This document shows positions 1-49,462 of a stretch of DNA of 49,462 nt, piece by piece. The notes beneath the pieces were generated by a model, which was not told where the DNA came from, ran no database searches, and worked only from the letters and a program-made list of their open reading frames with translations. Origin of the DNA: Pseudomonadota bacterium (lineage in GTDB: Bacteria; Pseudomonadota; Alphaproteobacteria; RF32; CAG-239). The stretch is from the NCBI GenBank assembly GCA_918234285.1, contig CAKJXZ020000022.1, forward strand, positions 1 through 49,462, written 5' to 3'. Within the stretch, counting starts at the first letter, position 1; every line of letters starts with the position of its first letter. Made by a program: the position numbers and the translations under genes.

Positions 1-2
1 AT

Positions 3-77
3 TGGTGATCCCAACGGGACTCGAACCCATATTGCCACCGTGAAAGGGTGATGTCCTAACCATTAGACGATGGGACC
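3..77 (-). tRNA. tRNA-Glu (TTC)
   Basis: Reverse complement GGTCCCATCGTCTAATGG...TCACC-CT-TTC-AC-GGTGG...GGTTCGAGTCCC...TGGGATC-A-CCA; full cloverleaf, encoded CCA. Confidence 0.97.
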
Positions 78-98
78 ACATTAAAGTGAACATTCGCA

Positions 99-127
99 TA
101 TATACCGATATTTTTTGCAAACGTCAA
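99..127 (-). promoter_or_regulatory. Sigma70-like promoter of tRNA-Glu
   Basis: On minus strand TTGACG-N17-TATATA just upstream of the tRNA. Confidence 0.5.
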
Positions 128-162
128 GAACTTTTTTACTTAAAAATAACTTTTTTTGTTAG

Positions 163-1656
163 TTAATTGGTTTTTGCCACCAAGTACGACAGCGGAACAA
201 TCTTTATTCCGCGCTTTTCAACATCCTTCAACCAATCCTTCAACGCTTGCAAAGTCTGCTGATACGGATGCCCGATGGCAATAGCATAACCCTTGCTTTT
301 GGCCGCTCTTTCGGTAGCTTTGAACTGCCCCATAATATAATCATAGCGCCGTTCGTTATCCAAAAATACATCTCGTGCCACATACGGCACGCCGTACTCC
401 TGACTAACCGCACGACCGACCGAGCGAGACGTGGTTTTGGAATCCAAAAAGTACATTCCGCGCTCCTGCAACACTTCCATAACCGCCGCCATCGCCGCTT
501 TATCTTCCGTAAAGGCGCTACCCATGTGATTATTGACACCGTGCATACCGGTTCCCTCGAAGCGCTCCAACATTTTCTTAAATTTTTCCTGAATTTCCGC
601 CTTGCTCATTTTCGGCGACAGCGTTACCGGAGCCAAATCAGCCGGCACCCGCGGCATCATCGGCGCATGCAGCATAACCTCCATACCGGCATTTCGCAAC
701 TTGTTAACTTGCTCTTTATTGGAGGCCCCATACGGTAAAAACGATACGGTTATCGGCTGTCCGATGGTTGCCATTTGGTTGGTAAACGGCACGCTCAAAC
801 CGATATCGTCAATCACTACGGCAATCAGCACCTCACCGCTTTGCGGTGATACGGCCGGCTCCGACTTTTTCTCCGCCGTAACCTTTTCTTCCGGCTTAGC
901 CGTTTCGGCCGGTTTCACATCTTCAGCCGGAGTTGTCGTTTCAACCTCAGGAGTCGGAATCGTTACGTCTTTCTCCGCCGCCGACACAATATTTTCGCCC
1001 AAAACCTCGTTGATAAAACTGTCATCTTTATTTGCAACTTCGACAACCGGCTGTAAGTTATCTTCAACAGAATCCTCAGCGTTATCTTCCGAATAAATTA
1101 CAACTGCCTCCTCCGTTTCCACGGTTTCATCAGCGCAAGTTGTACCGGCACAAATGCCTTCATAGCACGCAATACAGTGTTTTCCCAGTTGATATACGCC
1201 ATTGGCGCAAATTCCGCGCACACCGTCAACTTCGCATAAATTATCACCGACATAAGTACCGCGAACCGCCACCGGATCCGCAGCCATCGCCTGTCTGAAT
1301 TCATCCAATTTTTTCTTTTTCTCGGCCTGGGCTGCCATCTCATCCTGTTCGGCCTGGGCCATCCGATTAAAAATGTGCGCCAGATGAATACCAAACCCGT
1401 TGTCGGCCTCGTCAGAAAGCTCATTCAGCATCACATCTGTTTTTTCCACAAAATCGGTTTCAAAAACCAACGGCACGATTTTATCACTTTCCGTCACATT
1501 GTTTTCAGCCGCATCGCTTTCTACCGGCAAATTATATTCCCGTTCGGCCAACGCAAACGCCGTAGGTTCCGGATTTTTTGACTTATGCCACAAAGCGGCG
1601 ATTTCAAATAAAATCACCAAAATCAGAATTCCTATAACGACGAGGCTCTTTTTCAT
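163..1656 (-). CDS. Divergent polysaccharide deacetylase family protein (YibQ/DUF610 type) with N-terminal membrane anchor and long acidic linker
   Basis: C-terminal motifs AVVIDDIG, EVMLHAPM, NNHMGS, YFLDSKT, RDVFLDN, AIAIGHP; start moved to MKKSLV to avoid overlap with lysS. Confidence 0.88.
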   Translation of the reverse strand: MKKSLVVIGILILVILFEIAALWHKSKNPEPTAFALAEREYNLPVESDAAENNVTESDKIVPLVFETDFVEKTDVMLNELSDEADNGFGIHLAHIFNRMAQAEQDEMAAQAEKKKKLDEFRQAMAADPVAVRGTYVGDNLCEVDGVRGICANGVYQLGKHCIACYEGICAGTTCADETVETEEAVVIYSEDNAEDSVEDNLQPVVEVANKDDSFINEVLGENIVSAAEKDVTIPTPEVETTTPAEDVKPAETAKPEEKVTAEKKSEPAVSPQSGEVLIAVVIDDIGLSVPFTNQMATIGQPITVSFLPYGASNKEQVNKLRNAGMEVMLHAPMMPRVPADLAPVTLSPKMSKAEIQEKFKKMLERFEGTGMHGVNNHMGSAFTEDKAAMAAVMEVLQERGMYFLDSKTTSRSVGRAVSQEYGVPYVARDVFLDNERRYDYIMGQFKATERAAKSKGYAIAIGHPYQQTLQALKDWLKDVEKRGIKIVPLSYLVAKTN

Positions 1657-1669
1657 AATCGGACTCCGC

Positions 1670-3142
1670 TTAATCTTTTTTGCGAAGCGTCGGGAAGGCA
1701 ATCACATCACGAATGGTTTCGGCACCGGTCAGCAAAATCGACAGACGATCAATACCTACCCCCATACCTCCGGACGGCGGAAAACCGTTTTCCAAAGCGC
1801 AGATAAAATCTTCATCGAGCATTTGCGCTTCGTCATCACCCTTTTCGCGCGCTGCAACTTCTGCTTCAAAACGCTCACGCTGTTCCAACGGATTGGAAAG
1901 TTCGGAATAAGCACAACCGAGCTCTATACTACCGAGATAAAAATCAAAGTGCTCCACTAACCGCGGATTGCTACGGTGTGTTTTGGCCAGCGGCGAAATA
2001 TCGCGTGGCATATCCATCACAAAAGTCGGCTCAACCAGCGAAGCTTCAACCTTTTCATCAAACACTTCTTGCACCACCTTACCCCAGCAACTGCAAGCAC
2101 CGGCGTCAACTCCCACTGTTTTGGCCATAGCCTGTGCTTCTTCCAAAGTCTGCGCTTCAAGCAAATCGATTCCGGTCTTTTCCTTAATCAAATCCACAAT
2201 TGAAACGCGACGGAAAGGCTTGGAAAGATCAATTTCTTTTTCACCCACGACTATTGTCGCAGACCCCAGAACGTCGGTTGCCACAAAACGTATGAGTTCT
2301 TCAATCAGATTCGCCATATCATTATAGTCGGCATAAGCCATATAAGCTTCCATACCAGTGAATTCCGGATTATGACACTTATCAATACCTTCGTTGCGGA
2401 AGTTACGGCCGATTTCAAACACGCGGTCAAAACCGCCGACCACCAACTTTTTCAAATAAAGCTCCGGCGCAATACGCAAATATAAATCCATATCGAGCGC
2501 ATTATGGTGTGTGATAAACGGTTTGGCATTGGCACCGCCCATAATCGGGTGCAACATCGGGGTTTCCACTTCCAAAAAGTCGTGACTTTCAAAAAAGCGA
2601 CGCACTGCCGAAGCGATTTTACAACGTTTTTTGAAAATTTCTTTGCTGTCATCGTTCATGATGAAATCAACGTAACGTTGGCGATAACGGGCATCCACAT
2701 CGGTCAGACCGTGGAATTTTTCCGGCAGAGTCTGCAACGATTTGGCAATAATATCAAACTTTTCGGCAGCTATGGTCAATTCGCCGCGCGGAGTACGGCG
2801 TACAAAACCGCTGATTCCGACGATATCGCCGACATCAACGCACTTAAGCCTCTCCATATCTTCTTCCGGCAGAATCTTCTTATAGCAAAATGCCTGTATT
2901 TTTCCGCTTTTATCCTTAATATCCACAAACATACCACTGTTGCGCACCGCCATCGCACGTCCGGCAACGGTTACACGGTCTTCGGTATCGATTCCGGCTT
3001 CCAAATCTTTATATTTTTCGTGCAACTCGGCCGCATAAGCGGTCGGCACAAAGCGATAAGGGTACGGATTATAGCCCTTTTCTTGCAGAGTTCTTAACTT
3101 TGCCAATCGGGATTCTCTATGAATATTTGTTTCGTTTGCCAT
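1670..3142 (-). CDS. lysS: Lysine--tRNA ligase, class II
   Basis: OB-fold N-terminus, [67 protein letters not shown]. Confidence 0.97.
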
Positions 3143-3256
3143 TTTTCTCTTTCCATAAATACATTTACAAAATTGCTTTGACTATAAACCGCACAATTTT
3201 TTTTTGCAACAGAAAAGAATAGCGAATGAAAACACTTTTGCTTTTTTCCGATTCGT

Positions 3257-3973
3257 TTATTTTCCGTGAAACAGTTTAGTCAGTTTTACCACGTCGTCGC
3301 TGCTTAAAATTTTGCGTACGGCCACCGTTTTTTGATAAAGTTTGCCGCAATAATATGTATGATGCCAGCGAAATTCATCTTTAAGCGAGCAGAAATTTTC
3401 CAAAGGTTTTTCCCATATGCTTTCGGCAAACGGGTAATATAACCGATTATATAAAAACAACGGCCATTTCAACGGATGCCACAGTTCCGGCTCGGCATAA
3501 TCCACAAAAATCGCCTTGCCACCGTTGGTTAAGCTGTTTAAGGCATTATCCATTACCTGTTGTCTGGTTTTAAGCGGCAATTCGTGCAGCAGATTGTAAC
3601 AAATTACCACATCATATTTTTCATCCCACGGCAGCGCGGCATTATAGTTCATAATGGTAATATCGGTATCCTTATAACGCACCTTGGCCTGTTCGATTTG
3701 CGCCTCCGAAACATCAAAGATATCCAATTTACCTTGCTTTTTCACCTTATTGTATACTTGTTCGATTTCCGTGCCGAAAGTTAAACCTATTTGCAGAACG
3801 TGAGCATTTTTGGTAATATCATGCAACAAATCTTTGATAATTTTTTTGGATGTCCAGCAACTGCGCAGTGCGGTAATACGCGAATCATCAAAAATTCCCG
3901 ACAAGATTCGGTTGGAATAAATTTTGTTTGAAAATATCCGCATATAAGCCGGTAGTTCGTTTATTTTAGCCAT
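3257..3973 (-). CDS. RquA-like (rhodoquinone biosynthesis) class I methyltransferase-fold protein, divergent
   Basis: Collinear with RquA hallmarks: LPAY, VLQIG..FG, LDIFDVSEAQI, YDVV..YNLLHELP, GGKAIFVDY..P..WHPL, PFAESIW, YYCGKLYQK; start at MAKINEL after AGAGG. Confidence 0.72.
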   Translation of the reverse strand: MAKINELPAYMRIFSNKIYSNRILSGIFDDSRITALRSCWTSKKIIKDLLHDITKNAHVLQIGLTFGTEIEQVYNKVKKQGKLDIFDVSEAQIEQAKVRYKDTDITIMNYNAALPWDEKYDVVICYNLLHELPLKTRQQVMDNALNSLTNGGKAIFVDYAEPELWHPLKWPLFLYNRLYYPFAESIWEKPLENFCSLKDEFRWHHTYYCGKLYQKTVAVRKILSSDDVVKLTKLFHGK

Positions 3974-3987
3974 ATCTGCCTCTCTTT

Positions 3988-4662
3988 TTATCCCTTCTTC
4001 AACAGGCCGCATTTATCCGCTTTGCGCACCGCCGCGGTACGGTTGGTTACTTCCAATGTGCGCATCAGCTGTGTAATGTGAATTTTAACGGTTCCTTCGC
4101 TTAAGCCCAAATTATAAGCTATCTGCTTATTGGATAAACCTTCCGCCATACATTCCAATACTTCTTTTTGGCGCGGAGTAATATTATAAGAATCAGCGAT
4201 TTTCTCTGTCGGTCTGCTCAAATCTTCGGCTATTCGTCGCACCGATTCCGAAGATGACTTCAAACTCATTTGCAAAATTTCCGGCGGAATGTACATACCA
4301 CCCGCCAACACCAAATTTATGGCACTGATAATCAAATTTTTCGGAAATGCCTTGGATACATAGCCGGAAACTCCCAAATTATAAGTTTTTTGCAAGATTT
4401 CTCGCTCAAAAACTGCCGAAATAATAATTACCGGAATATCCGGACACATCTGATGAATCTTGCCAATGGCATCAAGCCAGTCGCTGCCCGGCATAGCCAA
4501 ATCGGTCAAAATCAAATTAAAATCCTGCTGTTTTTCCAATATTTCAAAAATATCGGTGTAACTTTTGGCGGCCACGATTTCCGTTTGCGGATACTCTTTG
4601 TGCAAGATAAATTCAAGCCCCTGCAAAAATAATTCGTGATCATCCGCAATTAAAAATTTCAT
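3988..4662 (-). CDS. NarL/LuxR-family response regulator
   Basis: REC domain (IADDH, LTDLAMPG, GYVSK) plus LuxR HTH (ITPRQKEVL..MAEGLSNKQIA..LGLSEGTVKIH). Confidence 0.95.
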   Translation of the reverse strand: MKFLIADDHELFLQGLEFILHKEYPQTEIVAAKSYTDIFEILEKQQDFNLILTDLAMPGSDWLDAIGKIHQMCPDIPVIIISAVFEREILQKTYNLGVSGYVSKAFPKNLIISAINLVLAGGMYIPPEILQMSLKSSSESVRRIAEDLSRPTEKIADSYNITPRQKEVLECMAEGLSNKQIAYNLGLSEGTVKIHITQLMRTLEVTNRTAAVRKADKCGLLKKG

Positions 4663-4775
4663 TTTTTGCTATCCTCCGCGGCAATAAAAAATATTGCATA
4701 AGTACATTTTCGGTTGCCATTGTAGCATAATATATGTTAAAGAAATATAAATTCAAAAATTAATGAGGTTCAAAT

Positions 4776-5432
4776 ATGATTATTACCATCGACGGACCGG
4801 CCGCTGCCGGAAAAGGTACAATATCTTCTTATTTATCGCAAAAATATAAACTGGCCTACTTTGACACCGGCATGGTATATCGGGCCGTCGGTTTGCAAAT
4901 GGTGTTGACCGGAACCGACCTGCAAAATCAAGAAGCCGCCGCCGATATTGCTCGCAAACTGACTTTTCCGCAAATGATGGAGTTATCATTGCACCCTGAT
5001 TTTCGCTCGGATATCGGTGGTCAAGCGGCTTCCATCGTTTCGGCATATCCCGATGTGCGCAGCGCTCTTTTGAAAATGCAACAGGATTTTGCCCTCAATC
5101 CGATATTTGCCGACGGCAGCAAGGCCAATGGCGTGGTTTATGACGGCCGCGATACCGGTACGGTAGTCTGTCCGCAGGCCGATTTAAAGCTTTTTGTAAC
5201 CGCCTCGACTGAAGTACGTGCCATGCGCCGCTATAAAGAATTCCTGCAAAAAGGCCTTTCTTCATCTTATGATAAAGTTTTGCAAGATATGATCAGCCGC
5301 GACCAACGTGACAGCAACCGTTCCAGTGCTCCGCTGAAACCGGCCGATGACGCCGTTATCATCGATACTTCGGAATTGAATATTGATGAAGTTATTGCCG
5401 TCATAATTCCTTTGGTTGAGGCCAAACTTTAA
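4776..5432 (+). CDS. cmk: Cytidylate kinase
   Basis: ITIDGPAAAGKGT, DTGMVYRA, DGRDTGTVVCPQADLKLFVTAS, RDQRDSNR..APL. Confidence 0.95.
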   Translation: MIITIDGPAAAGKGTISSYLSQKYKLAYFDTGMVYRAVGLQMVLTGTDLQNQEAAADIARKLTFPQMMELSLHPDFRSDIGGQAASIVSAYPDVRSALLKMQQDFALNPIFADGSKANGVVYDGRDTGTVVCPQADLKLFVTASTEVRAMRRYKEFLQKGLSSSYDKVLQDMISRDQRDSNRSSAPLKPADDAVIIDTSELNIDEVIAVIIPLVEAKL

Positions 5433-5595
5433 TCTGTTTATCTTCTGCGGTCTCTTCCAAATACACGTACAGCGGCGGAAAGTTTATTTCGTTAATCCAC
5501 TCGCTCAGCGACGTTTCAATCGGCGCAAAGTATATCTCCGTTTTGGAAAAAACCGAAACGGAGCACCACAAACTCAAAATCAAAATTTTTTTCAT
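5401..5595 (-). CDS. Possible small exported protein
   Basis: MKKILILSLW start preceded by GAGG; fills the cmk-HAD gap but overlaps the cmk 3' end. Confidence 0.3.
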   Translation of the reverse strand: MKKILILSLWCSVSVFSKTEIYFAPIETSLSEWINEINFPPLYVYLEETAEDKQIKVWPQPKEL

Positions 5596-5710
5596 TTCCT
5601 CTGTTCCCCGTACTTTCATCGGCAAATACCTTTTTTGGCGAACCATTAATAACTTGACGTTTTAAAAATTTGTGTTATCTTCGTTGAGGTTTATAAATAT
5701 AGAGGAAAAA

Positions 5711-6379
5711 ATGAAATACAAGGTCATTGTTTGGGATTTGGATAATACTTTATATCGGGAAACACCGGAATTTCACGACCTGATGGATACCATTACCGCC
5801 AAGGCCGTTATCGAGGACCTGCGGTTGCCGATTGATTTTGACACCGCCAAAGCCATGGTTACCGAATCGTACCGCACGTATCGCGACGGCGGCGAGTTGT
5901 TTGTGCAAAAATACGGTGTTTCGGCCAAAGATTTGTTTGATGCCTATCACAAGCGCAAAGAAAATAACCTGGGTCCGATTAAGCCTTATCACAACCTGTT
6001 GCCGCATTTGCAGGCTCTCAACTGCCCGCAATATATTTTTTCCACCAGTTCGCACAGTGCTTGCGAGGCAATTCTGAAACATATCGGCTTATACGATTTT
6101 TTCAAGGGCCGCTTTTATTCGGTTGAAGAATTTGGAGCCTACAAAAAAAATGCCAGTGCCGACGTTTATCTTAAATTCTGCGAAGCTGCCGGTATTTTGC
6201 CGGAAGATTGCCTGTTTATAGACGACAGTTATTCCAATTTGGAATTTGCCAAGAAAGCCGGTATGACAACTTTGCGTTTATGCCACGGCAAACAAAACGA
6301 TAAAGGGGTGGAATACATCGACTATGCCGCCGACAATATCGCGGAATGTCTTAATATGCTTTATAAAATGTGCGCCTAA
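5711..6379 (+). CDS. HAD-family hydrolase (pyrimidine 5'-nucleotidase-like)
   Basis: Motif I VWDLDNTLY, motif III K, motif IV FIDDS..NL..AKK.GM; GAGG RBS. Confidence 0.88.
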   Translation: MKYKVIVWDLDNTLYRETPEFHDLMDTITAKAVIEDLRLPIDFDTAKAMVTESYRTYRDGGELFVQKYGVSAKDLFDAYHKRKENNLGPIKPYHNLLPHLQALNCPQYIFSTSSHSACEAILKHIGLYDFFKGRFYSVEEFGAYKKNASADVYLKFCEAAGILPEDCLFIDDSYSNLEFAKKAGMTTLRLCHGKQNDKGVEYIDYAADNIAECLNMLYKMCA

Positions 6380-7080
6380 GACTCATTCGGGCACAACGAA
6401 CCCTCAAACTCGTAAATATCGATGGAATCAATCTGCATTTGTTGATTGGTCATGTATTTAACAAACGAATCAAATAATTTACCCAGTTGTTGCCGATACT
6501 TATCATTAAGTTCGGTCGAAGCTTTATCTGCCGAAACTTTGCTTGAAGCCGGAAGAACCGTAACACCGGTTTTACTGACAATTTGCGGAAATTCCGTTTT
6601 CACGGTTTGCAGAAATTGATTAAGGCTCAAATAACCTATATCCAGATGAGTTTGTTCATGTCGCATGGTAACGTTATAACGACAAGTATTTTCCGCCAAA
6701 TCATTACTTATATAAACCGTCGGATTATATCCGATAATCACACTCACTTTCTGTGGATAGTAACACCGATACCCCGACACGGCCGTACCAACGATATTAC
6801 TTTCCACTATCGTATACGGCGACAGGCTGGTTAACCCGTTGAATTTGTGTGTTACCTTCAGCGGATACAACTCATCCATCATCTCCGCGAGTTGATCAGC
6901 CGTTTTTTCATGATTTATCTTCAATTCGCCGTAATTATATTTAATCTCTATCTGCGGCGGATTATTACGCATTTCTTTTTTACAAGCTTCTCGGGCAAAC
7001 CTGATTGATGCGGCATAAACTTCTGCCGACGTCATCAATCCGATTATAAGCGTAAACATCAATATCAACAATTTTTTCAT
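6376..7080 (-). CDS. Secreted protein with HExxH motif (putative Zn-metalloprotease, DUF922-like); paralog A1
   Basis: Signal peptide, C..MRHEQTH motif, terminal Cys; similar to 8207..8863. Confidence 0.65.
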   Translation of the reverse strand: MKKLLILMFTLIIGLMTSAEVYAASIRFAREACKKEMRNNPPQIEIKYNYGELKINHEKTADQLAEMMDELYPLKVTHKFNGLTSLSPYTIVESNIVGTAVSGYRCYYPQKVSVIIGYNPTVYISNDLAENTCRYNVTMRHEQTHLDIGYLSLNQFLQTVKTEFPQIVSKTGVTVLPASSKVSADKASTELNDKYRQQLGKLFDSFVKYMTNQQMQIDSIDIYEFEGSLCPNES

Positions 7081-7103
7081 AAGACTACCATAACACCTAA
7101 ATA

Positions 7104-7118
7104 TTAAGCCAAAGTTAA
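7104..7118. promoter_or_regulatory. CtrA-type box TTAA-N7-TTAA
   Basis: TTAAgccaaagTTAA in 62-bp divergent intergenic region; the same motif lies in the paralogous intergenic region. Confidence 0.55.
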
Positions 7119-7142
7119 GACTTTTATTTTATCATAAATGCC

Positions 7143-8210
7143 ATGAATATGTACTCGTTTCTGCTTTTTTTGTTCGGTTATGCTCTGCTGCCGTTTGCCG
7201 CCGCAGGCCAGCCTCAGGCCGGCTTTTACATACCGCCCGATACCGTTTCCGCCATGCAACAACCGGAAAAGATACCGGAAATTAAAAAATTGCCGCAAAA
7301 TTATAATTACAACAAAGCTTCCGATACAGCAAAACAACGAGTGGGAATACCGCGAGAAACGCCGAAAAACACAATATCTCGCCAACCTAAAGCAGTGCCT
7401 TATCCCAAACAGACCGTCAGTCCTACGGCGGCGCAACCTGCGGTCGTCAATTATAATAAAACGCCTGTTTCCAAGAATTTTCGCCAAGCTCCGATTGATG
7501 CGATTTTAGCCAAGCAACCCTTGCCGAAAAAACGCTTGGAACATTATAAAAAACGCATTATCCGTTCTTTTGCTCTGCTGCCTAAAGATTTGAAGGCAAT
7601 ATTGCAAAAAGAACTGCGAAGTATCGATCACGAAACCAAGCGTATGCAACAAGTGAAGGCCGAATGGGAGCGACAAACCTCCGTATATAAATTCGCCAAC
7701 TATCAACTGATTCCGCAAATAGATCGCGGAATCATTACCAGCCGCAAAAATTATAAGCAGCGTAAGCGGGTCTTTGCCAATCTGCTTAAAAATGCTCCTG
7801 CCGACAAGTATATTTCGGTAATTGAATCCACCGACGGTTTGTTCAGCACAATTCACAATGTTACGCAATCGGCACCCGATACGTCGCCGAAAATGAAAGA
7901 GAATATTGCTAAATTTGTCGGCGTTCGTGTCCCGGCTTTAGAATCTTCCCGCAATTATTACATATCCATCTTTGACCATAACCATAATCATGTTTTCAGC
8001 TACCGACGCATGCACGTCGACTCCAATCAAAAGCGCCGAATTATGGCGGCTCAAAGCGGCAATAAAGAAATAGATAAAAGTTTCCAAAAACTGTTTGATG
8101 ATTATCGTTCAGACTTACGCCGCATCGGCTATGGTTTGGACATCACCAATCCGACCTTGTTGCGACAAATCGGCGAAATGAAAAATCAAGTCCTGACAAC
8201 CGAATTTTAA
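7143..8210 (+). CDS. Secreted basic protein of unknown function; paralog B1
   Basis: Signal peptide; N-terminal GFYIPPDT...QPEKIP and C-terminal helix shared with 8936..9661. Confidence 0.75.
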   Translation: MNMYSFLLFLFGYALLPFAAAGQPQAGFYIPPDTVSAMQQPEKIPEIKKLPQNYNYNKASDTAKQRVGIPRETPKNTISRQPKAVPYPKQTVSPTAAQPAVVNYNKTPVSKNFRQAPIDAILAKQPLPKKRLEHYKKRIIRSFALLPKDLKAILQKELRSIDHETKRMQQVKAEWERQTSVYKFANYQLIPQIDRGIITSRKNYKQRKRVFANLLKNAPADKYISVIESTDGLFSTIHNVTQSAPDTSPKMKENIAKFVGVRVPALESSRNYYISIFDHNHNHVFSYRRMHVDSNQKRRIMAAQSGNKEIDKSFQKLFDDYRSDLRRIGYGLDITNPTLLRQIGEMKNQVLTTEF

Positions 8211-8863
8211 TAAGGCCACGATGCGCAGGCTCGATAGGCAAACTCGGATTCATCTTGATGGTCAATTTCATCCAAACGATTATTATTGATTTCCGCAACT
8301 TGTTGCCATTTATTGCTTATTTTCTGCGTATAGCCCCAAGCCGCATTATGTAAATCTATATCGCATTTTTGCTTGTCATTACAAAGCTCCACATATTGTA
8401 AAGCCAATTTACGCAAACCTTTTCCGACTTCATTAATTAATTTCTCGGTCGCCGTTTTCCAAATGGTAAAATGCTGCAACTCGTGGCGAATTAATGCTCG
8501 TGCCGGACAGGCTTTATAGTCCCCGGTAACATAAACGGTCGAACCGGAAAAATCATAATCAACGGTTATATGCGGTATAATACAGAATTGTCCCCCCGCC
8601 GGAATAACCTTTTTTTTGGTTTTCTCTTCATATTTAAGGGCAGACTTAAAGCATCCGGCAGCATGCCGATCTCCGCAAATTTGTCCCACTTGTGCCGTAG
8701 TTTTGGTGTTATCCAACATTAAATTGCCGTTATTATAGTTAATGCTGACCAATTTCATTTTCTTCGCGGTTTCAACACAATTACTGTCCGCCCGTGCCTC
8801 GTTTAAACTGCCGAAACACAGGACCATACAAAATAACACTGATAAGCAACCGTATTTACACAT
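8207..8863 (-). CDS. Secreted protein with HExxH motif; paralog A2
   Basis: Signal peptide, C..LIRHELQH, Cys-rich; similar to 6376..7080. Confidence 0.65.
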   Translation of the reverse strand: MCKYGCLSVLFCMVLCFGSLNEARADSNCVETAKKMKLVSINYNNGNLMLDNTKTTAQVGQICGDRHAAGCFKSALKYEEKTKKKVIPAGGQFCIIPHITVDYDFSGSTVYVTGDYKACPARALIRHELQHFTIWKTATEKLINEVGKGLRKLALQYVELCNDKQKCDIDLHNAAWGYTQKISNKWQQVAEINNNRLDEIDHQDESEFAYRACASWPY

Positions 8864-8886
8864 ATTTATAACTTATATTTTAACCC

Positions 8887-8901
8887 TTAAAGATAAGTTA
8901 A
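8887..8901. promoter_or_regulatory. CtrA-type box TTAA-N7-TTAA
   Basis: TTAAagataagTTAA in the divergent intergenic region. Confidence 0.55.
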
Positions 8902-8935
8902 GATTTTATATCATATAATAATCGCGAGGTTAAAT

Positions 8936-9661
8936 ATGAAAACACTTTTGATTATTTTTACATTGCTGTTTTTTGCACCGTCGGTCGAGGCGCAAAACGT
9001 CGGCTTTTTCATTCCGCAGGATACCCTTAATATGATGAATCGTCCGGAACAATTGCCGCCAATCAGAACACAGCGCCAAACCGCAAACAATCCGCAAGCA
9101 AATAATCAGACTCCCGGCCGGACGGTTCCTGCAACTGCAAATACTCGGACAAACAATCCGAATGTTGCTACACCGAAAAACAGCAGAATACCGCCGCAAA
9201 CTGTTGCGTCAACACCGACATCACGTCCCGAAACTTCAAGTAACTCAACACCTTCGCAAAAGACTTTGGCCGCCGATACTGCTCGTCGCAAAGCCGCACC
9301 CGAGCCGCGTCCGGCAGACGAACCGATGGTGCCGCAAACCGGAACACCGGCTATACCGGTTACCGCCGATGATATTGCCGTCGGCAATACTCCGGCTGAC
9401 AATATTCGCACCACTCCGCCATCGAATTCACCGACACAACCGACCGAAGCACCGGTTGCTCCGGTCAATACCGATAAAATTCCCTCAGCCAACGTACCTA
9501 ATGCCGAAAGTACTCAGCCGTTGGAACCTCAGGCTTATGCCCGTATAATCGAGGAATATAAAGAAGATATAAAAAAGATAAGCCGCAACATTCCCGTCGA
9601 AAACAAACGTTTGAACGAGATGTTGCAAAACTATAAAGACGAAGTTCTGATTCTTAATTAG
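8936..9661 (+). CDS. Secreted Pro/Thr-rich protein; paralog B2
   Basis: Signal peptide (VEA-Q), GFFIPQDT...RPEQLP, low-complexity middle, C-terminal helix; GAGG RBS. Confidence 0.8.
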
Positions 9662-11463
9662 TTATCGCCGATTCTCAAGGCCTCAATAAATGCCGACTGC
9701 GGCACTTCCACCTTGCCGAATTGACGCATGCGCTGTTTACCCTTCTTCTGATTATCCAAGAGCTTGCGCTTACGCGTCACATCGCCGCCGTAACACTTGG
9801 CGGTCACATCTTTACGCATCGGCGAAATGGTTTCGCGCGCCACAATGCGCCCGCCGATGGAAGCCTGCAACGGAATTTTGAACAAATGCCGCGGAATCAG
9901 GTCTTTCAAACGCCCGCAAATCTGCCGCCCGCGTGCCTCCGCCTCGGTACGGTTACATAAAAAGGCGAGCGCGTCCACCGGCTCCTCATTAATCAAAATC
10001 TGCACCTTTACCAAATCCGCCGGAGCATAGCCGATAAGTTCGTAATTGAAGCTGGCATAGCCGCTCGAAATTGACTTCAGCCGGTCATAAAAATCAAACA
10101 CGATTTCGCTCAGCGGAATTTTATATACCACCATCGCCCGATTGCCGACATAGGTCAAATCTTCCTGCGTGCCGCGGCGCTCGGTGCAAAGCTTCAAAAT
10201 CGAGCCCAAATACTCGTCCGGCACCATAATCGTTGCCCGCACCATCGGCTCCTCAATCAGCTTAATCGTCGACGGGTCCGGCATATCCGCCGGATTATCG
10301 AGCGTTGCTTCCGTGCCGTTGGTCATATACAACCTATATGCCACCGACGGCGCGGTCGTGATAATATCCAAATCAAATTCGCGGCCGATTCGCTCCTGAA
10401 TAATCTCCATGTGCAACAGCCCCAAAAAGCCGCAACGGAAGCCCAAGCCGAGCGCGCCGGAATTTTCCGGCTGATATTCGATACTGGCGTCGTTGAGTTT
10501 GAGCTTGGCCAGCGCATCTCTGAGCGCGTCATATTGGCTGCTGTCCACCGGAAAAATCGAGCAAAACACCACCGAAACCGATGGCTTAAATCCAGCGAGC
10601 ATTTCGCTGCACGGCTGACGGTTATCGGTAATCGTATCGCCGATTTTGCAGTCATCAACGCTTTTGATACTGGCGGTAATAAACCCGACTTCACCCGCGT
10701 GCAACACCTCAACATCTTTCATTTTCGGCGTAAATACCCCGATTTTATCGATGGTATAATCCAAGCCGGTCGACATCATGCGAATGTTTTGTTTTTTGCG
10801 TAAAGTCCCGTCTTTAATCCGCGCCAAAATCACCACACCCAAATAAGAATCATACCAACTGTCGATTAAGAGTGCTTTGGTCGGCGCGTTTTCTTCGCCC
10901 TGCGGGGCCGGCAGATACTTCACAATCGCCTCGAGCAAATCTTCCACACCGGCGCCGGTTTTGCCGGAAACTTCCACCGCGTTTGACGTATCAAGCCCGA
11001 TAACATCTTCCACCTGCTGCTTAACCCGCGCCACATCGGCCGACGGCAAATCGATTTTGTTGAGTGCCACCACAATTTCGTGGTCATTGTCGAGAGCCAG
11101 ATACACATTGGCCAACGTCTGCGCCTCCACTCCCTGCGTGGCATCCACCACCAGCACCGAGCCTTCGCACGAAGCAAGCGACCGCGACACCTCGTATGTA
11201 AAGTCAACGTGTCCCGGCGTATCAATCAGATTCAGCAAATAAGTTTTGCCGTCTTTGGCCTTATATTCGAGCCGCACCGTCTGCGCCTTAATCGTAATCC
11301 CGCGTTCGCGCTCGATATCCATTGAATCGAGCACCTGCTCGGTCATTTCGCGCTGTTGCAGTCCGCCGCAATATTCAATTATGCGATCGGCTAAAGTCGA
11401 CTTTCCGTGGTCAATATGGGCAATAATCGCAAAGTTGCGTATTAAACTTAAATCGGTCATCAT
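9658..11463 (-). CDS. lepA: Elongation factor 4 (LepA)
   Basis: [67 protein letters not shown]. Confidence 0.98.
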
Positions 11464-11557
11464 GTATCCTATTTCATAAAACTTGCCCTCAACATAATTT
11501 ATTTTTTAGGCATAATCAACAGATATATCCAAACATTCCGCAACAAAAAAGGAAGTA

Positions 11558-12049
11558 TCACATTTGCAGTGATACTTCCTTCTTTTCCTTAAGATATTCT
11601 TTTACTCCCATGACAATGCCCCACAGGAAGAATACCCCTACATTGCATCCGATGATAAACACCCACGTTGAGAGTGAAATATCTGTTAAAATTTCACTGG
11701 CAATAACTGATGTCACCGGTATGCTCAGCGGCACAAAGAATGAGGCAACATTCATTATAAGGGACAAAAATCCCCCGCAGCACCAACACGCGGCGGTTGA
11801 AGTTACCGCCGTGATAATCCACAGCTTGTACCACAGAGATACCGCCCACAGCGTACACACAGTGTCCCAGCATTGTTGGAACATTCCTCCGTTCAAGTGG
11901 CGGATTTCTGCGCACACCAGTGAGTTGTTGCCAATTTCTACGAGGGCTAACACCCACATAGCAATGGATACACCAAACAGCAACATGCTCAGAACGCCGG
12001 CGCCATCGATGTTCACACTCTCATTCTCTACTACGATTTTCTTTTCCAT
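11558..12049 (-). CDS. Hypothetical membrane protein (orphan, about 4 TM)
   Basis: Open frame with several hydrophobic segments, AT-rich leader without SD. Confidence 0.6.
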   Translation of the reverse strand: MEKKIVVENESVNIDGAGVLSMLLFGVSIAMWVLALVEIGNNSLVCAEIRHLNGGMFQQCWDTVCTLWAVSLWYKLWIITAVTSTAACWCCGGFLSLIMNVASFFVPLSIPVTSVIASEILTDISLSTWVFIIGCNVGVFFLWGIVMGVKEYLKEKKEVSLQM

Positions 12050-12353
12050 AATTCTATTTTTTTTGATGAATACTTCTATGTAATAACACTCAAATAAAAA
12101 GCCGTTTTTCCAACCGGAAAATCAACTTTGTCATCATAAAACGGCAAACGTGCGGTTTTAATCAGTACAAAAGAATTATGAAAAAGCCAAATTAAGTTCA
12201 TTCTTAACTTAATTTCATACATAATCCTTATTGTTTTTAACGTCTTAATCATAACATACACGGCATAATTTGTCAAGCCTAACACGCTTTAGCTATTGCC
12301 AAACCCTAAAAAATATGTTTTAATATGCTATATATAAATTAAGGAGGTTTGCC

Positions 12354-12791
12354 ATGCGCAAAATGATTGATATTGATTTCGGTTCTTCGCGTTATAACGA
12401 ATTGGTTGAGTTACGTTACAAAATTTTGTTGGAGCCGCTGGGCTTAAAGTTTCTCGATTCGTTTCGCCCGGAAGAAGCCAAATATCTGCATATCGGTTGC
12501 GTCGAAATGCTTGATAATCGCTTAGTCGGCGGCCTGATTTTGGCTCCGGTTGATGATGAAACCATTCGCCTGATGCAGGTTGCGGTAGATACGATTTATC
12601 AGGGCGAAGGTGTCGGACGCGAACTGGTTGCTTATGCCGAAAAACGCGCGCGTGAAGCCGGATACAAAAAAATCGTGATGCATGCCATGCTGTTTGTGGT
12701 CGGTTTTTACGAAAAAATGGGTTATAAGGCCGAGGGCGAACCGTTTGCCGAACAAGGCATAACCTTCATGAAAATGGTAAAGAAACTGTAG
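12354..12791 (+). CDS. GNAT family N-acetyltransferase
   Basis: LR..IL..PLG, QVAVD..YQGEGVG, GFYEKMGY; AGGAGG RBS. Confidence 0.92.
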   Translation: MRKMIDIDFGSSRYNELVELRYKILLEPLGLKFLDSFRPEEAKYLHIGCVEMLDNRLVGGLILAPVDDETIRLMQVAVDTIYQGEGVGRELVAYAEKRAREAGYKKIVMHAMLFVVGFYEKMGYKAEGEPFAEQGITFMKMVKKL

Positions 12792-12798
12792 GTGTGCA

Positions 12799-13680
12799 AT
12801 GAAAAAAGACAATCTCTACATTAATGATTTTATGCATAAACTTTGCCGTCAACGCTATGATGTCAACGGCAACGATTTGGCTGATGAATGTTTGCAAACA
12901 TTGCGTGACATCTTACCGCCGAGTGAATTCAGTGAAGTTCTGACATTTAATAATGCGGTACGCTCGTTTGAACATTTGGCGATGGAAGAAGATGTAGATA
13001 TTGAAGATAAAAAAAATATTGAAGCCGCACAAAAATACGAAGCTTTGGTTGATAACGCTCCGATTTATCCGGAAAATAAGGCGGCGCTTTATGATACCCT
13101 GCTCGGTTTTATTGATATTAACGGCGGCGGAAATAAACGGTATATGGAAGTTTTGCGCAAAAAGGTTGATGTAATAGATAAAAATCAGGATGCTGCCTTA
13201 AATCTGGCGGCAAAACAGGCTTTTTTACATAACAAAGGCGCTTCTCGCGAGGTTTATTTAAACATTATGCATCGCCTTTTTGAAAAAACGGAAAATAAAT
13301 TTTCATTTACATTTTTAAGTGAGCTCGGACTGGTTAAAGATAAAAACAATAAAAAATTCATTTCTGCGGCTAGAATGACCCCGCAACAGCGTCTTACCAG
13401 ATTATCAGTCATTCAAGCGATTGTTAAAGAACCTCTTGCCGTAACTTCGCGCATTCCTCTTTTGGAGGAAGGATTGAAATTAGCCGAAAACAACTTGCGC
13501 CACCGCAACGAAAATTTTGAACTTAAGCGCGATTTCAGCACTCAGTTGCAAAAAGATTATTACGCAATCGGTGACTACGCTGCTGGCAACAAACACGCTC
13601 TCAATATAAATAAATGGGATCGTAGCTTTAATCTGGCGTTGGAATACGGACTGGCTAAAAAAGAAAAAGAATATAAATAA
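12799..13680 (+). CDS. Hypothetical protein (helical)
   Basis: 293-aa ORF directly after the GNAT gene; no recognisable motif. Confidence 0.7.
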   Translation: MKKDNLYINDFMHKLCRQRYDVNGNDLADECLQTLRDILPPSEFSEVLTFNNAVRSFEHLAMEEDVDIEDKKNIEAAQKYEALVDNAPIYPENKAALYDTLLGFIDINGGGNKRYMEVLRKKVDVIDKNQDAALNLAAKQAFLHNKGASREVYLNIMHRLFEKTENKFSFTFLSELGLVKDKNNKKFISAARMTPQQRLTRLSVIQAIVKEPLAVTSRIPLLEEGLKLAENNLRHRNENFELKRDFSTQLQKDYYAIGDYAAGNKHALNINKWDRSFNLALEYGLAKKEKEYK

Positions 13681-13683
13681 CCC

Positions 13684-14274
13684 CTATTTTTCCAACACCG
13701 TCAAGCCGGCAATGTAAGTATTTACTAAAATCTGACAGATAGTCTTTTTATCCGCCTTGGCAAACGGGTCGAGCACATCTTTGGCCAAAAACGAACTGAC
13801 GGCAAACAAACACAGCCACAGCACCTGCGACGAGAGTATCTGCTCCGGCCGTTCCATACCCGGCACGCTTTGCAACACCACCTTATTGAGCAAATGCACT
13901 ATATCTGCCACTTTGCGCAGATAATAAACCGAATAAATGCGCTCCGGATGCGTCAAATGAAAATTAAACAGCAAATACCACAGATTTTTATTTTCCAACA
14001 CAAAATCAACAAATTCCTGTACCAAAACATTGGCGTCGGTAAAAGCATCATCGGAAACCGCCACACGTTTAAGCCGTTCATGCAGTGCTTCCAACGTCAT
14101 AAAATTCTGAATAATTATAAAATTATCCATATTAGAAAACTGGTTATAAATCGCCCCCACCGAGCAACCCGAAGCCTCGGAAAGTTTGCGCACCGTCAAC
14201 GCGTCGGTCCCTTTTTCCCTGACCAATTGCCGCCCGATGTCTATCAATAACTTCTGTATATTATCTTTTTCCAT
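13684..14274 (-). CDS. TetR/AcrR family transcriptional regulator
   Basis: G.DALTVRKLSEASGCSVGAIYNQFSN HTH. Confidence 0.9.
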   Translation of the reverse strand: MEKDNIQKLLIDIGRQLVREKGTDALTVRKLSEASGCSVGAIYNQFSNMDNFIIIQNFMTLEALHERLKRVAVSDDAFTDANVLVQEFVDFVLENKNLWYLLFNFHLTHPERIYSVYYLRKVADIVHLLNKVVLQSVPGMERPEQILSSQVLWLCLFAVSSFLAKDVLDPFAKADKKTICQILVNTYIAGLTVLEK

Positions 14275-14387
14275 TTGCCCGAAATAAACTTTATTAATTT
14301 AACAAATTATTTGTATTTTAAAGTTAAAATAGCGCAAAGAAAAACAGGTTTCAATTTTATTTTTGCGGTTATCATAAGGAATAATTC

Positions 14388-15689
14388 ATGTATAGTTTTA
14401 TTTTGGGATTCTTGGTAATGATTGTGGGCTTATTGCCGCACGTCAGTTTAGCTCAGCTTGATTTGGAAGAACTTTTGACCGAGCCGGAGGCCGTTGAAGA
14501 AAAAGTTAAGGCAGAAGAAACAACGGAAAAAGATGCTGAAGTGACGGAAGAAGATACTGCTGAAGCAACGGAAGATACCGAAGTAACGGAAGAAGATACC
14601 GAAACTGCCGCGGCGGAAGATATTGCTCCGACCGCAGAGGATGAAGCTACAGATACGCAAACAAAATCTGATGAAGAAATTGTGCCGGAGACCGACACAG
14701 ACGCAGAAATAAACACAGATACCGCAACCGAGCCGAAAGCGGAAGATTCGGTAAATACTCCGGAAGAAAGCGCCGAAGCCATTTTGCCCGAAGATATTAA
14801 TGAAAAACAGGAAGTTACACCTGACGAAACCACCGAGCCGGCCAAAGCCAAAACTGCAGCTGAAGACGACTTTATGGCGCAATATATCGATGAATTAAGC
14901 GAACAAGAACAGGAAAACACACAAGCCAAAGAAATGCGCAGCAGTGCCATGCAATTGATTATGCAAAAAGACAACACCGCCGTTTTTTCCGATGATTATG
15001 CTCGCGAGCTTCAGGAAAGAAGCGCCAGAATCCGCGAAGAACAGAAAAAGTTGCTGCAAGAACACAATATAGAAAAAGAAGGAACGGCCACCGAATCGAC
15101 CGCCGCACCGCAACAAACTGAAACTCCGGCCGGCACCGAAGCAAATAAAAGTGCGCCGTTTGGCATGACTTGGGGCGCTTCGCAAGAAGAAACCGAAGAA
15201 AGCGGCTTTGAATTGGAACAAGTCAGTGCCGAAAACATCGTTAACATTTTCATTATCAAAAATCCACGGCAAAAACGCGCTGTTTTCGACAAGGTAACCG
15301 CAGTATTCGGCGAGCAAAATCACATGTATGCGGTTTATGCCCAAACCCCGGCGCAAGACGATATGCCAAATGCCGAAAAAGCCTTAAAACTGTATCACGA
15401 ATACTACGCAGCACTCGAGAAGAAATACGGTAATGCCGAAGAACATTACAGCCCGAATAAAGAACATTCAACTTCCTTAAAAGAAGTCGGGTACGATCAT
15501 TTTTTGCAAGACTTAAAAGAGGATAAAGCCTTTTTGTATGCAACTTTTTCCGATAACACATTGAAGATAACTCTTTCGGTTTTGGTTGATGCCGATGCAC
15601 ACAGCTATATTGCGCTCGATTATGAGAACACGCAAATACAATCGCAGGAAAAAGAAGAAAATCTCAACGATTTGATAAACGACTTATAA
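14388..15689 (+). CDS. Exported acidic (E/T/D/A-rich) protein with C-terminal globular domain
   Basis: Signal peptide, EVTEEDT repeats, C-domain starting APFGMTWG. Confidence 0.8.
   Translation: MYSFILGFLVMIVGLLPHVSLAQLDLEELLTEPEAVEEKVKAEETTEKDAEVTEEDTAEATEDTEVTEEDTETAAAEDIAPTAEDEATDTQTKSDEEIVPETDTDAEINTDTATEPKAEDSVNTPEESAEAILPEDINEKQEVTPDETTEPAKAKTAAEDDFMAQYIDELSEQEQENTQAKEMRSSAMQLIMQKDNTAVFSDDYARELQERSARIREEQKKLLQEHNIEKEGTATESTAAPQQTETPAGTEANKSAPFGMTWGASQEETEESGFELEQVSAENIVNIFIIKNPRQKRAVFDKVTAVFGEQNHMYAVYAQTPAQDDMPNAEKALKLYHEYYAALEKKYGNAEEHYSPNKEHSTSLKEVGYDHFLQDLKEDKAFLYATFSDNTLKITLSVLVDADAHSYIALDYENTQIQSQEKEENLNDLINDL
14538..14599 (+). repeat. Intragenic 20-bp direct repeat (EVTEEDT)
   Basis: gaagtgacggaagaagatac (14538-14557) and gaagtaacggaagaagatac (14580-14599). 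Confidence 0.7.
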
Positions 15690-15701
15690 GGGGACAACAC
15701 C

Positions 15702-17066
15702 ATGGTTAAAGTAAGTTTTTGCGGAATTTCCGGTAGCGGTATGAGCTCGCTGGCTCAGGTTTTAAGGCTCTCCGGATACGAAGTACAAGGCTCCGATCGC
15801 AACTTTGATCTGGGGCGCGATTTAGCTACCAAGGAAGCCATGGAAAAAATGGGTATTACCATTTTTCCGCAAGACGGCTCTGCCATATCCGACGATTTAG
15901 CCTGGCTTTGTGCCTCAACCGCGGTTGAAGAAACCATTCCGGATATAAAAGTTGCCAAAGAAAAAAATATATCGATAAAAACTCGTCCGCAGTTGCTTTC
16001 GGAAATTTTCAACAATTACAAATACGGCATTGCCGTCGGCGGAACCAGCGGCAAAACCACTACTACCGCCATGATAGGCTTCATTCTTGACAAGGCCGCC
16101 AAAAACCCGTGCATGATTAACGGCGGCCTGCTTCGCGATTATGAAAACACCTCTGCCATTTCCAATATGATTTATAATCACGGCGACATTTGCGTGGTAG
16201 AGGCCGATGAAAGCAACGGCTCCATCGATTTGTATAATCCGTATATTGCGTTGGTGACCAATATTTCCGAAGACCACAAAACCATTGAAGAACTGCTGAC
16301 CATGTTTCAAAATTTTGCCAACCGTGCTTCACGCAGCATTATCATCAATGCCGATTATGAATTATGTCGCAGTTTAGCCCATAACAAACCGTGCCTGACT
16401 TTTTCCACCCACAGCAACGATGCGGATTTTTATGCCACCAACATCAAACCGCTGCCGGGAGGAACTCAATACGATTTTAACGGCACTACCTACACGCTTA
16501 ACCTAATCGGCGAATTTAACGTAGCCAATGCTTTGGCGGCCATTGCCGCCTGTTCCGAAATGGGGATTTCTACCGATGTTTCCGCCACCATTCTGCAAGA
16601 TTTTCACGGCACCAAGCGCCGCCTTGAGGTCATCGGCGAAAAAAACAATATTACCGTAATCGATGACTTTGCTCACAATCCCGACAAAGTCAAGTCATCC
16701 GTCAAAGCTCTGCGCCAATATGACGGTCGCCTGATTGTCATGTTTCAGCCGCACGGCTTTGGCCCGATGCGCGCGCTCGGCAAAGAAATTATGGCGGAGT
16801 TCGTAAACAATATGAATGATGACGATATTCTGATTATGCCGGAAATTTTCTTTGTCGGCGGTACCGTAACTAAAGACATTTCTTCGGCCGATTTAATTGA
16901 TTATGCTCACCAACTCGGCAAAAAAGAAGCATATTTCGTTGCCGACAAGGCTGCCGCCGCCGACGCAATTTTAAAAGCGGCAAAACCCGGCGATCGCATT
17001 GTGATTATGGGCGCCCGCGATAACTCTCTGACCGATTTGTGCCGGCAAATATTGGAGAAAATCTGA
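15702..17066 (+). CDS. Mur ligase, MurC/Mpl-like (peptidoglycan recycling)
   Basis: GISGSGMSSLA, GSD, AVGGTSGKTTTT, VEADES, DH, RRLE, DDFAHNP, FQPH; coupled to an LD-carboxypeptidase. Confidence 0.88.
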   Translation: MVKVSFCGISGSGMSSLAQVLRLSGYEVQGSDRNFDLGRDLATKEAMEKMGITIFPQDGSAISDDLAWLCASTAVEETIPDIKVAKEKNISIKTRPQLLSEIFNNYKYGIAVGGTSGKTTTTAMIGFILDKAAKNPCMINGGLLRDYENTSAISNMIYNHGDICVVEADESNGSIDLYNPYIALVTNISEDHKTIEELLTMFQNFANRASRSIIINADYELCRSLAHNKPCLTFSTHSNDADFYATNIKPLPGGTQYDFNGTTYTLNLIGEFNVANALAAIAACSEMGISTDVSATILQDFHGTKRRLEVIGEKNNITVIDDFAHNPDKVKSSVKALRQYDGRLIVMFQPHGFGPMRALGKEIMAEFVNNMNDDDILIMPEIFFVGGTVTKDISSADLIDYAHQLGKKEAYFVADKAAAADAILKAAKPGDRIVIMGARDNSLTDLCRQILEKI

Positions 17067-17957
17067 ATGATAAAAATAAAACCAGGTGATAAAGCGGCTA
17101 TTATCGCACCGTCCGCGCAAATCGGCGATATTGCAAAAATCCGACCGGCAATCGAATATATCAAAAGTCTCGGGCTGATCCCGGTACTCGGTAAAAACTT
17201 ATGCAAAGTCAATCGCTATATGGCCGGTAGCGATGAAGAACGCGCCGCCGATATCAATACCGCGCTGGCCGATCCGGAAATAAAAGTTATTTTCTGTGCT
17301 CGCGCCGCCGCCGGCGGATTGCGTGTTTTGCCGCATATCGATTACGAATTGGCCAAGCGCTGTCCCAAGCCGCTGATAGGCTTTTGTGACAATGCCGCCG
17401 TCCAAATTGCACTGCGGCAAAAAAGCGGCTTGATTTCCTACAACGGTTTCGGACTGGCTTACGATTTCCGCTCCGACACGCTTGATGCGCAAATAGACGC
17501 CGATTTACGACGTTTGCTCGCCGGTGATATATACACGATAAAATCCGGCCGAACTCTGCGCCGCGGCACAGCCAAAGGCCAGCTCATCTGTGCCAATCTC
17601 AGCACGTTGATGCGGATGGCCGGAACTCCGTATTTTCCGGATTTAAGCGCTAAAATTTTGCTCCTTGAAGACGTACACGAAAAAGTTTATCGCATTGATT
17701 TAATGCTGCAACAGCTCAAACAACAGCCGAATTTTGCTAAAGTTGCCGGTGTTATTTTCGGCCGCTTTACCGATGCCGAAAGTGATGCCGAAGATGGTAC
17801 GATTGACGATTGTTTTGCCGATTTTATACAAGACACGGCTTTTCCGGTCATTGCCGATTTTGATTTCGGCCACACTCCGTCGCGCCGCATTCTGCCCATC
17901 GGGGGCGACGTCGAGCTCAATGCCGATACTGCCGAGTTAAAGATTCTGCATTATTAA
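17067..17957 (+). CDS. LD-carboxypeptidase (peptidase S66) family protein with Cys at the nucleophile position
   Basis: IIAPS, AGSDEERAAD, K.LIGFCD (canonical GYSD), LLLEDV.E, FGH. Confidence 0.88.
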   Translation: MIKIKPGDKAAIIAPSAQIGDIAKIRPAIEYIKSLGLIPVLGKNLCKVNRYMAGSDEERAADINTALADPEIKVIFCARAAAGGLRVLPHIDYELAKRCPKPLIGFCDNAAVQIALRQKSGLISYNGFGLAYDFRSDTLDAQIDADLRRLLAGDIYTIKSGRTLRRGTAKGQLICANLSTLMRMAGTPYFPDLSAKILLLEDVHEKVYRIDLMLQQLKQQPNFAKVAGVIFGRFTDAESDAEDGTIDDCFADFIQDTAFPVIADFDFGHTPSRRILPIGGDVELNADTAELKILHY

Positions 17958-18620
17958 TCTCGCCACGCGATGCCAATTATCTATATTGAGTTTGGTTACC
18001 AAACGCAAATAAAGGTCGACGCCTTCCCATAATTTGCTGTTGAATGCCAACATCATTCCGGTGGTGTATAAATTGGCGCCGACGATGAATATAATGGAAA
18101 ATATGTAGCCTTCTTTGATTATATCGGTCTGTTTCGGATGCACCTGTTCCAACACGGTTGCCCAATAATAAGCGATAAAATAACCGTATACACCGTAAAC
18201 CAGCCAATGCCCGTCGCTAATTCTCAGCAAAATCGGCATTATCAACATATAGAAAAAGGCAAACAGCGGGAAAAAATACGGCGCCAGCGTAATCAGCCAG
18301 TTGCCGCCGCCCTTAACCACCATCGAGCCGCCGCTGCCGTCGGGATTTATCCGTACCCGCCCGGCATCATGAAAAGTCAGCATGGCAAAAAATGTATGCG
18401 TCAACTCGTGCGAAATTACCTGCATGGTATGGCAGTTATTATAGCCGGCAACAAAAATCATCAGAACATAGACCGCCATTCCGCAACCCATAGCATAATA
18501 CTTCACGTTGCGAAAATTGAAATAGTCGTACGATTGCAGCAACGCCGGTATAGACAGCAGCAAAAACATCGCTACCGGCCACTTCAACCACTTTAATATA
18601 AAATCGATAATTCGCGCCAT
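17937..18620 (-). CDS. M50B-like membrane metallopeptidase
   Basis: Multiple TM segments, HELTH, LAPYFFP, downstream QTD. Confidence 0.7.
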   Translation of the reverse strand: MARIIDFILKWLKWPVAMFLLLSIPALLQSYDYFNFRNVKYYAMGCGMAVYVLMIFVAGYNNCHTMQVISHELTHTFFAMLTFHDAGRVRINPDGSGGSMVVKGGGNWLITLAPYFFPLFAFFYMLIMPILLRISDGHWLVYGVYGYFIAYYWATVLEQVHPKQTDIIKEGYIFSIIFIVGANLYTTGMMLAFNSKLWEGVDLYLRLVTKLNIDNWHRVARLIMQNL

Positions 18621-18698
18621 TTTCCCTCTTATTATCCAAATATTAACTTAAATATCCTAAAATTCAACTAAAATAAACCACATTCCACGGAGGCATAT

Positions 18699-18995
18699 AT
18701 GACTTTTGATCCGAATACTTTTGACTTTTTAATCAGCGAAGAAAACGAAGTTATGCTGATTATTTATGCGCGTGATATTGCGCCGGAAGATCCGATTGTC
18801 CGCCTCAATCCGGAGCAAAAAAACGTCGAGCTCTATCGCCGCAGAAACGATGCTTTCACTCTGGAATCCGTCAGCGAAGATGTGTTTGCAATCTTACGAA
18901 ACGAAGAAAAACTGCTGGTGTGCGAAATTTTACCGACCGATGACCCGGATGAAACCGAGATAGTTTACACCTACGAAGCCCTGATTGTAGAATAA
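18699..18995 (+). CDS. Small acidic hypothetical protein, paralog of 43696..44016
   Basis: GGAGG RBS; shares EVML..R...PEDP...LYR...LV.EI pattern. Confidence 0.8.
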   Translation: MTFDPNTFDFLISEENEVMLIIYARDIAPEDPIVRLNPEQKNVELYRRRNDAFTLESVSEDVFAILRNEEKLLVCEILPTDDPDETEIVYTYEALIVE

Positions 18996-19142
18996 TATCA
19001 AAAAAATTCATTTTTTGTATTGTAAAATCAATAAGTTATTAAATTTTTAAATTATACATACCTGAATGTATATTTATTTTATTGCATTTTTTCTCATTTT
19101 AAATTACATATAAATTATAAACTGATTTTTATGGAGGGAAAA

Positions 19143-19496
19143 ATGAAAAAATTAATGTTCGTTCTTGCTTTTTCGCTTGTATTCAGCCCGATGCTGGCCA
19201 ATGCGGAAACAATCATTGTGGTTGACCAAAACAACATTGTGCGTCAGCAACTGTATACCCAGCCTTCGTCAACGCAAATTATTCAGCCGCAACCGGTTTA
19301 TGTTCAGCCGCAACAAGTGTATGTACAACAACCGCCGCAAACCGTTGTGGTGCGCCAAACTGCCGTTCCGCGGTCATACTACTATGATCCGATTGCGACC
19401 GGTTTGCTAGTAGGCTTCACCGGTGCGGTTATCGGCAATGCCCTGTTTCGTCATCACCATCATCACGGAGGAGGACACCATCACCATCATCACTGA
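19143..19496 (+). CDS. Small exported Gln/Pro-rich protein with poly-His tail
   Basis: Signal peptide MKKLMF...ANA, QP repeats, hydrophobic Gly-rich segment, HHHHHHGGGHHHHHH end; GGAGG RBS. Confidence 0.85.
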   Translation: MKKLMFVLAFSLVFSPMLANAETIIVVDQNNIVRQQLYTQPSSTQIIQPQPVYVQPQQVYVQQPPQTVVVRQTAVPRSYYYDPIATGLLVGFTGAVIGNALFRHHHHHGGGHHHHHH

Positions 19497-19544
19497 TAAC
19501 AAAATTTGAACAACTATACAAACTTAGAGTATTTTCATGAAATT

Positions 19545-19575
19545 CAGCCGCCGGAAAATCCGACGGCTGTTTTTT
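19545..19575 (+). terminator. Rho-independent terminator
   Basis: cagccgccgga-aaa-tccgacggctg followed by T run, between convergent genes. Confidence 0.75.
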
Positions 19576-19597
19576 ATATTCCGAATTCACAAACATT

Positions 19598-20611
19598 CTA
19601 CGGGCGTTTGCCGTATTCTACCAAACGATGCCGCACCAATCCGCGCAACGATACTTCCGGCCGAGCGCCGTAGTGCGTAATCACTTCCGCCGCCGTAATG
19701 CCGCCGATGGTGGCACAAGTCCCCAAACTGCGCCCGTTGGAAAGTCCGTAAAGAAAACCGGCCGCGTACAAATCGCCGGCACCGGTAGAATCCACCACAT
19801 CTTCAATTTTTTCGGCTTCAACAAATATTTTTTCGCGGCCGTGCACCACCACCGAACCGCGGCTGTCGCGGGTAATGGCGGCAATATGCACAAGCGATTT
19901 AACCTCATCGAGCGCCGCATAAAAATTATCCGTATCAAATAAAAGCTTCAATTCTTCTTCGTTGGCAAACAAAATATCCACATAATCGGCAATCATCTTG
20001 AGCATTTCCTGCCGATGTTTTCTTACACACGATTTGGCCGAAACGCTGAAAACCACTTCGCGTCCGTGTTTATGCGCCAGTTCACAAGCCTTAAACATGG
20101 CTTTTTGCTCCACCGGCTCATCCCACAGATATCCCTCCAAAAACAAAAACTTCGATTCGCTGATGATTTTCTCGTCAATATCGGCTTCCGAAAGTTTGCG
20201 CGCCGCTCCCAAATAAGTGAACATCGAGCGCTCGGCATCGGGAGTTACCAACACCACACTGCGCCCTGTTGCCGGACCTTCGGTCAGCGGCTCCGTAAAA
20301 AAGTCAATACCGGCCATGGCAATATTGCGCTGAAACAGCTGTCCGAGTTCGTCATCATGTACCTTACCGATATAAGCGCAATCAGCACCGAGCGATGCCA
20401 TACCGGAAACGGTATTGGCCGCCGCCCCACCCGAAACCTGCAATTCCGGAATCACGTCGGCATAAATCTTACCCGCTTCCACTGCTTCCACCAATGTCAT
20501 CGACCCTTTATCCAAACCGCGTTCGGTCAAAAAAGTATCACCGACCTTAGCCAACACATCAACAATCGCATTGCCGATACCTACCACATCATAAACCGTT
20601 TCTGCCATCAT
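19598..20611 (-). CDS. PfkB family kinase (adenosine kinase-like)
   Basis: GIGNAIVD, GGAAANT, ERSMFTYLGA, FANEEE, DSTGAGDLYAAGFLYG. Confidence 0.92.
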   Translation of the reverse strand: MMAETVYDVVGIGNAIVDVLAKVGDTFLTERGLDKGSMTLVEAVEAGKIYADVIPELQVSGGAAANTVSGMASLGADCAYIGKVHDDELGQLFQRNIAMAGIDFFTEPLTEGPATGRSVVLVTPDAERSMFTYLGAARKLSEADIDEKIISESKFLFLEGYLWDEPVEQKAMFKACELAHKHGREVVFSVSAKSCVRKHRQEMLKMIADYVDILFANEEELKLLFDTDNFYAALDEVKSLVHIAAITRDSRGSVVVHGREKIFVEAEKIEDVVDSTGAGDLYAAGFLYGLSNGRSLGTCATIGGITAAEVITHYGARPEVSLRGLVRHRLVEYGKRP

Positions 20612-20618
20612 ATTCTCC

Positions 20619-21137
20619 TTAAATATGTAAAATCAAACCGATAACCGCCGACGCCGCAATATAGAATATCGGGCTCTTCTTAAAAACACGCATTGCCGCG
20701 AGCAGCCCGAACATAACCGCCAACGAGGTGTAATCGGTAATCGTTTCTTTAGCTATATCCCATCCGGCAAATAAAATCAAGGCCAAAACTGCCGGACGAA
20801 TCCCCGTCAGTATTTTATTGACATAAGCATTGTTTTGCCACTTGTGCAAGGCCTGTGCCACCATATAAATAACTGCCATCGACGGCAAAACTTCACTCAA
20901 AGTTGCCGCCAGTGCCCCGCCGACACCTGCGGTTTTAAAACCGGCATAGGTTGCCATATTGATACCGACCGGTCCCGGAGTCGATTGTGCCACTGCAATC
21001 ATATCCGCCAATTCGGCTGAACTGAACCAGCCGTAAACTTCGGCCAAATCAAACAGAAACGGCACCGTCACCAAGCCGCCGCCCACCGCAAACAATCCGA
21101 TTTTGAAAAATTCCCAACACAAGAGAGCATATATCAT
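20619..21137 (-). CDS. Short-chain chromate transporter (ChrA family) subunit
   Basis: FFKIGLFAVGGG, AQSTPGP.GINMATYAG. Confidence 0.9.
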   Translation of the reverse strand: MIYALLCWEFFKIGLFAVGGGLVTVPFLFDLAEVYGWFSSAELADMIAVAQSTPGPVGINMATYAGFKTAGVGGALAATLSEVLPSMAVIYMVAQALHKWQNNAYVNKILTGIRPAVLALILFAGWDIAKETITDYTSLAVMFGLLAAMRVFKKSPIFYIAASAVIGLILHI

Positions 21138-21673
21138 TTTTTCGCCCTCCCCGGATTCGGGATAAAGGCCGCTCCCGCCGCCAATATCACAATCAAAATC
21201 GCCGACAGGTTAAAGAACCACAACAACAGCGCCGCCGCCGCAAAAATAACATAGCCGCGCACATCTTTGATGCCCTTTTGCCACATATTCCAAACCGTGT
21301 CGATAATCAGTGCAATCACGCTGATACGAATTCCGCCGAAAGCCCATTGTACGTATTGATTGTCCATATATTGCCTGAGGAGTGCCGCCACTAAAATAAT
21401 GATGATAAGCGAAGGCGAAATCACTCCGAGAGTGGCGCTGATAAGCCCGCCGACTTTGCGCAATTTATAGCCGATAAACGAGGCGGCATTAACCGCGATA
21501 ATCCCCGGCGTACATTGCCCGATGGAATAATAATTGAGCAATTCTTCCTCGGTTACCCACTTTTGTTTTTCCACCGCTTCCTTTTGTAAAATCGGCAACA
21601 TGGCATAACCGCCGCCAAAGGTAAACAGCCCCATTTTGAAAAACAGCGCATATAATTTCCACAAACTTACCAT
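21134..21673 (-). CDS. Short-chain chromate transporter (ChrA family) subunit
   Basis: FFKMGLFTFGGGYAM, GQCTPGIIAVN; start at MVSLWK after GAGG. Confidence 0.9.
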   Translation of the reverse strand: MVSLWKLYALFFKMGLFTFGGGYAMLPILQKEAVEKQKWVTEEELLNYYSIGQCTPGIIAVNAASFIGYKLRKVGGLISATLGVISPSLIIIILVAALLRQYMDNQYVQWAFGGIRISVIALIIDTVWNMWQKGIKDVRGYVIFAAAALLLWFFNLSAILIVILAAGAAFIPNPGRAKK

Positions 21674-21809
21674 ATTTTCCTCTCTTTGTGATTTATATAT
21701 GCCTTTGGCTACACTTTCAAGCATTTATTGCTATAAATCTCTTGACAAAATTACCAAAACACACTAACATTAGGTCAGAATTACGTATCACTTATATATT
21801 TTTAGCCTT

Positions 21810-22319
21810 ATGAAAAAGTTATTAAACCTTCTCAGAAGCGATGTCCAAATTAACACATCGCACCTTTGGGTAATAGCTCTCGGTATAGTCATCGGGCTCG
21901 GATTCTTCGTCAACTGCGCCATTGCGCCGTTTGTCGAGATTTGCGAACCCATTGACTACGAGCAATTGATTCTGGCCGCGAGCATTGTTGCAGGATTGGG
22001 CTCTGCTAGGCAAGTAGTTCTGGCAAAGTTCAAATACCTGCAAGATCTTCCCCCGATGACGGACAAAGAACAGGCAACTGCCGAGGAGATCTTGAAGGAA
22101 AGGCTCTGGGTGCCAGCTATCGGCTGGTGCTTGGTGATTGGCTTCGGGGTAAACATGTTGGTGCTCCCCTTCTTTCACGAGTTCCGCATGATTGATTGGA
22201 GTTTCCTCCAATCTTCAATCGGAATTTTCCTGACAATCTCAGGAGCTCGCGAAATCGGAGTGTATTCGCAACAAAATAGCGAACGCCGTGCCAAGATGGC
22301 CAGAAAGCAGGAAGAGTAA
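21810..22319 (+). CDS. Membrane protein with two tandem 3TM-holin-like (GTA_holin_3TM) units
   Basis: WVIALG..N...PF..ID...L...GLGSAR and WVPAIGW..N...PF..ID...L...ISGAR resemble the WRP.IGW...P..D..L...LG.GG.R signature. Confidence 0.55.
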   Translation: MKKLLNLLRSDVQINTSHLWVIALGIVIGLGFFVNCAIAPFVEICEPIDYEQLILAASIVAGLGSARQVVLAKFKYLQDLPPMTDKEQATAEEILKERLWVPAIGWCLVIGFGVNMLVLPFFHEFRMIDWSFLQSSIGIFLTISGAREIGVYSQQNSERRAKMARKQEE

Positions 22320-22325
22320 ACATTT

Positions 22326-22375
22326 TTACAGCTCTGTCTTTTTTGAATGTAAAAGACGGAGCTGTATTTTTTTTA
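22326..22375 (+). terminator. Rho-independent terminator
   Basis: tacagctctgtctttt...aaaagacggagctgta followed by T run. Confidence 0.75.
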
Positions 22376-22444
22376 AATATGCCAAATAAAAACAATTTAC
22401 TTTTTCGCGGTTCGCCACTATATTGGCAAAAAAGGAGAAAGAAA

Positions 22445-23650
22445 ATGCACAATATTCAACACGTAACCGCAGATTTAATCTGGATTGGTGCCAGCGACCG
22501 TCGTTTGGCTTTATTTGAAAATGTTTATCCGATTCCCAACGGAGTTTCCTACAATTCATACCTGTTACTCGATGAAAAAACCGTATTGTTTGATACGGTA
22601 GATGCATCGGTGCGTCACCAGTTTTTTGCCAATCTGCAATACGCTTTGAACGGCCGCACTCTTGACTATGTGATAGTGCATCACATGGAGCCGGATCATT
22701 GTGCCGAACTGGCTTCGCTGTTGCAAATTCATCCGGAAACGACTGTTGTATGCAACGCGCAAACCCAAAAAATGATTAACCAGTTTTTTGAAATGAATTT
22801 GCCGACCGAGAAATATCTGCCGATAAAAGAAGGCGATTCGCTTGCCACCGGCAAACACACGTTGCAATTTATCTCCGCCCCGATGGTACATTGGCCGGAA
22901 GTAATGATGACTTACGATACCGCCGACAATATTTTGTTCTCGGCCGACGCTTTCGGTACCTTCGGCGCTTTAAACGGCAATATCTTTGCCGACGAAGTTA
23001 ATTTTGAACGCGAATATTTATACGAAGCGCGCCGTTATTATACCAACATTGTCGGCAAATACGGTACGCAGGTACAAAATGTTTTGAAAAAAGCCGCCGC
23101 GCTCGATATTCAAATGATTTGCCCGTTGCACGGCTTTATCTGGCGCAAAGATTTGGGTTTCTTTATTGAAAAATATGCCAAATGGGCGGCTTACGAACCG
23201 GAAGAAAAGGCGGTTGTAATCGCTTACGGCTCAATTTACGGCAACACCGCCAATGCCGCGGAAATTCTGGCCACCAAATTGGCAGAAAAAGGCGTGAAAA
23301 ACATCCGCATTTACGACGTTTCGGTCACTCATCCGTCATATATCATCAGCGAGGCTTTTCGCGCTTCGGCTCTGGTGTTTGCCGCGCCTACTTACAATGC
23401 CGGTATTTTCGTAAATATGGATAATTTGTTGCGCGAACTTACCGCCCATAATTTGCAAAACCGCACCATTGCTCTTATTGACAACGGTACCTGGGCACCG
23501 CTCGCCGGCAAGCAAATGAATGAGGAAATAGCCAAATGGAAAAATTGCACACTGTTTGAGCCAATGCTTTCTTTGAAGTCGGCACTCAAGGCTGATCAAC
23601 TTTCCGCCTTGGACGGTCTGGCAAACGCATTGGCGACAACGCTTAAATAA
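22445..23650 (+). CDS. fprA: Flavodiiron protein (FprA/NorV-type, MBL plus flavodoxin)
   Basis: GVSYNSYL, HMEPDH, PMVHWPE, LFSADAFG, CPLHG, YGSIYGNT; AGGAG RBS before MHNIQ. Confidence 0.92.
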   Translation: MHNIQHVTADLIWIGASDRRLALFENVYPIPNGVSYNSYLLLDEKTVLFDTVDASVRHQFFANLQYALNGRTLDYVIVHHMEPDHCAELASLLQIHPETTVVCNAQTQKMINQFFEMNLPTEKYLPIKEGDSLATGKHTLQFISAPMVHWPEVMMTYDTADNILFSADAFGTFGALNGNIFADEVNFEREYLYEARRYYTNIVGKYGTQVQNVLKKAAALDIQMICPLHGFIWRKDLGFFIEKYAKWAAYEPEEKAVVIAYGSIYGNTANAAEILATKLAEKGVKNIRIYDVSVTHPSYIISEAFRASALVFAAPTYNAGIFVNMDNLLRELTAHNLQNRTIALIDNGTWAPLAGKQMNEEIAKWKNCTLFEPMLSLKSALKADQLSALDGLANALATTLK

Positions 23651-23728
23651 AAAGTCCGTCGTTAACCATTTAATAAACAAAATGCAATATAACCTATTGT
23701 TGTATATACAATTTTAGGAGACTTTTTT

Positions 23729-24532
23729 ATGAAAAAATATATTGCAGAATTATTCGGAACATTTGTTCTGGTATTTATCGGTTGCGGTACGGTAGTATTT
23801 TCGGCTCCGTACGTTGGTTTTACCGGTATTGCTTTGGCATTCGGTTTGGCGGTTATGGCCATGATTTATGCCATCGGCCCGGTTTCCGGTGCCCACATCA
23901 ATCCGGCAGTTACGCTCGGTGTTCTGTCTGCCGGCCGTATGAGCCTTAAAGACGCTATCGGCTACATCATTTTCCAATTTGTCGGTGCAACTCTCGGCGC
24001 TGCCGCTTTGATTTATGTGTTACAGGGAAAGCTCAACGGCTATAACGTTGTTGAAGCCGGCTTAGGTCAAAACGGTTGGGGTTACAACTACGGCGGCGGC
24101 TACAATCTCTATTCGGCTATCGCCTTTGAATTTATTGCTACTTTCATTTTCGTAAAAGTAATTTTGAAAGTTACGGCTGCCGATTTAAAGATTGCCGGTG
24201 TTGTTATCGGTTTAACTTTGGTCGTATTACACATCTTGGGCTTGCCGATTACCGGTGTTTCGGTTAACCCGGCGCGTAGCTTCGGTCCGGCTTATTTTGT
24301 CGGCGGTGAAGCTCTGGCGCAATTATGGATGTTCTTGCTCGTTCCGTCTGTTGCCGGTATTTTGGCCGGTATCTGCTCGCGTTGTTGCTGCTGCGGTTGT
24401 TGCGGCGGTGCCTGCAAGGTAGAAGCCAAACCGGAAGTAAAAGCCGTTGCGGTTGAAAAACCGGCAGTGCAAAAGCATTCTCCGGCGCATCATTCCGCTC
24501 GTAAAACCGGCGGCAAAGCTGCAAAAAAATAA
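23729..24532 (+). CDS. Aquaporin (AqpZ-like MIP) with Cys-rich C-terminal tail
   Basis: SGAHINPAVT and SVNPARSFGPA NPA motifs. Confidence 0.93.
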   Translation: MKKYIAELFGTFVLVFIGCGTVVFSAPYVGFTGIALAFGLAVMAMIYAIGPVSGAHINPAVTLGVLSAGRMSLKDAIGYIIFQFVGATLGAAALIYVLQGKLNGYNVVEAGLGQNGWGYNYGGGYNLYSAIAFEFIATFIFVKVILKVTAADLKIAGVVIGLTLVVLHILGLPITGVSVNPARSFGPAYFVGGEALAQLWMFLLVPSVAGILAGICSRCCCCGCCGGACKVEAKPEVKAVAVEKPAVQKHSPAHHSARKTGGKAAKK

Positions 24533-24553
24533 TCTGAATGCATGATTATAATC

Positions 24554-24582
24554 AAGCCTCGCCATAACCGGCGGGGCTTTTT
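24554..24582 (+). terminator. Rho-independent terminator
   Basis: aagcctcgcc-ataacc-ggcggggctt followed by T run. Confidence 0.8.
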
Positions 24583-24667
24583 ATTTTTGACAAATATTTA
24601 TTGACAAACAAATTCAAACATGCTATTTTCCAAGCAGATTTCTTTATTATTCACAAATATTTATCTT

Positions 24668-25087
24668 ATGAAAAAAAACATTTCATTCAGAGTTGCCTCT
24701 ATCAGGCACGAGGGAAAATTTTGGAAGTTTTATCCCTGTGATTGCACCGTACCGATTGCGTTCAATAACTCTTTACTCAACAGAGAACGTATCCCCACGG
24801 CCGGGAAGTCCTGCAAAATGTATATTGAGGTTGATGACAATGCAATCTGCAGCCTGCGTGTTGATTTTCACAATCTGTGGGAACTGCCGAAAAATGCCGA
24901 CCGCAAAAAAGCACCCATTCTGCCCGAAGCTTACCGCATAACGACTAGTGTGTGCTCAAGAGGGAAACAGAAAGAGAGTGACTGCTGCGAACAATGCCCA
25001 TGGTGTCAATTCATCACACCCGCCGGCTACATGAAACTCGATTACCCGTCGGAATACTTCGCATTCAGGGCCAGAACGCGCAAATGA
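24668..25087 (+). CDS. Hypothetical protein (orphan, Cys cluster C..CCEQCPWC)
   Basis: ORF with upstream TTGACA and its own terminator; no SD. Confidence 0.55.
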   Translation: MKKNISFRVASIRHEGKFWKFYPCDCTVPIAFNNSLLNRERIPTAGKSCKMYIEVDDNAICSLRVDFHNLWELPKNADRKKAPILPEAYRITTSVCSRGKQKESDCCEQCPWCQFITPAGYMKLDYPSEYFAFRARTRK

Positions 25088-25095
25088 AAACCCAG

Positions 25096-25121
25096 CCTTA
25101 TCCTAACCGATAAGGCTTTTT
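25096..25121 (+). terminator. Rho-independent terminator
   Basis: agccttatc-ctaacc-gataaggct followed by Ts. Confidence 0.7.
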
Positions 25122-25198
25122 CATTGCTTTGAAAAGTCTGCTAATTATTTGAAAATACGTAAATTTGATATATATTTCAAAAAAATTTAAAAAAATAC

Positions 25199-25227
25199 TT
25201 GATTTATGAATTTTTAACGTGTATAAG
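25199..25227 (+). promoter_or_regulatory. Sigma70-like promoter of tRNA-Val
   Basis: TTGATT-N17-TATAAG with A-rich upstream element. Confidence 0.6.
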
Positions 25228-25245
25228 CAATAACGATGGTTGAAC

Positions 25246-25321
25246 GGGCGCTTAGCTCAGCTGGAAGAGCATCTCGTTTACACCGAGAGGGTCGGGAGTT
25301 CGAACCTCTCAGCGCCCACCA
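25246..25321 (+). tRNA. tRNA-Val (TAC)
   Basis: GGGCGCTTAGCTCAG...TCTCG-TT-TAC-AC-CGAGA...GGGAGTTCGAACCTCTC-AGCGCCC-A-CCA. Confidence 0.97.
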
Positions 25322-25564
25322 TTACAAAAAACGCCTTTGGGCGTTTTTTTTATTTTCTGCACCTAACAGAGGTTTGAACTCCCGGAACGGGAGTTTGACC
25401 ACAAGCGAAAGGCGGGCGGGAGAACGCCGGTCGCGAAGCGATGAGCGCAGGGGCGGACGAAGTGAAACGAAGGCCAGCCTCTCAGCGCCCACCATTACAA
25501 AAAACGCCTTTGGGCGTTTTTTTTATTTTCTGCACCTAACAGAGGTTTGAACTCCCGGAACGGG
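25305..25564 (+). repeat. tRNA-Val-linked repeat: identical 87-bp direct repeats (25305-25391, 25478-25564), period 173 bp
   Basis: Each copy = last 17 nt of the tRNA + terminator + antisense T-arm (agaggtttgaactcccg) + cggg. Confidence 0.92.
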
Positions 25565-25569
25565 CTTTT

Positions 25570-25670
25570 GCAATATAAACAACCTCAAAATGTTGTTTGT
25601 ATTGCAAGAGGCGCAGTTTTCTTAATAAGCATGGAAAGCGACAGCGACCGCGGCGAATTTAGAAAACAAG
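25570..25670 (+). repeat. ~101-nt structured module inserted in the second tRNA-Val repeat unit
   Basis: Near-identical to 49221-49322; 14-bp hairpin plus gttttct/agaaaac stem. Confidence 0.88.
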
Positions 25671-25700
25671 CCGACCACAAGCGAAAGGCTGTTTGCTAAC

Positions 25701-25739
25701 AAAAAAAGTCCGCGAAAAATCAATTTCGCGAACTTTTTT
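25701..25739. terminator. Bidirectional terminator
   Basis: aaaaaaagtccgcgaaa...tttcgcgaactttttt. Confidence 0.7.
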
Positions 25740-25749
25740 CAACATAGTT

Positions 25750-26490
25750 CTATTTCTTAAAGGCAACCAGCTTGGCATACATCTGCAACGTCTTTTCGTC
25801 GGCGACCTCAAATTCATTAAGACGGCCGATAAACGTGTGCTTTCCCTTATGCACCACCGGCAAAACCAGTGCCGTAAAATCCTTAGCGTCAGGAGCAATC
25901 AGACTGCTGATGGGCTCACATCCGGGCAAATGCGGCGATATAATTTCATAAGCGTCGATTTGCGCGTTTTTTGCCTGCTTTAGCCAATAATCGTAACCGT
26001 TGAAAAACAGATTCTTCAGCGGATAAATATCCTCGCCCCCTGCCGTTATCGACAGCGCCAAAATTTCCTCAACCGTGGGTAACTCAAGCTTAAAAGGCGG
26101 TTTGGCATCACCCCAATTATAATATTCCAGCCAAATCTGTTTTTTCAGCATATCCAGCGCGCTGATAATTCCCTCCTTAGCAACACGCGGATATTCGGCA
26201 AAGACAAAACCGTCGTCCCATGCCGGAAAATCCGGATTAGGCTCGACCTTGAGGCAACGATTAAGGTAAAAAACCCCGTTCATCTCGATTCCGAGCGGCT
26301 TGAGTGCTCTGATTTGAAACGGCATCGAACAGAGAGTTCCGTCAGCGTAATACACTATACCGTACGGATAAGTGAGCGGTCTGGAATCGGTGGCCAACCA
26401 CGTTTTGTATGATTGCACCAGCAACTCGATTTTCCCCGGAGAAACAATTCCTTTTTCCTGCAGGTCTCGATACATTTGTATAAAATCCAT
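25750..26490 (-). CDS. Hypothetical protein (orphan)
   Basis: 246-aa ORF ending at a terminator; weak GIVYY / LPT.EE / YW / VLPV pattern. Confidence 0.7.
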   Translation of the reverse strand: MDFIQMYRDLQEKGIVSPGKIELLVQSYKTWLATDSRPLTYPYGIVYYADGTLCSMPFQIRALKPLGIEMNGVFYLNRCLKVEPNPDFPAWDDGFVFAEYPRVAKEGIISALDMLKKQIWLEYYNWGDAKPPFKLELPTVEEILALSITAGGEDIYPLKNLFFNGYDYWLKQAKNAQIDAYEIISPHLPGCEPISSLIAPDAKDFTALVLPVVHKGKHTFIGRLNEFEVADEKTLQMYAKLVAFKK

Positions 26491-26657
26491 AATGTGTCAC
26501 GGGCTCTTACCGCCGACCGGTTTCTTCTAATATTTATTTACATAATTTTCTGTGGAGTTTTACGTATAATAAAAAAAATCAAAAAAATCAATATTTTTTA
26601 CTGGACATTTGCGACAATTAAACTATAAATGCAAACAGCTTATAACAGAGGAATAAT

Positions 26658-28073
26658 ATGATAAACGATTTAACCGTCGGACACCCGCTGAAACTGATTA
26701 TTTGGTTTGCCCTGCCGCTATTACTCGGCAACCTGTTTCTGCAATTGTATCAAATATCCGATATGATTATCGTCGGCCATCTTATCAGCGTCAACGCTTT
26801 GGCTGCAATCGGCGCTTCGGCTCCGATATATATGGTGTTTTTAATGGTGGCATTCGGCTTTACCGGCGGCTTGACCGTGATTACGGCCCAGCGTTTCGGC
26901 GCGCGCGATTACGACGGTGTTAAAATGTCGGTATTCCATTGTTTATTGGCGGCGCTGATATTAAGTGTGGTTTTAACCTGCGGTCTGATTCTCTCTCTCA
27001 AACCCCTGCTTCGCATTATGAATATGCCACCGGAATTGTTTGACGACGCTTATGACTTTATGTTTGTAATGTGTTTAAGCACGGTGATGATTGTGCTTTT
27101 CAACCTGCTTTCCGGTTTTATTCGCGCGCTCGGCGACAGCAAAACCCCGCTTTATTTTTTGATTTTCTGCTCGCTGATTAATATTGTATTGAATTTTATT
27201 TTCATCAAATATTGCGGCTGGGGTGTTGTCGGTTCGGCCATGGGTACTCTGACTTCCAATGCCATATCGGTTGTTATTTGCTTTATTTATATGTGGCATA
27301 AATTCCCGCTGTTGCGACTTGATAAAAAATATATGCAATATAACTCGCATGTTATGCGCGACCATTTGCGCCTTGCTTTCCCGATGGCGTTGCAATTTTC
27401 GATTCTCTCGTTCAGTATTATGATTATTCAGAGCGTATGTAACTCTTTCGGTCCCGACATAATCGCTGCCTTTGCCGCCGCTTTTCGCATTGAGCAATTC
27501 GCCACTCAGCCGCTGTTGGCGCTTGGTCTTTCCATGGCGACTTTTACGGCGCAGAATTGGGGTGCGCACTTGCTTTCACGTATTCGCCGCGGCGTTAAAT
27601 ATGCCTTTATCATGTCAACAATTATCAGTATTGCCGGCTTTTTCCTCATTCGCAAAATCGGCTCCGGCATGATTGCCATGTTTATTGATACCGGTGACAA
27701 CGTTTCCGGCAACGATATTGCCCTGATTTTGGATGTGGGGCGGCAATACCTTATTATCAGCACCATGTTCTATTTCTTTTTGGGTATGATTTTTGTATTT
27801 CGTAACACCATTCAAGGGATGGGAAAACCGCTGTTGCCGCTGTTTTCGTGTATTCTCGAACTGGTGGTACGTGCTTTCAGTGCAATTGTGCTTGCCGCGG
27901 CTATCGGCTATAAAGGCATTATGTATGCCGGTCCGTTGGCTTGGCTTGCCGCCGGAATATTGGTTATCGCCGGCTATTTGTATTATGTTCGCAAATTCAG
28001 CAAAAGCAACCGCTTTATCTGGACAATGGGCGAAATCAAACAACAACTCCGCCAAAACGGTCCGATAGATTAA
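26658..28073 (+). CDS. MATE family efflux transporter
   Basis: DLT.G.PLKLI..FALPLLLGNLF.QLY...D, AQRFGA, RALGDSKTPL, AQNWGA; about 12 TM. Confidence 0.95.
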   Translation: MINDLTVGHPLKLIIWFALPLLLGNLFLQLYQISDMIIVGHLISVNALAAIGASAPIYMVFLMVAFGFTGGLTVITAQRFGARDYDGVKMSVFHCLLAALILSVVLTCGLILSLKPLLRIMNMPPELFDDAYDFMFVMCLSTVMIVLFNLLSGFIRALGDSKTPLYFLIFCSLINIVLNFIFIKYCGWGVVGSAMGTLTSNAISVVICFIYMWHKFPLLRLDKKYMQYNSHVMRDHLRLAFPMALQFSILSFSIMIIQSVCNSFGPDIIAAFAAAFRIEQFATQPLLALGLSMATFTAQNWGAHLLSRIRRGVKYAFIMSTIISIAGFFLIRKIGSGMIAMFIDTGDNVSGNDIALILDVGRQYLIISTMFYFFLGMIFVFRNTIQGMGKPLLPLFSCILELVVRAFSAIVLAAAIGYKGIMYAGPLAWLAAGILVIAGYLYYVRKFSKSNRFIWTMGEIKQQLRQNGPID

Positions 28074-28076
28074 GCC

Positions 28077-29054
28077 TTATTTTTTAAGCAACTTCAGCAA
28101 AGCGTAATGTTGGCGGCAAAAAGCCCACAGCGTAAGTCTTTGCCGCAAGTTCAGCATCGCCGGCAGTAAACAACCGCTTTGCAACAACTCCGCCAGATTT
28201 TGCCGCAAAACACCATAGCGCTCGCCGTCTTGCGCCGGATTGTAGCGCTGCAAATATTCTTTTATGTGCATACCGTAAGCATAGCGCGCGGCAATTTTCT
28301 GCAATATTTTACGTTGCTCGGGATACGCGGCGATCAGCTTATTGATATCAATACAAAGGTTCTTAAATTCTTCGATTCGCTTAAATGACAAGTCCTTTAA
28401 AGTTTGCGAAGTTTCGATAATGCGATAGGCAATCAGCGGAGTACGACAAACCGCAGCCTTGCGACTTTTGAGCAGAATTTCCGCATTCAGCAATATATCG
28501 TTGATGGCCGGCAAATCAAGTGCAAAACGTGTATTGGCAAACAATTCGCGCCGATAAAGTTTGGTCCACATCAGCATCTCGATTTTCTTTTTGTGCACAA
28601 ATTTATCAATAAACGGCCGTTCTGATATAAAATCAATCATCGGCGTCAATACCGTATCGGCAAAATCGTAAACCTCCCCGCCTGCAAAACGCAAATACGA
28701 ACAACAGCTCAAATCGGCATCGCTTGTGATAATATTTTGATATAAAATCTCCAAATATTGCGGGTGCAAAATATCGTCATTATCCAAAAAAGCAATGTAT
28801 TTTCCGGCCGCCAGTTCCAACCCCTTATTGCGTGCCGCACTGCCGCCGGCATTAGCCTGCCGATGAATTTTGAATCGCGCGTCATTTGCCGCAAAATCCG
28901 CCAATATCTGCGGCGAAGCATCACTCGAACCGTCATCTACGCAAATCGCTTCAAAATCCTTAAATGTCTGCTTTTGTAGTGACTGCAACGTTGTTTGCAG
29001 ATATTTCTCGGCATTGTAAACCGGAATGATTACCGAAATCTGAGGTTCTGCCAT
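28077..29054 (-). CDS. Glycosyltransferase family 2
   Basis: ISVIIPVYN, VDDGSSD, N.GGSAARN.GL, FLDNDD. Confidence 0.93.
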   Translation of the reverse strand: MAEPQISVIIPVYNAEKYLQTTLQSLQKQTFKDFEAICVDDGSSDASPQILADFAANDARFKIHRQANAGGSAARNKGLELAAGKYIAFLDNDDILHPQYLEILYQNIITSDADLSCCSYLRFAGGEVYDFADTVLTPMIDFISERPFIDKFVHKKKIEMLMWTKLYRRELFANTRFALDLPAINDILLNAEILLKSRKAAVCRTPLIAYRIIETSQTLKDLSFKRIEEFKNLCIDINKLIAAYPEQRKILQKIAARYAYGMHIKEYLQRYNPAQDGERYGVLRQNLAELLQSGCLLPAMLNLRQRLTLWAFCRQHYALLKLLKK

Positions 29055-30112
29055 TATTTTTTATCCTTGTCATCAAAATATTTTACGGCCGCATCAAGCT
29101 TTTCCGCCACCACCGGCAACGCATATTTTTCCATACAAAGCAAATACCCGCGACGAGCCCTTTGTCGCGACTCGCTCAAGTTTTGCACGGCCAGTTGCAA
29201 CTGGTCTGCCATGGCATCGATGTCACCGGCATCAAACAAATATGCGGCGTCGGCATGACCGGTAAAAATCTCCCGCGGACCTTCAGCCAACGACGATACA
29301 ATCGGCTTACCATGCAACATCGCTTCCAACAAAACAATACCGAACGGCTCAAAGCGCGATGGTAAAACAAACACGTCAATATTGCTGAAAAACTCGGTTT
29401 TATCGTGCACCCAACCCAAAAGCGCTACTTCTTTATCCAAATGATTTTCCTGTATTTGGCGACGGATACTCATATATTCTTTCATATATGCATCTTGCGG
29501 CGCTCCCCCGATAACCGCCTTAAATTTCACGCCGCGGTCTTTCAGCTTGGCCAAAGCCGCAACCAAATCCGGAAAGCCTTTCATCGGGTCAAAGCGCCCC
29601 ATGGTACCGATAACCGGCAGTTGATGGAAATCTTGCTCATAAAATTCGCGACCGGCACTGATTAAATTCGGGATGGTAAAAATTCGTCCCAACGGATAGC
29701 CTTTCTTGGCAAAAACACCGCGTTGATAATCGGTAATCGTGAAAATTCCGTCGCATTTATCAATATGCCGAAACTTAGGATTATGCGACACCGCCACTAT
29801 TTTAGCGCCGAGCAACCGCGCCACCGCTTTAAATATCGGCACGGCTTTTTTGTTGTGCACAATCACCAAATCCGGTGCAAATTTTCTGAGCTTAAAATAA
29901 AGATACGGCACCAACAACCAATTATAATGCACAAACGGAATTCGCACCGTATCATCCGGCTTAAGCACTCGCAAAGCGGGAATGATTTTACATTTGCTGT
30001 CAACCACCGCACAAACCTGATGATTATACATTTTCAACGCCTCGGTATAATCCAAAAAGGCTTGTTCTATTCCCCCCATCACACGGCTTATCATAACATT
30101 GACTATACGCAT
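29054..30112 (-). CDS. Glycosyltransferase family 4
   Basis: GGIE, GRFDPMKG, PSRFEPFGIVLLEAM. Confidence 0.93.
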   Translation of the reverse strand: MRIVNVMISRVMGGIEQAFLDYTEALKMYNHQVCAVVDSKCKIIPALRVLKPDDTVRIPFVHYNWLLVPYLYFKLRKFAPDLVIVHNKKAVPIFKAVARLLGAKIVAVSHNPKFRHIDKCDGIFTITDYQRGVFAKKGYPLGRIFTIPNLISAGREFYEQDFHQLPVIGTMGRFDPMKGFPDLVAALAKLKDRGVKFKAVIGGAPQDAYMKEYMSIRRQIQENHLDKEVALLGWVHDKTEFFSNIDVFVLPSRFEPFGIVLLEAMLHGKPIVSSLAEGPREIFTGHADAAYLFDAGDIDAMADQLQLAVQNLSESRQRARRGYLLCMEKYALPVVAEKLDAAVKYFDDKDKK

Positions 30113-30113
30113 T

Positions 30114-31028
30114 TTATTCTCCTAACCTGCCGCTCAATAAACAATCCAAAAAAGAATTTCTCGCCGGTTCTTTTTTATATTTCCAACTCAATTTATGCAC
30201 GGATGTTTTGCCCTTGATTTCCGCCCATTTCTGCACCGTATACGGCTCAAAAAAGTTATCCGCCAGCTCATAACAATCGTCATAAATCAGCGGAGTTTGC
30301 GCCCATTGCCGCGCACATTCCGCCTTATACGTAACCACCATATCATACGCTATATAAACCAGAAAATAATTAATCATCCGGTTCTCATGCTTCCAATATT
30401 CAAACATAAAATTCTTCAAACAACGAATAATAATATCGTCTTTTCCGGCTTTTAAAAACCAACTCTGTCCCTGATACAATTCACGACAATGAAACGCGAA
30501 AAAAGGTGCTTCAAGAATTGCTTGCGACAACGGTTCAGTCAAAAATACCGTGGCGTCCATCCATAATCCGCCGTATTTTGCCAAGAGCGCGACACGCAAC
30601 AAATCGGAGAGTTGTGTGCGGGTTATACTTCCTTTTCGGTGCTTTTGCATAATATAATCCGGCAATTCCACATAATCGTGCATATTGTCGGCGGTGATAA
30701 CGCGTAGCTCATAATCGGGACAATATTTACGGATTGATTCAATACATTTTTTAACCACCGGCGGCAAATTTTCCTCACCCTGCCACCAGCAAGTCCAGAT
30801 AATCTTCGGAGCAGCGGTCGGCGCTTCCTCTGCCGCAATTGCATCAAGCGCATACAAATAACGACTTAAATACTTTTTTTCCGCCTCGCAACGCAGTTGC
30901 TTAAACTTGGCTTTGCGCTCTGTTTTATTTTTATAACGTAAGGTCGTGAACAACCGCAGCCAAAGCACATAAAGCTTAACTTTCAAAAATGCCGTACGGC
31001 GCAAGCAAAAATCAATTATATTCTTCAT
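30114..31028 (-). CDS. Capsular polysaccharide synthesis protein (Caps_synth/GT32-like)
   Basis: KIIWTCWWQG, SDLLR..LL.KYGGLWMDAT, HKLSWK. Confidence 0.88.
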   Translation of the reverse strand: MKNIIDFCLRRTAFLKVKLYVLWLRLFTTLRYKNKTERKAKFKQLRCEAEKKYLSRYLYALDAIAAEEAPTAAPKIIWTCWWQGEENLPPVVKKCIESIRKYCPDYELRVITADNMHDYVELPDYIMQKHRKGSITRTQLSDLLRVALLAKYGGLWMDATVFLTEPLSQAILEAPFFAFHCRELYQGQSWFLKAGKDDIIIRCLKNFMFEYWKHENRMINYFLVYIAYDMVVTYKAECARQWAQTPLIYDDCYELADNFFEPYTVQKWAEIKGKTSVHKLSWKYKKEPARNSFLDCLLSGRLGE

Positions 31029-31129
31029 TTTATTATCTGCAGACGTTATTCGCTATGCATATCATATACACCGCGCAAAAAATAGCAAGCAACGATTGCT
31101 ATTAATGCAAAGGAAAAATTATTATTTTT

Positions 31130-32311
31130 CTATACTATAGCGAATTTTTCCGCAACCGACACCGCCGCCCGTTTGCCGGAAGCAACCGCTTCCACCGCCG
31201 TAGAGCCGCCGTTTACGAAATCGCCGGCATAAAAGATATTTTCGGCCTCATTCAGCTCTTCCGCCCGCGTTGAGCCGAGTGCCGATATCAGCAGCGACAA
31301 GCCGAAACGCGCCACTTCCGTATGCGGTACGTCTTGCAACCGCCCCTCCTCATTAAACTGCGTTTTGCAAGTATATATTGTCAGCATATCGTCGACTTTT
31401 TCAACTTTGGTAACCCGCGTCATGGTGGTAATATCGACCTGTTTTTCCAGCAAAGAACTTCTTTCTGCCGGAGTTATCCGCATATCGCTCAGACGCCGCC
31501 GCACAAACATTTCAACATGTTTTGCCCCGCTATTTGCCGCCGTTATTGCACAATCCACCGCCGCCGCACCGCCGCCGATAATTCCGACATGGCCGGTTGC
31601 CGCATATTGTTGCGGATTCTTCAGATAATCGGTATAATCAACCATCCAATATTCGCCGTCAATCCCGAGCGTACGGCTTTTTTGTTCGCCCGGCGCCGCA
31701 ATCACTGCGTCAAAACCTTGTTGCAACAAAGAATTATAATCGGAAATCGGTGTATTCAAGCGTATTTCCACCGCTGCATTTTCACTCAAACGTTGCCACT
31801 CATGCGCAATAATTTCCCGCGGCAGTCGTTCCATCGGAATCATATTCAAAGCGCCGCCGACCGAACTTTCACGCTCAAACACCGTCACGGCAAAACCGTA
31901 TTTTATCAACTCTGCCGCCGCCCCGATTCCGGCCGGACCGGCTCCCACAATCGCCACCCGTCGACCGTTAGCGGCTGTTTTTCTAACCCGTTCTGCTGTG
32001 CCGTCTTCTCTCATCCGGCGCATAATTTCCGCCTGCACCGCCGGAATCCGTATCGGCATATCGATATGCTGACGTAAACAGGCGCGCATACAAAACTTAT
32101 CCGGACAAATCAAACCGCAGGTTTCACCCAGCGGATTTTGCGCAAAAATCAACGCTCCCGCCCGTTTGATATTCCCTTCTTTGGCCGCGGCAATAAAATC
32201 GTGCGGCGAACACTTGACCGGACATGCCTTTTCACATGGTTTGGCCGGACATTGCAAACATTTTTCCAACTCGGCGGAAAACTGGGCTTTATTCAAATAC
32301 GGCTTGGACAC
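31130..32311 (-). CDS. GltD/PreT-like Fe-S flavoprotein oxidoreductase
   Basis: CLQC..KPCEKACP, NPLG.TCG.ICP...C..AC, VGAGPAG, GGGAAAVD, AGD...G.ST.VEA; GTG start after AGGAGG. Confidence 0.88.
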   Translation of the reverse strand: MSKPYLNKAQFSAELEKCLQCPAKPCEKACPVKCSPHDFIAAAKEGNIKRAGALIFAQNPLGETCGLICPDKFCMRACLRQHIDMPIRIPAVQAEIMRRMREDGTAERVRKTAANGRRVAIVGAGPAGIGAAAELIKYGFAVTVFERESSVGGALNMIPMERLPREIIAHEWQRLSENAAVEIRLNTPISDYNSLLQQGFDAVIAAPGEQKSRTLGIDGEYWMVDYTDYLKNPQQYAATGHVGIIGGGAAAVDCAITAANSGAKHVEMFVRRRLSDMRITPAERSSLLEKQVDITTMTRVTKVEKVDDMLTIYTCKTQFNEEGRLQDVPHTEVARFGLSLLISALGSTRAEELNEAENIFYAGDFVNGGSTAVEAVASGKRAAVSVAEKFAIV

Positions 32312-32444
32312 GGCAGACCTCCTTTTTTTATGTTTGTTATGATTTAAGCACAAAAAAACAAAAAAAACACCTAATATTTTCGCTTTTCAGATTGTATTTA
32401 AGAAAAAAGGCTGTATGATAAGGCCAAACAGGTATATAACTGAA

Positions 32445-33203
32445 ATGAATAAGCAGTGGCTAAAAGACATTATCAAATCTTCCGCCGCCGAAAAGTTAAT
32501 CGGCAGTTTTGCTTATTATTACCTGAAATTTGTCGGCTTAACCACCCGTTGGAAATCGGTTACCGGTGTTAAAGAAACCTACGAAACTTTGCAAAAAGAC
32601 GGCAGCATCATCGTTATCGGTTGGCACGGACGCACCCTGATTATGCCGTATTTCTGGAACAAAAGCAGCAAACTCAATGCGTTGGTTTCGCCGCACCGCG
32701 ACGGTCGGATGATTATGTATATCTTAGAAAAATTCGGCATCGGCCATATCAGCGGTTCCAGCGATAAAAACGCCAAAGAAGCCGCGCTCGAATTAATGCA
32801 GAATCTCAAAGACGGCAACAGTATCGCCATTATTCCGGACGGGCCGCGCGGGCCGAGTATGGAACTGACTATGAGCCCGCTTTTTTACGCACAAAAATCC
32901 GGCAAACCGATTTTAGGCATAACTTACAGCATTGCCGGATCCATCGTTGTCAACAAAAGCTGGGATGATATGCTGATTCCGCTGCCGTTTCATAAAGGCA
33001 AATACGCCATTACGCCGCCGGTCTATATTCCGGCAGACGCCACTCCGGAACAGCTTGAAGAGTACCGCCAAAAGATTGAAAACGATTTGAATGAGCTGAC
33101 CTGGAAACTTGACAAGGAAATGGGCTTGCCGTATATTCAAAAAGGCAAACGGCCGCGCAAAAGCCGCAAAGAATTATATGAGGAACAACATAAAGGAAAA
33201 TAG
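32445..33203 (+). CDS. DUF374 lysophospholipid acyltransferase-family protein (LpxJ-like)
   Basis: WHGR, LVS.HRDG, GSS, IPDGPRGP, SWD...PLPF; upstream of waaA. Confidence 0.85.
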   Translation: MNKQWLKDIIKSSAAEKLIGSFAYYYLKFVGLTTRWKSVTGVKETYETLQKDGSIIVIGWHGRTLIMPYFWNKSSKLNALVSPHRDGRMIMYILEKFGIGHISGSSDKNAKEAALELMQNLKDGNSIAIIPDGPRGPSMELTMSPLFYAQKSGKPILGITYSIAGSIVVNKSWDDMLIPLPFHKGKYAITPPVYIPADATPEQLEEYRQKIENDLNELTWKLDKEMGLPYIQKGKRPRKSRKELYEEQHKGK

Positions 33204-34481
33204 ATGTTTATAGGTCTTTACAATACCATGATTCGCGTTTTATACCCGATTGCCATTCGCCGCTACATCGAAAAGCGTAAAAAAATCGGCAAGGAAGATG
33301 TAAAGCGTTTTAACGAGCGTATCGGGCGGCCGACCAAAGAGCGGCCGGAAGGACGGTTGGTATGGTTACACGGCGCTTCGGTCGGAGAATCCATCTCCAT
33401 GCTGCCGCTGATTAACCGCCTGCTCGAGCTTTATCCCGACATTCATGTTATGGTAACGACCGGCACCACCACCTCGGCCGAAGTTATGGCAAAACGTCTG
33501 CCGGAGCGCGCTTTCCATCAATATTTGCCGATTGACAATCCGGTGTTTACCACCCGTTTTGTACGCCATTGGCAACCGACGATTGCTTTGTGGTTTGAAT
33601 CGGAATTTTGGCCGGCGATGCTTTCGTCCATCAAGCGCCGCAACATTCCGCTGATTTTGATTAACGGCCGCATTTCCAACAAATCTTTCAAGCGTTGGCA
33701 ACAGTTTGAATTTATCATCAAAGAGCTGCTGGACTGCTTTACCGCCTGCCTCGGACAATCGGAAGAAGATGCCTATCGTCTGCGCATTTTGGGGGCTAAA
33801 GATGCAATGTGCCTCGGTAATTTGAAATACGCCGGACTGCCGATTCCGGTGGATCAGGAAAAGAAAGCCGAAATTTTGCGGCAAATCGGCGAGCGTCCGC
33901 TATGGCTCGTAAGTTCCACTCACAGCGACGAAGAATTTAAAATCGGCCGCTTTTTGAAAGAATTGCAGCAAAAACATCCGGGACTACTGACTTTGATGGC
34001 ACCGCGCCACCCTAATCGCGGAGCCGAAATTAAGGAAAAATTGCAAAAGGATTACGAACTTAATGTTGCTCTACGCTCGGCCGGCGAGCCGATAACTGCC
34101 GAAACCGACGTTTATGTGGCGGATACCATCGGTGAAATGGGTATATGGTACGAAATCGCGCCGATAGTATTTATCGGCGGCTCGCTCATTCCGCACGGCG
34201 GCCAAAACTTTATGGAACCGTCGCGTTGTCGTGATGCCGTTATTGTCGGTCCGCACATGCATAACTTTACCGATGCGATGAACCGTGCCAAACACGCCGA
34301 CGGTATCATCCAAGTCAACGATGTGTTGGAACTCATCGATATGGTTGACCAGCTTTTGAGCAATCGTGAATTACTCGAGGCCAAGCGCAGTCTGGCTTAT
34401 AACTGGGCCACCAGTGAAGCCAAAGTTCTGGACGGCATTGTGGAAAAAATTCAAGGATACATGGTTAATGAAGACTCCTAA
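33204..34481 (+). CDS. waaA: Kdo transferase
   Basis: WLHGASVGE, ESEFWP, NGRIS.KS, GNLK, STH, PRHP.R, DTIGEM, GGSL..HGGQN.MEP. Confidence 0.96.
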   Translation: MFIGLYNTMIRVLYPIAIRRYIEKRKKIGKEDVKRFNERIGRPTKERPEGRLVWLHGASVGESISMLPLINRLLELYPDIHVMVTTGTTTSAEVMAKRLPERAFHQYLPIDNPVFTTRFVRHWQPTIALWFESEFWPAMLSSIKRRNIPLILINGRISNKSFKRWQQFEFIIKELLDCFTACLGQSEEDAYRLRILGAKDAMCLGNLKYAGLPIPVDQEKKAEILRQIGERPLWLVSSTHSDEEFKIGRFLKELQQKHPGLLTLMAPRHPNRGAEIKEKLQKDYELNVALRSAGEPITAETDVYVADTIGEMGIWYEIAPIVFIGGSLIPHGGQNFMEPSRCRDAVIVGPHMHNFTDAMNRAKHADGIIQVNDVLELIDMVDQLLSNRELLEAKRSLAYNWATSEAKVLDGIVEKIQGYMVNEDS

Positions 34482-35427
34482 ATATTGGCAATCCAATTCT
34501 CTTATTTCCAAGTTGCTGACACCGTTCGGCAAACTTTACGGAGCCGCTACCCAGCTTCGACTCAAGTTGCATCAGCCGCGCAAAACTTCCGTACCGGTAA
34601 TTTGTGTCGGCAACATAACTGCCGGTGGAACCGGCAAAACCCCGGTATCTATATCCTTGGCCAAAATGCTGGCAACCGCCATGTACCATCCGATTTTCAT
34701 AACTCGCGGCTACGGCGGCAGATTGCAGAATATTTTGGTAAACAACAAGAAACACACGGCTCAAGATGTCGGCGACGAACCATTGTTGCTATCGGAACAA
34801 GCGCCGGTTGTGGTAAATGCCGACCGCTATGCCGGCGCCGAATTGGCGGTCAAGGAAGGAGCCGACGTTGTTATAATGGACGACGGTTTCCAAAACCCGA
34901 CCTTGCATAAAGACTTATCTTTTCTGGTGTTTGACGGACATTACGGTATCGGCAACGGCAAGATTATTCCGGCCGGTCCGCTGCGTGAAACGCTTGAAGA
35001 CGGCGTTAAGCGTGCCGATGCCATGATTATTTTAGGCAAGGATAAACATGACTTGGTTAAACGGGCTAAATTGCCGGTGTTTTTCGGACATACCGAGCCG
35101 GTACAAACCACCGTCAGCGATGCCAATATTTTAGCCTTTGCCGGCATCGGCAACCCGCAGAAATTCTATCATACCTTAAAACAACAAGGCTTTAATGTGG
35201 TTGAAACGATTGATTTCCCCGACCATCATTTTTATACCGCTACCGAAATTGAAAAAATTTTGCAAAAAGCTAAAGAGATAAATGCCGAAGTTTATACCAC
35301 CAGCAAGGATTTTGTTAAAATTCCGACACTGTATCACAAAAGTATAAATATGCTTGAAGTGGCGGTTGTTTGGGATAAACCGGAAGAATTGCTGAAATTC
35401 ATTGAAGGTCAAATCGGCAAAGAATAG
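34468..35427 (+). CDS. lpxK: Tetraacyldisaccharide 4'-kinase
   Basis: PVICVGNITAGGTGKTP, RGYGG, GDEP, MDDGFQN, PAGPLRE, FAGIGNP, FPDHH; start MKTPKYW. Confidence 0.96.
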   Translation: MKTPKYWQSNSLISKLLTPFGKLYGAATQLRLKLHQPRKTSVPVICVGNITAGGTGKTPVSISLAKMLATAMYHPIFITRGYGGRLQNILVNNKKHTAQDVGDEPLLLSEQAPVVVNADRYAGAELAVKEGADVVIMDDGFQNPTLHKDLSFLVFDGHYGIGNGKIIPAGPLRETLEDGVKRADAMIILGKDKHDLVKRAKLPVFFGHTEPVQTTVSDANILAFAGIGNPQKFYHTLKQQGFNVVETIDFPDHHFYTATEIEKILQKAKEINAEVYTTSKDFVKIPTLYHKSINMLEVAVVWDKPEELLKFIEGQIGKE

Positions 35428-35513
35428 ACAAATTAAACTTTACAAAACACCTTTTTTATGTTTTAATTCAACTACAAATCTATTTTTAAGTTGAATCATT
35501 AAAATATAATTAT

Positions 35514-36716
35514 ATGACTGCAAAAAGACTTTCCGAGTTTGTCAGCCATAAAACTTGGCTTTGGCAAAGGGTGTTTCGCAATTTTTATGCCGGAATACAC
35601 CAACTGTTTGACGTTATGGGTAAGACCGATTTGCAAATATCGACCATTATCCGCTTGTGCCGCAATGTAGATGACCTCGACGAGTTGTGGGATTTGGCAG
35701 AAATGCTGGATGCCTACGAAGACGAAATCCTCGGTACGATTCAGGATATTCGTTTTTGCAAACCGATCCCGTGGCAATATGATTTTTTGGAAATCGTTTC
35801 TGCCGCAACTCCGATGCCGATTGAGAAAACGCTCGATTTGGAAACCATTGCCGATTCCTACTGCGCCGCATTGATGCAGAACGATTTTGACGTCTTCAAG
35901 CTGTTTGCCCGCTTGGATAAAACCTACGGCAAACTCTATGCTTCGGCGGCTCGTAAAGAAATTCTGCTTCGTCGCAACCTTTCGCTGGTATTGGAAAACA
36001 GCTTTTCTCGGCGGTTCGGCGATGATGTTTCTGCGTTCAACAGCCGTGAGCTGGTAGACTACTATCTGCCGCGTTGCGGCATTAAGGGTCTGACTCAAGC
36101 CCTGAAAGCGGCCAGAACGGAGGAGATTAAACTCACTCCGGAGGAGCGCGCCTGCTTGGGATACTCCTATTACTCGCCGTTTTTCTGCGATGCCATCGAG
36201 CTGCGTAAGCAAGTCCCCGGTTCCACCGTATTTGCCTGCGTCGAAGACCAGCTGAAAAACGAACAGGAGTATCGGCAAAACTTGCAAGAACATCTGCGCC
36301 AAACTAAAGACGAAAATGAAGAAGATGCCATTGACGACGAGTTGGAGCGCCGACATCATTTTCTCTTTATTGATCCGTTGGATCGTTGTCTGATTGACGT
36401 CAGGCTCGGCGATGTGGTGTACGCCAATGTGTATGTGCAAAGATTTACGGGAGACGATTTAAATAACAGTTTGCCCGATTTCATCCGCCTGCACAAAGGT
36501 TTACTCTACACGGTTGAATTTGTTGACGATTTTTCGGTGGTAGAATCCGCACAAGAATTCTTGAATTATTTCAATGCCGTCAAGGCTGCGATTATGCAAA
36601 TCGAGAAACTCTGCACGGCCAATCCGCTGATGGGTTTGCACCCGATAATCCGTATGCAACACCAAAAGTTGGAGAAAGAATTGTCGCAATGCTACTATCT
36701 GTCTTGCAATATGTAA
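35514..36716 (+). CDS. Hypothetical protein (orphan)
   Basis: 400-aa ORF with AT-rich SD-less leader and its own terminator. Confidence 0.75.
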   Translation: MTAKRLSEFVSHKTWLWQRVFRNFYAGIHQLFDVMGKTDLQISTIIRLCRNVDDLDELWDLAEMLDAYEDEILGTIQDIRFCKPIPWQYDFLEIVSAATPMPIEKTLDLETIADSYCAALMQNDFDVFKLFARLDKTYGKLYASAARKEILLRRNLSLVLENSFSRRFGDDVSAFNSRELVDYYLPRCGIKGLTQALKAARTEEIKLTPEERACLGYSYYSPFFCDAIELRKQVPGSTVFACVEDQLKNEQEYRQNLQEHLRQTKDENEEDAIDDELERRHHFLFIDPLDRCLIDVRLGDVVYANVYVQRFTGDDLNNSLPDFIRLHKGLLYTVEFVDDFSVVESAQEFLNYFNAVKAAIMQIEKLCTANPLMGLHPIIRMQHQKLEKELSQCYYLSCNM

Positions 36717-36719
36717 ATT

Positions 36720-36753
36720 AAAGGTCCGTTGTTGATTGCAACGGATCTTTTTT
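36720..36753 (+). terminator. Rho-independent terminator
   Basis: aaaggtccgttg-ttgattg-caacggatcttt followed by Ts. Confidence 0.7.
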
Positions 36754-36756
36754 ATA

Positions 36757-36793
36757 TTTAAAAACACCGTTCACTTTTTAAAAACACCGTTCA
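36757..36793. repeat. 17-bp direct repeat, period 20
   Basis: tttaaaaacaccgttca at 36757-36773 and 36777-36793. Confidence 0.8.
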
Positions 36794-36810
36794 GGGTGCT
36801 CTGATACTGC

Positions 36811-38463
36811 TTATTCCAAATAACTGATATGCAACATCGTTACCGGTTTTATATCGGTGGCAGCATAAACTCGGCGACGAATTTGCCCGCGAATAAAATC
36901 TTCGAGCTGACTTCTGTTTTCGGTTTCCGTACATTTTTTTGCCGCCAACGGCCGTACTTTTTCCAAAATTTCATCGGCTAATTTATTCCACTCGTTTTCC
37001 TCCAAAATATCAATGGAACTCATTTGTAAATCGAGTAATTCATTGCCTTTAATCACTACGCTGATAAACAGCGAGCAGTTATATGCGATACGTCGTCTAT
37101 TCTTAATCAGCTGTGAGCCGAGCGGCACCGCGCGTCCCCGATCCCAACCCAAAATATCGGTCGGCACATTTTCGATGCATTCGATATGCTTATCTTTAAG
37201 CAGACACAAATCGCCGTTGCGCGTGGAGAAAACTTCATTAATTCCGCAACTGAGCGCAAATCTCTTATGTTCACGAATAAACTTTTTATCGCCGTGCACC
37301 GGCAATACAATCGCCGGCTTCAACAACTCATACATCCGCTTCAAATCAGTCTTGGTCGGGTGCCCGGAAGTATGCACCAAATCCGTTTCTTCGGTAATAA
37401 TCGTCGCTCCCTGCTCCGCCATTTTTTCCTGCATACGCTCGATTTTGCCTTCATTGCCCGGAATAATTTTGGAAGAAAAAATTACCGTATCGTTTTTATC
37501 GAGCTTCACATATTTGCTTTCGCCGTTGGCAATCAGGCTCATCGCACTGCGATAATTAGCTTGCGAACCGGTGCAGATATACATCACTTTGTCGCTCGGA
37601 ATATCCTTGCCTTCTTCAATCGAAAACACCTTCGGCAAGTCGGCAAAATAGCCGCAATCGCGCGCAATCTGAATATTGGTCATCAGCGTACGCCCCAGCA
37701 ACACCGGTGTCCGATTCGCCGCCACCGCCGCCAAAATCAGGCTCTCAAGCCGCACCATGTTGGAGGCAAAACAGGTTACCAACAACCCGCCCTCTATTTG
37801 CGGCACCATTTTGATTAAGTTTTCGCGCACATCGGATTCGGATGGCAATTTTACATCCAACATAACATTGGTAGAATCGCAAACCAGCATATCTACCCCT
37901 TCGGCAGCAATACGCTTTAAGGCCGCAAAATCCGTCTGCACCATAGAAAGTGCTTCGTCATCAAAGCGCCAGTCGGTCGCATGCATAATATTACCGTATT
38001 TGGTGCGAATAGCCAAGGCACAAGTTTGCGGCACGGTATGCGCCACCGGTATAAATTCCACGCTGAAATTTTCCACCTCTACCACTTTGTTTTGATTTAC
38101 CGAAATCAGCGGCACCGTATCCGCCATTTTAAATTCATTCAAGCGCTCTTTAATCAATCCGAGTGTAAAATCCATCGCATACACCGGACATTGTAAATGC
38201 GGCCAAATTTGCGCAATTGCTCCCAGATGGTCTTCATGCCCGTGCGTAATAAATAAACCCTCAATATCGTCTTTATACGCATCTAAAAATTCCGGTGAAG
38301 CATAAGCCAAATCCATCCCCGGATATTCATCCATCAAAAAACCGTAACCGGCATCAACCACAATCATTTTACCGTCGCAGACATACACGTACATATTCAT
38401 TCCGATATCATCGGCTCCGCCGAGCGGCAAGAAATATATCCCTTTTTCCTTAAAATCAGCCAT
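36811..38463 (-). CDS. rnj: Ribonuclease J
   Basis: PLGG..DIGMNM, THGHEDHLGA, DSTN, FASN..R, TGSQ, IPGNE, HTSGH, PVHG. Confidence 0.95.
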   Translation of the reverse strand: MADFKEKGIYFLPLGGADDIGMNMYVYVCDGKMIVVDAGYGFLMDEYPGMDLAYASPEFLDAYKDDIEGLFITHGHEDHLGAIAQIWPHLQCPVYAMDFTLGLIKERLNEFKMADTVPLISVNQNKVVEVENFSVEFIPVAHTVPQTCALAIRTKYGNIMHATDWRFDDEALSMVQTDFAALKRIAAEGVDMLVCDSTNVMLDVKLPSESDVRENLIKMVPQIEGGLLVTCFASNMVRLESLILAAVAANRTPVLLGRTLMTNIQIARDCGYFADLPKVFSIEEGKDIPSDKVMYICTGSQANYRSAMSLIANGESKYVKLDKNDTVIFSSKIIPGNEGKIERMQEKMAEQGATIITEETDLVHTSGHPTKTDLKRMYELLKPAIVLPVHGDKKFIREHKRFALSCGINEVFSTRNGDLCLLKDKHIECIENVPTDILGWDRGRAVPLGSQLIKNRRRIAYNCSLFISVVIKGNELLDLQMSSIDILEENEWNKLADEILEKVRPLAAKKCTETENRSQLEDFIRGQIRRRVYAATDIKPVTMLHISYLE

Positions 38464-39172
38464 TTTTTCCCTCTATATAAAACACGTCACCAGCTAAAAT
38501 TTTTTGTTTCTTATCTCCGATTCGCAAAATCAAATCGGCATTTTCATCAATTCCTTCAAAAATTCCTTTTTGTACCTTATCATTTTGCCGTACCGTGATT
38601 TTTTCACCGATACCTTTGGCATTTTGCAACCAATCAAGGCGCAACTCAGTAGCATCACGCTTAATATTTTTTGCAAACGCCGGCAGATATTGCCGCAAAA
38701 AATCTGCGGCGGTTACGGTGATTCCCGCTTCCCGCAACGATGTTGTCGGATACAACATTTCCGCCGAATTCGGGCTCTGCGCCGTATTAACGCCGATACC
38801 GACAATCATATATTCTCCGGTGCTCTTTTCCAACAACATTCCGCTAACCTTGGCATTATTTATCAATACATCATTCGGCCATTTGATTTGCACCATCGCT
38901 TCCGGCGCAAAAAAGCGCACGGTTTCCACCAAACCTAGTGTTGCCGCCATAATCAATTTTCCCAATTCCTTGAGCGGAAATTCGATTAACAGCGAAAAAA
39001 ACAAATTGCCCTCCAGACTTTGCCATTTTCTGCCGCGCCGACCGCGTCCGGCCGTTTGCCTGTTTGCCGTTATTACCAAACGTTTTCCCGCCGTATCGGC
39101 ATATTCGGCGGCCGTATCGTTGGTACTTTCAACTTCGGTGAATTGCAAAATTTCAAAACCGGAGATTATCAT
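38456..39172 (-). CDS. birA: Biotin--protein ligase (no HTH domain)
   Basis: STN, QTAGRGRRGRKW.S, KWPND, KVSGML.E, GIGVN. Confidence 0.93.
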   Translation of the reverse strand: MIISGFEILQFTEVESTNDTAAEYADTAGKRLVITANRQTAGRGRRGRKWQSLEGNLFFSLLIEFPLKELGKLIMAATLGLVETVRFFAPEAMVQIKWPNDVLINNAKVSGMLLEKSTGEYMIVGIGVNTAQSPNSAEMLYPTTSLREAGITVTAADFLRQYLPAFAKNIKRDATELRLDWLQNAKGIGEKITVRQNDKVQKGIFEGIDENADLILRIGDKKQKILAGDVFYIEGKNG

Positions 39173-40587
39173 AAAAACAGCGCCTCCAACATCGTCCTGA
39201 AGCCGAAAATCAAATAACGCGGCTGCAACGCAATTACAATCATCAGTGCCGTACTGAGAAAAATTGCCGTGTATATTCCGGCATCTGCTCGGTCAAACGT
39301 GGTGCGTTTATCTTCAAAATACATGGTGCGCACAATTTGCAAATAAGCGTAGCCGAGTACCGTCATCATCGACAACAGATAAATCAACTGATAGAAATGA
39401 TGATGCAGTGCCAAATAATTCAATGAGGAGAACACCCCCAAAAATCCCAGAAACGGCGGCAATCCCAGAAGTGAAAACATAAATATCAGCAACACCGCCG
39501 AAATATACGGCCGTTTTTGCGCCGCACCTTCAAATTCGCTGAGCATAAACAGATATTCGCCTTTTTTCTTTAAACCAAACAGGCAAATACAAATACCGTA
39601 CATTGTCAGCAGATATACAAACAAATAAACAAATCCGGAATTAACCGCGTTTAAAGTAAATTTACGTAAAGTGAGCAACACTATTCCCAAATGGCACACC
39701 GCACCATAGGCAAAAATTTTGCGAATATTCTGCCCGCTGCAGGCACCGATTGCCCCGATACCCACCGAGAGCAACGCCACCGCCATATAAAACAGCCTGA
39801 GCTGCCCCAGAACAGGTTCCAAAACGTTAACGTTAAGCTGAATAAAACCGCCCCAAACCGCACTCAGCGGCACACACAAAAAATAAGCAAATACCGGCAA
39901 AGTTGTTCCGCCGAGAATCTCCGTAGAGCAAAAATGCAGAGGGGCCAAACCGAGCAGTAATATAAACACCGCAACCGTCATACCTACCGCCGTAAACAAC
40001 AGCAGATCATTTTTACCGATTTCAAGTGTAGTACGCAGATTCGTATACATCAGCGAACCGCTTTTTTCATAAAAAATAACGGCGGCCACAGCTAATAAAA
40101 TCATCCCGATAATTGCCGTAAACAAATATAATTTGTTGCCGAAATCGACCTCTTTCTTGCCGATATTTTGCTTAAGCAGAACATAATTACTGATCAGCAA
40201 AGTAGCGCAACAGCCGGCAGTCAGGGCAAAATTGACGGAACTTATCAACAAACTGCCGCTTAAAACCGTTAAAAACAGACAGCCGCAGAAAATATGCGCT
40301 GGTAAATTCATCGAAACAAACCATTTACGCGTCGGATAAAACAATGCCATAGCCGCGCCGTAAAGCATACAATCAAACAATAACGTAAATTTATTGCCTA
40401 CCGTCAGCCCTACCACCGTTGTTTTGTTATAAAAGATAACTGCCAACACAAAGCTCAGCAGCAACATAATCCGGCTGAAACGAAAACAGCCGTAGGCATC
40501 ATCTTCATCGCGTTCGCCGAACATAAGCACCAAAAGTGCTATCAACAGAACCGTTACAGGCGAAAAATAAATCAAACTCTCTAACAT
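39169..40587 (-). CDS. nuoN: Highly divergent NuoN-like antiporter subunit
   Basis: Multi-TM; Q.NIRKIFAY, MFSLLGLPPFLGF, YLQIVRTMYF; position nuoM-nuoN-birA. Confidence 0.8.
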   Translation of the reverse strand: MLESLIYFSPVTVLLIALLVLMFGERDEDDAYGCFRFSRIMLLLSFVLAVIFYNKTTVVGLTVGNKFTLLFDCMLYGAAMALFYPTRKWFVSMNLPAHIFCGCLFLTVLSGSLLISSVNFALTAGCCATLLISNYVLLKQNIGKKEVDFGNKLYLFTAIIGMILLAVAAVIFYEKSGSLMYTNLRTTLEIGKNDLLLFTAVGMTVAVFILLLGLAPLHFCSTEILGGTTLPVFAYFLCVPLSAVWGGFIQLNVNVLEPVLGQLRLFYMAVALLSVGIGAIGACSGQNIRKIFAYGAVCHLGIVLLTLRKFTLNAVNSGFVYLFVYLLTMYGICICLFGLKKKGEYLFMLSEFEGAAQKRPYISAVLLIFMFSLLGLPPFLGFLGVFSSLNYLALHHHFYQLIYLLSMMTVLGYAYLQIVRTMYFEDKRTTFDRADAGIYTAIFLSTALMIVIALQPRYLIFGFRTMLEALFL

Positions 40588-40596
40588 TTCGCCTCC

Positions 40597-42006
40597 TTAA
40601 AACACAAACCACAACGGATTGAAAAACGATAAAAACAACAGGATAATCAACACAAAGAAAAATCCGGTCTTTCTATCCGAAATATCTTCTATATCATTTT
40701 CCGCAACATAGGTCTGCGACAAATTGCGCATCATAAACAACTCATAGACCAAAGATGTTGCAATCAGGGTTATTGCCATCATCACTCCGATACCGATGGC
40801 AAAATTTTCTCTGAACAGAGCCGAAATCAACACAAAGTTATTCCAAAACATCGAAGAAATCGGCAAACCGACTGCAACCAACACGAAAAACGTGAATAAA
40901 CGCGCCAATTTCGGCATATATGCCAATATTCCGCGTGAAGCATAATCTTCTTCCTCGGCCGCATTTTCGGCATCCATTTCCAAAACCGTCAGTGCCGAAT
41001 TCACAATCACAAAAATAAACAACGAATAAGCAATATTCTTTTCATATTCGGCCGGCAACAACACAATAACCAACAAAAACAGCAGATAATATACCGCCGA
41101 ATACGAAAACAGTTTCGGCAAAAATTCGCGAAACGAAACTCCGATAAAGGCCACAAACAACATAGTCATCACCCCGATTAAATCAATAATCGGCACAAAT
41201 GCGTCCATACTTTCCGGCACTGTTTGTTCCCAAAACCGCATAAATCCAAGCAAACCTGTCAGCGGCATTAAATTGGTAATAATATATACCACCGGATTTT
41301 TAGAGCTGGTGCAAACCAACGACAACCAATAGTGGCACGGCCAAATCGGAATACGCGATAAAAATGCCAAACTCATCGCCAACCACAAAACCAACGCGAT
41401 TCGATATGGCATTTTAGCCGCGGCAAGTTCGGCCATACCTATGTTTCCGAGATGATGACGATATATAACGATTGTGGCAATCAAAAACAGCAGCGTCCCC
41501 ACAAAGTTCAGCGCAAAATACAGGTAAAGCGTCGAACTTTTTTTAATGTTGCCGAACAATCCCACCAGCATAAATACCGGTACCACCATACCGGCAAAAA
41601 ACAGATAAAACGACAATACATCGCGCGCCAGAAACAACCCCGTAATATTCCAAACAAAGGCCAAAATCAACAACAGCATCGATTTACTTCGGCGTTGATG
41701 CGGCGGTAAACCAATCATCCCGATTAAAATGCTCAGATAAACACCGAACAGCAAAATCAGCGACAACACATCCGCCCCGAATCCGAGTTCGATATGCGAA
41801 GAATGTAGCCACGAATAGGTATATTCTGCCCCGACTTCAGCCGGTAAATGCATCACTCCGGAAAGCAACCGCAACACCACGGCAATACTGGAAGCCAAAG
41901 CAAAAAGCGCGGCATTAAACGCGTTGTTTTCGTTTTTTTGCGCCATCATAACGAACAACCCGCCCAACAGCGGCAAAACCAACAGCAATAATAGCAAATC
42001 AGCCAT
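40597..42006 (-). CDS. nuoM: Highly divergent NuoM-like antiporter subunit
   Basis: Multi-TM; G.D.LS, FYLFF, PIWP.H.WL, GFMRF, YS, MPKLA, VGLP....F; start MADLL after GGAGG. Confidence 0.8.
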   Translation of the reverse strand: MADLLLLLLVLPLLGGLFVMMAQKNENNAFNAALFALASSIAVVLRLLSGVMHLPAEVGAEYTYSWLHSSHIELGFGADVLSLILLFGVYLSILIGMIGLPPHQRRSKSMLLLILAFVWNITGLFLARDVLSFYLFFAGMVVPVFMLVGLFGNIKKSSTLYLYFALNFVGTLLFLIATIVIYRHHLGNIGMAELAAAKMPYRIALVLWLAMSLAFLSRIPIWPCHYWLSLVCTSSKNPVVYIITNLMPLTGLLGFMRFWEQTVPESMDAFVPIIDLIGVMTMLFVAFIGVSFREFLPKLFSYSAVYYLLFLLVIVLLPAEYEKNIAYSLFIFVIVNSALTVLEMDAENAAEEEDYASRGILAYMPKLARLFTFFVLVAVGLPISSMFWNNFVLISALFRENFAIGIGVMMAITLIATSLVYELFMMRNLSQTYVAENDIEDISDRKTGFFFVLIILLFLSFFNPLWFVF

Positions 42007-43678
42007 TGTAGCCTCCTCCCGCCAAGTAAGAGTACCACAACAAACCAATCATAACCAACACAATCGTCAAACCGCCGAGCAACGGCTTGGTATGAATTTT
42101 ACGAAACATCCGCAGACAAACGTGCGACCCACCGACCGCTGTTCCCAAAACAACTTTATCCAAAAACAGTCGGTCAATCAATAACCAAAAGACTCTCCCG
42201 CATAGGCGAACCGACTCGATAACAACCTGATAAACCCGATGCAATACATCGCCCTTTTGCAGAAAGCGCACTTTATAAAAGTAAGCGGTTTTCCATAAAA
42301 GCGGACATACAAGCAACAAAGCAAAAACCGCAGGAGCCGCCCATAATGCCGCATTTCTCCATTGTGCCCGATACAACAAACCGCAGCACAACACGGTCAA
42401 CTCCAAAAATATGCCCCACTTAAAAGTAATATCGTGCTGAACGCCGGAATAACGTTTACCCTTATAAAAAAATATTTGTCCGATAACCGCAGCCGTCGAA
42501 ACCGAAAACAGTCCGGCAAACAACCAAATACAGCGACAATTTTCCTGATTATACATCAGTGTCAACGTATTAGCCATAGCCGCTGCCATCAACAATAAAA
42601 TAAATGCCACCGAAGCCAATCGTTTTTTATGCGTCAAACGCAATCGCATCATTTGCGACACGTTGCGGCAACGATTATTATAAAAATACAGCAAATACAA
42701 CGCACTGATGAAAACGTACATTTCTATCAACAAATATGTAAAGTTCGGAATCCAGGCAAAGCCGTAAAAACGCAGCAATTCAACCATCAGCGCCCAAAAC
42801 GCGGTCTGCCAATAAATAACTTTGGCCTGAAAATTATTTACGATTATGCTGCCGATAAATGCCCAAACCAGCGTGACATAGCAGGCAATATCGGCATAAA
42901 TGTTGAAATAATCGGAAATTCGCCACAGCATATTGAATTTCAGAAGCAAAATCAGCGCCGCCATCGGCGAGGAAAGCAGCAACACGTTCTGCATCCGATG
43001 AAAACGGATATCCTTGAGCGCCATATTACCGATTTGAAACACGGCAAAACCGAGTTTGGTAAAAATTGCCGTCAGACCGGCCAATGCCGCAAAATCCGCA
43101 TGAAAACCGATTTGCCTATAGCGCAATATCTCCTTAATATCAAGCGAATCCACCCGCGAATTGATAAGAGCCAAAACCGAAAACAATACCATATCCGCAA
43201 CCATATTAAGCAACATATACGGTTGCGCCGCCCTGATATCTTTAATCATAAACAGCGCTAAAATATCCACAATAAACAGTGCAGAAATCAATTGCACAAA
43301 GTTGTTACTGGTAATCAGTATAATCAGCGCCGCCAAATTAAAAATCAGCAGTGACGAATATGCGCTTTTACGCTCCTCTGCCCGAAACAACACATTATGC
43401 AGACAACCCAGCAACGTAATCAAAAAACACGGCAGAACCAACGCATAATTATACGGATTTGAAATAATATCAAACTTCAAATCCCGTCCCGGTGAAGTAT
43501 TCCACATAAAAGAAAACGAATGTTCCACCGCGCTCAGCATGCCGTCGCAAAAATTGGCAAACACCAAAAAAAGAGATGCGAAAGTTACAAAAGCAAGAAC
43601 TTTATCAACTTTCACACCAATTTTTATACTACTGAAAATCCCGATACAAAATAAAAGGAGTACCGTATAAGCAATCAT
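41999..43678 (-). CDS. nuoL: Highly divergent NuoL-like antiporter subunit
   Basis: Multi-TM; TSNNFVQL, N.VAD, AK.IYW.T, C-terminal D..Y...W..IDR...D...RKIHT. Confidence 0.7.
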   Translation of the reverse strand: MIAYTVLLLFCIGIFSSIKIGVKVDKVLAFVTFASLFLVFANFCDGMLSAVEHSFSFMWNTSPGRDLKFDIISNPYNYALVLPCFLITLLGCLHNVLFRAEERKSAYSSLLIFNLAALIILITSNNFVQLISALFIVDILALFMIKDIRAAQPYMLLNMVADMVLFSVLALINSRVDSLDIKEILRYRQIGFHADFAALAGLTAIFTKLGFAVFQIGNMALKDIRFHRMQNVLLLSSPMAALILLLKFNMLWRISDYFNIYADIACYVTLVWAFIGSIIVNNFQAKVIYWQTAFWALMVELLRFYGFAWIPNFTYLLIEMYVFISALYLLYFYNNRCRNVSQMMRLRLTHKKRLASVAFILLLMAAAMANTLTLMYNQENCRCIWLFAGLFSVSTAAVIGQIFFYKGKRYSGVQHDITFKWGIFLELTVLCCGLLYRAQWRNAALWAAPAVFALLLVCPLLWKTAYFYKVRFLQKGDVLHRVYQVVIESVRLCGRVFWLLIDRLFLDKVVLGTAVGGSHVCLRMFRKIHTKPLLGGLTIVLVMIGLLWYSYLAGGGYNG

Positions 43679-43695
43679 AAATAATCTGTCTCCGC

Positions 43696-44016
43696 TTATG
43701 AAAGAATCAGATTATTAACATCTTTAACCAAACGCACAGGTACAATATACTCTCTTTCCACATCGTCATTTTCTATTTCCACAACCAAAATTTCGGAAAC
43801 AGACTTCAACGGATTGCGCGCACCGTCACTGATATGGCGAAAGGCCACGGAGCTCTCTTGAGAACGGTATAACAAAGCGGTATCACCGCCGTCATAAATA
43901 AAGCGCGGATTTTCCGGACCACCGACGCGGCTATCCATCATCAACATAATTTCGCCTTTTGCGTTTTGCAAAATACTGTAACGGCCTTTTTGGCCAACTT
44001 CATTACTCAGAGCCAT
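43696..44016 (-). CDS. Small hypothetical protein, paralog of 18699..18995
   Basis: GAGG RBS before MALSNEV; EIML...R...PENP...LYR...LVVEI. Confidence 0.8.
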   Translation of the reverse strand: MALSNEVGQKGRYSILQNAKGEIMLMMDSRVGGPENPRFIYDGGDTALLYRSQESSVAFRHISDGARNPLKSVSEILVVEIENDDVEREYIVPVRLVKDVNNLILS

Positions 44017-44127
44017 ATTTAACCTCATAAATTAAATAATAGAATCACATTTTGGATGCAATATAACACATAATTATTAATAAATAAACACAAATTTCAC
44101 TTTTTTAACTTTTTTTTATTTTTTCTA

Positions 44128-44156
44128 TTGACTCGATTAATTTTATCTTTTATAAG
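44128..44156 (+). promoter_or_regulatory. Sigma70-like promoter of tRNA-Lys
   Basis: TTGACT-N17-TATAAG. Confidence 0.65.
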
Positions 44157-44172
44157 CATACTCGATTCAAAT

Positions 44173-44248
44173 GAGTTCGTAGCTCAGTCGGTAGAGCATT
44201 TGACTTTTAATCAAAGGGTCGCGGGTTCGAATCCCACCGAGCTCACCA
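44173..44248 (+). tRNA. tRNA-Lys (TTT)
   Basis: GAGTTCGTAGCTCAG...TTTGA-CT-TTT-AA-TCAAA...GCGGGTTCGAATCCCAC-CGAGCTC-A-CCA. Confidence 0.96.
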
Positions 44249-44429
44249 ACAAAAGGAGGCCGCCTTGCGCGGTCTTTTTTTTGTTGGTTTGAGGTCGCGG
44301 ATGAGAACCCGCGAAATCGGGTTCGACGCCAAGCGAAAGGCAGACGATAGTATGCCGGTCGCCACAGGCGATGAGCGCAGAAAGTCGTGAGGAGCACCGC
44401 GACGAAGGACAATCCCACCGAGCTCACCA
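44230..44429 (+). repeat. tRNA-Lys-linked repeat element, period 181 bp
   Basis: 19-nt tRNA 3' end aatcccaccgagctcacca at 44230-44248 and 44411-44429, enclosing terminator, antisense T-arm and a core shared with the Val and Thr loci. Confidence 0.92.
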
Positions 44430-44433
44430 TTAT

Positions 44434-44476
44434 AAAATAAGGCTTTCAGCGATTTTGTTGAAAGCCTTATTTTTTT
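44434..44476 (+). terminator. Inverted repeat after the duplicated tRNA-Lys end
   Basis: aaaataaggctttcagc-gatttt-gttgaaagccttatttt. Confidence 0.7.
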
Positions 44477-44677
44477 ATCTGTATACCTATTATACACTAA
44501 ATTATGAAAGTGGCTAATTTATTATCTCCGGCTTATATTAAATCGTTTGCATCCGGGACGGTGCTACACTGGTGCTACATTTTAGACGGTTTATATAAAA
44601 TAACGCTTGATTTTGTCAAAAATATATGTTATGAACGCAAACGTTATCTTTTATTATTTACAAAACCATTTTTGCTT

Positions 44678-45148
44678 ATGAAGAAAAAAACAATTTCCGA
44701 GGTGAATCTCAACTCTCTGGTTGCCAATGCCAAGGCCGACAAAGTAATCAAATCTTTGCTCAAAGAGTATCCGAATTTTCCGGTAGATGAGGTTATTGTC
44801 GCAGAAGTACAACTCCGCAAGATCACTCTGAGCCAATCGCCCTTCGATGCTCCCGCAGGCAAGCCGTTTTATGCGTTTGCCAAGCGCGCCGGTCAAGAAT
44901 GGACTGCTCTGGTTGATTTGGCCAGTGGCAAGGCTGCGTTGATACCGACTGCCATCATCTCGTCCACCGTCCCCGTAACCGGAAGGTTTAAAATCGACGG
45001 TACGATATACGATGTCAGGGATACCATGAACGGCCAACCGCGTTATCGAGTTTGCGGCTCCGAACATAAGCCCCGTGCCAAGGCTGTTCTCAAGCGTCGT
45101 TTGATGGATATGGCACATGACTTGTTCCGAGTGCGCATCAACCTATGA
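44678..45148 (+). CDS. Hypothetical protein (orphan)
   Basis: Start at MKKKTIS after AT-rich leader; no recognisable motif. Confidence 0.65.
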   Translation: MKKKTISEVNLNSLVANAKADKVIKSLLKEYPNFPVDEVIVAEVQLRKITLSQSPFDAPAGKPFYAFAKRAGQEWTALVDLASGKAALIPTAIISSTVPVTGRFKIDGTIYDVRDTMNGQPRYRVCGSEHKPRAKAVLKRRLMDMAHDLFRVRINL

Positions 45149-45414
45149 TAGAGTTTCTATTTATCAGTTTGATCGGCATACCTATTTCGGATGCTCCCGC
45201 ACCGCCAAAATTGCCGCCATTACCCGAAAACATCATGGGATTGCCGGCCAGAAAGGCAGAATTGGAAGATGCCGATGACCAAAACATATCAAATATGTTG
45301 AAGTTCAAATTATCCAAGGGCTTTATTGAGAAAACGAGCCAATCGACTCCGCTTCCCAAAGCCGACAAAGCTAAGAAACAAGGTATTACCCGCCGCGGAA
45401 AGCGTAACAAATGA
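45145..45414 (+). CDS. Small hypothetical protein
   Basis: ATGA overlap with the upstream ORF; followed by a terminator. Confidence 0.5.
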   Translation: MIEFLFISLIGIPISDAPAPPKLPPLPENIMGLPARKAELEDADDQNISNMLKFKLSKGFIEKTSQSTPLPKADKAKKQGITRRGKRNK

Positions 45415-45415
45415 A

Positions 45416-45458
45416 CGTAAAGCGCACTCAACTTAACGAGTGCGCTTTACGTTTTTTG
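45416..45458 (+). terminator. Rho-independent terminator
   Basis: acgtaaagcgcactc-aacttaac-gagtgcgctttacgt followed by T run. Confidence 0.85.
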
Positions 45459-45552
45459 AATGAGTAAATATTGAACATGCGCAAAATTTTGTGGATTTTA
45501 AATATTTTTGAGTTAAACTGTCGGCAACGGATATTTTTAAACAGAGGTTAAG

Positions 45553-46557
45553 ATGAAAAAAATTGCCATTATCGGGGCGACCGCCGGCTATGGTCGCGAA
45601 CTCTTGAATATATTGGAAGAAAACGGCGTTTCCGCCGATAATATTTTTGCAGTGGATACCGATTGTCCGCTCGGCACACAAATATCCTACGGCGAAGATG
45701 TAGATATGGATGTATATAATCTGCGTGACTTTGATTTCGGTTCGGCGCAAATTGCCGTGTTCTGTGTGGCCGAAGATTTAACCAAACACTATGTTCCGCG
45801 GGCTTTAGCCAAAGATGCGTTTGTTATTGATTGCTCGGGAACTTACGGTACCGACAGCGATGTTCCGCTTATCATATCCGGCATTAACGATGATAAAATA
45901 AAAGAAGCCACAAGAGGCATTATTGCCCTACCTTCACCACAAGTCACGCAATTAATGCTGCCGTTACAGGCCGTTATTAAGCGCTATAAGGTGAAGCGTA
46001 TGGTTATCAACACATATATGGCAACCTCCGTATACGGTAAAGACGCTATGGACGAACTGTTTAATCAGACGCGCAAAATATTCATGAACGAGCCGATTGT
46101 TGATGACGAAACCGTATTCCATAAACAGGTGGCATTCAATGTTTTGCCGCAGGTCGGTGAATTTATCGGCGATGAAACCAAGCAAGAATGGGCGATGAAC
46201 GTTGAAATTAAAAAGATTCTCGGTACGGATATCAAGGTTCATGCCAACTGCGCGATTGTGCCCGTGTTTATCGGTATCGGCGCGTTTGTAAACGTAGAGT
46301 GCGGCACCGAAGTCGATGTTGACGACATTCGCAACCTTATGCGAGATACCAAAGGCGTGGTAGTGTTCGATAAACATGTTGATTGCGGCTATGTTTCGAT
46401 GAACGATGTTCAAAGCGAGAGCGATGTTTATGTCAGCCGCCTGCGTCAAGACGTTTCGGTTGAAAACGGTTTCAGTTTTTGGTCGGTAGCAGACGATTTG
46501 CGCGCCGGAACTGCACAAAATGCTTATGCGGTTCTGCAACTTATTTTGAAAAAATGA
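45553..46557 (+). CDS. Aspartate-semialdehyde dehydrogenase-like protein lacking catalytic residues (Usg-like)
   Basis: IIGATAGYG, VIDCS, DVPL, AFNVLPQ, E.KKIL, VPVF, V.VSRLRQD, ADDLRAG.A.NA; no NPNC or GH. Confidence 0.85.
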   Translation: MKKIAIIGATAGYGRELLNILEENGVSADNIFAVDTDCPLGTQISYGEDVDMDVYNLRDFDFGSAQIAVFCVAEDLTKHYVPRALAKDAFVIDCSGTYGTDSDVPLIISGINDDKIKEATRGIIALPSPQVTQLMLPLQAVIKRYKVKRMVINTYMATSVYGKDAMDELFNQTRKIFMNEPIVDDETVFHKQVAFNVLPQVGEFIGDETKQEWAMNVEIKKILGTDIKVHANCAIVPVFIGIGAFVNVECGTEVDVDDIRNLMRDTKGVVVFDKHVDCGYVSMNDVQSESDVYVSRLRQDVSVENGFSFWSVADDLRAGTAQNAYAVLQLILKK

Positions 46558-46567
46558 GGATATATAA

Positions 46568-49000
46568 ATGAAAAAGAAGTTTTCTAAAATTTTATTTGTG
46601 CTTTCCGGCATATTATTCTTTTCTTTTGCATCGATAAATCAGGGATTCGCCGCAACAGGTGAAACACCCGAAGATGCTCTGACCGTCGATTTTATTGAAG
46701 GCTCAACGGATTTTGCCGATATTACCACGCAAATTGAAAAAATCCAACAGGGATTGTTGATTAACAACATATCCCCGCGCACCTTGGACGGATATGCATC
46801 TTATCTCAGCAAAACGGACAGTGCTCTCAGCGAAAATCGCAAAATTTTGGAAAAACAGGTAAAATTCATCCAAAAACAACTTGATGCCTTGGGAGAGGCC
46901 CCGCAAGACGGCGATGCCGAAGACGAAGTAATCGCCAAACAACGCGAAGAACTATCGCAACAATTAGCCGCTCAAGACCGCTTGCTCAAAGAAACCGATT
47001 TGCTTGTCATAAAAATGGAAGACCTGACCGTACAAGTTATCAATGTGCGCAACCAAACGGTTTACGGCGATTTGATGACCAAGCAATCGGCCATTATTAA
47101 CCCGTTGGTATTCTTCAAAGGTTTGAAGGCTTATATCATTTTCTTTTGGGATATCGTAAAATCACCGATTGAATGGTATAATTCCATTCCGCAAGAGCAG
47201 CGTTCTTATACCTTGTTCAGCATCAGCGTGATGTTTGTGATTTTAATGATTGCGCTGGCTCTGGCAATTTTCTTAAAACGCTTTATTTTACGCAACTGGG
47301 GCTACAAAGCCGAAAACAAAACACCGTCTTTTAACCGCAAAGTTGTGGCGGCAATTGCCGTGGCCACTGCCCGCGGTCTGATTTTTGCCTTTTTGGTCGG
47401 TGGCTGTATTTTGTGGATGGTCAGCACCAAAATTTTCGGCGATACACTGTTAAATACGGTTTTGATGGTCTCGGCGTATGTCTGCCTGTTGGCCATTGCC
47501 GAAGCCACGGTTTCCCGCGTTACGTTTGCACCTAATTATCCGAACTGGCGTTTGGTAAATATTGCCAGCGAAAAAGCCACCCGTTTTACCCGCATGATTT
47601 TTACGTTTATTGTCGTCAATTCCATTGCGGCGATTCAGGTGGTGGTGGCGCAACACAGCGAATATTCGACCGAAACCGTGCATTTTGTGATGATGATGTC
47701 GAGTTTGGTTAAGGCCTTCTTCCTGATTTGGCTGGCCAAGATTTCGTTTGATACGTATCGTGACGAGTTTTGTGAAGAAAATCCGGAAAATACCGCGGAT
47801 GACGAAGATACGCCGATTGACCACGGCTTTAAGATGATTCTGTTCAGCCATATTTTCTGCGTCGGTACTTTTGCGTTGTCGCTGTTCGGCTATCCGGAGC
47901 TCTCGCTGTTTATTTTCAATAATCTGATTATCTCGCTGATTTTGTGCGGTGTGCTTGAAATTGTCAGAAGATCCCTTATCGATATCATCAAACGCATTGT
48001 TATCGCCGGTCCGTGGCTTAAAAAATACAAAGGGCACAAGCGCCTGGTTGAAAAAATGGACTTTTGGTTGAAAGTTATCATCAATCCGACAATTATTCTT
48101 GTAGGTATCTTTATGCTTCTGAATTTGTGGGGCTTGCCTGGTGATTTTATGCTTTCGGCGGTTAAAAAGTTGTTATTCGGTTTCAAAATCGGCGGCATTC
48201 AGATTTCGTTAATTGCAATTGCCTTGGGTATCGGTGTATTCTTCGGTTCGCTGACGGTTATGCGAATCATTAAAAAACACCTGGCGGAGAATGTGCTGCC
48301 GAAAATCGATATGGACGACGGAGTTAAACACTCGCTGATTTCCGGCGTCAGTTTTCTCGGTTTTATTATTTCGGCTTTGTTGGGAATTATTTCTATCGGA
48401 ATTGACCTCACTAACTTGGCATTCATCGCCGGTGCTTTATCCGTAGGTATCGGTTTCGGCTTGCAGGATGTGATTAAAAATCTGGTAGCCGGCGTCATCA
48501 TCTTATTCGAGCGTCCGGTTAAGGTCGGTGACTGGGTAGTGCTCGGCGGAATTGAGGGAACCATTAAGCAAATCAATATTCGTTCCACCGAGTTGTTGAG
48601 CTTTGATAAAATGAGCGTGATTATTCCGAACGCAACCTTGATTTCTTCTTCCGTAACCAATAAAACTCACGGCGATTTCATGTCGCGGCAAAGTGTGGCT
48701 GTCGGTGTGGCTTACGGCTCCGATGTGGAAAAGGTAAAGAATATTCTGCTCGAATGTGCAAACGAGCATAAATTGGTGATGAAAAATCCGGCGCCGTATG
48801 TATTATTCAAGGATTTCGGCTCCAGCAGTTTGGATTTTGAACTACGTTGCTATGTCAGAGATATCCGTAACGGTTGGACGGTTCCAAGCGATTTGCGTTA
48901 CATGATTAATAAGCGCTTTATCGAAGAAGGCATTGAGATTCCGTTCCCGCAGGTGGTGGTTCACAAAGGCGACGAAGAGCCGACGGAACCGCAAGCATAA
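46568..49000 (+). CDS. Large MscS-family mechanosensitive channel (MscK/MscM-like)
   Basis: Signal peptide, coiled-coil, many TM, GALSVGIGFGLQ, IILFERPVKVGD, I.IRST, IIPN, VGVAYGSD, GIEIPFPQ. Confidence 0.94.
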   Translation: MKKKFSKILFVLSGILFFSFASINQGFAATGETPEDALTVDFIEGSTDFADITTQIEKIQQGLLINNISPRTLDGYASYLSKTDSALSENRKILEKQVKFIQKQLDALGEAPQDGDAEDEVIAKQREELSQQLAAQDRLLKETDLLVIKMEDLTVQVINVRNQTVYGDLMTKQSAIINPLVFFKGLKAYIIFFWDIVKSPIEWYNSIPQEQRSYTLFSISVMFVILMIALALAIFLKRFILRNWGYKAENKTPSFNRKVVAAIAVATARGLIFAFLVGGCILWMVSTKIFGDTLLNTVLMVSAYVCLLAIAEATVSRVTFAPNYPNWRLVNIASEKATRFTRMIFTFIVVNSIAAIQVVVAQHSEYSTETVHFVMMMSSLVKAFFLIWLAKISFDTYRDEFCEENPENTADDEDTPIDHGFKMILFSHIFCVGTFALSLFGYPELSLFIFNNLIISLILCGVLEIVRRSLIDIIKRIVIAGPWLKKYKGHKRLVEKMDFWLKVIINPTIILVGIFMLLNLWGLPGDFMLSAVKKLLFGFKIGGIQISLIAIALGIGVFFGSLTVMRIIKKHLAENVLPKIDMDDGVKHSLISGVSFLGFIISALLGIISIGIDLTNLAFIAGALSVGIGFGLQDVIKNLVAGVIILFERPVKVGDWVVLGGIEGTIKQINIRSTELLSFDKMSVIIPNATLISSSVTNKTHGDFMSRQSVAVGVAYGSDVEKVKNILLECANEHKLVMKNPAPYVLFKDFGSSSLDFELRCYVRDIRNGWTVPSDLRYMINKRFIEEGIEIPFPQVVVHKGDEEPTEPQA

Positions 49001-49069
49001 TGAAATTGGAATATGCAAAAAATAATACTTGCAAAATAAAATAAAGTGTTTTATGTATATTCCTGTTAT

Positions 49070-49145
<76 letters not shown>

Positions 49146-49462
49146 ATAAAAGAACTCCTCCTTGCGAGGAGTTTTTTTGTTGGTATCGGGAGGGGAGAAG
49201 AACGCCCGAGGAGGGCGCTCGCAAATAAAAACAACCTCAAAATGTTGTTTTTATTGCAAGAGGCGCAGTTTTCTTAATAAGCAAGGAAAGCGACAGCGAC
49301 CGCGGCGAATTTAGAAAACAAGTGACCGAAGCGAAGTTAGCGATTGCCGAATAAAATGAAGGCAGAGCTTACGGAGCAAGAACGACAAGGAGGCACCGGC
49401 AGACGAAAGTATGCCGGTCAGCATTGGCTGACAGCCGACGCAGGTAGCAAGCGTAGCGCCGC
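49146..49462 (+). repeat. tRNA-Thr-linked element (runs off the window end)
   Basis: Terminator, antisense T-arm gaacgcccga (49200-49209), 102-nt module (49221-49322) shared with the Val locus, ggcagacgaaagtatgccggtc shared with the Lys locus. Confidence 0.88.

Follow-up and report, generated by a model that had tools for sequence, protein, structure and literature searches.

Customised repeats behind the tRNA genes of a rumen and gut alphaproteobacterial genus are divergent members of the RtT family (RF00391)

Main finding and significance

The sequences that lie directly behind many tRNA genes of this genome (referred to here as tails) are divergent, remote members of the RtT-type tRNA-linked repeats (Rfam RF00391) and not a new kind of element. 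Their customisation to each host tRNA is a property of the RtT family and not a novelty of this genome. With moderate confidence, we explain them as units that give rise to a folded RNA from the tRNA strand, are transcribed by read-through, are processed at a CCA end, turn over by recombination and have flanks that stay matched to each other and to the tRNA.

In this genus of uncultured rumen and gut Alphaproteobacteria, repeats stand behind about four in ten tRNA genes, and the many independent copies allow a fold with four covarying helices, GNRA loops and strand-specific folding to be defined. Empty, single and tandem states of one site were caught in the genus, and a model bridging to Escherichia coli now exists, by which a vague oddity becomes a testable RNA family. 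Two warnings for annotation follow from this work: duplicated tRNA ends need not mean prophage scars, and distant RtT members are missed by the Rfam model.

Organisation of the tails behind tRNA-Val, tRNA-Lys and tRNA-Thr

The window analysed was contig C22 at its full length of 49,462 nt, from an assembly of 2.0 Mb with 43% G+C, 71 contigs and 45 tRNA genes. ARAGORN located four tRNA genes in the window, three of these with a readable 3′ flank. All features described below are on the forward (+) strand. Units were aligned to R1, a covariance model trained on 16 units from the same clade.

The host of the first tail, tRNA-Val(tac), was located at 25246-25321 by ARAGORN and the Rfam tRNA model. 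It is followed by terminator T1 (25322-25358; terminator scan and sequence), consisting of a hairpin at 25326-25349 and a T run. Next, at approximately 25359-25384, the T-arm and the acceptor 3′ strand of tRNA-Val are copied in antisense, in a segment that supplies the 5′ strands of helices P1 and P2; then come a 3-nt loop (25385-25387) and a sense restart made of the T-stem 5′ strand and the first T-loop bases (25388-25398), the 3′ strand of P2. The A-type core (25399-25477; R1 alignment and covariation), purine-rich in its 3′ part, contains the hairpins P3 (25411-25428, with a GGCG/CGCC stem and a 10-nt loop in this copy) and P4 (25431-25441). An exact 17-nt copy of the tRNA-Val end, from the T-loop end to CCA (25478-25494), forms the 3′ strand of P1 and closes the first unit, giving a period of 173 bp. 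A second Val unit starts at 25495-25564 with a terminator copy (hairpin 25499-25522), an antisense copy, the loop and the first bases of the sense restart; inserted into it is a B-type repeat of about 105 nt (25565-25672; nhmmer match 25576-25675), belonging to a family with 25 copies in the genome, some of them away from tRNAs. Comparison of 25673-25689 with 25397-25413 showed that this last part is a remnant of the A-core start, the second unit being truncated. The sequence caagcgaaaggc at 25678-25689 is part of this remnant of the second Val unit, which is interrupted at 25565, and not an element of its own.

Behind tRNA-Lys(ttt) (44173-44248; ARAGORN and Rfam tRNA), a complete unit of 181 bp was found at 44249-44429, scoring 123 bits with R1 and 17.4 bits over the full length of RF00391. 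Its parts are T1 (44249-44282), antisense copy (44283-44312), loop (44313-44317), sense restart (44318-44326), core (44327-44410, with P3 at 44339-44356 and P4 at 44359-44371) and an exact 19-nt copy of the tRNA end (44411-44429). The native terminator of tRNA-Lys, T2 (44430-44478), follows; it lies directly behind tRNA-Lys in three congeneric species. The third tail, behind tRNA-Thr(cgt) (49070-49145; ARAGORN and Rfam tRNA), occupies 49146-49462 and has T1, an antisense copy (49180-49209), an altered sense restart (49214-49222), a B-type repeat (nhmmer match 49227-49333) and, last, a C-type core that the end of the window truncates. This array runs on at positions 1-300 of contig C30, where the missing 3′ copy and two more units (3′ copies) were found with a period of 176 bp.

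Reading of the sequence bore out what had been proposed for these tails in the first-pass annotation: the common order of parts in all three, the exact 3′-end copies with their periods in Val and Lys, and the core motifs and CTTGC terminator loop shared by Lys and Thr. The description of a unit as a T-arm plus acceptor strand with an insert in the T-loop also stands, as the core occupies the T-loop place of the second sense 3′ copy.

Customisation to the host tRNA across the genome

The test covered the 43 tRNAs that have 100 nt or more of sequence behind them. The reverse complement of the last 32 nt of every tRNA was aligned to the sequence 25-140 nt downstream of each of these, and a score of at least 24 was taken as a match. 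Antisense copies matching the tRNA's own complement were detected behind 19 of the 43. In 17 of these 19 copies the cognate tRNA ranked first among 44-45, the two exceptions being Asn (rank 2) and Gly-ccc (rank 4), indicating that the antisense segment tracks the host tRNA. At orthologous loci, the antisense copy also follows species-specific T-stem variants of tRNA-Trp, tRNA-His and tRNA-Ser. The earlier suggestion of one modular family with flanks tracking each host tRNA, drawn from the three tails of the window, therefore holds genome-wide. Extra same-strand copies of the last 16 nt (up to 2 mismatches) were present within a few hundred bases downstream of 12 of the 45 tRNAs, a count that includes two arrays continuing on other contigs.

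Complementarity is unevenly distributed along the antisense copy. Among 49 first units, tRNA positions 47-56 and 59-63 were matched in 76-100%, the acceptor strand in 33-59%, and positions 57-58, facing the point at which the core emerges, in only 18-37%. At the two linker bases facing this point, 52 of 81 units have TT or GA, and 7 have TC, the exact complement. Complementarity extends to CCA itself in 10 of these 49 units; the 3′ end would be buried there, and not be a free tRNA-like end.

Distribution and linkage to tRNA genes

Searching with R1 gave 18 matches with E < 0.01 in the genome of origin, all of them in tRNA tails or at contig ends continuing such arrays. Matches were obtained in all 36 sampled genomes of the same genus (1-21 per genome; roughly 380 matches in the genus), in 2 of 24 sampled genomes from other families of the class (both weak), and in 2 of 150 further genomes sampled evenly from the phylum, where all three matches were behind a same-strand tRNA. 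An ORF of housekeeping size beside tRNA-Val had relatives only among metagenome-assembled genomes, labelled as uncultured Alphaproteobacteria of the rumen and of animal or human gut.

Sixty loci from same-genus genomes, holding 85 units, were examined. A same-strand tRNA preceded 72 of the 85 units, at distances of 23-46 nt (50 units), 190-267 nt (19) and 367-393 nt (3), three classes that correspond to first, second and third units. At least 13 tRNA species are occupied in these relatives. Among the remaining 13 units, 9 had less than 300 nt of upstream sequence, 3 followed a displaced tRNA 3′-end fragment behind foreign AT-rich DNA, and 1 was unclear.

Covariation and the probable RNA fold

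Four helices were tested on a MAFFT alignment of 16 units: P1, formed by the antisense copy with the 3′ copy; P2, formed by the antisense T-stem with the sense restart; and the two core hairpins P3 and P4. Paired cells amounted to 92.1%, compared with 76.0% in shuffles (none of 500 reached the observed value) and 27-43% in controls with the partner slid by 1-3 columns, and changes on both sides were observed at 14 of 22 pairs. The four helices covary. Since the tRNA provides no template for P3 or P4, compensatory changes in these hairpins are independent evidence of the fold. On 82 distinct units aligned to R1 the proportion of paired cells was 94.2%, in an alignment that leans towards the model; likewise, the alignment of 85 units was fitted to R1 and so favours the modelled structure. 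Single-sequence minimum free energy folds of 8 units were mutually discordant, with z-scores from -0.2 to -3.4, and covariation was relied on instead.

The MAFFT alignment contained 16 G.U cells and 4 A.C cells; the respective figures were 64 and 16 over all units, and 43 and 10 with one unit per locus. The excess of G.U over A.C indicates that the tRNA-sense strand is the one that folds. The P3 loop is of the GNRA type in 64 of 82 units of relatives, and the P2 loop is conserved, purine-rich and GNRA-like. From the G.U/A.C asymmetry and the GNRA loops, the folding molecule is most likely RNA, and these features argue for a folded RNA rather than a transposon end acting at the DNA level. The motifs GAUGAG and CGAAA were also considered as parts of a hammerhead ribozyme; this reading was rejected, as inspection by eye showed U4 and A14 to be absent and extra bases to be present at the junction. 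No ribozyme family was found among the Rfam matches up to an E value of 10.

Matches were found in 20 sequencing runs, one of which is on record as RNA (0.05 share of words). A 151-nt contig of this RNA library covers 25545-25687, the region of the B repeat, with two differences; DNA can be present in such libraries, and the contig is at most a weak hint of transcription. This metatranscriptome consists of contigs only, which carry no transcript ends, strand or copy-number joints; uncovered parts of a tail are not evidence of silence. The DNA contigs of the runs break at tRNAs and repeats.

Relationship to the RtT family

At the gathering threshold of Rfam, only the four tRNAs of the window were matched. 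A permissive search of the genome with RF00391 yielded three full-length matches of 22.3, 17.4 and 16.7 bits, below the cut-off of 45; all three are directly behind tRNAs, and the 17.4-bit match is the Lys unit. Rfam matches up to an E value of 10 other than RtT were noise only. Because the RF00391 model is built on enterobacterial sequences, scores below its cut-off speak to divergence, and the tails were filed as remote members. When the RF00391 consensus was aligned to the Lys unit, the order of parts was identical.

The reciprocal search gave the same picture. On the E. coli K-12 chromosome, R1 produced five matches with E ≤ 1, and every one is at a place that RF00391 also detects: one in the tyrT-tyrV spacer (52.3 bits, E = 7e-10), one at proK and three at serX. 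RF00391 itself detects 18 places in E. coli K-12, five of which, at tyrT/tyrV, proK and serX, were read directly; the remaining places we take to be in the lysT-valT, valU-lysV and argQ-serV clusters. At proK, serX and tyrTV the same customised plan was found, with the cognate tRNA as the best match of the antisense copy. Behind tyrV, the CCA that closes the first 3′ copy is also where the E. coli small RNA RttR is annotated to end.

The first-pass annotation had named a match of the core to a described Rfam family with known function as an outcome that would overturn it. The RtT family is indeed a described one, so that this outcome did come about in part; to our knowledge, neither a function nor an origin has been accepted for tRNA-linked repeats, which were first seen behind tyrT and have reportedly been present in E. 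coli sequence since the work of Egan and Landy in 1978. The tyrT/tyrV repeats of E. coli are 178 bp long. In the passages covered by our literature search (PMC3318445; 10.1101/2024.07.17.603846), no paper explaining tRNA-linked repeats was found; for the RttR RNA, a passage of PMC3318445 refers to Bosl and Kersten 1991.

Proposed explanation

In the explanation that we favour, each unit would encode, on the tRNA strand, a folded RNA some 130-150 nt long. The 5′ part of this RNA, complementary to tRNA positions 47-72, would pair with the restarted sense T-stem to give P2, capped by a purine-rich GNRA-like loop, and also with the CCA-ended copy of the T-stem 3′ strand and acceptor strand to give P1. 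The core, with P3 (GNRA loop) and P4, would emerge at the would-be T-loop, so that a multi-helix junction is predicted. An intrinsic terminator stands at the start of every unit, and transcription of a unit therefore needs read-through, which would come from the tRNA promoter. By analogy with E. coli RttR, tRNA-processing enzymes may then trim the CCA-ended, tRNA-like 3′ end.

At the DNA level, recombination among the repeated terminators and tRNA ends would multiply or remove units, and cores could move between tails via homologous cores or the near-universal T-loop halves. Recombination with the tRNA would keep the 3′ copy identical to it, and pairing, acting through selection or hairpin-templated correction, would drag along the antisense copy and then the sense restart.

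Gain, loss and probable recombination of units

Comparison of species, as suggested in the first-pass annotation, revealed empty, filled and expanded sites. In three other species of the genus (L173, L175 and L176), tRNA-Lys(ttt) is joined directly to a terminator that is 91-96% identical to 44430-44478, whereas the window site has 181 bp in front of this native terminator, with the 19-nt repeat on both sides and another terminator of their own. Units thus come and go as blocks. Since its terminator differs from the native one, the Lys unit was not made by duplication of local sequence, and recombination alone leaves the arrival of the first unit at a tRNA unexplained. Behind tRNA-Val, one unit is present at L002 and two identical units at L005, with the same final terminator after both. 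In four other species tRNA-Val is followed only by a terminator, and in others by B-type or other cores; a search of genome contigs for an unoccupied tRNA-Val site with the L002-type terminator gave no match.

The arrays do not share one distal end. Of 46 compared, 24 close with another T1 copy, after which there is anything from nothing to a whole antisense copy plus sense restart, and 22 end otherwise. The proK array of E. coli ends just past the sense restart. Cores about 85% alike stand in the tails of Ser-gga and Lys-ctt, and likewise in those of Ser-tga and Pro-tgg, with the similarity stopping at the T-loop halves GTTCGA and AATC. A chimeric unit in a tRNA-Phe array has a Phe-type antisense copy, the 3′ end of tRNA-Ala(cgc) and an Ala-like terminator, and the unit of L122 matches the tRNA-His T-arm of another species and not that of its neighbour.

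Search for mobilising enzymes

The main rival of the favoured explanation, although we think it unlikely, is a non-autonomous, site-specific module whose folded single-stranded DNA or RNA mimics the T-arm/acceptor duplex and which a recombinase acting in trans, for example one of this genome's tRNA-targeting tyrosine integrases, would insert into a tRNA gene at its T-loop or 3′ end. It would account well for the clean empty and filled states of the tRNA-Lys site, with a 19-nt direct repeat from T-loop to CCA and a terminator of its own, although deletion between direct repeats could also give empty sites. The differing cores behind the same tRNA-Val among species, some of whose sites are empty, and the near-identical cores behind different tRNAs whose similarity ends at the T-loop halves point in the same direction, as do gene-bearing inserts inside the tRNA-Phe array. 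The two cargo ORFs of that array gave no Pfam or PADLOC family.

Twelve tyrosine recombinase (PF00589) matches were found in the genome, several of them adjoining tRNAs, which is compatible with such a module; none is on contig C22, in agreement with the earlier statement that the window has no integrase or transposase. The genome gave no match to Y1/HUH (PF01797) or IS110 (PF01548). A single reverse transcriptase match, on contig C27, is unlinked to the tails. Units are 130-185 bp long and without ORFs. Of the features of an integrative element, a direct repeat of the tRNA end and an empty site exist at tRNA-Lys; the units themselves contain no integrase gene. An origin as a MITE or as an IS200-IS605- or IS110-derived element was considered and rejected, as there are no fixed ends and the genome has no cognate Y1 HUH or DEDD transposase.

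Several observations weigh against a module mobilised in trans. The 13 or more tRNA species occupied in relatives are far beyond the normal range of one integrase, the distal ends of the arrays are variable, Y1/HUH and IS110 genes are lacking in the genome, and collections of phages and plasmids searched with the Lys unit contained no unit-like sequence. Moreover, a DNA recombination site leaves the GNRA loops and the conserved junction bases unexplained. The first-pass interpretation is thus supported in part: the units form one modular family and are gained or lost as discrete blocks, but their reading as a non-autonomous, T-loop-targeted mobile element is not supported, as no sign of a dedicated targeting enzyme was found, ends differ among the 46 arrays, and the GNRA loops and the G.U excess are of an RNA type.

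Other explanations

A second alternative, which we regard as quite unlikely, is that the units are functionless by-products of hairpin-driven template switching or slippage at tRNA terminators. A terminator palindrome would have been extended into the tRNA end, fold-back copying would have produced antisense and then sense copies, and the arrays would drift. Together, the 3′ copy, terminator and antisense copy do make up a long imperfect palindrome whose centre is the terminator loop, the arrays have fractional copy numbers and variable ends, and local templating would make the flanks track the tRNA without any guide. Such an origin is difficult to reconcile with a non-templated core that keeps two hairpins, with compensatory changes, and a GNRA loop throughout the genus and can be recognised even in E. 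coli, with the terminator of the Lys unit, which is unrelated to the native one, and with the retention of 1-21 units in 36 of 36 sampled genomes of the genus.

More speculatively, and as something of a long shot, the unit could be a self-matching, programmable module in which the antisense copy acts as a splint aligning the two T-arm halves, so that the core could be copied to any tRNA tail. A host recombinase, a ligase or a template switch during replication would recognise the GTTCGA and AATC halves, and the released CCA-ended RNA might be a decoy, or a sensor, for toxins or enzymes whose target is the acceptor/T-arm of that tRNA. If this were true, tRNA-linked repeats would be a widespread tRNA-specific RNA system and not junk.

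It is highly improbable that the units are attL/attR scars of ordinary integrase-borne islands or prophages once present in these tRNA genes: direct repeats of the tRNA 3′ end are a classical mark of integration and a 7.6-kb integrase island does exist at tRNA-Ser(cga) on contig C30, but the tail at that tRNA was there before the island, which displaced it and did not create it, gene remnants are absent inside the units, and uniform units of about 130-185 bp with a conserved fold at 19 tRNAs are not expected from random decay.

Comparison with known systems

REP/BIME of enterobacteria and NIME of Neisseria are mosaic intergenic repeats. The units resemble them in being short, gene-less, structured and nested, and the B-type repeat is likewise found away from tRNAs as well. 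They differ in that A- and C-type units are strictly linked to tRNAs and have tRNA-derived flanks, and in that this genome has no RAYT/HUH gene. Integron attC sites and the attP of CTX phage are recombination sites folded from a single strand. By analogy, an imperfect hairpin might similarly rebuild a target-like duplex in the units, with a looped-out stretch at the crossover region; the units, however, have no integron integrase context, and their GNRA loops argue for RNA.

Tyrosine integrases that target tRNA genes cross over in the T-loop or at the 3′ end of the gene. Integrative elements of this kind share with the units a repeat of the tRNA 3′ end from T-loop to CCA, empty and filled sites, and an insert that restores the tRNA and brings its own terminator. 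They are unlike the units in size and content, the latter being about 180 bp and free of integrase or any other gene, and in distribution, as the units occur at many tRNA species and have variable distal ends.

The closest counterpart is RtT of E. coli. Differences are that the tyrT units are without the intrinsic terminator that opens every unit here, although proK and serX units have one; that abundance is far higher here, with 19 of 43 tRNAs in a 2.0-Mb genome; and that alternative cores occur here, namely the C type with AAGGAGG and the B repeat. In both, the repeat lies directly behind the tRNA on the same strand and includes an antisense T-arm copy with an altered T-loop complement, often GAUGAGAAC. 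A sense restart with GUUCGA at its end follows, then a purine-rich core that contains a GCC-loop-GGC hairpin, and the repeat closes with the tRNA end copied through to CCA. Both form tandem arrays with fractional copies and are customised to each tRNA, and the covariance models detect each other's loci, RF00391 below its threshold in this genome and R1 in E. coli.

B-type repeat in the genome

Besides the units of the tRNA tails, a second repeat family, designated the B type, was identified. In this repeat of approximately 105 nt, an AT-rich hairpin precedes a self-pairing segment that is conserved and rich in purines. Searching the window's own genome with nhmmer revealed 25 copies. Two of them lie in the window, within the tail of tRNA-Val (positions 25565-25675) and that of tRNA-Thr (49223-49335), and the copies outside it are located on contigs C30, C58, C3, C36, C63, C14, and others. 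A search of Rfam with the B-type repeat gave no match.

In this genome, the B-type repeat often stands in place of the core of a tRNA tail or breaks it up. At least 5 copies had neither a tRNA nor a tRNA end in the 260 nt upstream; these lay between direct repeats of a different, non-tRNA sequence, together with a short antisense segment. At tRNA-Arg(ccg) on contig C30, two copies (5618-5842) are situated upstream of the gene, outside the tail, and three further copies are present in the tail.

Rearrangements at tRNA loci

The tRNA-Ser(cga) gene carries an inserted 7.6-kb island (C30, 74670-82577) containing two matches to tyrosine recombinases. The displaced end of this tRNA, at position 74864, retains the old tail, with the terminator, antisense copy, and B repeat. 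At locus L170 of G216, a genome of the same genus, the gene orthologous to the one that follows tRNA-Lys in the window is preceded by no more than the 3' 45 nt of tRNA-Lys and two units. The intact tRNA-Lys must be elsewhere, probably past an insertion.

At locus L122 of a same-genus genome, the tRNA-His unit fits the T-arm variant of the tRNA-His from a different species (locus L151) and not that of the adjacent gene, suggesting that either the unit or the 3' part of this tRNA-His was replaced.

In the tRNA-Phe array of the window's own genome (contig C58, 18200-22455), two AT-rich ORFs of 331 and 428 amino acids were observed between the units, and neither belonged to a family in Pfam or PADLOC. 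The same array contains a chimeric unit terminating in the 3' end of tRNA-Ala(cgc) and an Ala-like terminator. A further short repeat (approximately position 21900 of contig C49 and 46300 of contig C28) starts with tattgagattaccacg, includes the sequence gtaatgac, and directly borders the Gly-ccc and Ser-gga arrays at their ends.

The tyrT operon of E. coli K-12

In E. coli K-12, mobilome sequencing is reported to show increased exonuclease-resistant coverage of the rttR-tpr-tyrVT region under several stresses, the cause being left open in the preprint (10.1101/2024.07.17.603846). This increase could represent excised repeat circles or RNA-DNA hybrids.

Follow-up and report, generated by a model that had tools for sequence, protein, structure and literature searches.

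MITEs, REP/BIME sequences, and PATEs are short, multi-copy, gene-less, and hairpin-rich elements that lie between genes, often behind terminators. Mobile elements of the IS200/IS605 kind use strand-specific hairpins that act in single-stranded DNA and leave no target duplication, and class C group II introns recognise stem-loops in single-stranded nucleic acid and insert near terminators or attC hairpins. tRNA genes are, in addition, the classic landing sites of large integrating elements. In this study, we analysed a window of 49,462 nucleotides (the whole stretch of DNA under study) from a genome of 2.0 Mb in 71 contigs (G000), in which two copies of a structured module of about 100 nt are located 3' of tRNA genes, each on the strand of its tRNA.

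ARAGORN identified four tRNA genes in the window, namely, tRNA-Glu (3-77, reverse strand), tRNA-Val(TAC) (25246-25321), tRNA-Lys(TTT) (44173-44248), and tRNA-Thr(CGT) (49070-49145), with the module copies behind those for Val and Thr; the features of the Val, Lys, and Thr loci described below are all on the forward strand. A survey of the region 3' of all 40 tRNA genes of the genome revealed a common plan of such tails, in which a palindromic terminator is followed by an antisense copy of the T-arm, a short and often GNRA-like turn, a sense copy of the 5' strand of the T-stem with TTCGA, and structured cargo. An antisense T-arm with 4 or fewer mismatches of 17 was present at 41-57 nt for 16 of the 40 tRNAs, and a repeat of the tRNA 3' end was present at +153 to +220 for 9 of the 40. 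One kind of cargo, designated E-type, consists of a hairpin with a GNRA-type loop and a GGTCGC..GCGAT hairpin and makes up unit 1 of the Val tail, the Lys tail, and the distal part of the Thr tail. The module (B) is another kind, commonly followed by GAGTGACCGAAGCGAAG (C) and then by a hairpin with AGCAAGAA (D); the C motif follows the module with at least 70% identity in 66 of 109 copies and with less than 50% identity in 23 of them.

The Val locus consists of two tail units behind an intact tRNA gene (64.9 bits with the Rfam tRNA model). Unit 1 has a terminator-like hairpin at 25326-25349, which recurs identically at 25499-25522 in unit 2, an antisense T-arm of tRNA-Val (A) at 25369-25387, which begins 46 nt past the tRNA end and has 1 mismatch of 17, and E-type cargo at 25388-25477, made up of the sense T-stem copy with TTTGA, the hairpin with the GNRA-type loop, and the GGTCGC..GCGAT hairpin. 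Unit 2 begins with the second copy (25478-25570) of a 93-nt direct repeat, the first copy of which is at 25305-25397 (98% identity by repeat search) and which comprises the 3' part of the tRNA from the 3' strand of the T-stem, CCA, the terminator, and the antisense T-arm. The two units thus share their flanks, the left one being the 93-nt repeat and the right one the GACCACAAGCGAAAGGC motif. As had been described from the sequence alone, unit 1 has no module, whereas that of unit 2 (25570-25672, P1 and then P2/P3) lies between TTTG and ACCACAAGCGAA of the resident tail. Unit 1 can, hence, be used as the empty-site reference for unit 2. The tail of tRNA-Lys(TTT) (44249-44429) has its own terminator, an antisense T-arm, and E-type cargo, with no module; it ends in a 19-nt repeat of the tRNA 3' end (44411-44429), behind which a different, presumably original, terminator follows.

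At the Thr locus, where the tRNA gene is likewise intact (ARAGORN and Rfam), a terminator-like hairpin (49158-49171) is followed at 49181-49219 by the antisense T-arm, a short turn, and the sense T-stem copy, which ends in CTCG, a pseudo-T-loop that forms the left flank of the nested element. This element of about 164 nt extends from 49220 to 49383, with limits uncertain by about 2-4 nt, and is composed of B (49221-49322), the C motif (49323-49338), and D, the hairpin with AGCAAGAA (49339-49383). The E-type tail resumes at 49384 and reaches the end of the window at 49462, where the end of its contig (C22) shares 37 nt with the beginning of contig C30, and the Thr array runs on in the latter (C30:1-300) with a second unit, the site of which is empty, and with a partial antisense T-arm before the host flank. 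The proposed insertion in a pseudo-T-loop is therefore supported for both window copies, which lie directly 3' of TTYG in a sense T-arm copy, and so is the description of the tails as accretive arrays, since Val and Thr have two units each and relatives have zero, one, or two.

Other tails of this group vary in what they hold. In a comparison of L153 with L155 (the Val loci of G069 and G042), the antisense/sense T-arm hairpin, which stands without cargo behind the terminator at some tRNAs, is shrunk to a trace in the sister genome; this cargo-less hairpin could be a footprint or a precursor state. At tRNA-Ser(CGA), a 7.6-kb insert (C30:74870-82577) with two integrase-family genes is delimited by a repeated tRNA 3' end, and the displaced original 3' end retains its own terminator, an antisense T-arm, and a module copy.

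The two window copies are nearly identical, as previously described, with 97% identity and 3 mismatches over 99 nt (25572-25670 and 49224-49322, repeat search of the window). With the bases of the outer stem included, pairwise alignment matched 25570-25670 with 49221/49222-49322, the Thr copy having one extra A, and identity was lost sharply at both edges of the block. In P1, the first hairpin, a T.G pair of the Val copy is an A-T pair in the Thr copy, with both arms altered, so that the compensatory exchange noted earlier is real, and the orthologous Val copy of a sister genome (G101) has a second double change, from T-A to C-G. The P1 differences among these three closest copies thus amount to two compensated pairs. 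The second stem noted earlier, GTTTTCT/AGAAAAC around a GC-rich tip, corresponds to the P2/P3 helix of the consensus fold, a part that is identical in the Thr copy of G000 and the Val copy of G101.

The consensus fold, derived with RNAalifold from 14 copies, consists of P1 (9 pairs) and a long irregular P2/P3 helix, the irregularities of which include a U.U and a tandem G.A. Compensatory double changes were found at 15 of the 26 pairs in the 14 seed sequences and at 25 of the 26 in 114 distinct sequences. In the latter, 96.3% of the paired cells were occupied by pairs, compared with 73.3% in shuffled controls and 39-57% with slid partners, and none of the 500 shuffles reached any observed pairing measure; at one position, G-U was the commonest pair (61 of the 114 sequences). 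The pair counts come from a model-fitted alignment, which inflates the share of paired cells, and the pair types and double changes are nevertheless far beyond the controls. Furthermore, the 164-nt Thr insert folded at -46.4 kcal/mol (z -4.42) on the tRNA-sense strand, compared with -34.9 kcal/mol (z -1.74) on the antisense strand. Taken together, these results show that the fold is kept by compensatory change and that it belongs to the tRNA-sense strand, and the module is structured as had been proposed.

Outside the Alphaproteobacteria, MAGs of Clostridia (Lachnospiraceae, Eubacteriaceae, and others) share only the P2/P3 hairpin (model positions 53-102), which is embedded there in different repeats of about 150-200 nt. 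These matches have weak model scores (E 0.002-0.3), and the search pattern required the motif. At the one Clostridia locus checked for tRNAs (L101), the hairpin lies 3' of a tRNA. In the Lachnospiraceae MAG RUG13462, at least 8 contigs have an intergenic repeat (about 150-200 nt) with the P2/P3 hairpin inside a different outer helix (loci L044, L060, L072, L074, L078, L083, and L103). A P2/P3 hairpin that extends from Alphaproteobacteria to Clostridia and has no described RNA family is a candidate for a new RNA or DNA motif.

Comparison with relatives revealed filled and empty states of the same sites. At the Thr locus, G101 matched the window throughout by BLAST, except for query 719-884, which corresponds to window positions of about 49218-49383. 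In G101, G108, and G102, GGGCGTTTGA is followed at once by E-type cargo, with no B-C-D, and in G000, the B-C-D piece of about 164 nt lies between CTCG and CGACAAGG, the insertion point being the T-loop-like TTYGA of the older tail. In the array of G000, unit 2 is empty beside the filled unit 1, and both states therefore coexist in one genome, as at Val. The Val insert, B alone with about 103 nt, is shared with G101, in which the flanks are 88% identical; it is missing from the one or two tail units of G106 and G108, and the Val tail is absent entirely from G113, G102, and G117. The comparison of filled with empty sites in different genomes or array units shows that the module is nested in older tails, and the absence of the Thr insert from three relatives and from unit 2 of its own array, together with similar comparisons at a tRNA-Pro gene and a MuF-like gene described below, supports the claim of independent mobility. 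The unit that moves requires a correction at Thr. The preliminary description took 49221-49322, about 101 nt, as the mobile cassette; the shared core does end at 49322, and only the module is present at Val, but the inserted DNA at Thr reaches about 49383. Since it is about 164 nt that are missing from the empty Thr sites, the mobile unit there is the module with a 3' extension (C and D).

Such arrays call for caution as to the assembly. Contigs do break at the repeats, with C22 ending within the Thr array and the Logan contigs of run X1 stopping at 25274 and starting again at 25478, and many module copies are at contig ends, as would be expected if unrelated repeat copies had been joined by an assembly or binning artefact. 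However, the same architecture recurs in dozens of independent MAGs, the orthologous locus of G101 has the same layout with 88% identity, and Logan contigs of two runs (X1 record 2, 25478-30807; X4 record 25, 25478-25912) connect the Val module with the downstream gene, a join that is therefore not an artefact of this one assembly. An artefact is, thus, highly improbable as the origin of these structures. With regard to the mis-assembly that had been raised as a concern, the contigs support this join, whereas no Logan contig bridges Val unit 1. Among the contigs of four runs, there was no excision joint, and no excised or circular form was seen; the few contig joints near the tails stem from other tRNA tails or other organisms.

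The preliminary description left room for the pair being the only two copies, and the family proved to be far larger. BLAST found at least 10 diverged copies in the 2.0-Mb genome, and a covariance model built from 14 copies found 24. At the BLAST level, matches were present in 58 of 101 sampled genomes and in 17 of 23 genera of the same taxonomic family; carrier genomes often have several copies, often in tandem at a spacing of about 200-250 nt, and copies are frequently found at contig ends. The carriers in a pattern scan were ruminant and other gut MAGs ("Alphaproteobacteria bacterium" and "Azospirillum sp."), and a search of sequencing runs likewise pointed to the ruminant gut. The covariance model gave 121 matches in 100 loci, 114 of them distinct, with the Val copy (25570-25672) scoring 113.6 bits. 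When 67 of the 121 matches were examined for tRNAs, 32 had a same-strand tRNA 59-324 nt upstream and 35 had none inside the available flank; at one locus with two copies (L016), the orientation of the module is opposite to that of its tRNA. In Rfam 15, the module matched no family at gathering or permissive thresholds, with only the tRNAs passing and with the sub-threshold rows on or beside the copies being scattered sRNA models below their gathering scores, and a full-text literature search found nothing similar. The module thus represents a large family in gut bacteria that is undescribed, as judged by the full-text literature search and Rfam.

Two clusters of copies stand out in G000. On C58 (18400-22380, L219-L222), tRNA-Phe is followed by five module copies and a second tRNA 3'-end repeat at +3974; the 4-kb stretch flanked by the copies encloses two ORFs (331 and 428 aa), for which Pfam returned no family. 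On C30 (5600-6470, L004 and L210), five module-type copies surround tRNA-Arg(CCG), upstream of which there are partial duplicates of the 5' part of the gene (acceptor and D-arm) and of the anticodon arm; insertion on the 5' side thus seems to be accompanied by duplication of that end of the gene.

Insertions are also found outside the tails. In G021, a B-C-D copy splits a tRNA-Pro(TGG) gene, which ARAGORN reads as a gene with a 136-nt intron in the anticodon loop, and an intact tRNA-Pro paralogue with a homologous downstream gene is present elsewhere. The neighbouring copy in that genome, behind tRNA-Val(GAC), includes 13 nt of the 3' flank of the tRNA-Pro, and flanking sequence can therefore move with the element. 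A phage MuF-like gene of G000 is interrupted within a conserved motif by a 163-nt copy (C3:118789-118951); G142 has a filled site as well, whereas that of G093 and G092 is uninterrupted. Read by eye, the element is identical in G000 and G142 over its first 97 nt, compared with 85% identity by BLAST over a stretch that includes the exon, and a 7-nt inverted repeat can be read on the flanks of the G000 site. An IMG/VR phage contig has a full module copy (55 bits) in the D-loop of a tRNA-Ala, the 5' end of which is duplicated over 21 nt. The MuF-like gene itself (C3:116633-119283, L170 and L196) has a long variable C-terminal part, behind which there is a second, orphan C-terminal cassette in which the junction motif recurs, a layout that we take to resemble that of polymorphic-toxin loci.

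These three insertions bear on the possibility that the module belongs to a functional non-coding RNA linked to tRNAs, as an optional domain at its periphery, and moves only by homologous recombination or gene conversion between tail flanks. Tails at different tRNAs do share flanks (the C motif and E-type cargo), and the Thr element is a mosaic, in which B is 97% like the Val copy and the C-D stems match a copy at C30:114k. The identity of P2/P3 between the Thr copy of G000 and the Val copy of G101 would also suit conversion, and RNA-library contigs cover the Val tail (X17 record 10 and X18 record 17), which is a weak hint of read-through transcription and would fit a functional RNA. However, the copies in the MuF coding sequence, the tRNA-Pro anticodon loop, and the phage tRNA-Ala D-loop have no tail homology and argue against gene conversion as the sole route, and among the listed copies, inspected by eye, no other copy of the genome has the right junction of the Thr element that a donor would need. 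Movement by conversion only is, therefore, unlikely.

At the insertion points, G^A lies on the 3' side of a loop, with the window copies at TTYG^A. Of 22 first-unit copies linked to tRNAs, 11 have a tRNA 3'-end repeat, which begins in the T-loop in 10 and in the T-stem in one, and the sites other than T-loops are the anticodon loop of tRNA-Pro and the D-loop of the phage tRNA-Ala. The direct repeats of the tRNA 3' end bound the older tails and not the module insertions at Thr, Val, or the MuF-like gene. Ragged ends and short microhomologies mark the junctions, and target duplication is not regular: at Thr, CG may be duplicated (2 nt), the MuF junction can be read in more than one way, and 3-4 nt of the target were lost at tRNA-Pro. 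The limits of the copied piece also vary, being the module alone at Val, the module with C and D at Thr, and a piece with the additional 13 nt of tRNA-Pro flank in G021. No terminal inverted repeats were present at the ends of the Thr, MuF, and tRNA-Pro inserts, the hairpins of which are internal. A 2-nt crossover like that of serine recombinases would suit CG/CG at Thr, but would put the MuF gene out of frame, and a reading of the terminal CTTG on the reverse strand as IS91-like was abandoned because the junctions do not fit.

The fold and the junctions also invite the explanation that the module is an RNA-level mobile intron or ribozyme, which reverse-splices into loops of tRNAs or mRNAs, is later fixed in DNA, and is spliced from transcripts. 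The strand-specific fold with GNRA-type loops and tandem G.A would suit this, as would the ARAGORN reading of the interrupted tRNA-Pro. At the MuF site, two diverged alleles carry an identical element, as in homing, and open frames are kept in both halves of the gene; moreover, four pairs of empty and filled junctions (Thr, Val, MuF, and tRNA-Pro) allow a reading in which the element ends in G and an A follows. Against it, the intron and ribozyme families of Rfam gave no match at E up to 5 or 10, the base preceding the element is G, compared with the U of group I 5' splice sites, and no reverse transcriptase was found in many carriers, as detailed below. In addition, the intact tRNA-Pro paralogue makes splicing unnecessary there, the identity of the element in G000 and G142 means that the MuF insertion may be too recent for the open frames to count, and one locus has the element reversed. 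An intron-like origin thus appears quite unlikely.

With regard to candidate enzymes, no TnpB, IS110 transposase, or Y1 transposase was found in the genome; for Y1 (PF01797), there were 0 matches in this genome, rated 100% complete, and the control was positive in 6 of 14 genomes. The only reverse transcriptase of the genome (343 aa; C27:8233-11841, L147) is adjacent to ORFs that resemble tail-fibre genes, one of them with a C-terminus rich in Asn and Ala, and looks like part of a diversity-generating retroelement (DGR) of a prophage, the neighbouring ORFs being judged by eye. A reverse transcriptase is present in 36 of 101 genomes and, by a tally of two tables, absent from 34 of the 58 module carriers; none was found in five further carriers (G101, G142, G106, G108, and G084) either. 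We rejected reverse transcriptase as the driver, its distribution not tracking that of the module.

There were 12 tyrosine-recombinase matches in the genome, including four paralogues of about 194-204 aa that are 28-79% identical to each other (C21:1948-2481, C68:35718-36245, C36:50660-51181, and C30:79591-80130). Homologues of this four-member family with 70-85% identity have a scattered occurrence in 13 of 23 genera, a pattern suggestive of horizontal spread of a recombinase family of about 200 aa. It was likewise rejected as the driver, with a patchy distribution (25 of 101 genomes) that is unrelated to that of the module. These recombinases are of interest for a further explanation, according to which islands that integrate at tRNA genes left the tails and the module behind as miniature remnants (CIME-like att fossils), accreted site-specifically by a tyrosine integrase acting in trans. 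In line with this, the direct repeats of the tRNA 3' end begin in the T-loop, units in G106 and at tRNA-Lys have their own terminator, which differs from that of the host, tandem units exist, and the 7.6-kb island at tRNA-Ser(CGA) carries genes of this kind. However, the same types of cargo are found at many tRNAs, each with a matching antisense T-arm, which would not be expected from one integrase, and the cargo lies between the 5' strand of the sense T-stem and the repeat, not where an att crossover would place it. Furthermore, the insertions of the module itself have no long repeat, one being in a coding sequence, and the one recombinase family that was profiled does not track the module. 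Such remnants are, therefore, a very unlikely source of the module.

Based on these findings, we lean, by a narrow preference over the contrary, to the interpretation that the module forms the conserved core of small gene-less elements of about 100-170 nt, a family whose members copy themselves into hairpin loops of the tRNA type. It is, similarly, somewhat probable that the module of the window was inserted twice in the T-loop-like TTYG^A of older tails, which are themselves inserts behind tRNA-Val and tRNA-Thr. The fold may act as a cis-acting signal for insertion, which would use one strand of a nucleic acid in its single-stranded state (most likely DNA, at the replication fork) and could be driven by a host or phage enzyme or by template switching between hairpins. 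Such a drive would explain the ragged ends, the microhomologies at the junctions, and the inverted and direct duplications close by. In real tRNA genes, insertions would survive only if the duplicated end of the gene leaves one copy intact. Several observations weigh against this copying into loops. TnpB, IS110, and Y1 were not found in the genome, and the junctions are unclean, with no consistent target duplication and with the loss of a few target nucleotides at tRNA-Pro. Loops of the GNRA type, tandem G.A, and G-U pairs characterise functional RNAs more than they do DNA signals, and the RNA-library contigs over the Val tail leave room for a role or mechanism at the RNA level. Finally, 35 of the 67 copies examined have no tRNA inside the available flank, and the orientation at L016 is reversed.

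A broader version of the same idea, which we consider doubtful, is that these are "loop invaders," i.e., protein-independent or ribozyme-like folded nucleic acids that enter T, D, and anticodon loops and similar hairpins, with each hit forcing a duplication of the tRNA end and thereby giving rise to arrays, and with P2/P3 being ancient and shared with unrelated repeats of Firmicutes. About half of the tRNA genes in a small gut genome have layered, structured mini-inserts, one kind inside another, with no obvious enzyme. If the fold is a mobility signal, the family would provide a tractable new system for hairpin-directed insertion of DNA or RNA and would account for the breaks at tRNA loci in MAG assemblies of this group.

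In comparison with known systems, the module shares with MITEs, REP sequences, and PATEs that it is short, multi-copy, gene-less, and hairpin-rich; however, it has no terminal inverted repeats or regular target duplication, its limits are ragged, its targets are hairpin loops of the tRNA type, and the genome has no Y1 transposase or TnpB. The tails share with tRNA-integrating islands and CIMEs a tRNA 3'-end repeat that starts from the T-loop, a restored intact tRNA, and tandem stacking, whereas their units are only about 170-240 nt, the same cargo is found at many tRNA species with an own antisense T-arm each, and the module inserts with no long repeat and also outside tRNA loci. With class C group II introns, the module has in common the targeting of stem-loops, an orientation bias, and insertion near terminators, but it is about 100-170 nt, compared with more than 600 nt, it has no group II match in Rfam, and most carriers have no reverse transcriptase. 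The P1 arms, compared by eye with the integron attC core sites RYYYAAC/GTTRRRY, did not fit. The likeness to group I introns lies in the insertions in a tRNA anticodon loop and a phage gene of the structural type, the RNA-like fold, and a last base that can be read as G; in contrast to them, the module is too small, is preceded by G and not U, and is found mostly in T-loop copies outside functional genes, and the Rfam model Intron_gpI matched none of 9 loci at E up to 5 and nothing in the window at its gathering score. The nearest systems in behaviour are hairpin-dependent miniature elements and accretion at tRNA sites, although the module did not pass the defining tests of any family that was tested. 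On the best reading, the module elements are non-autonomous, fold in a strand-specific manner, and form a new family that inserts into tRNA-like hairpin loops.
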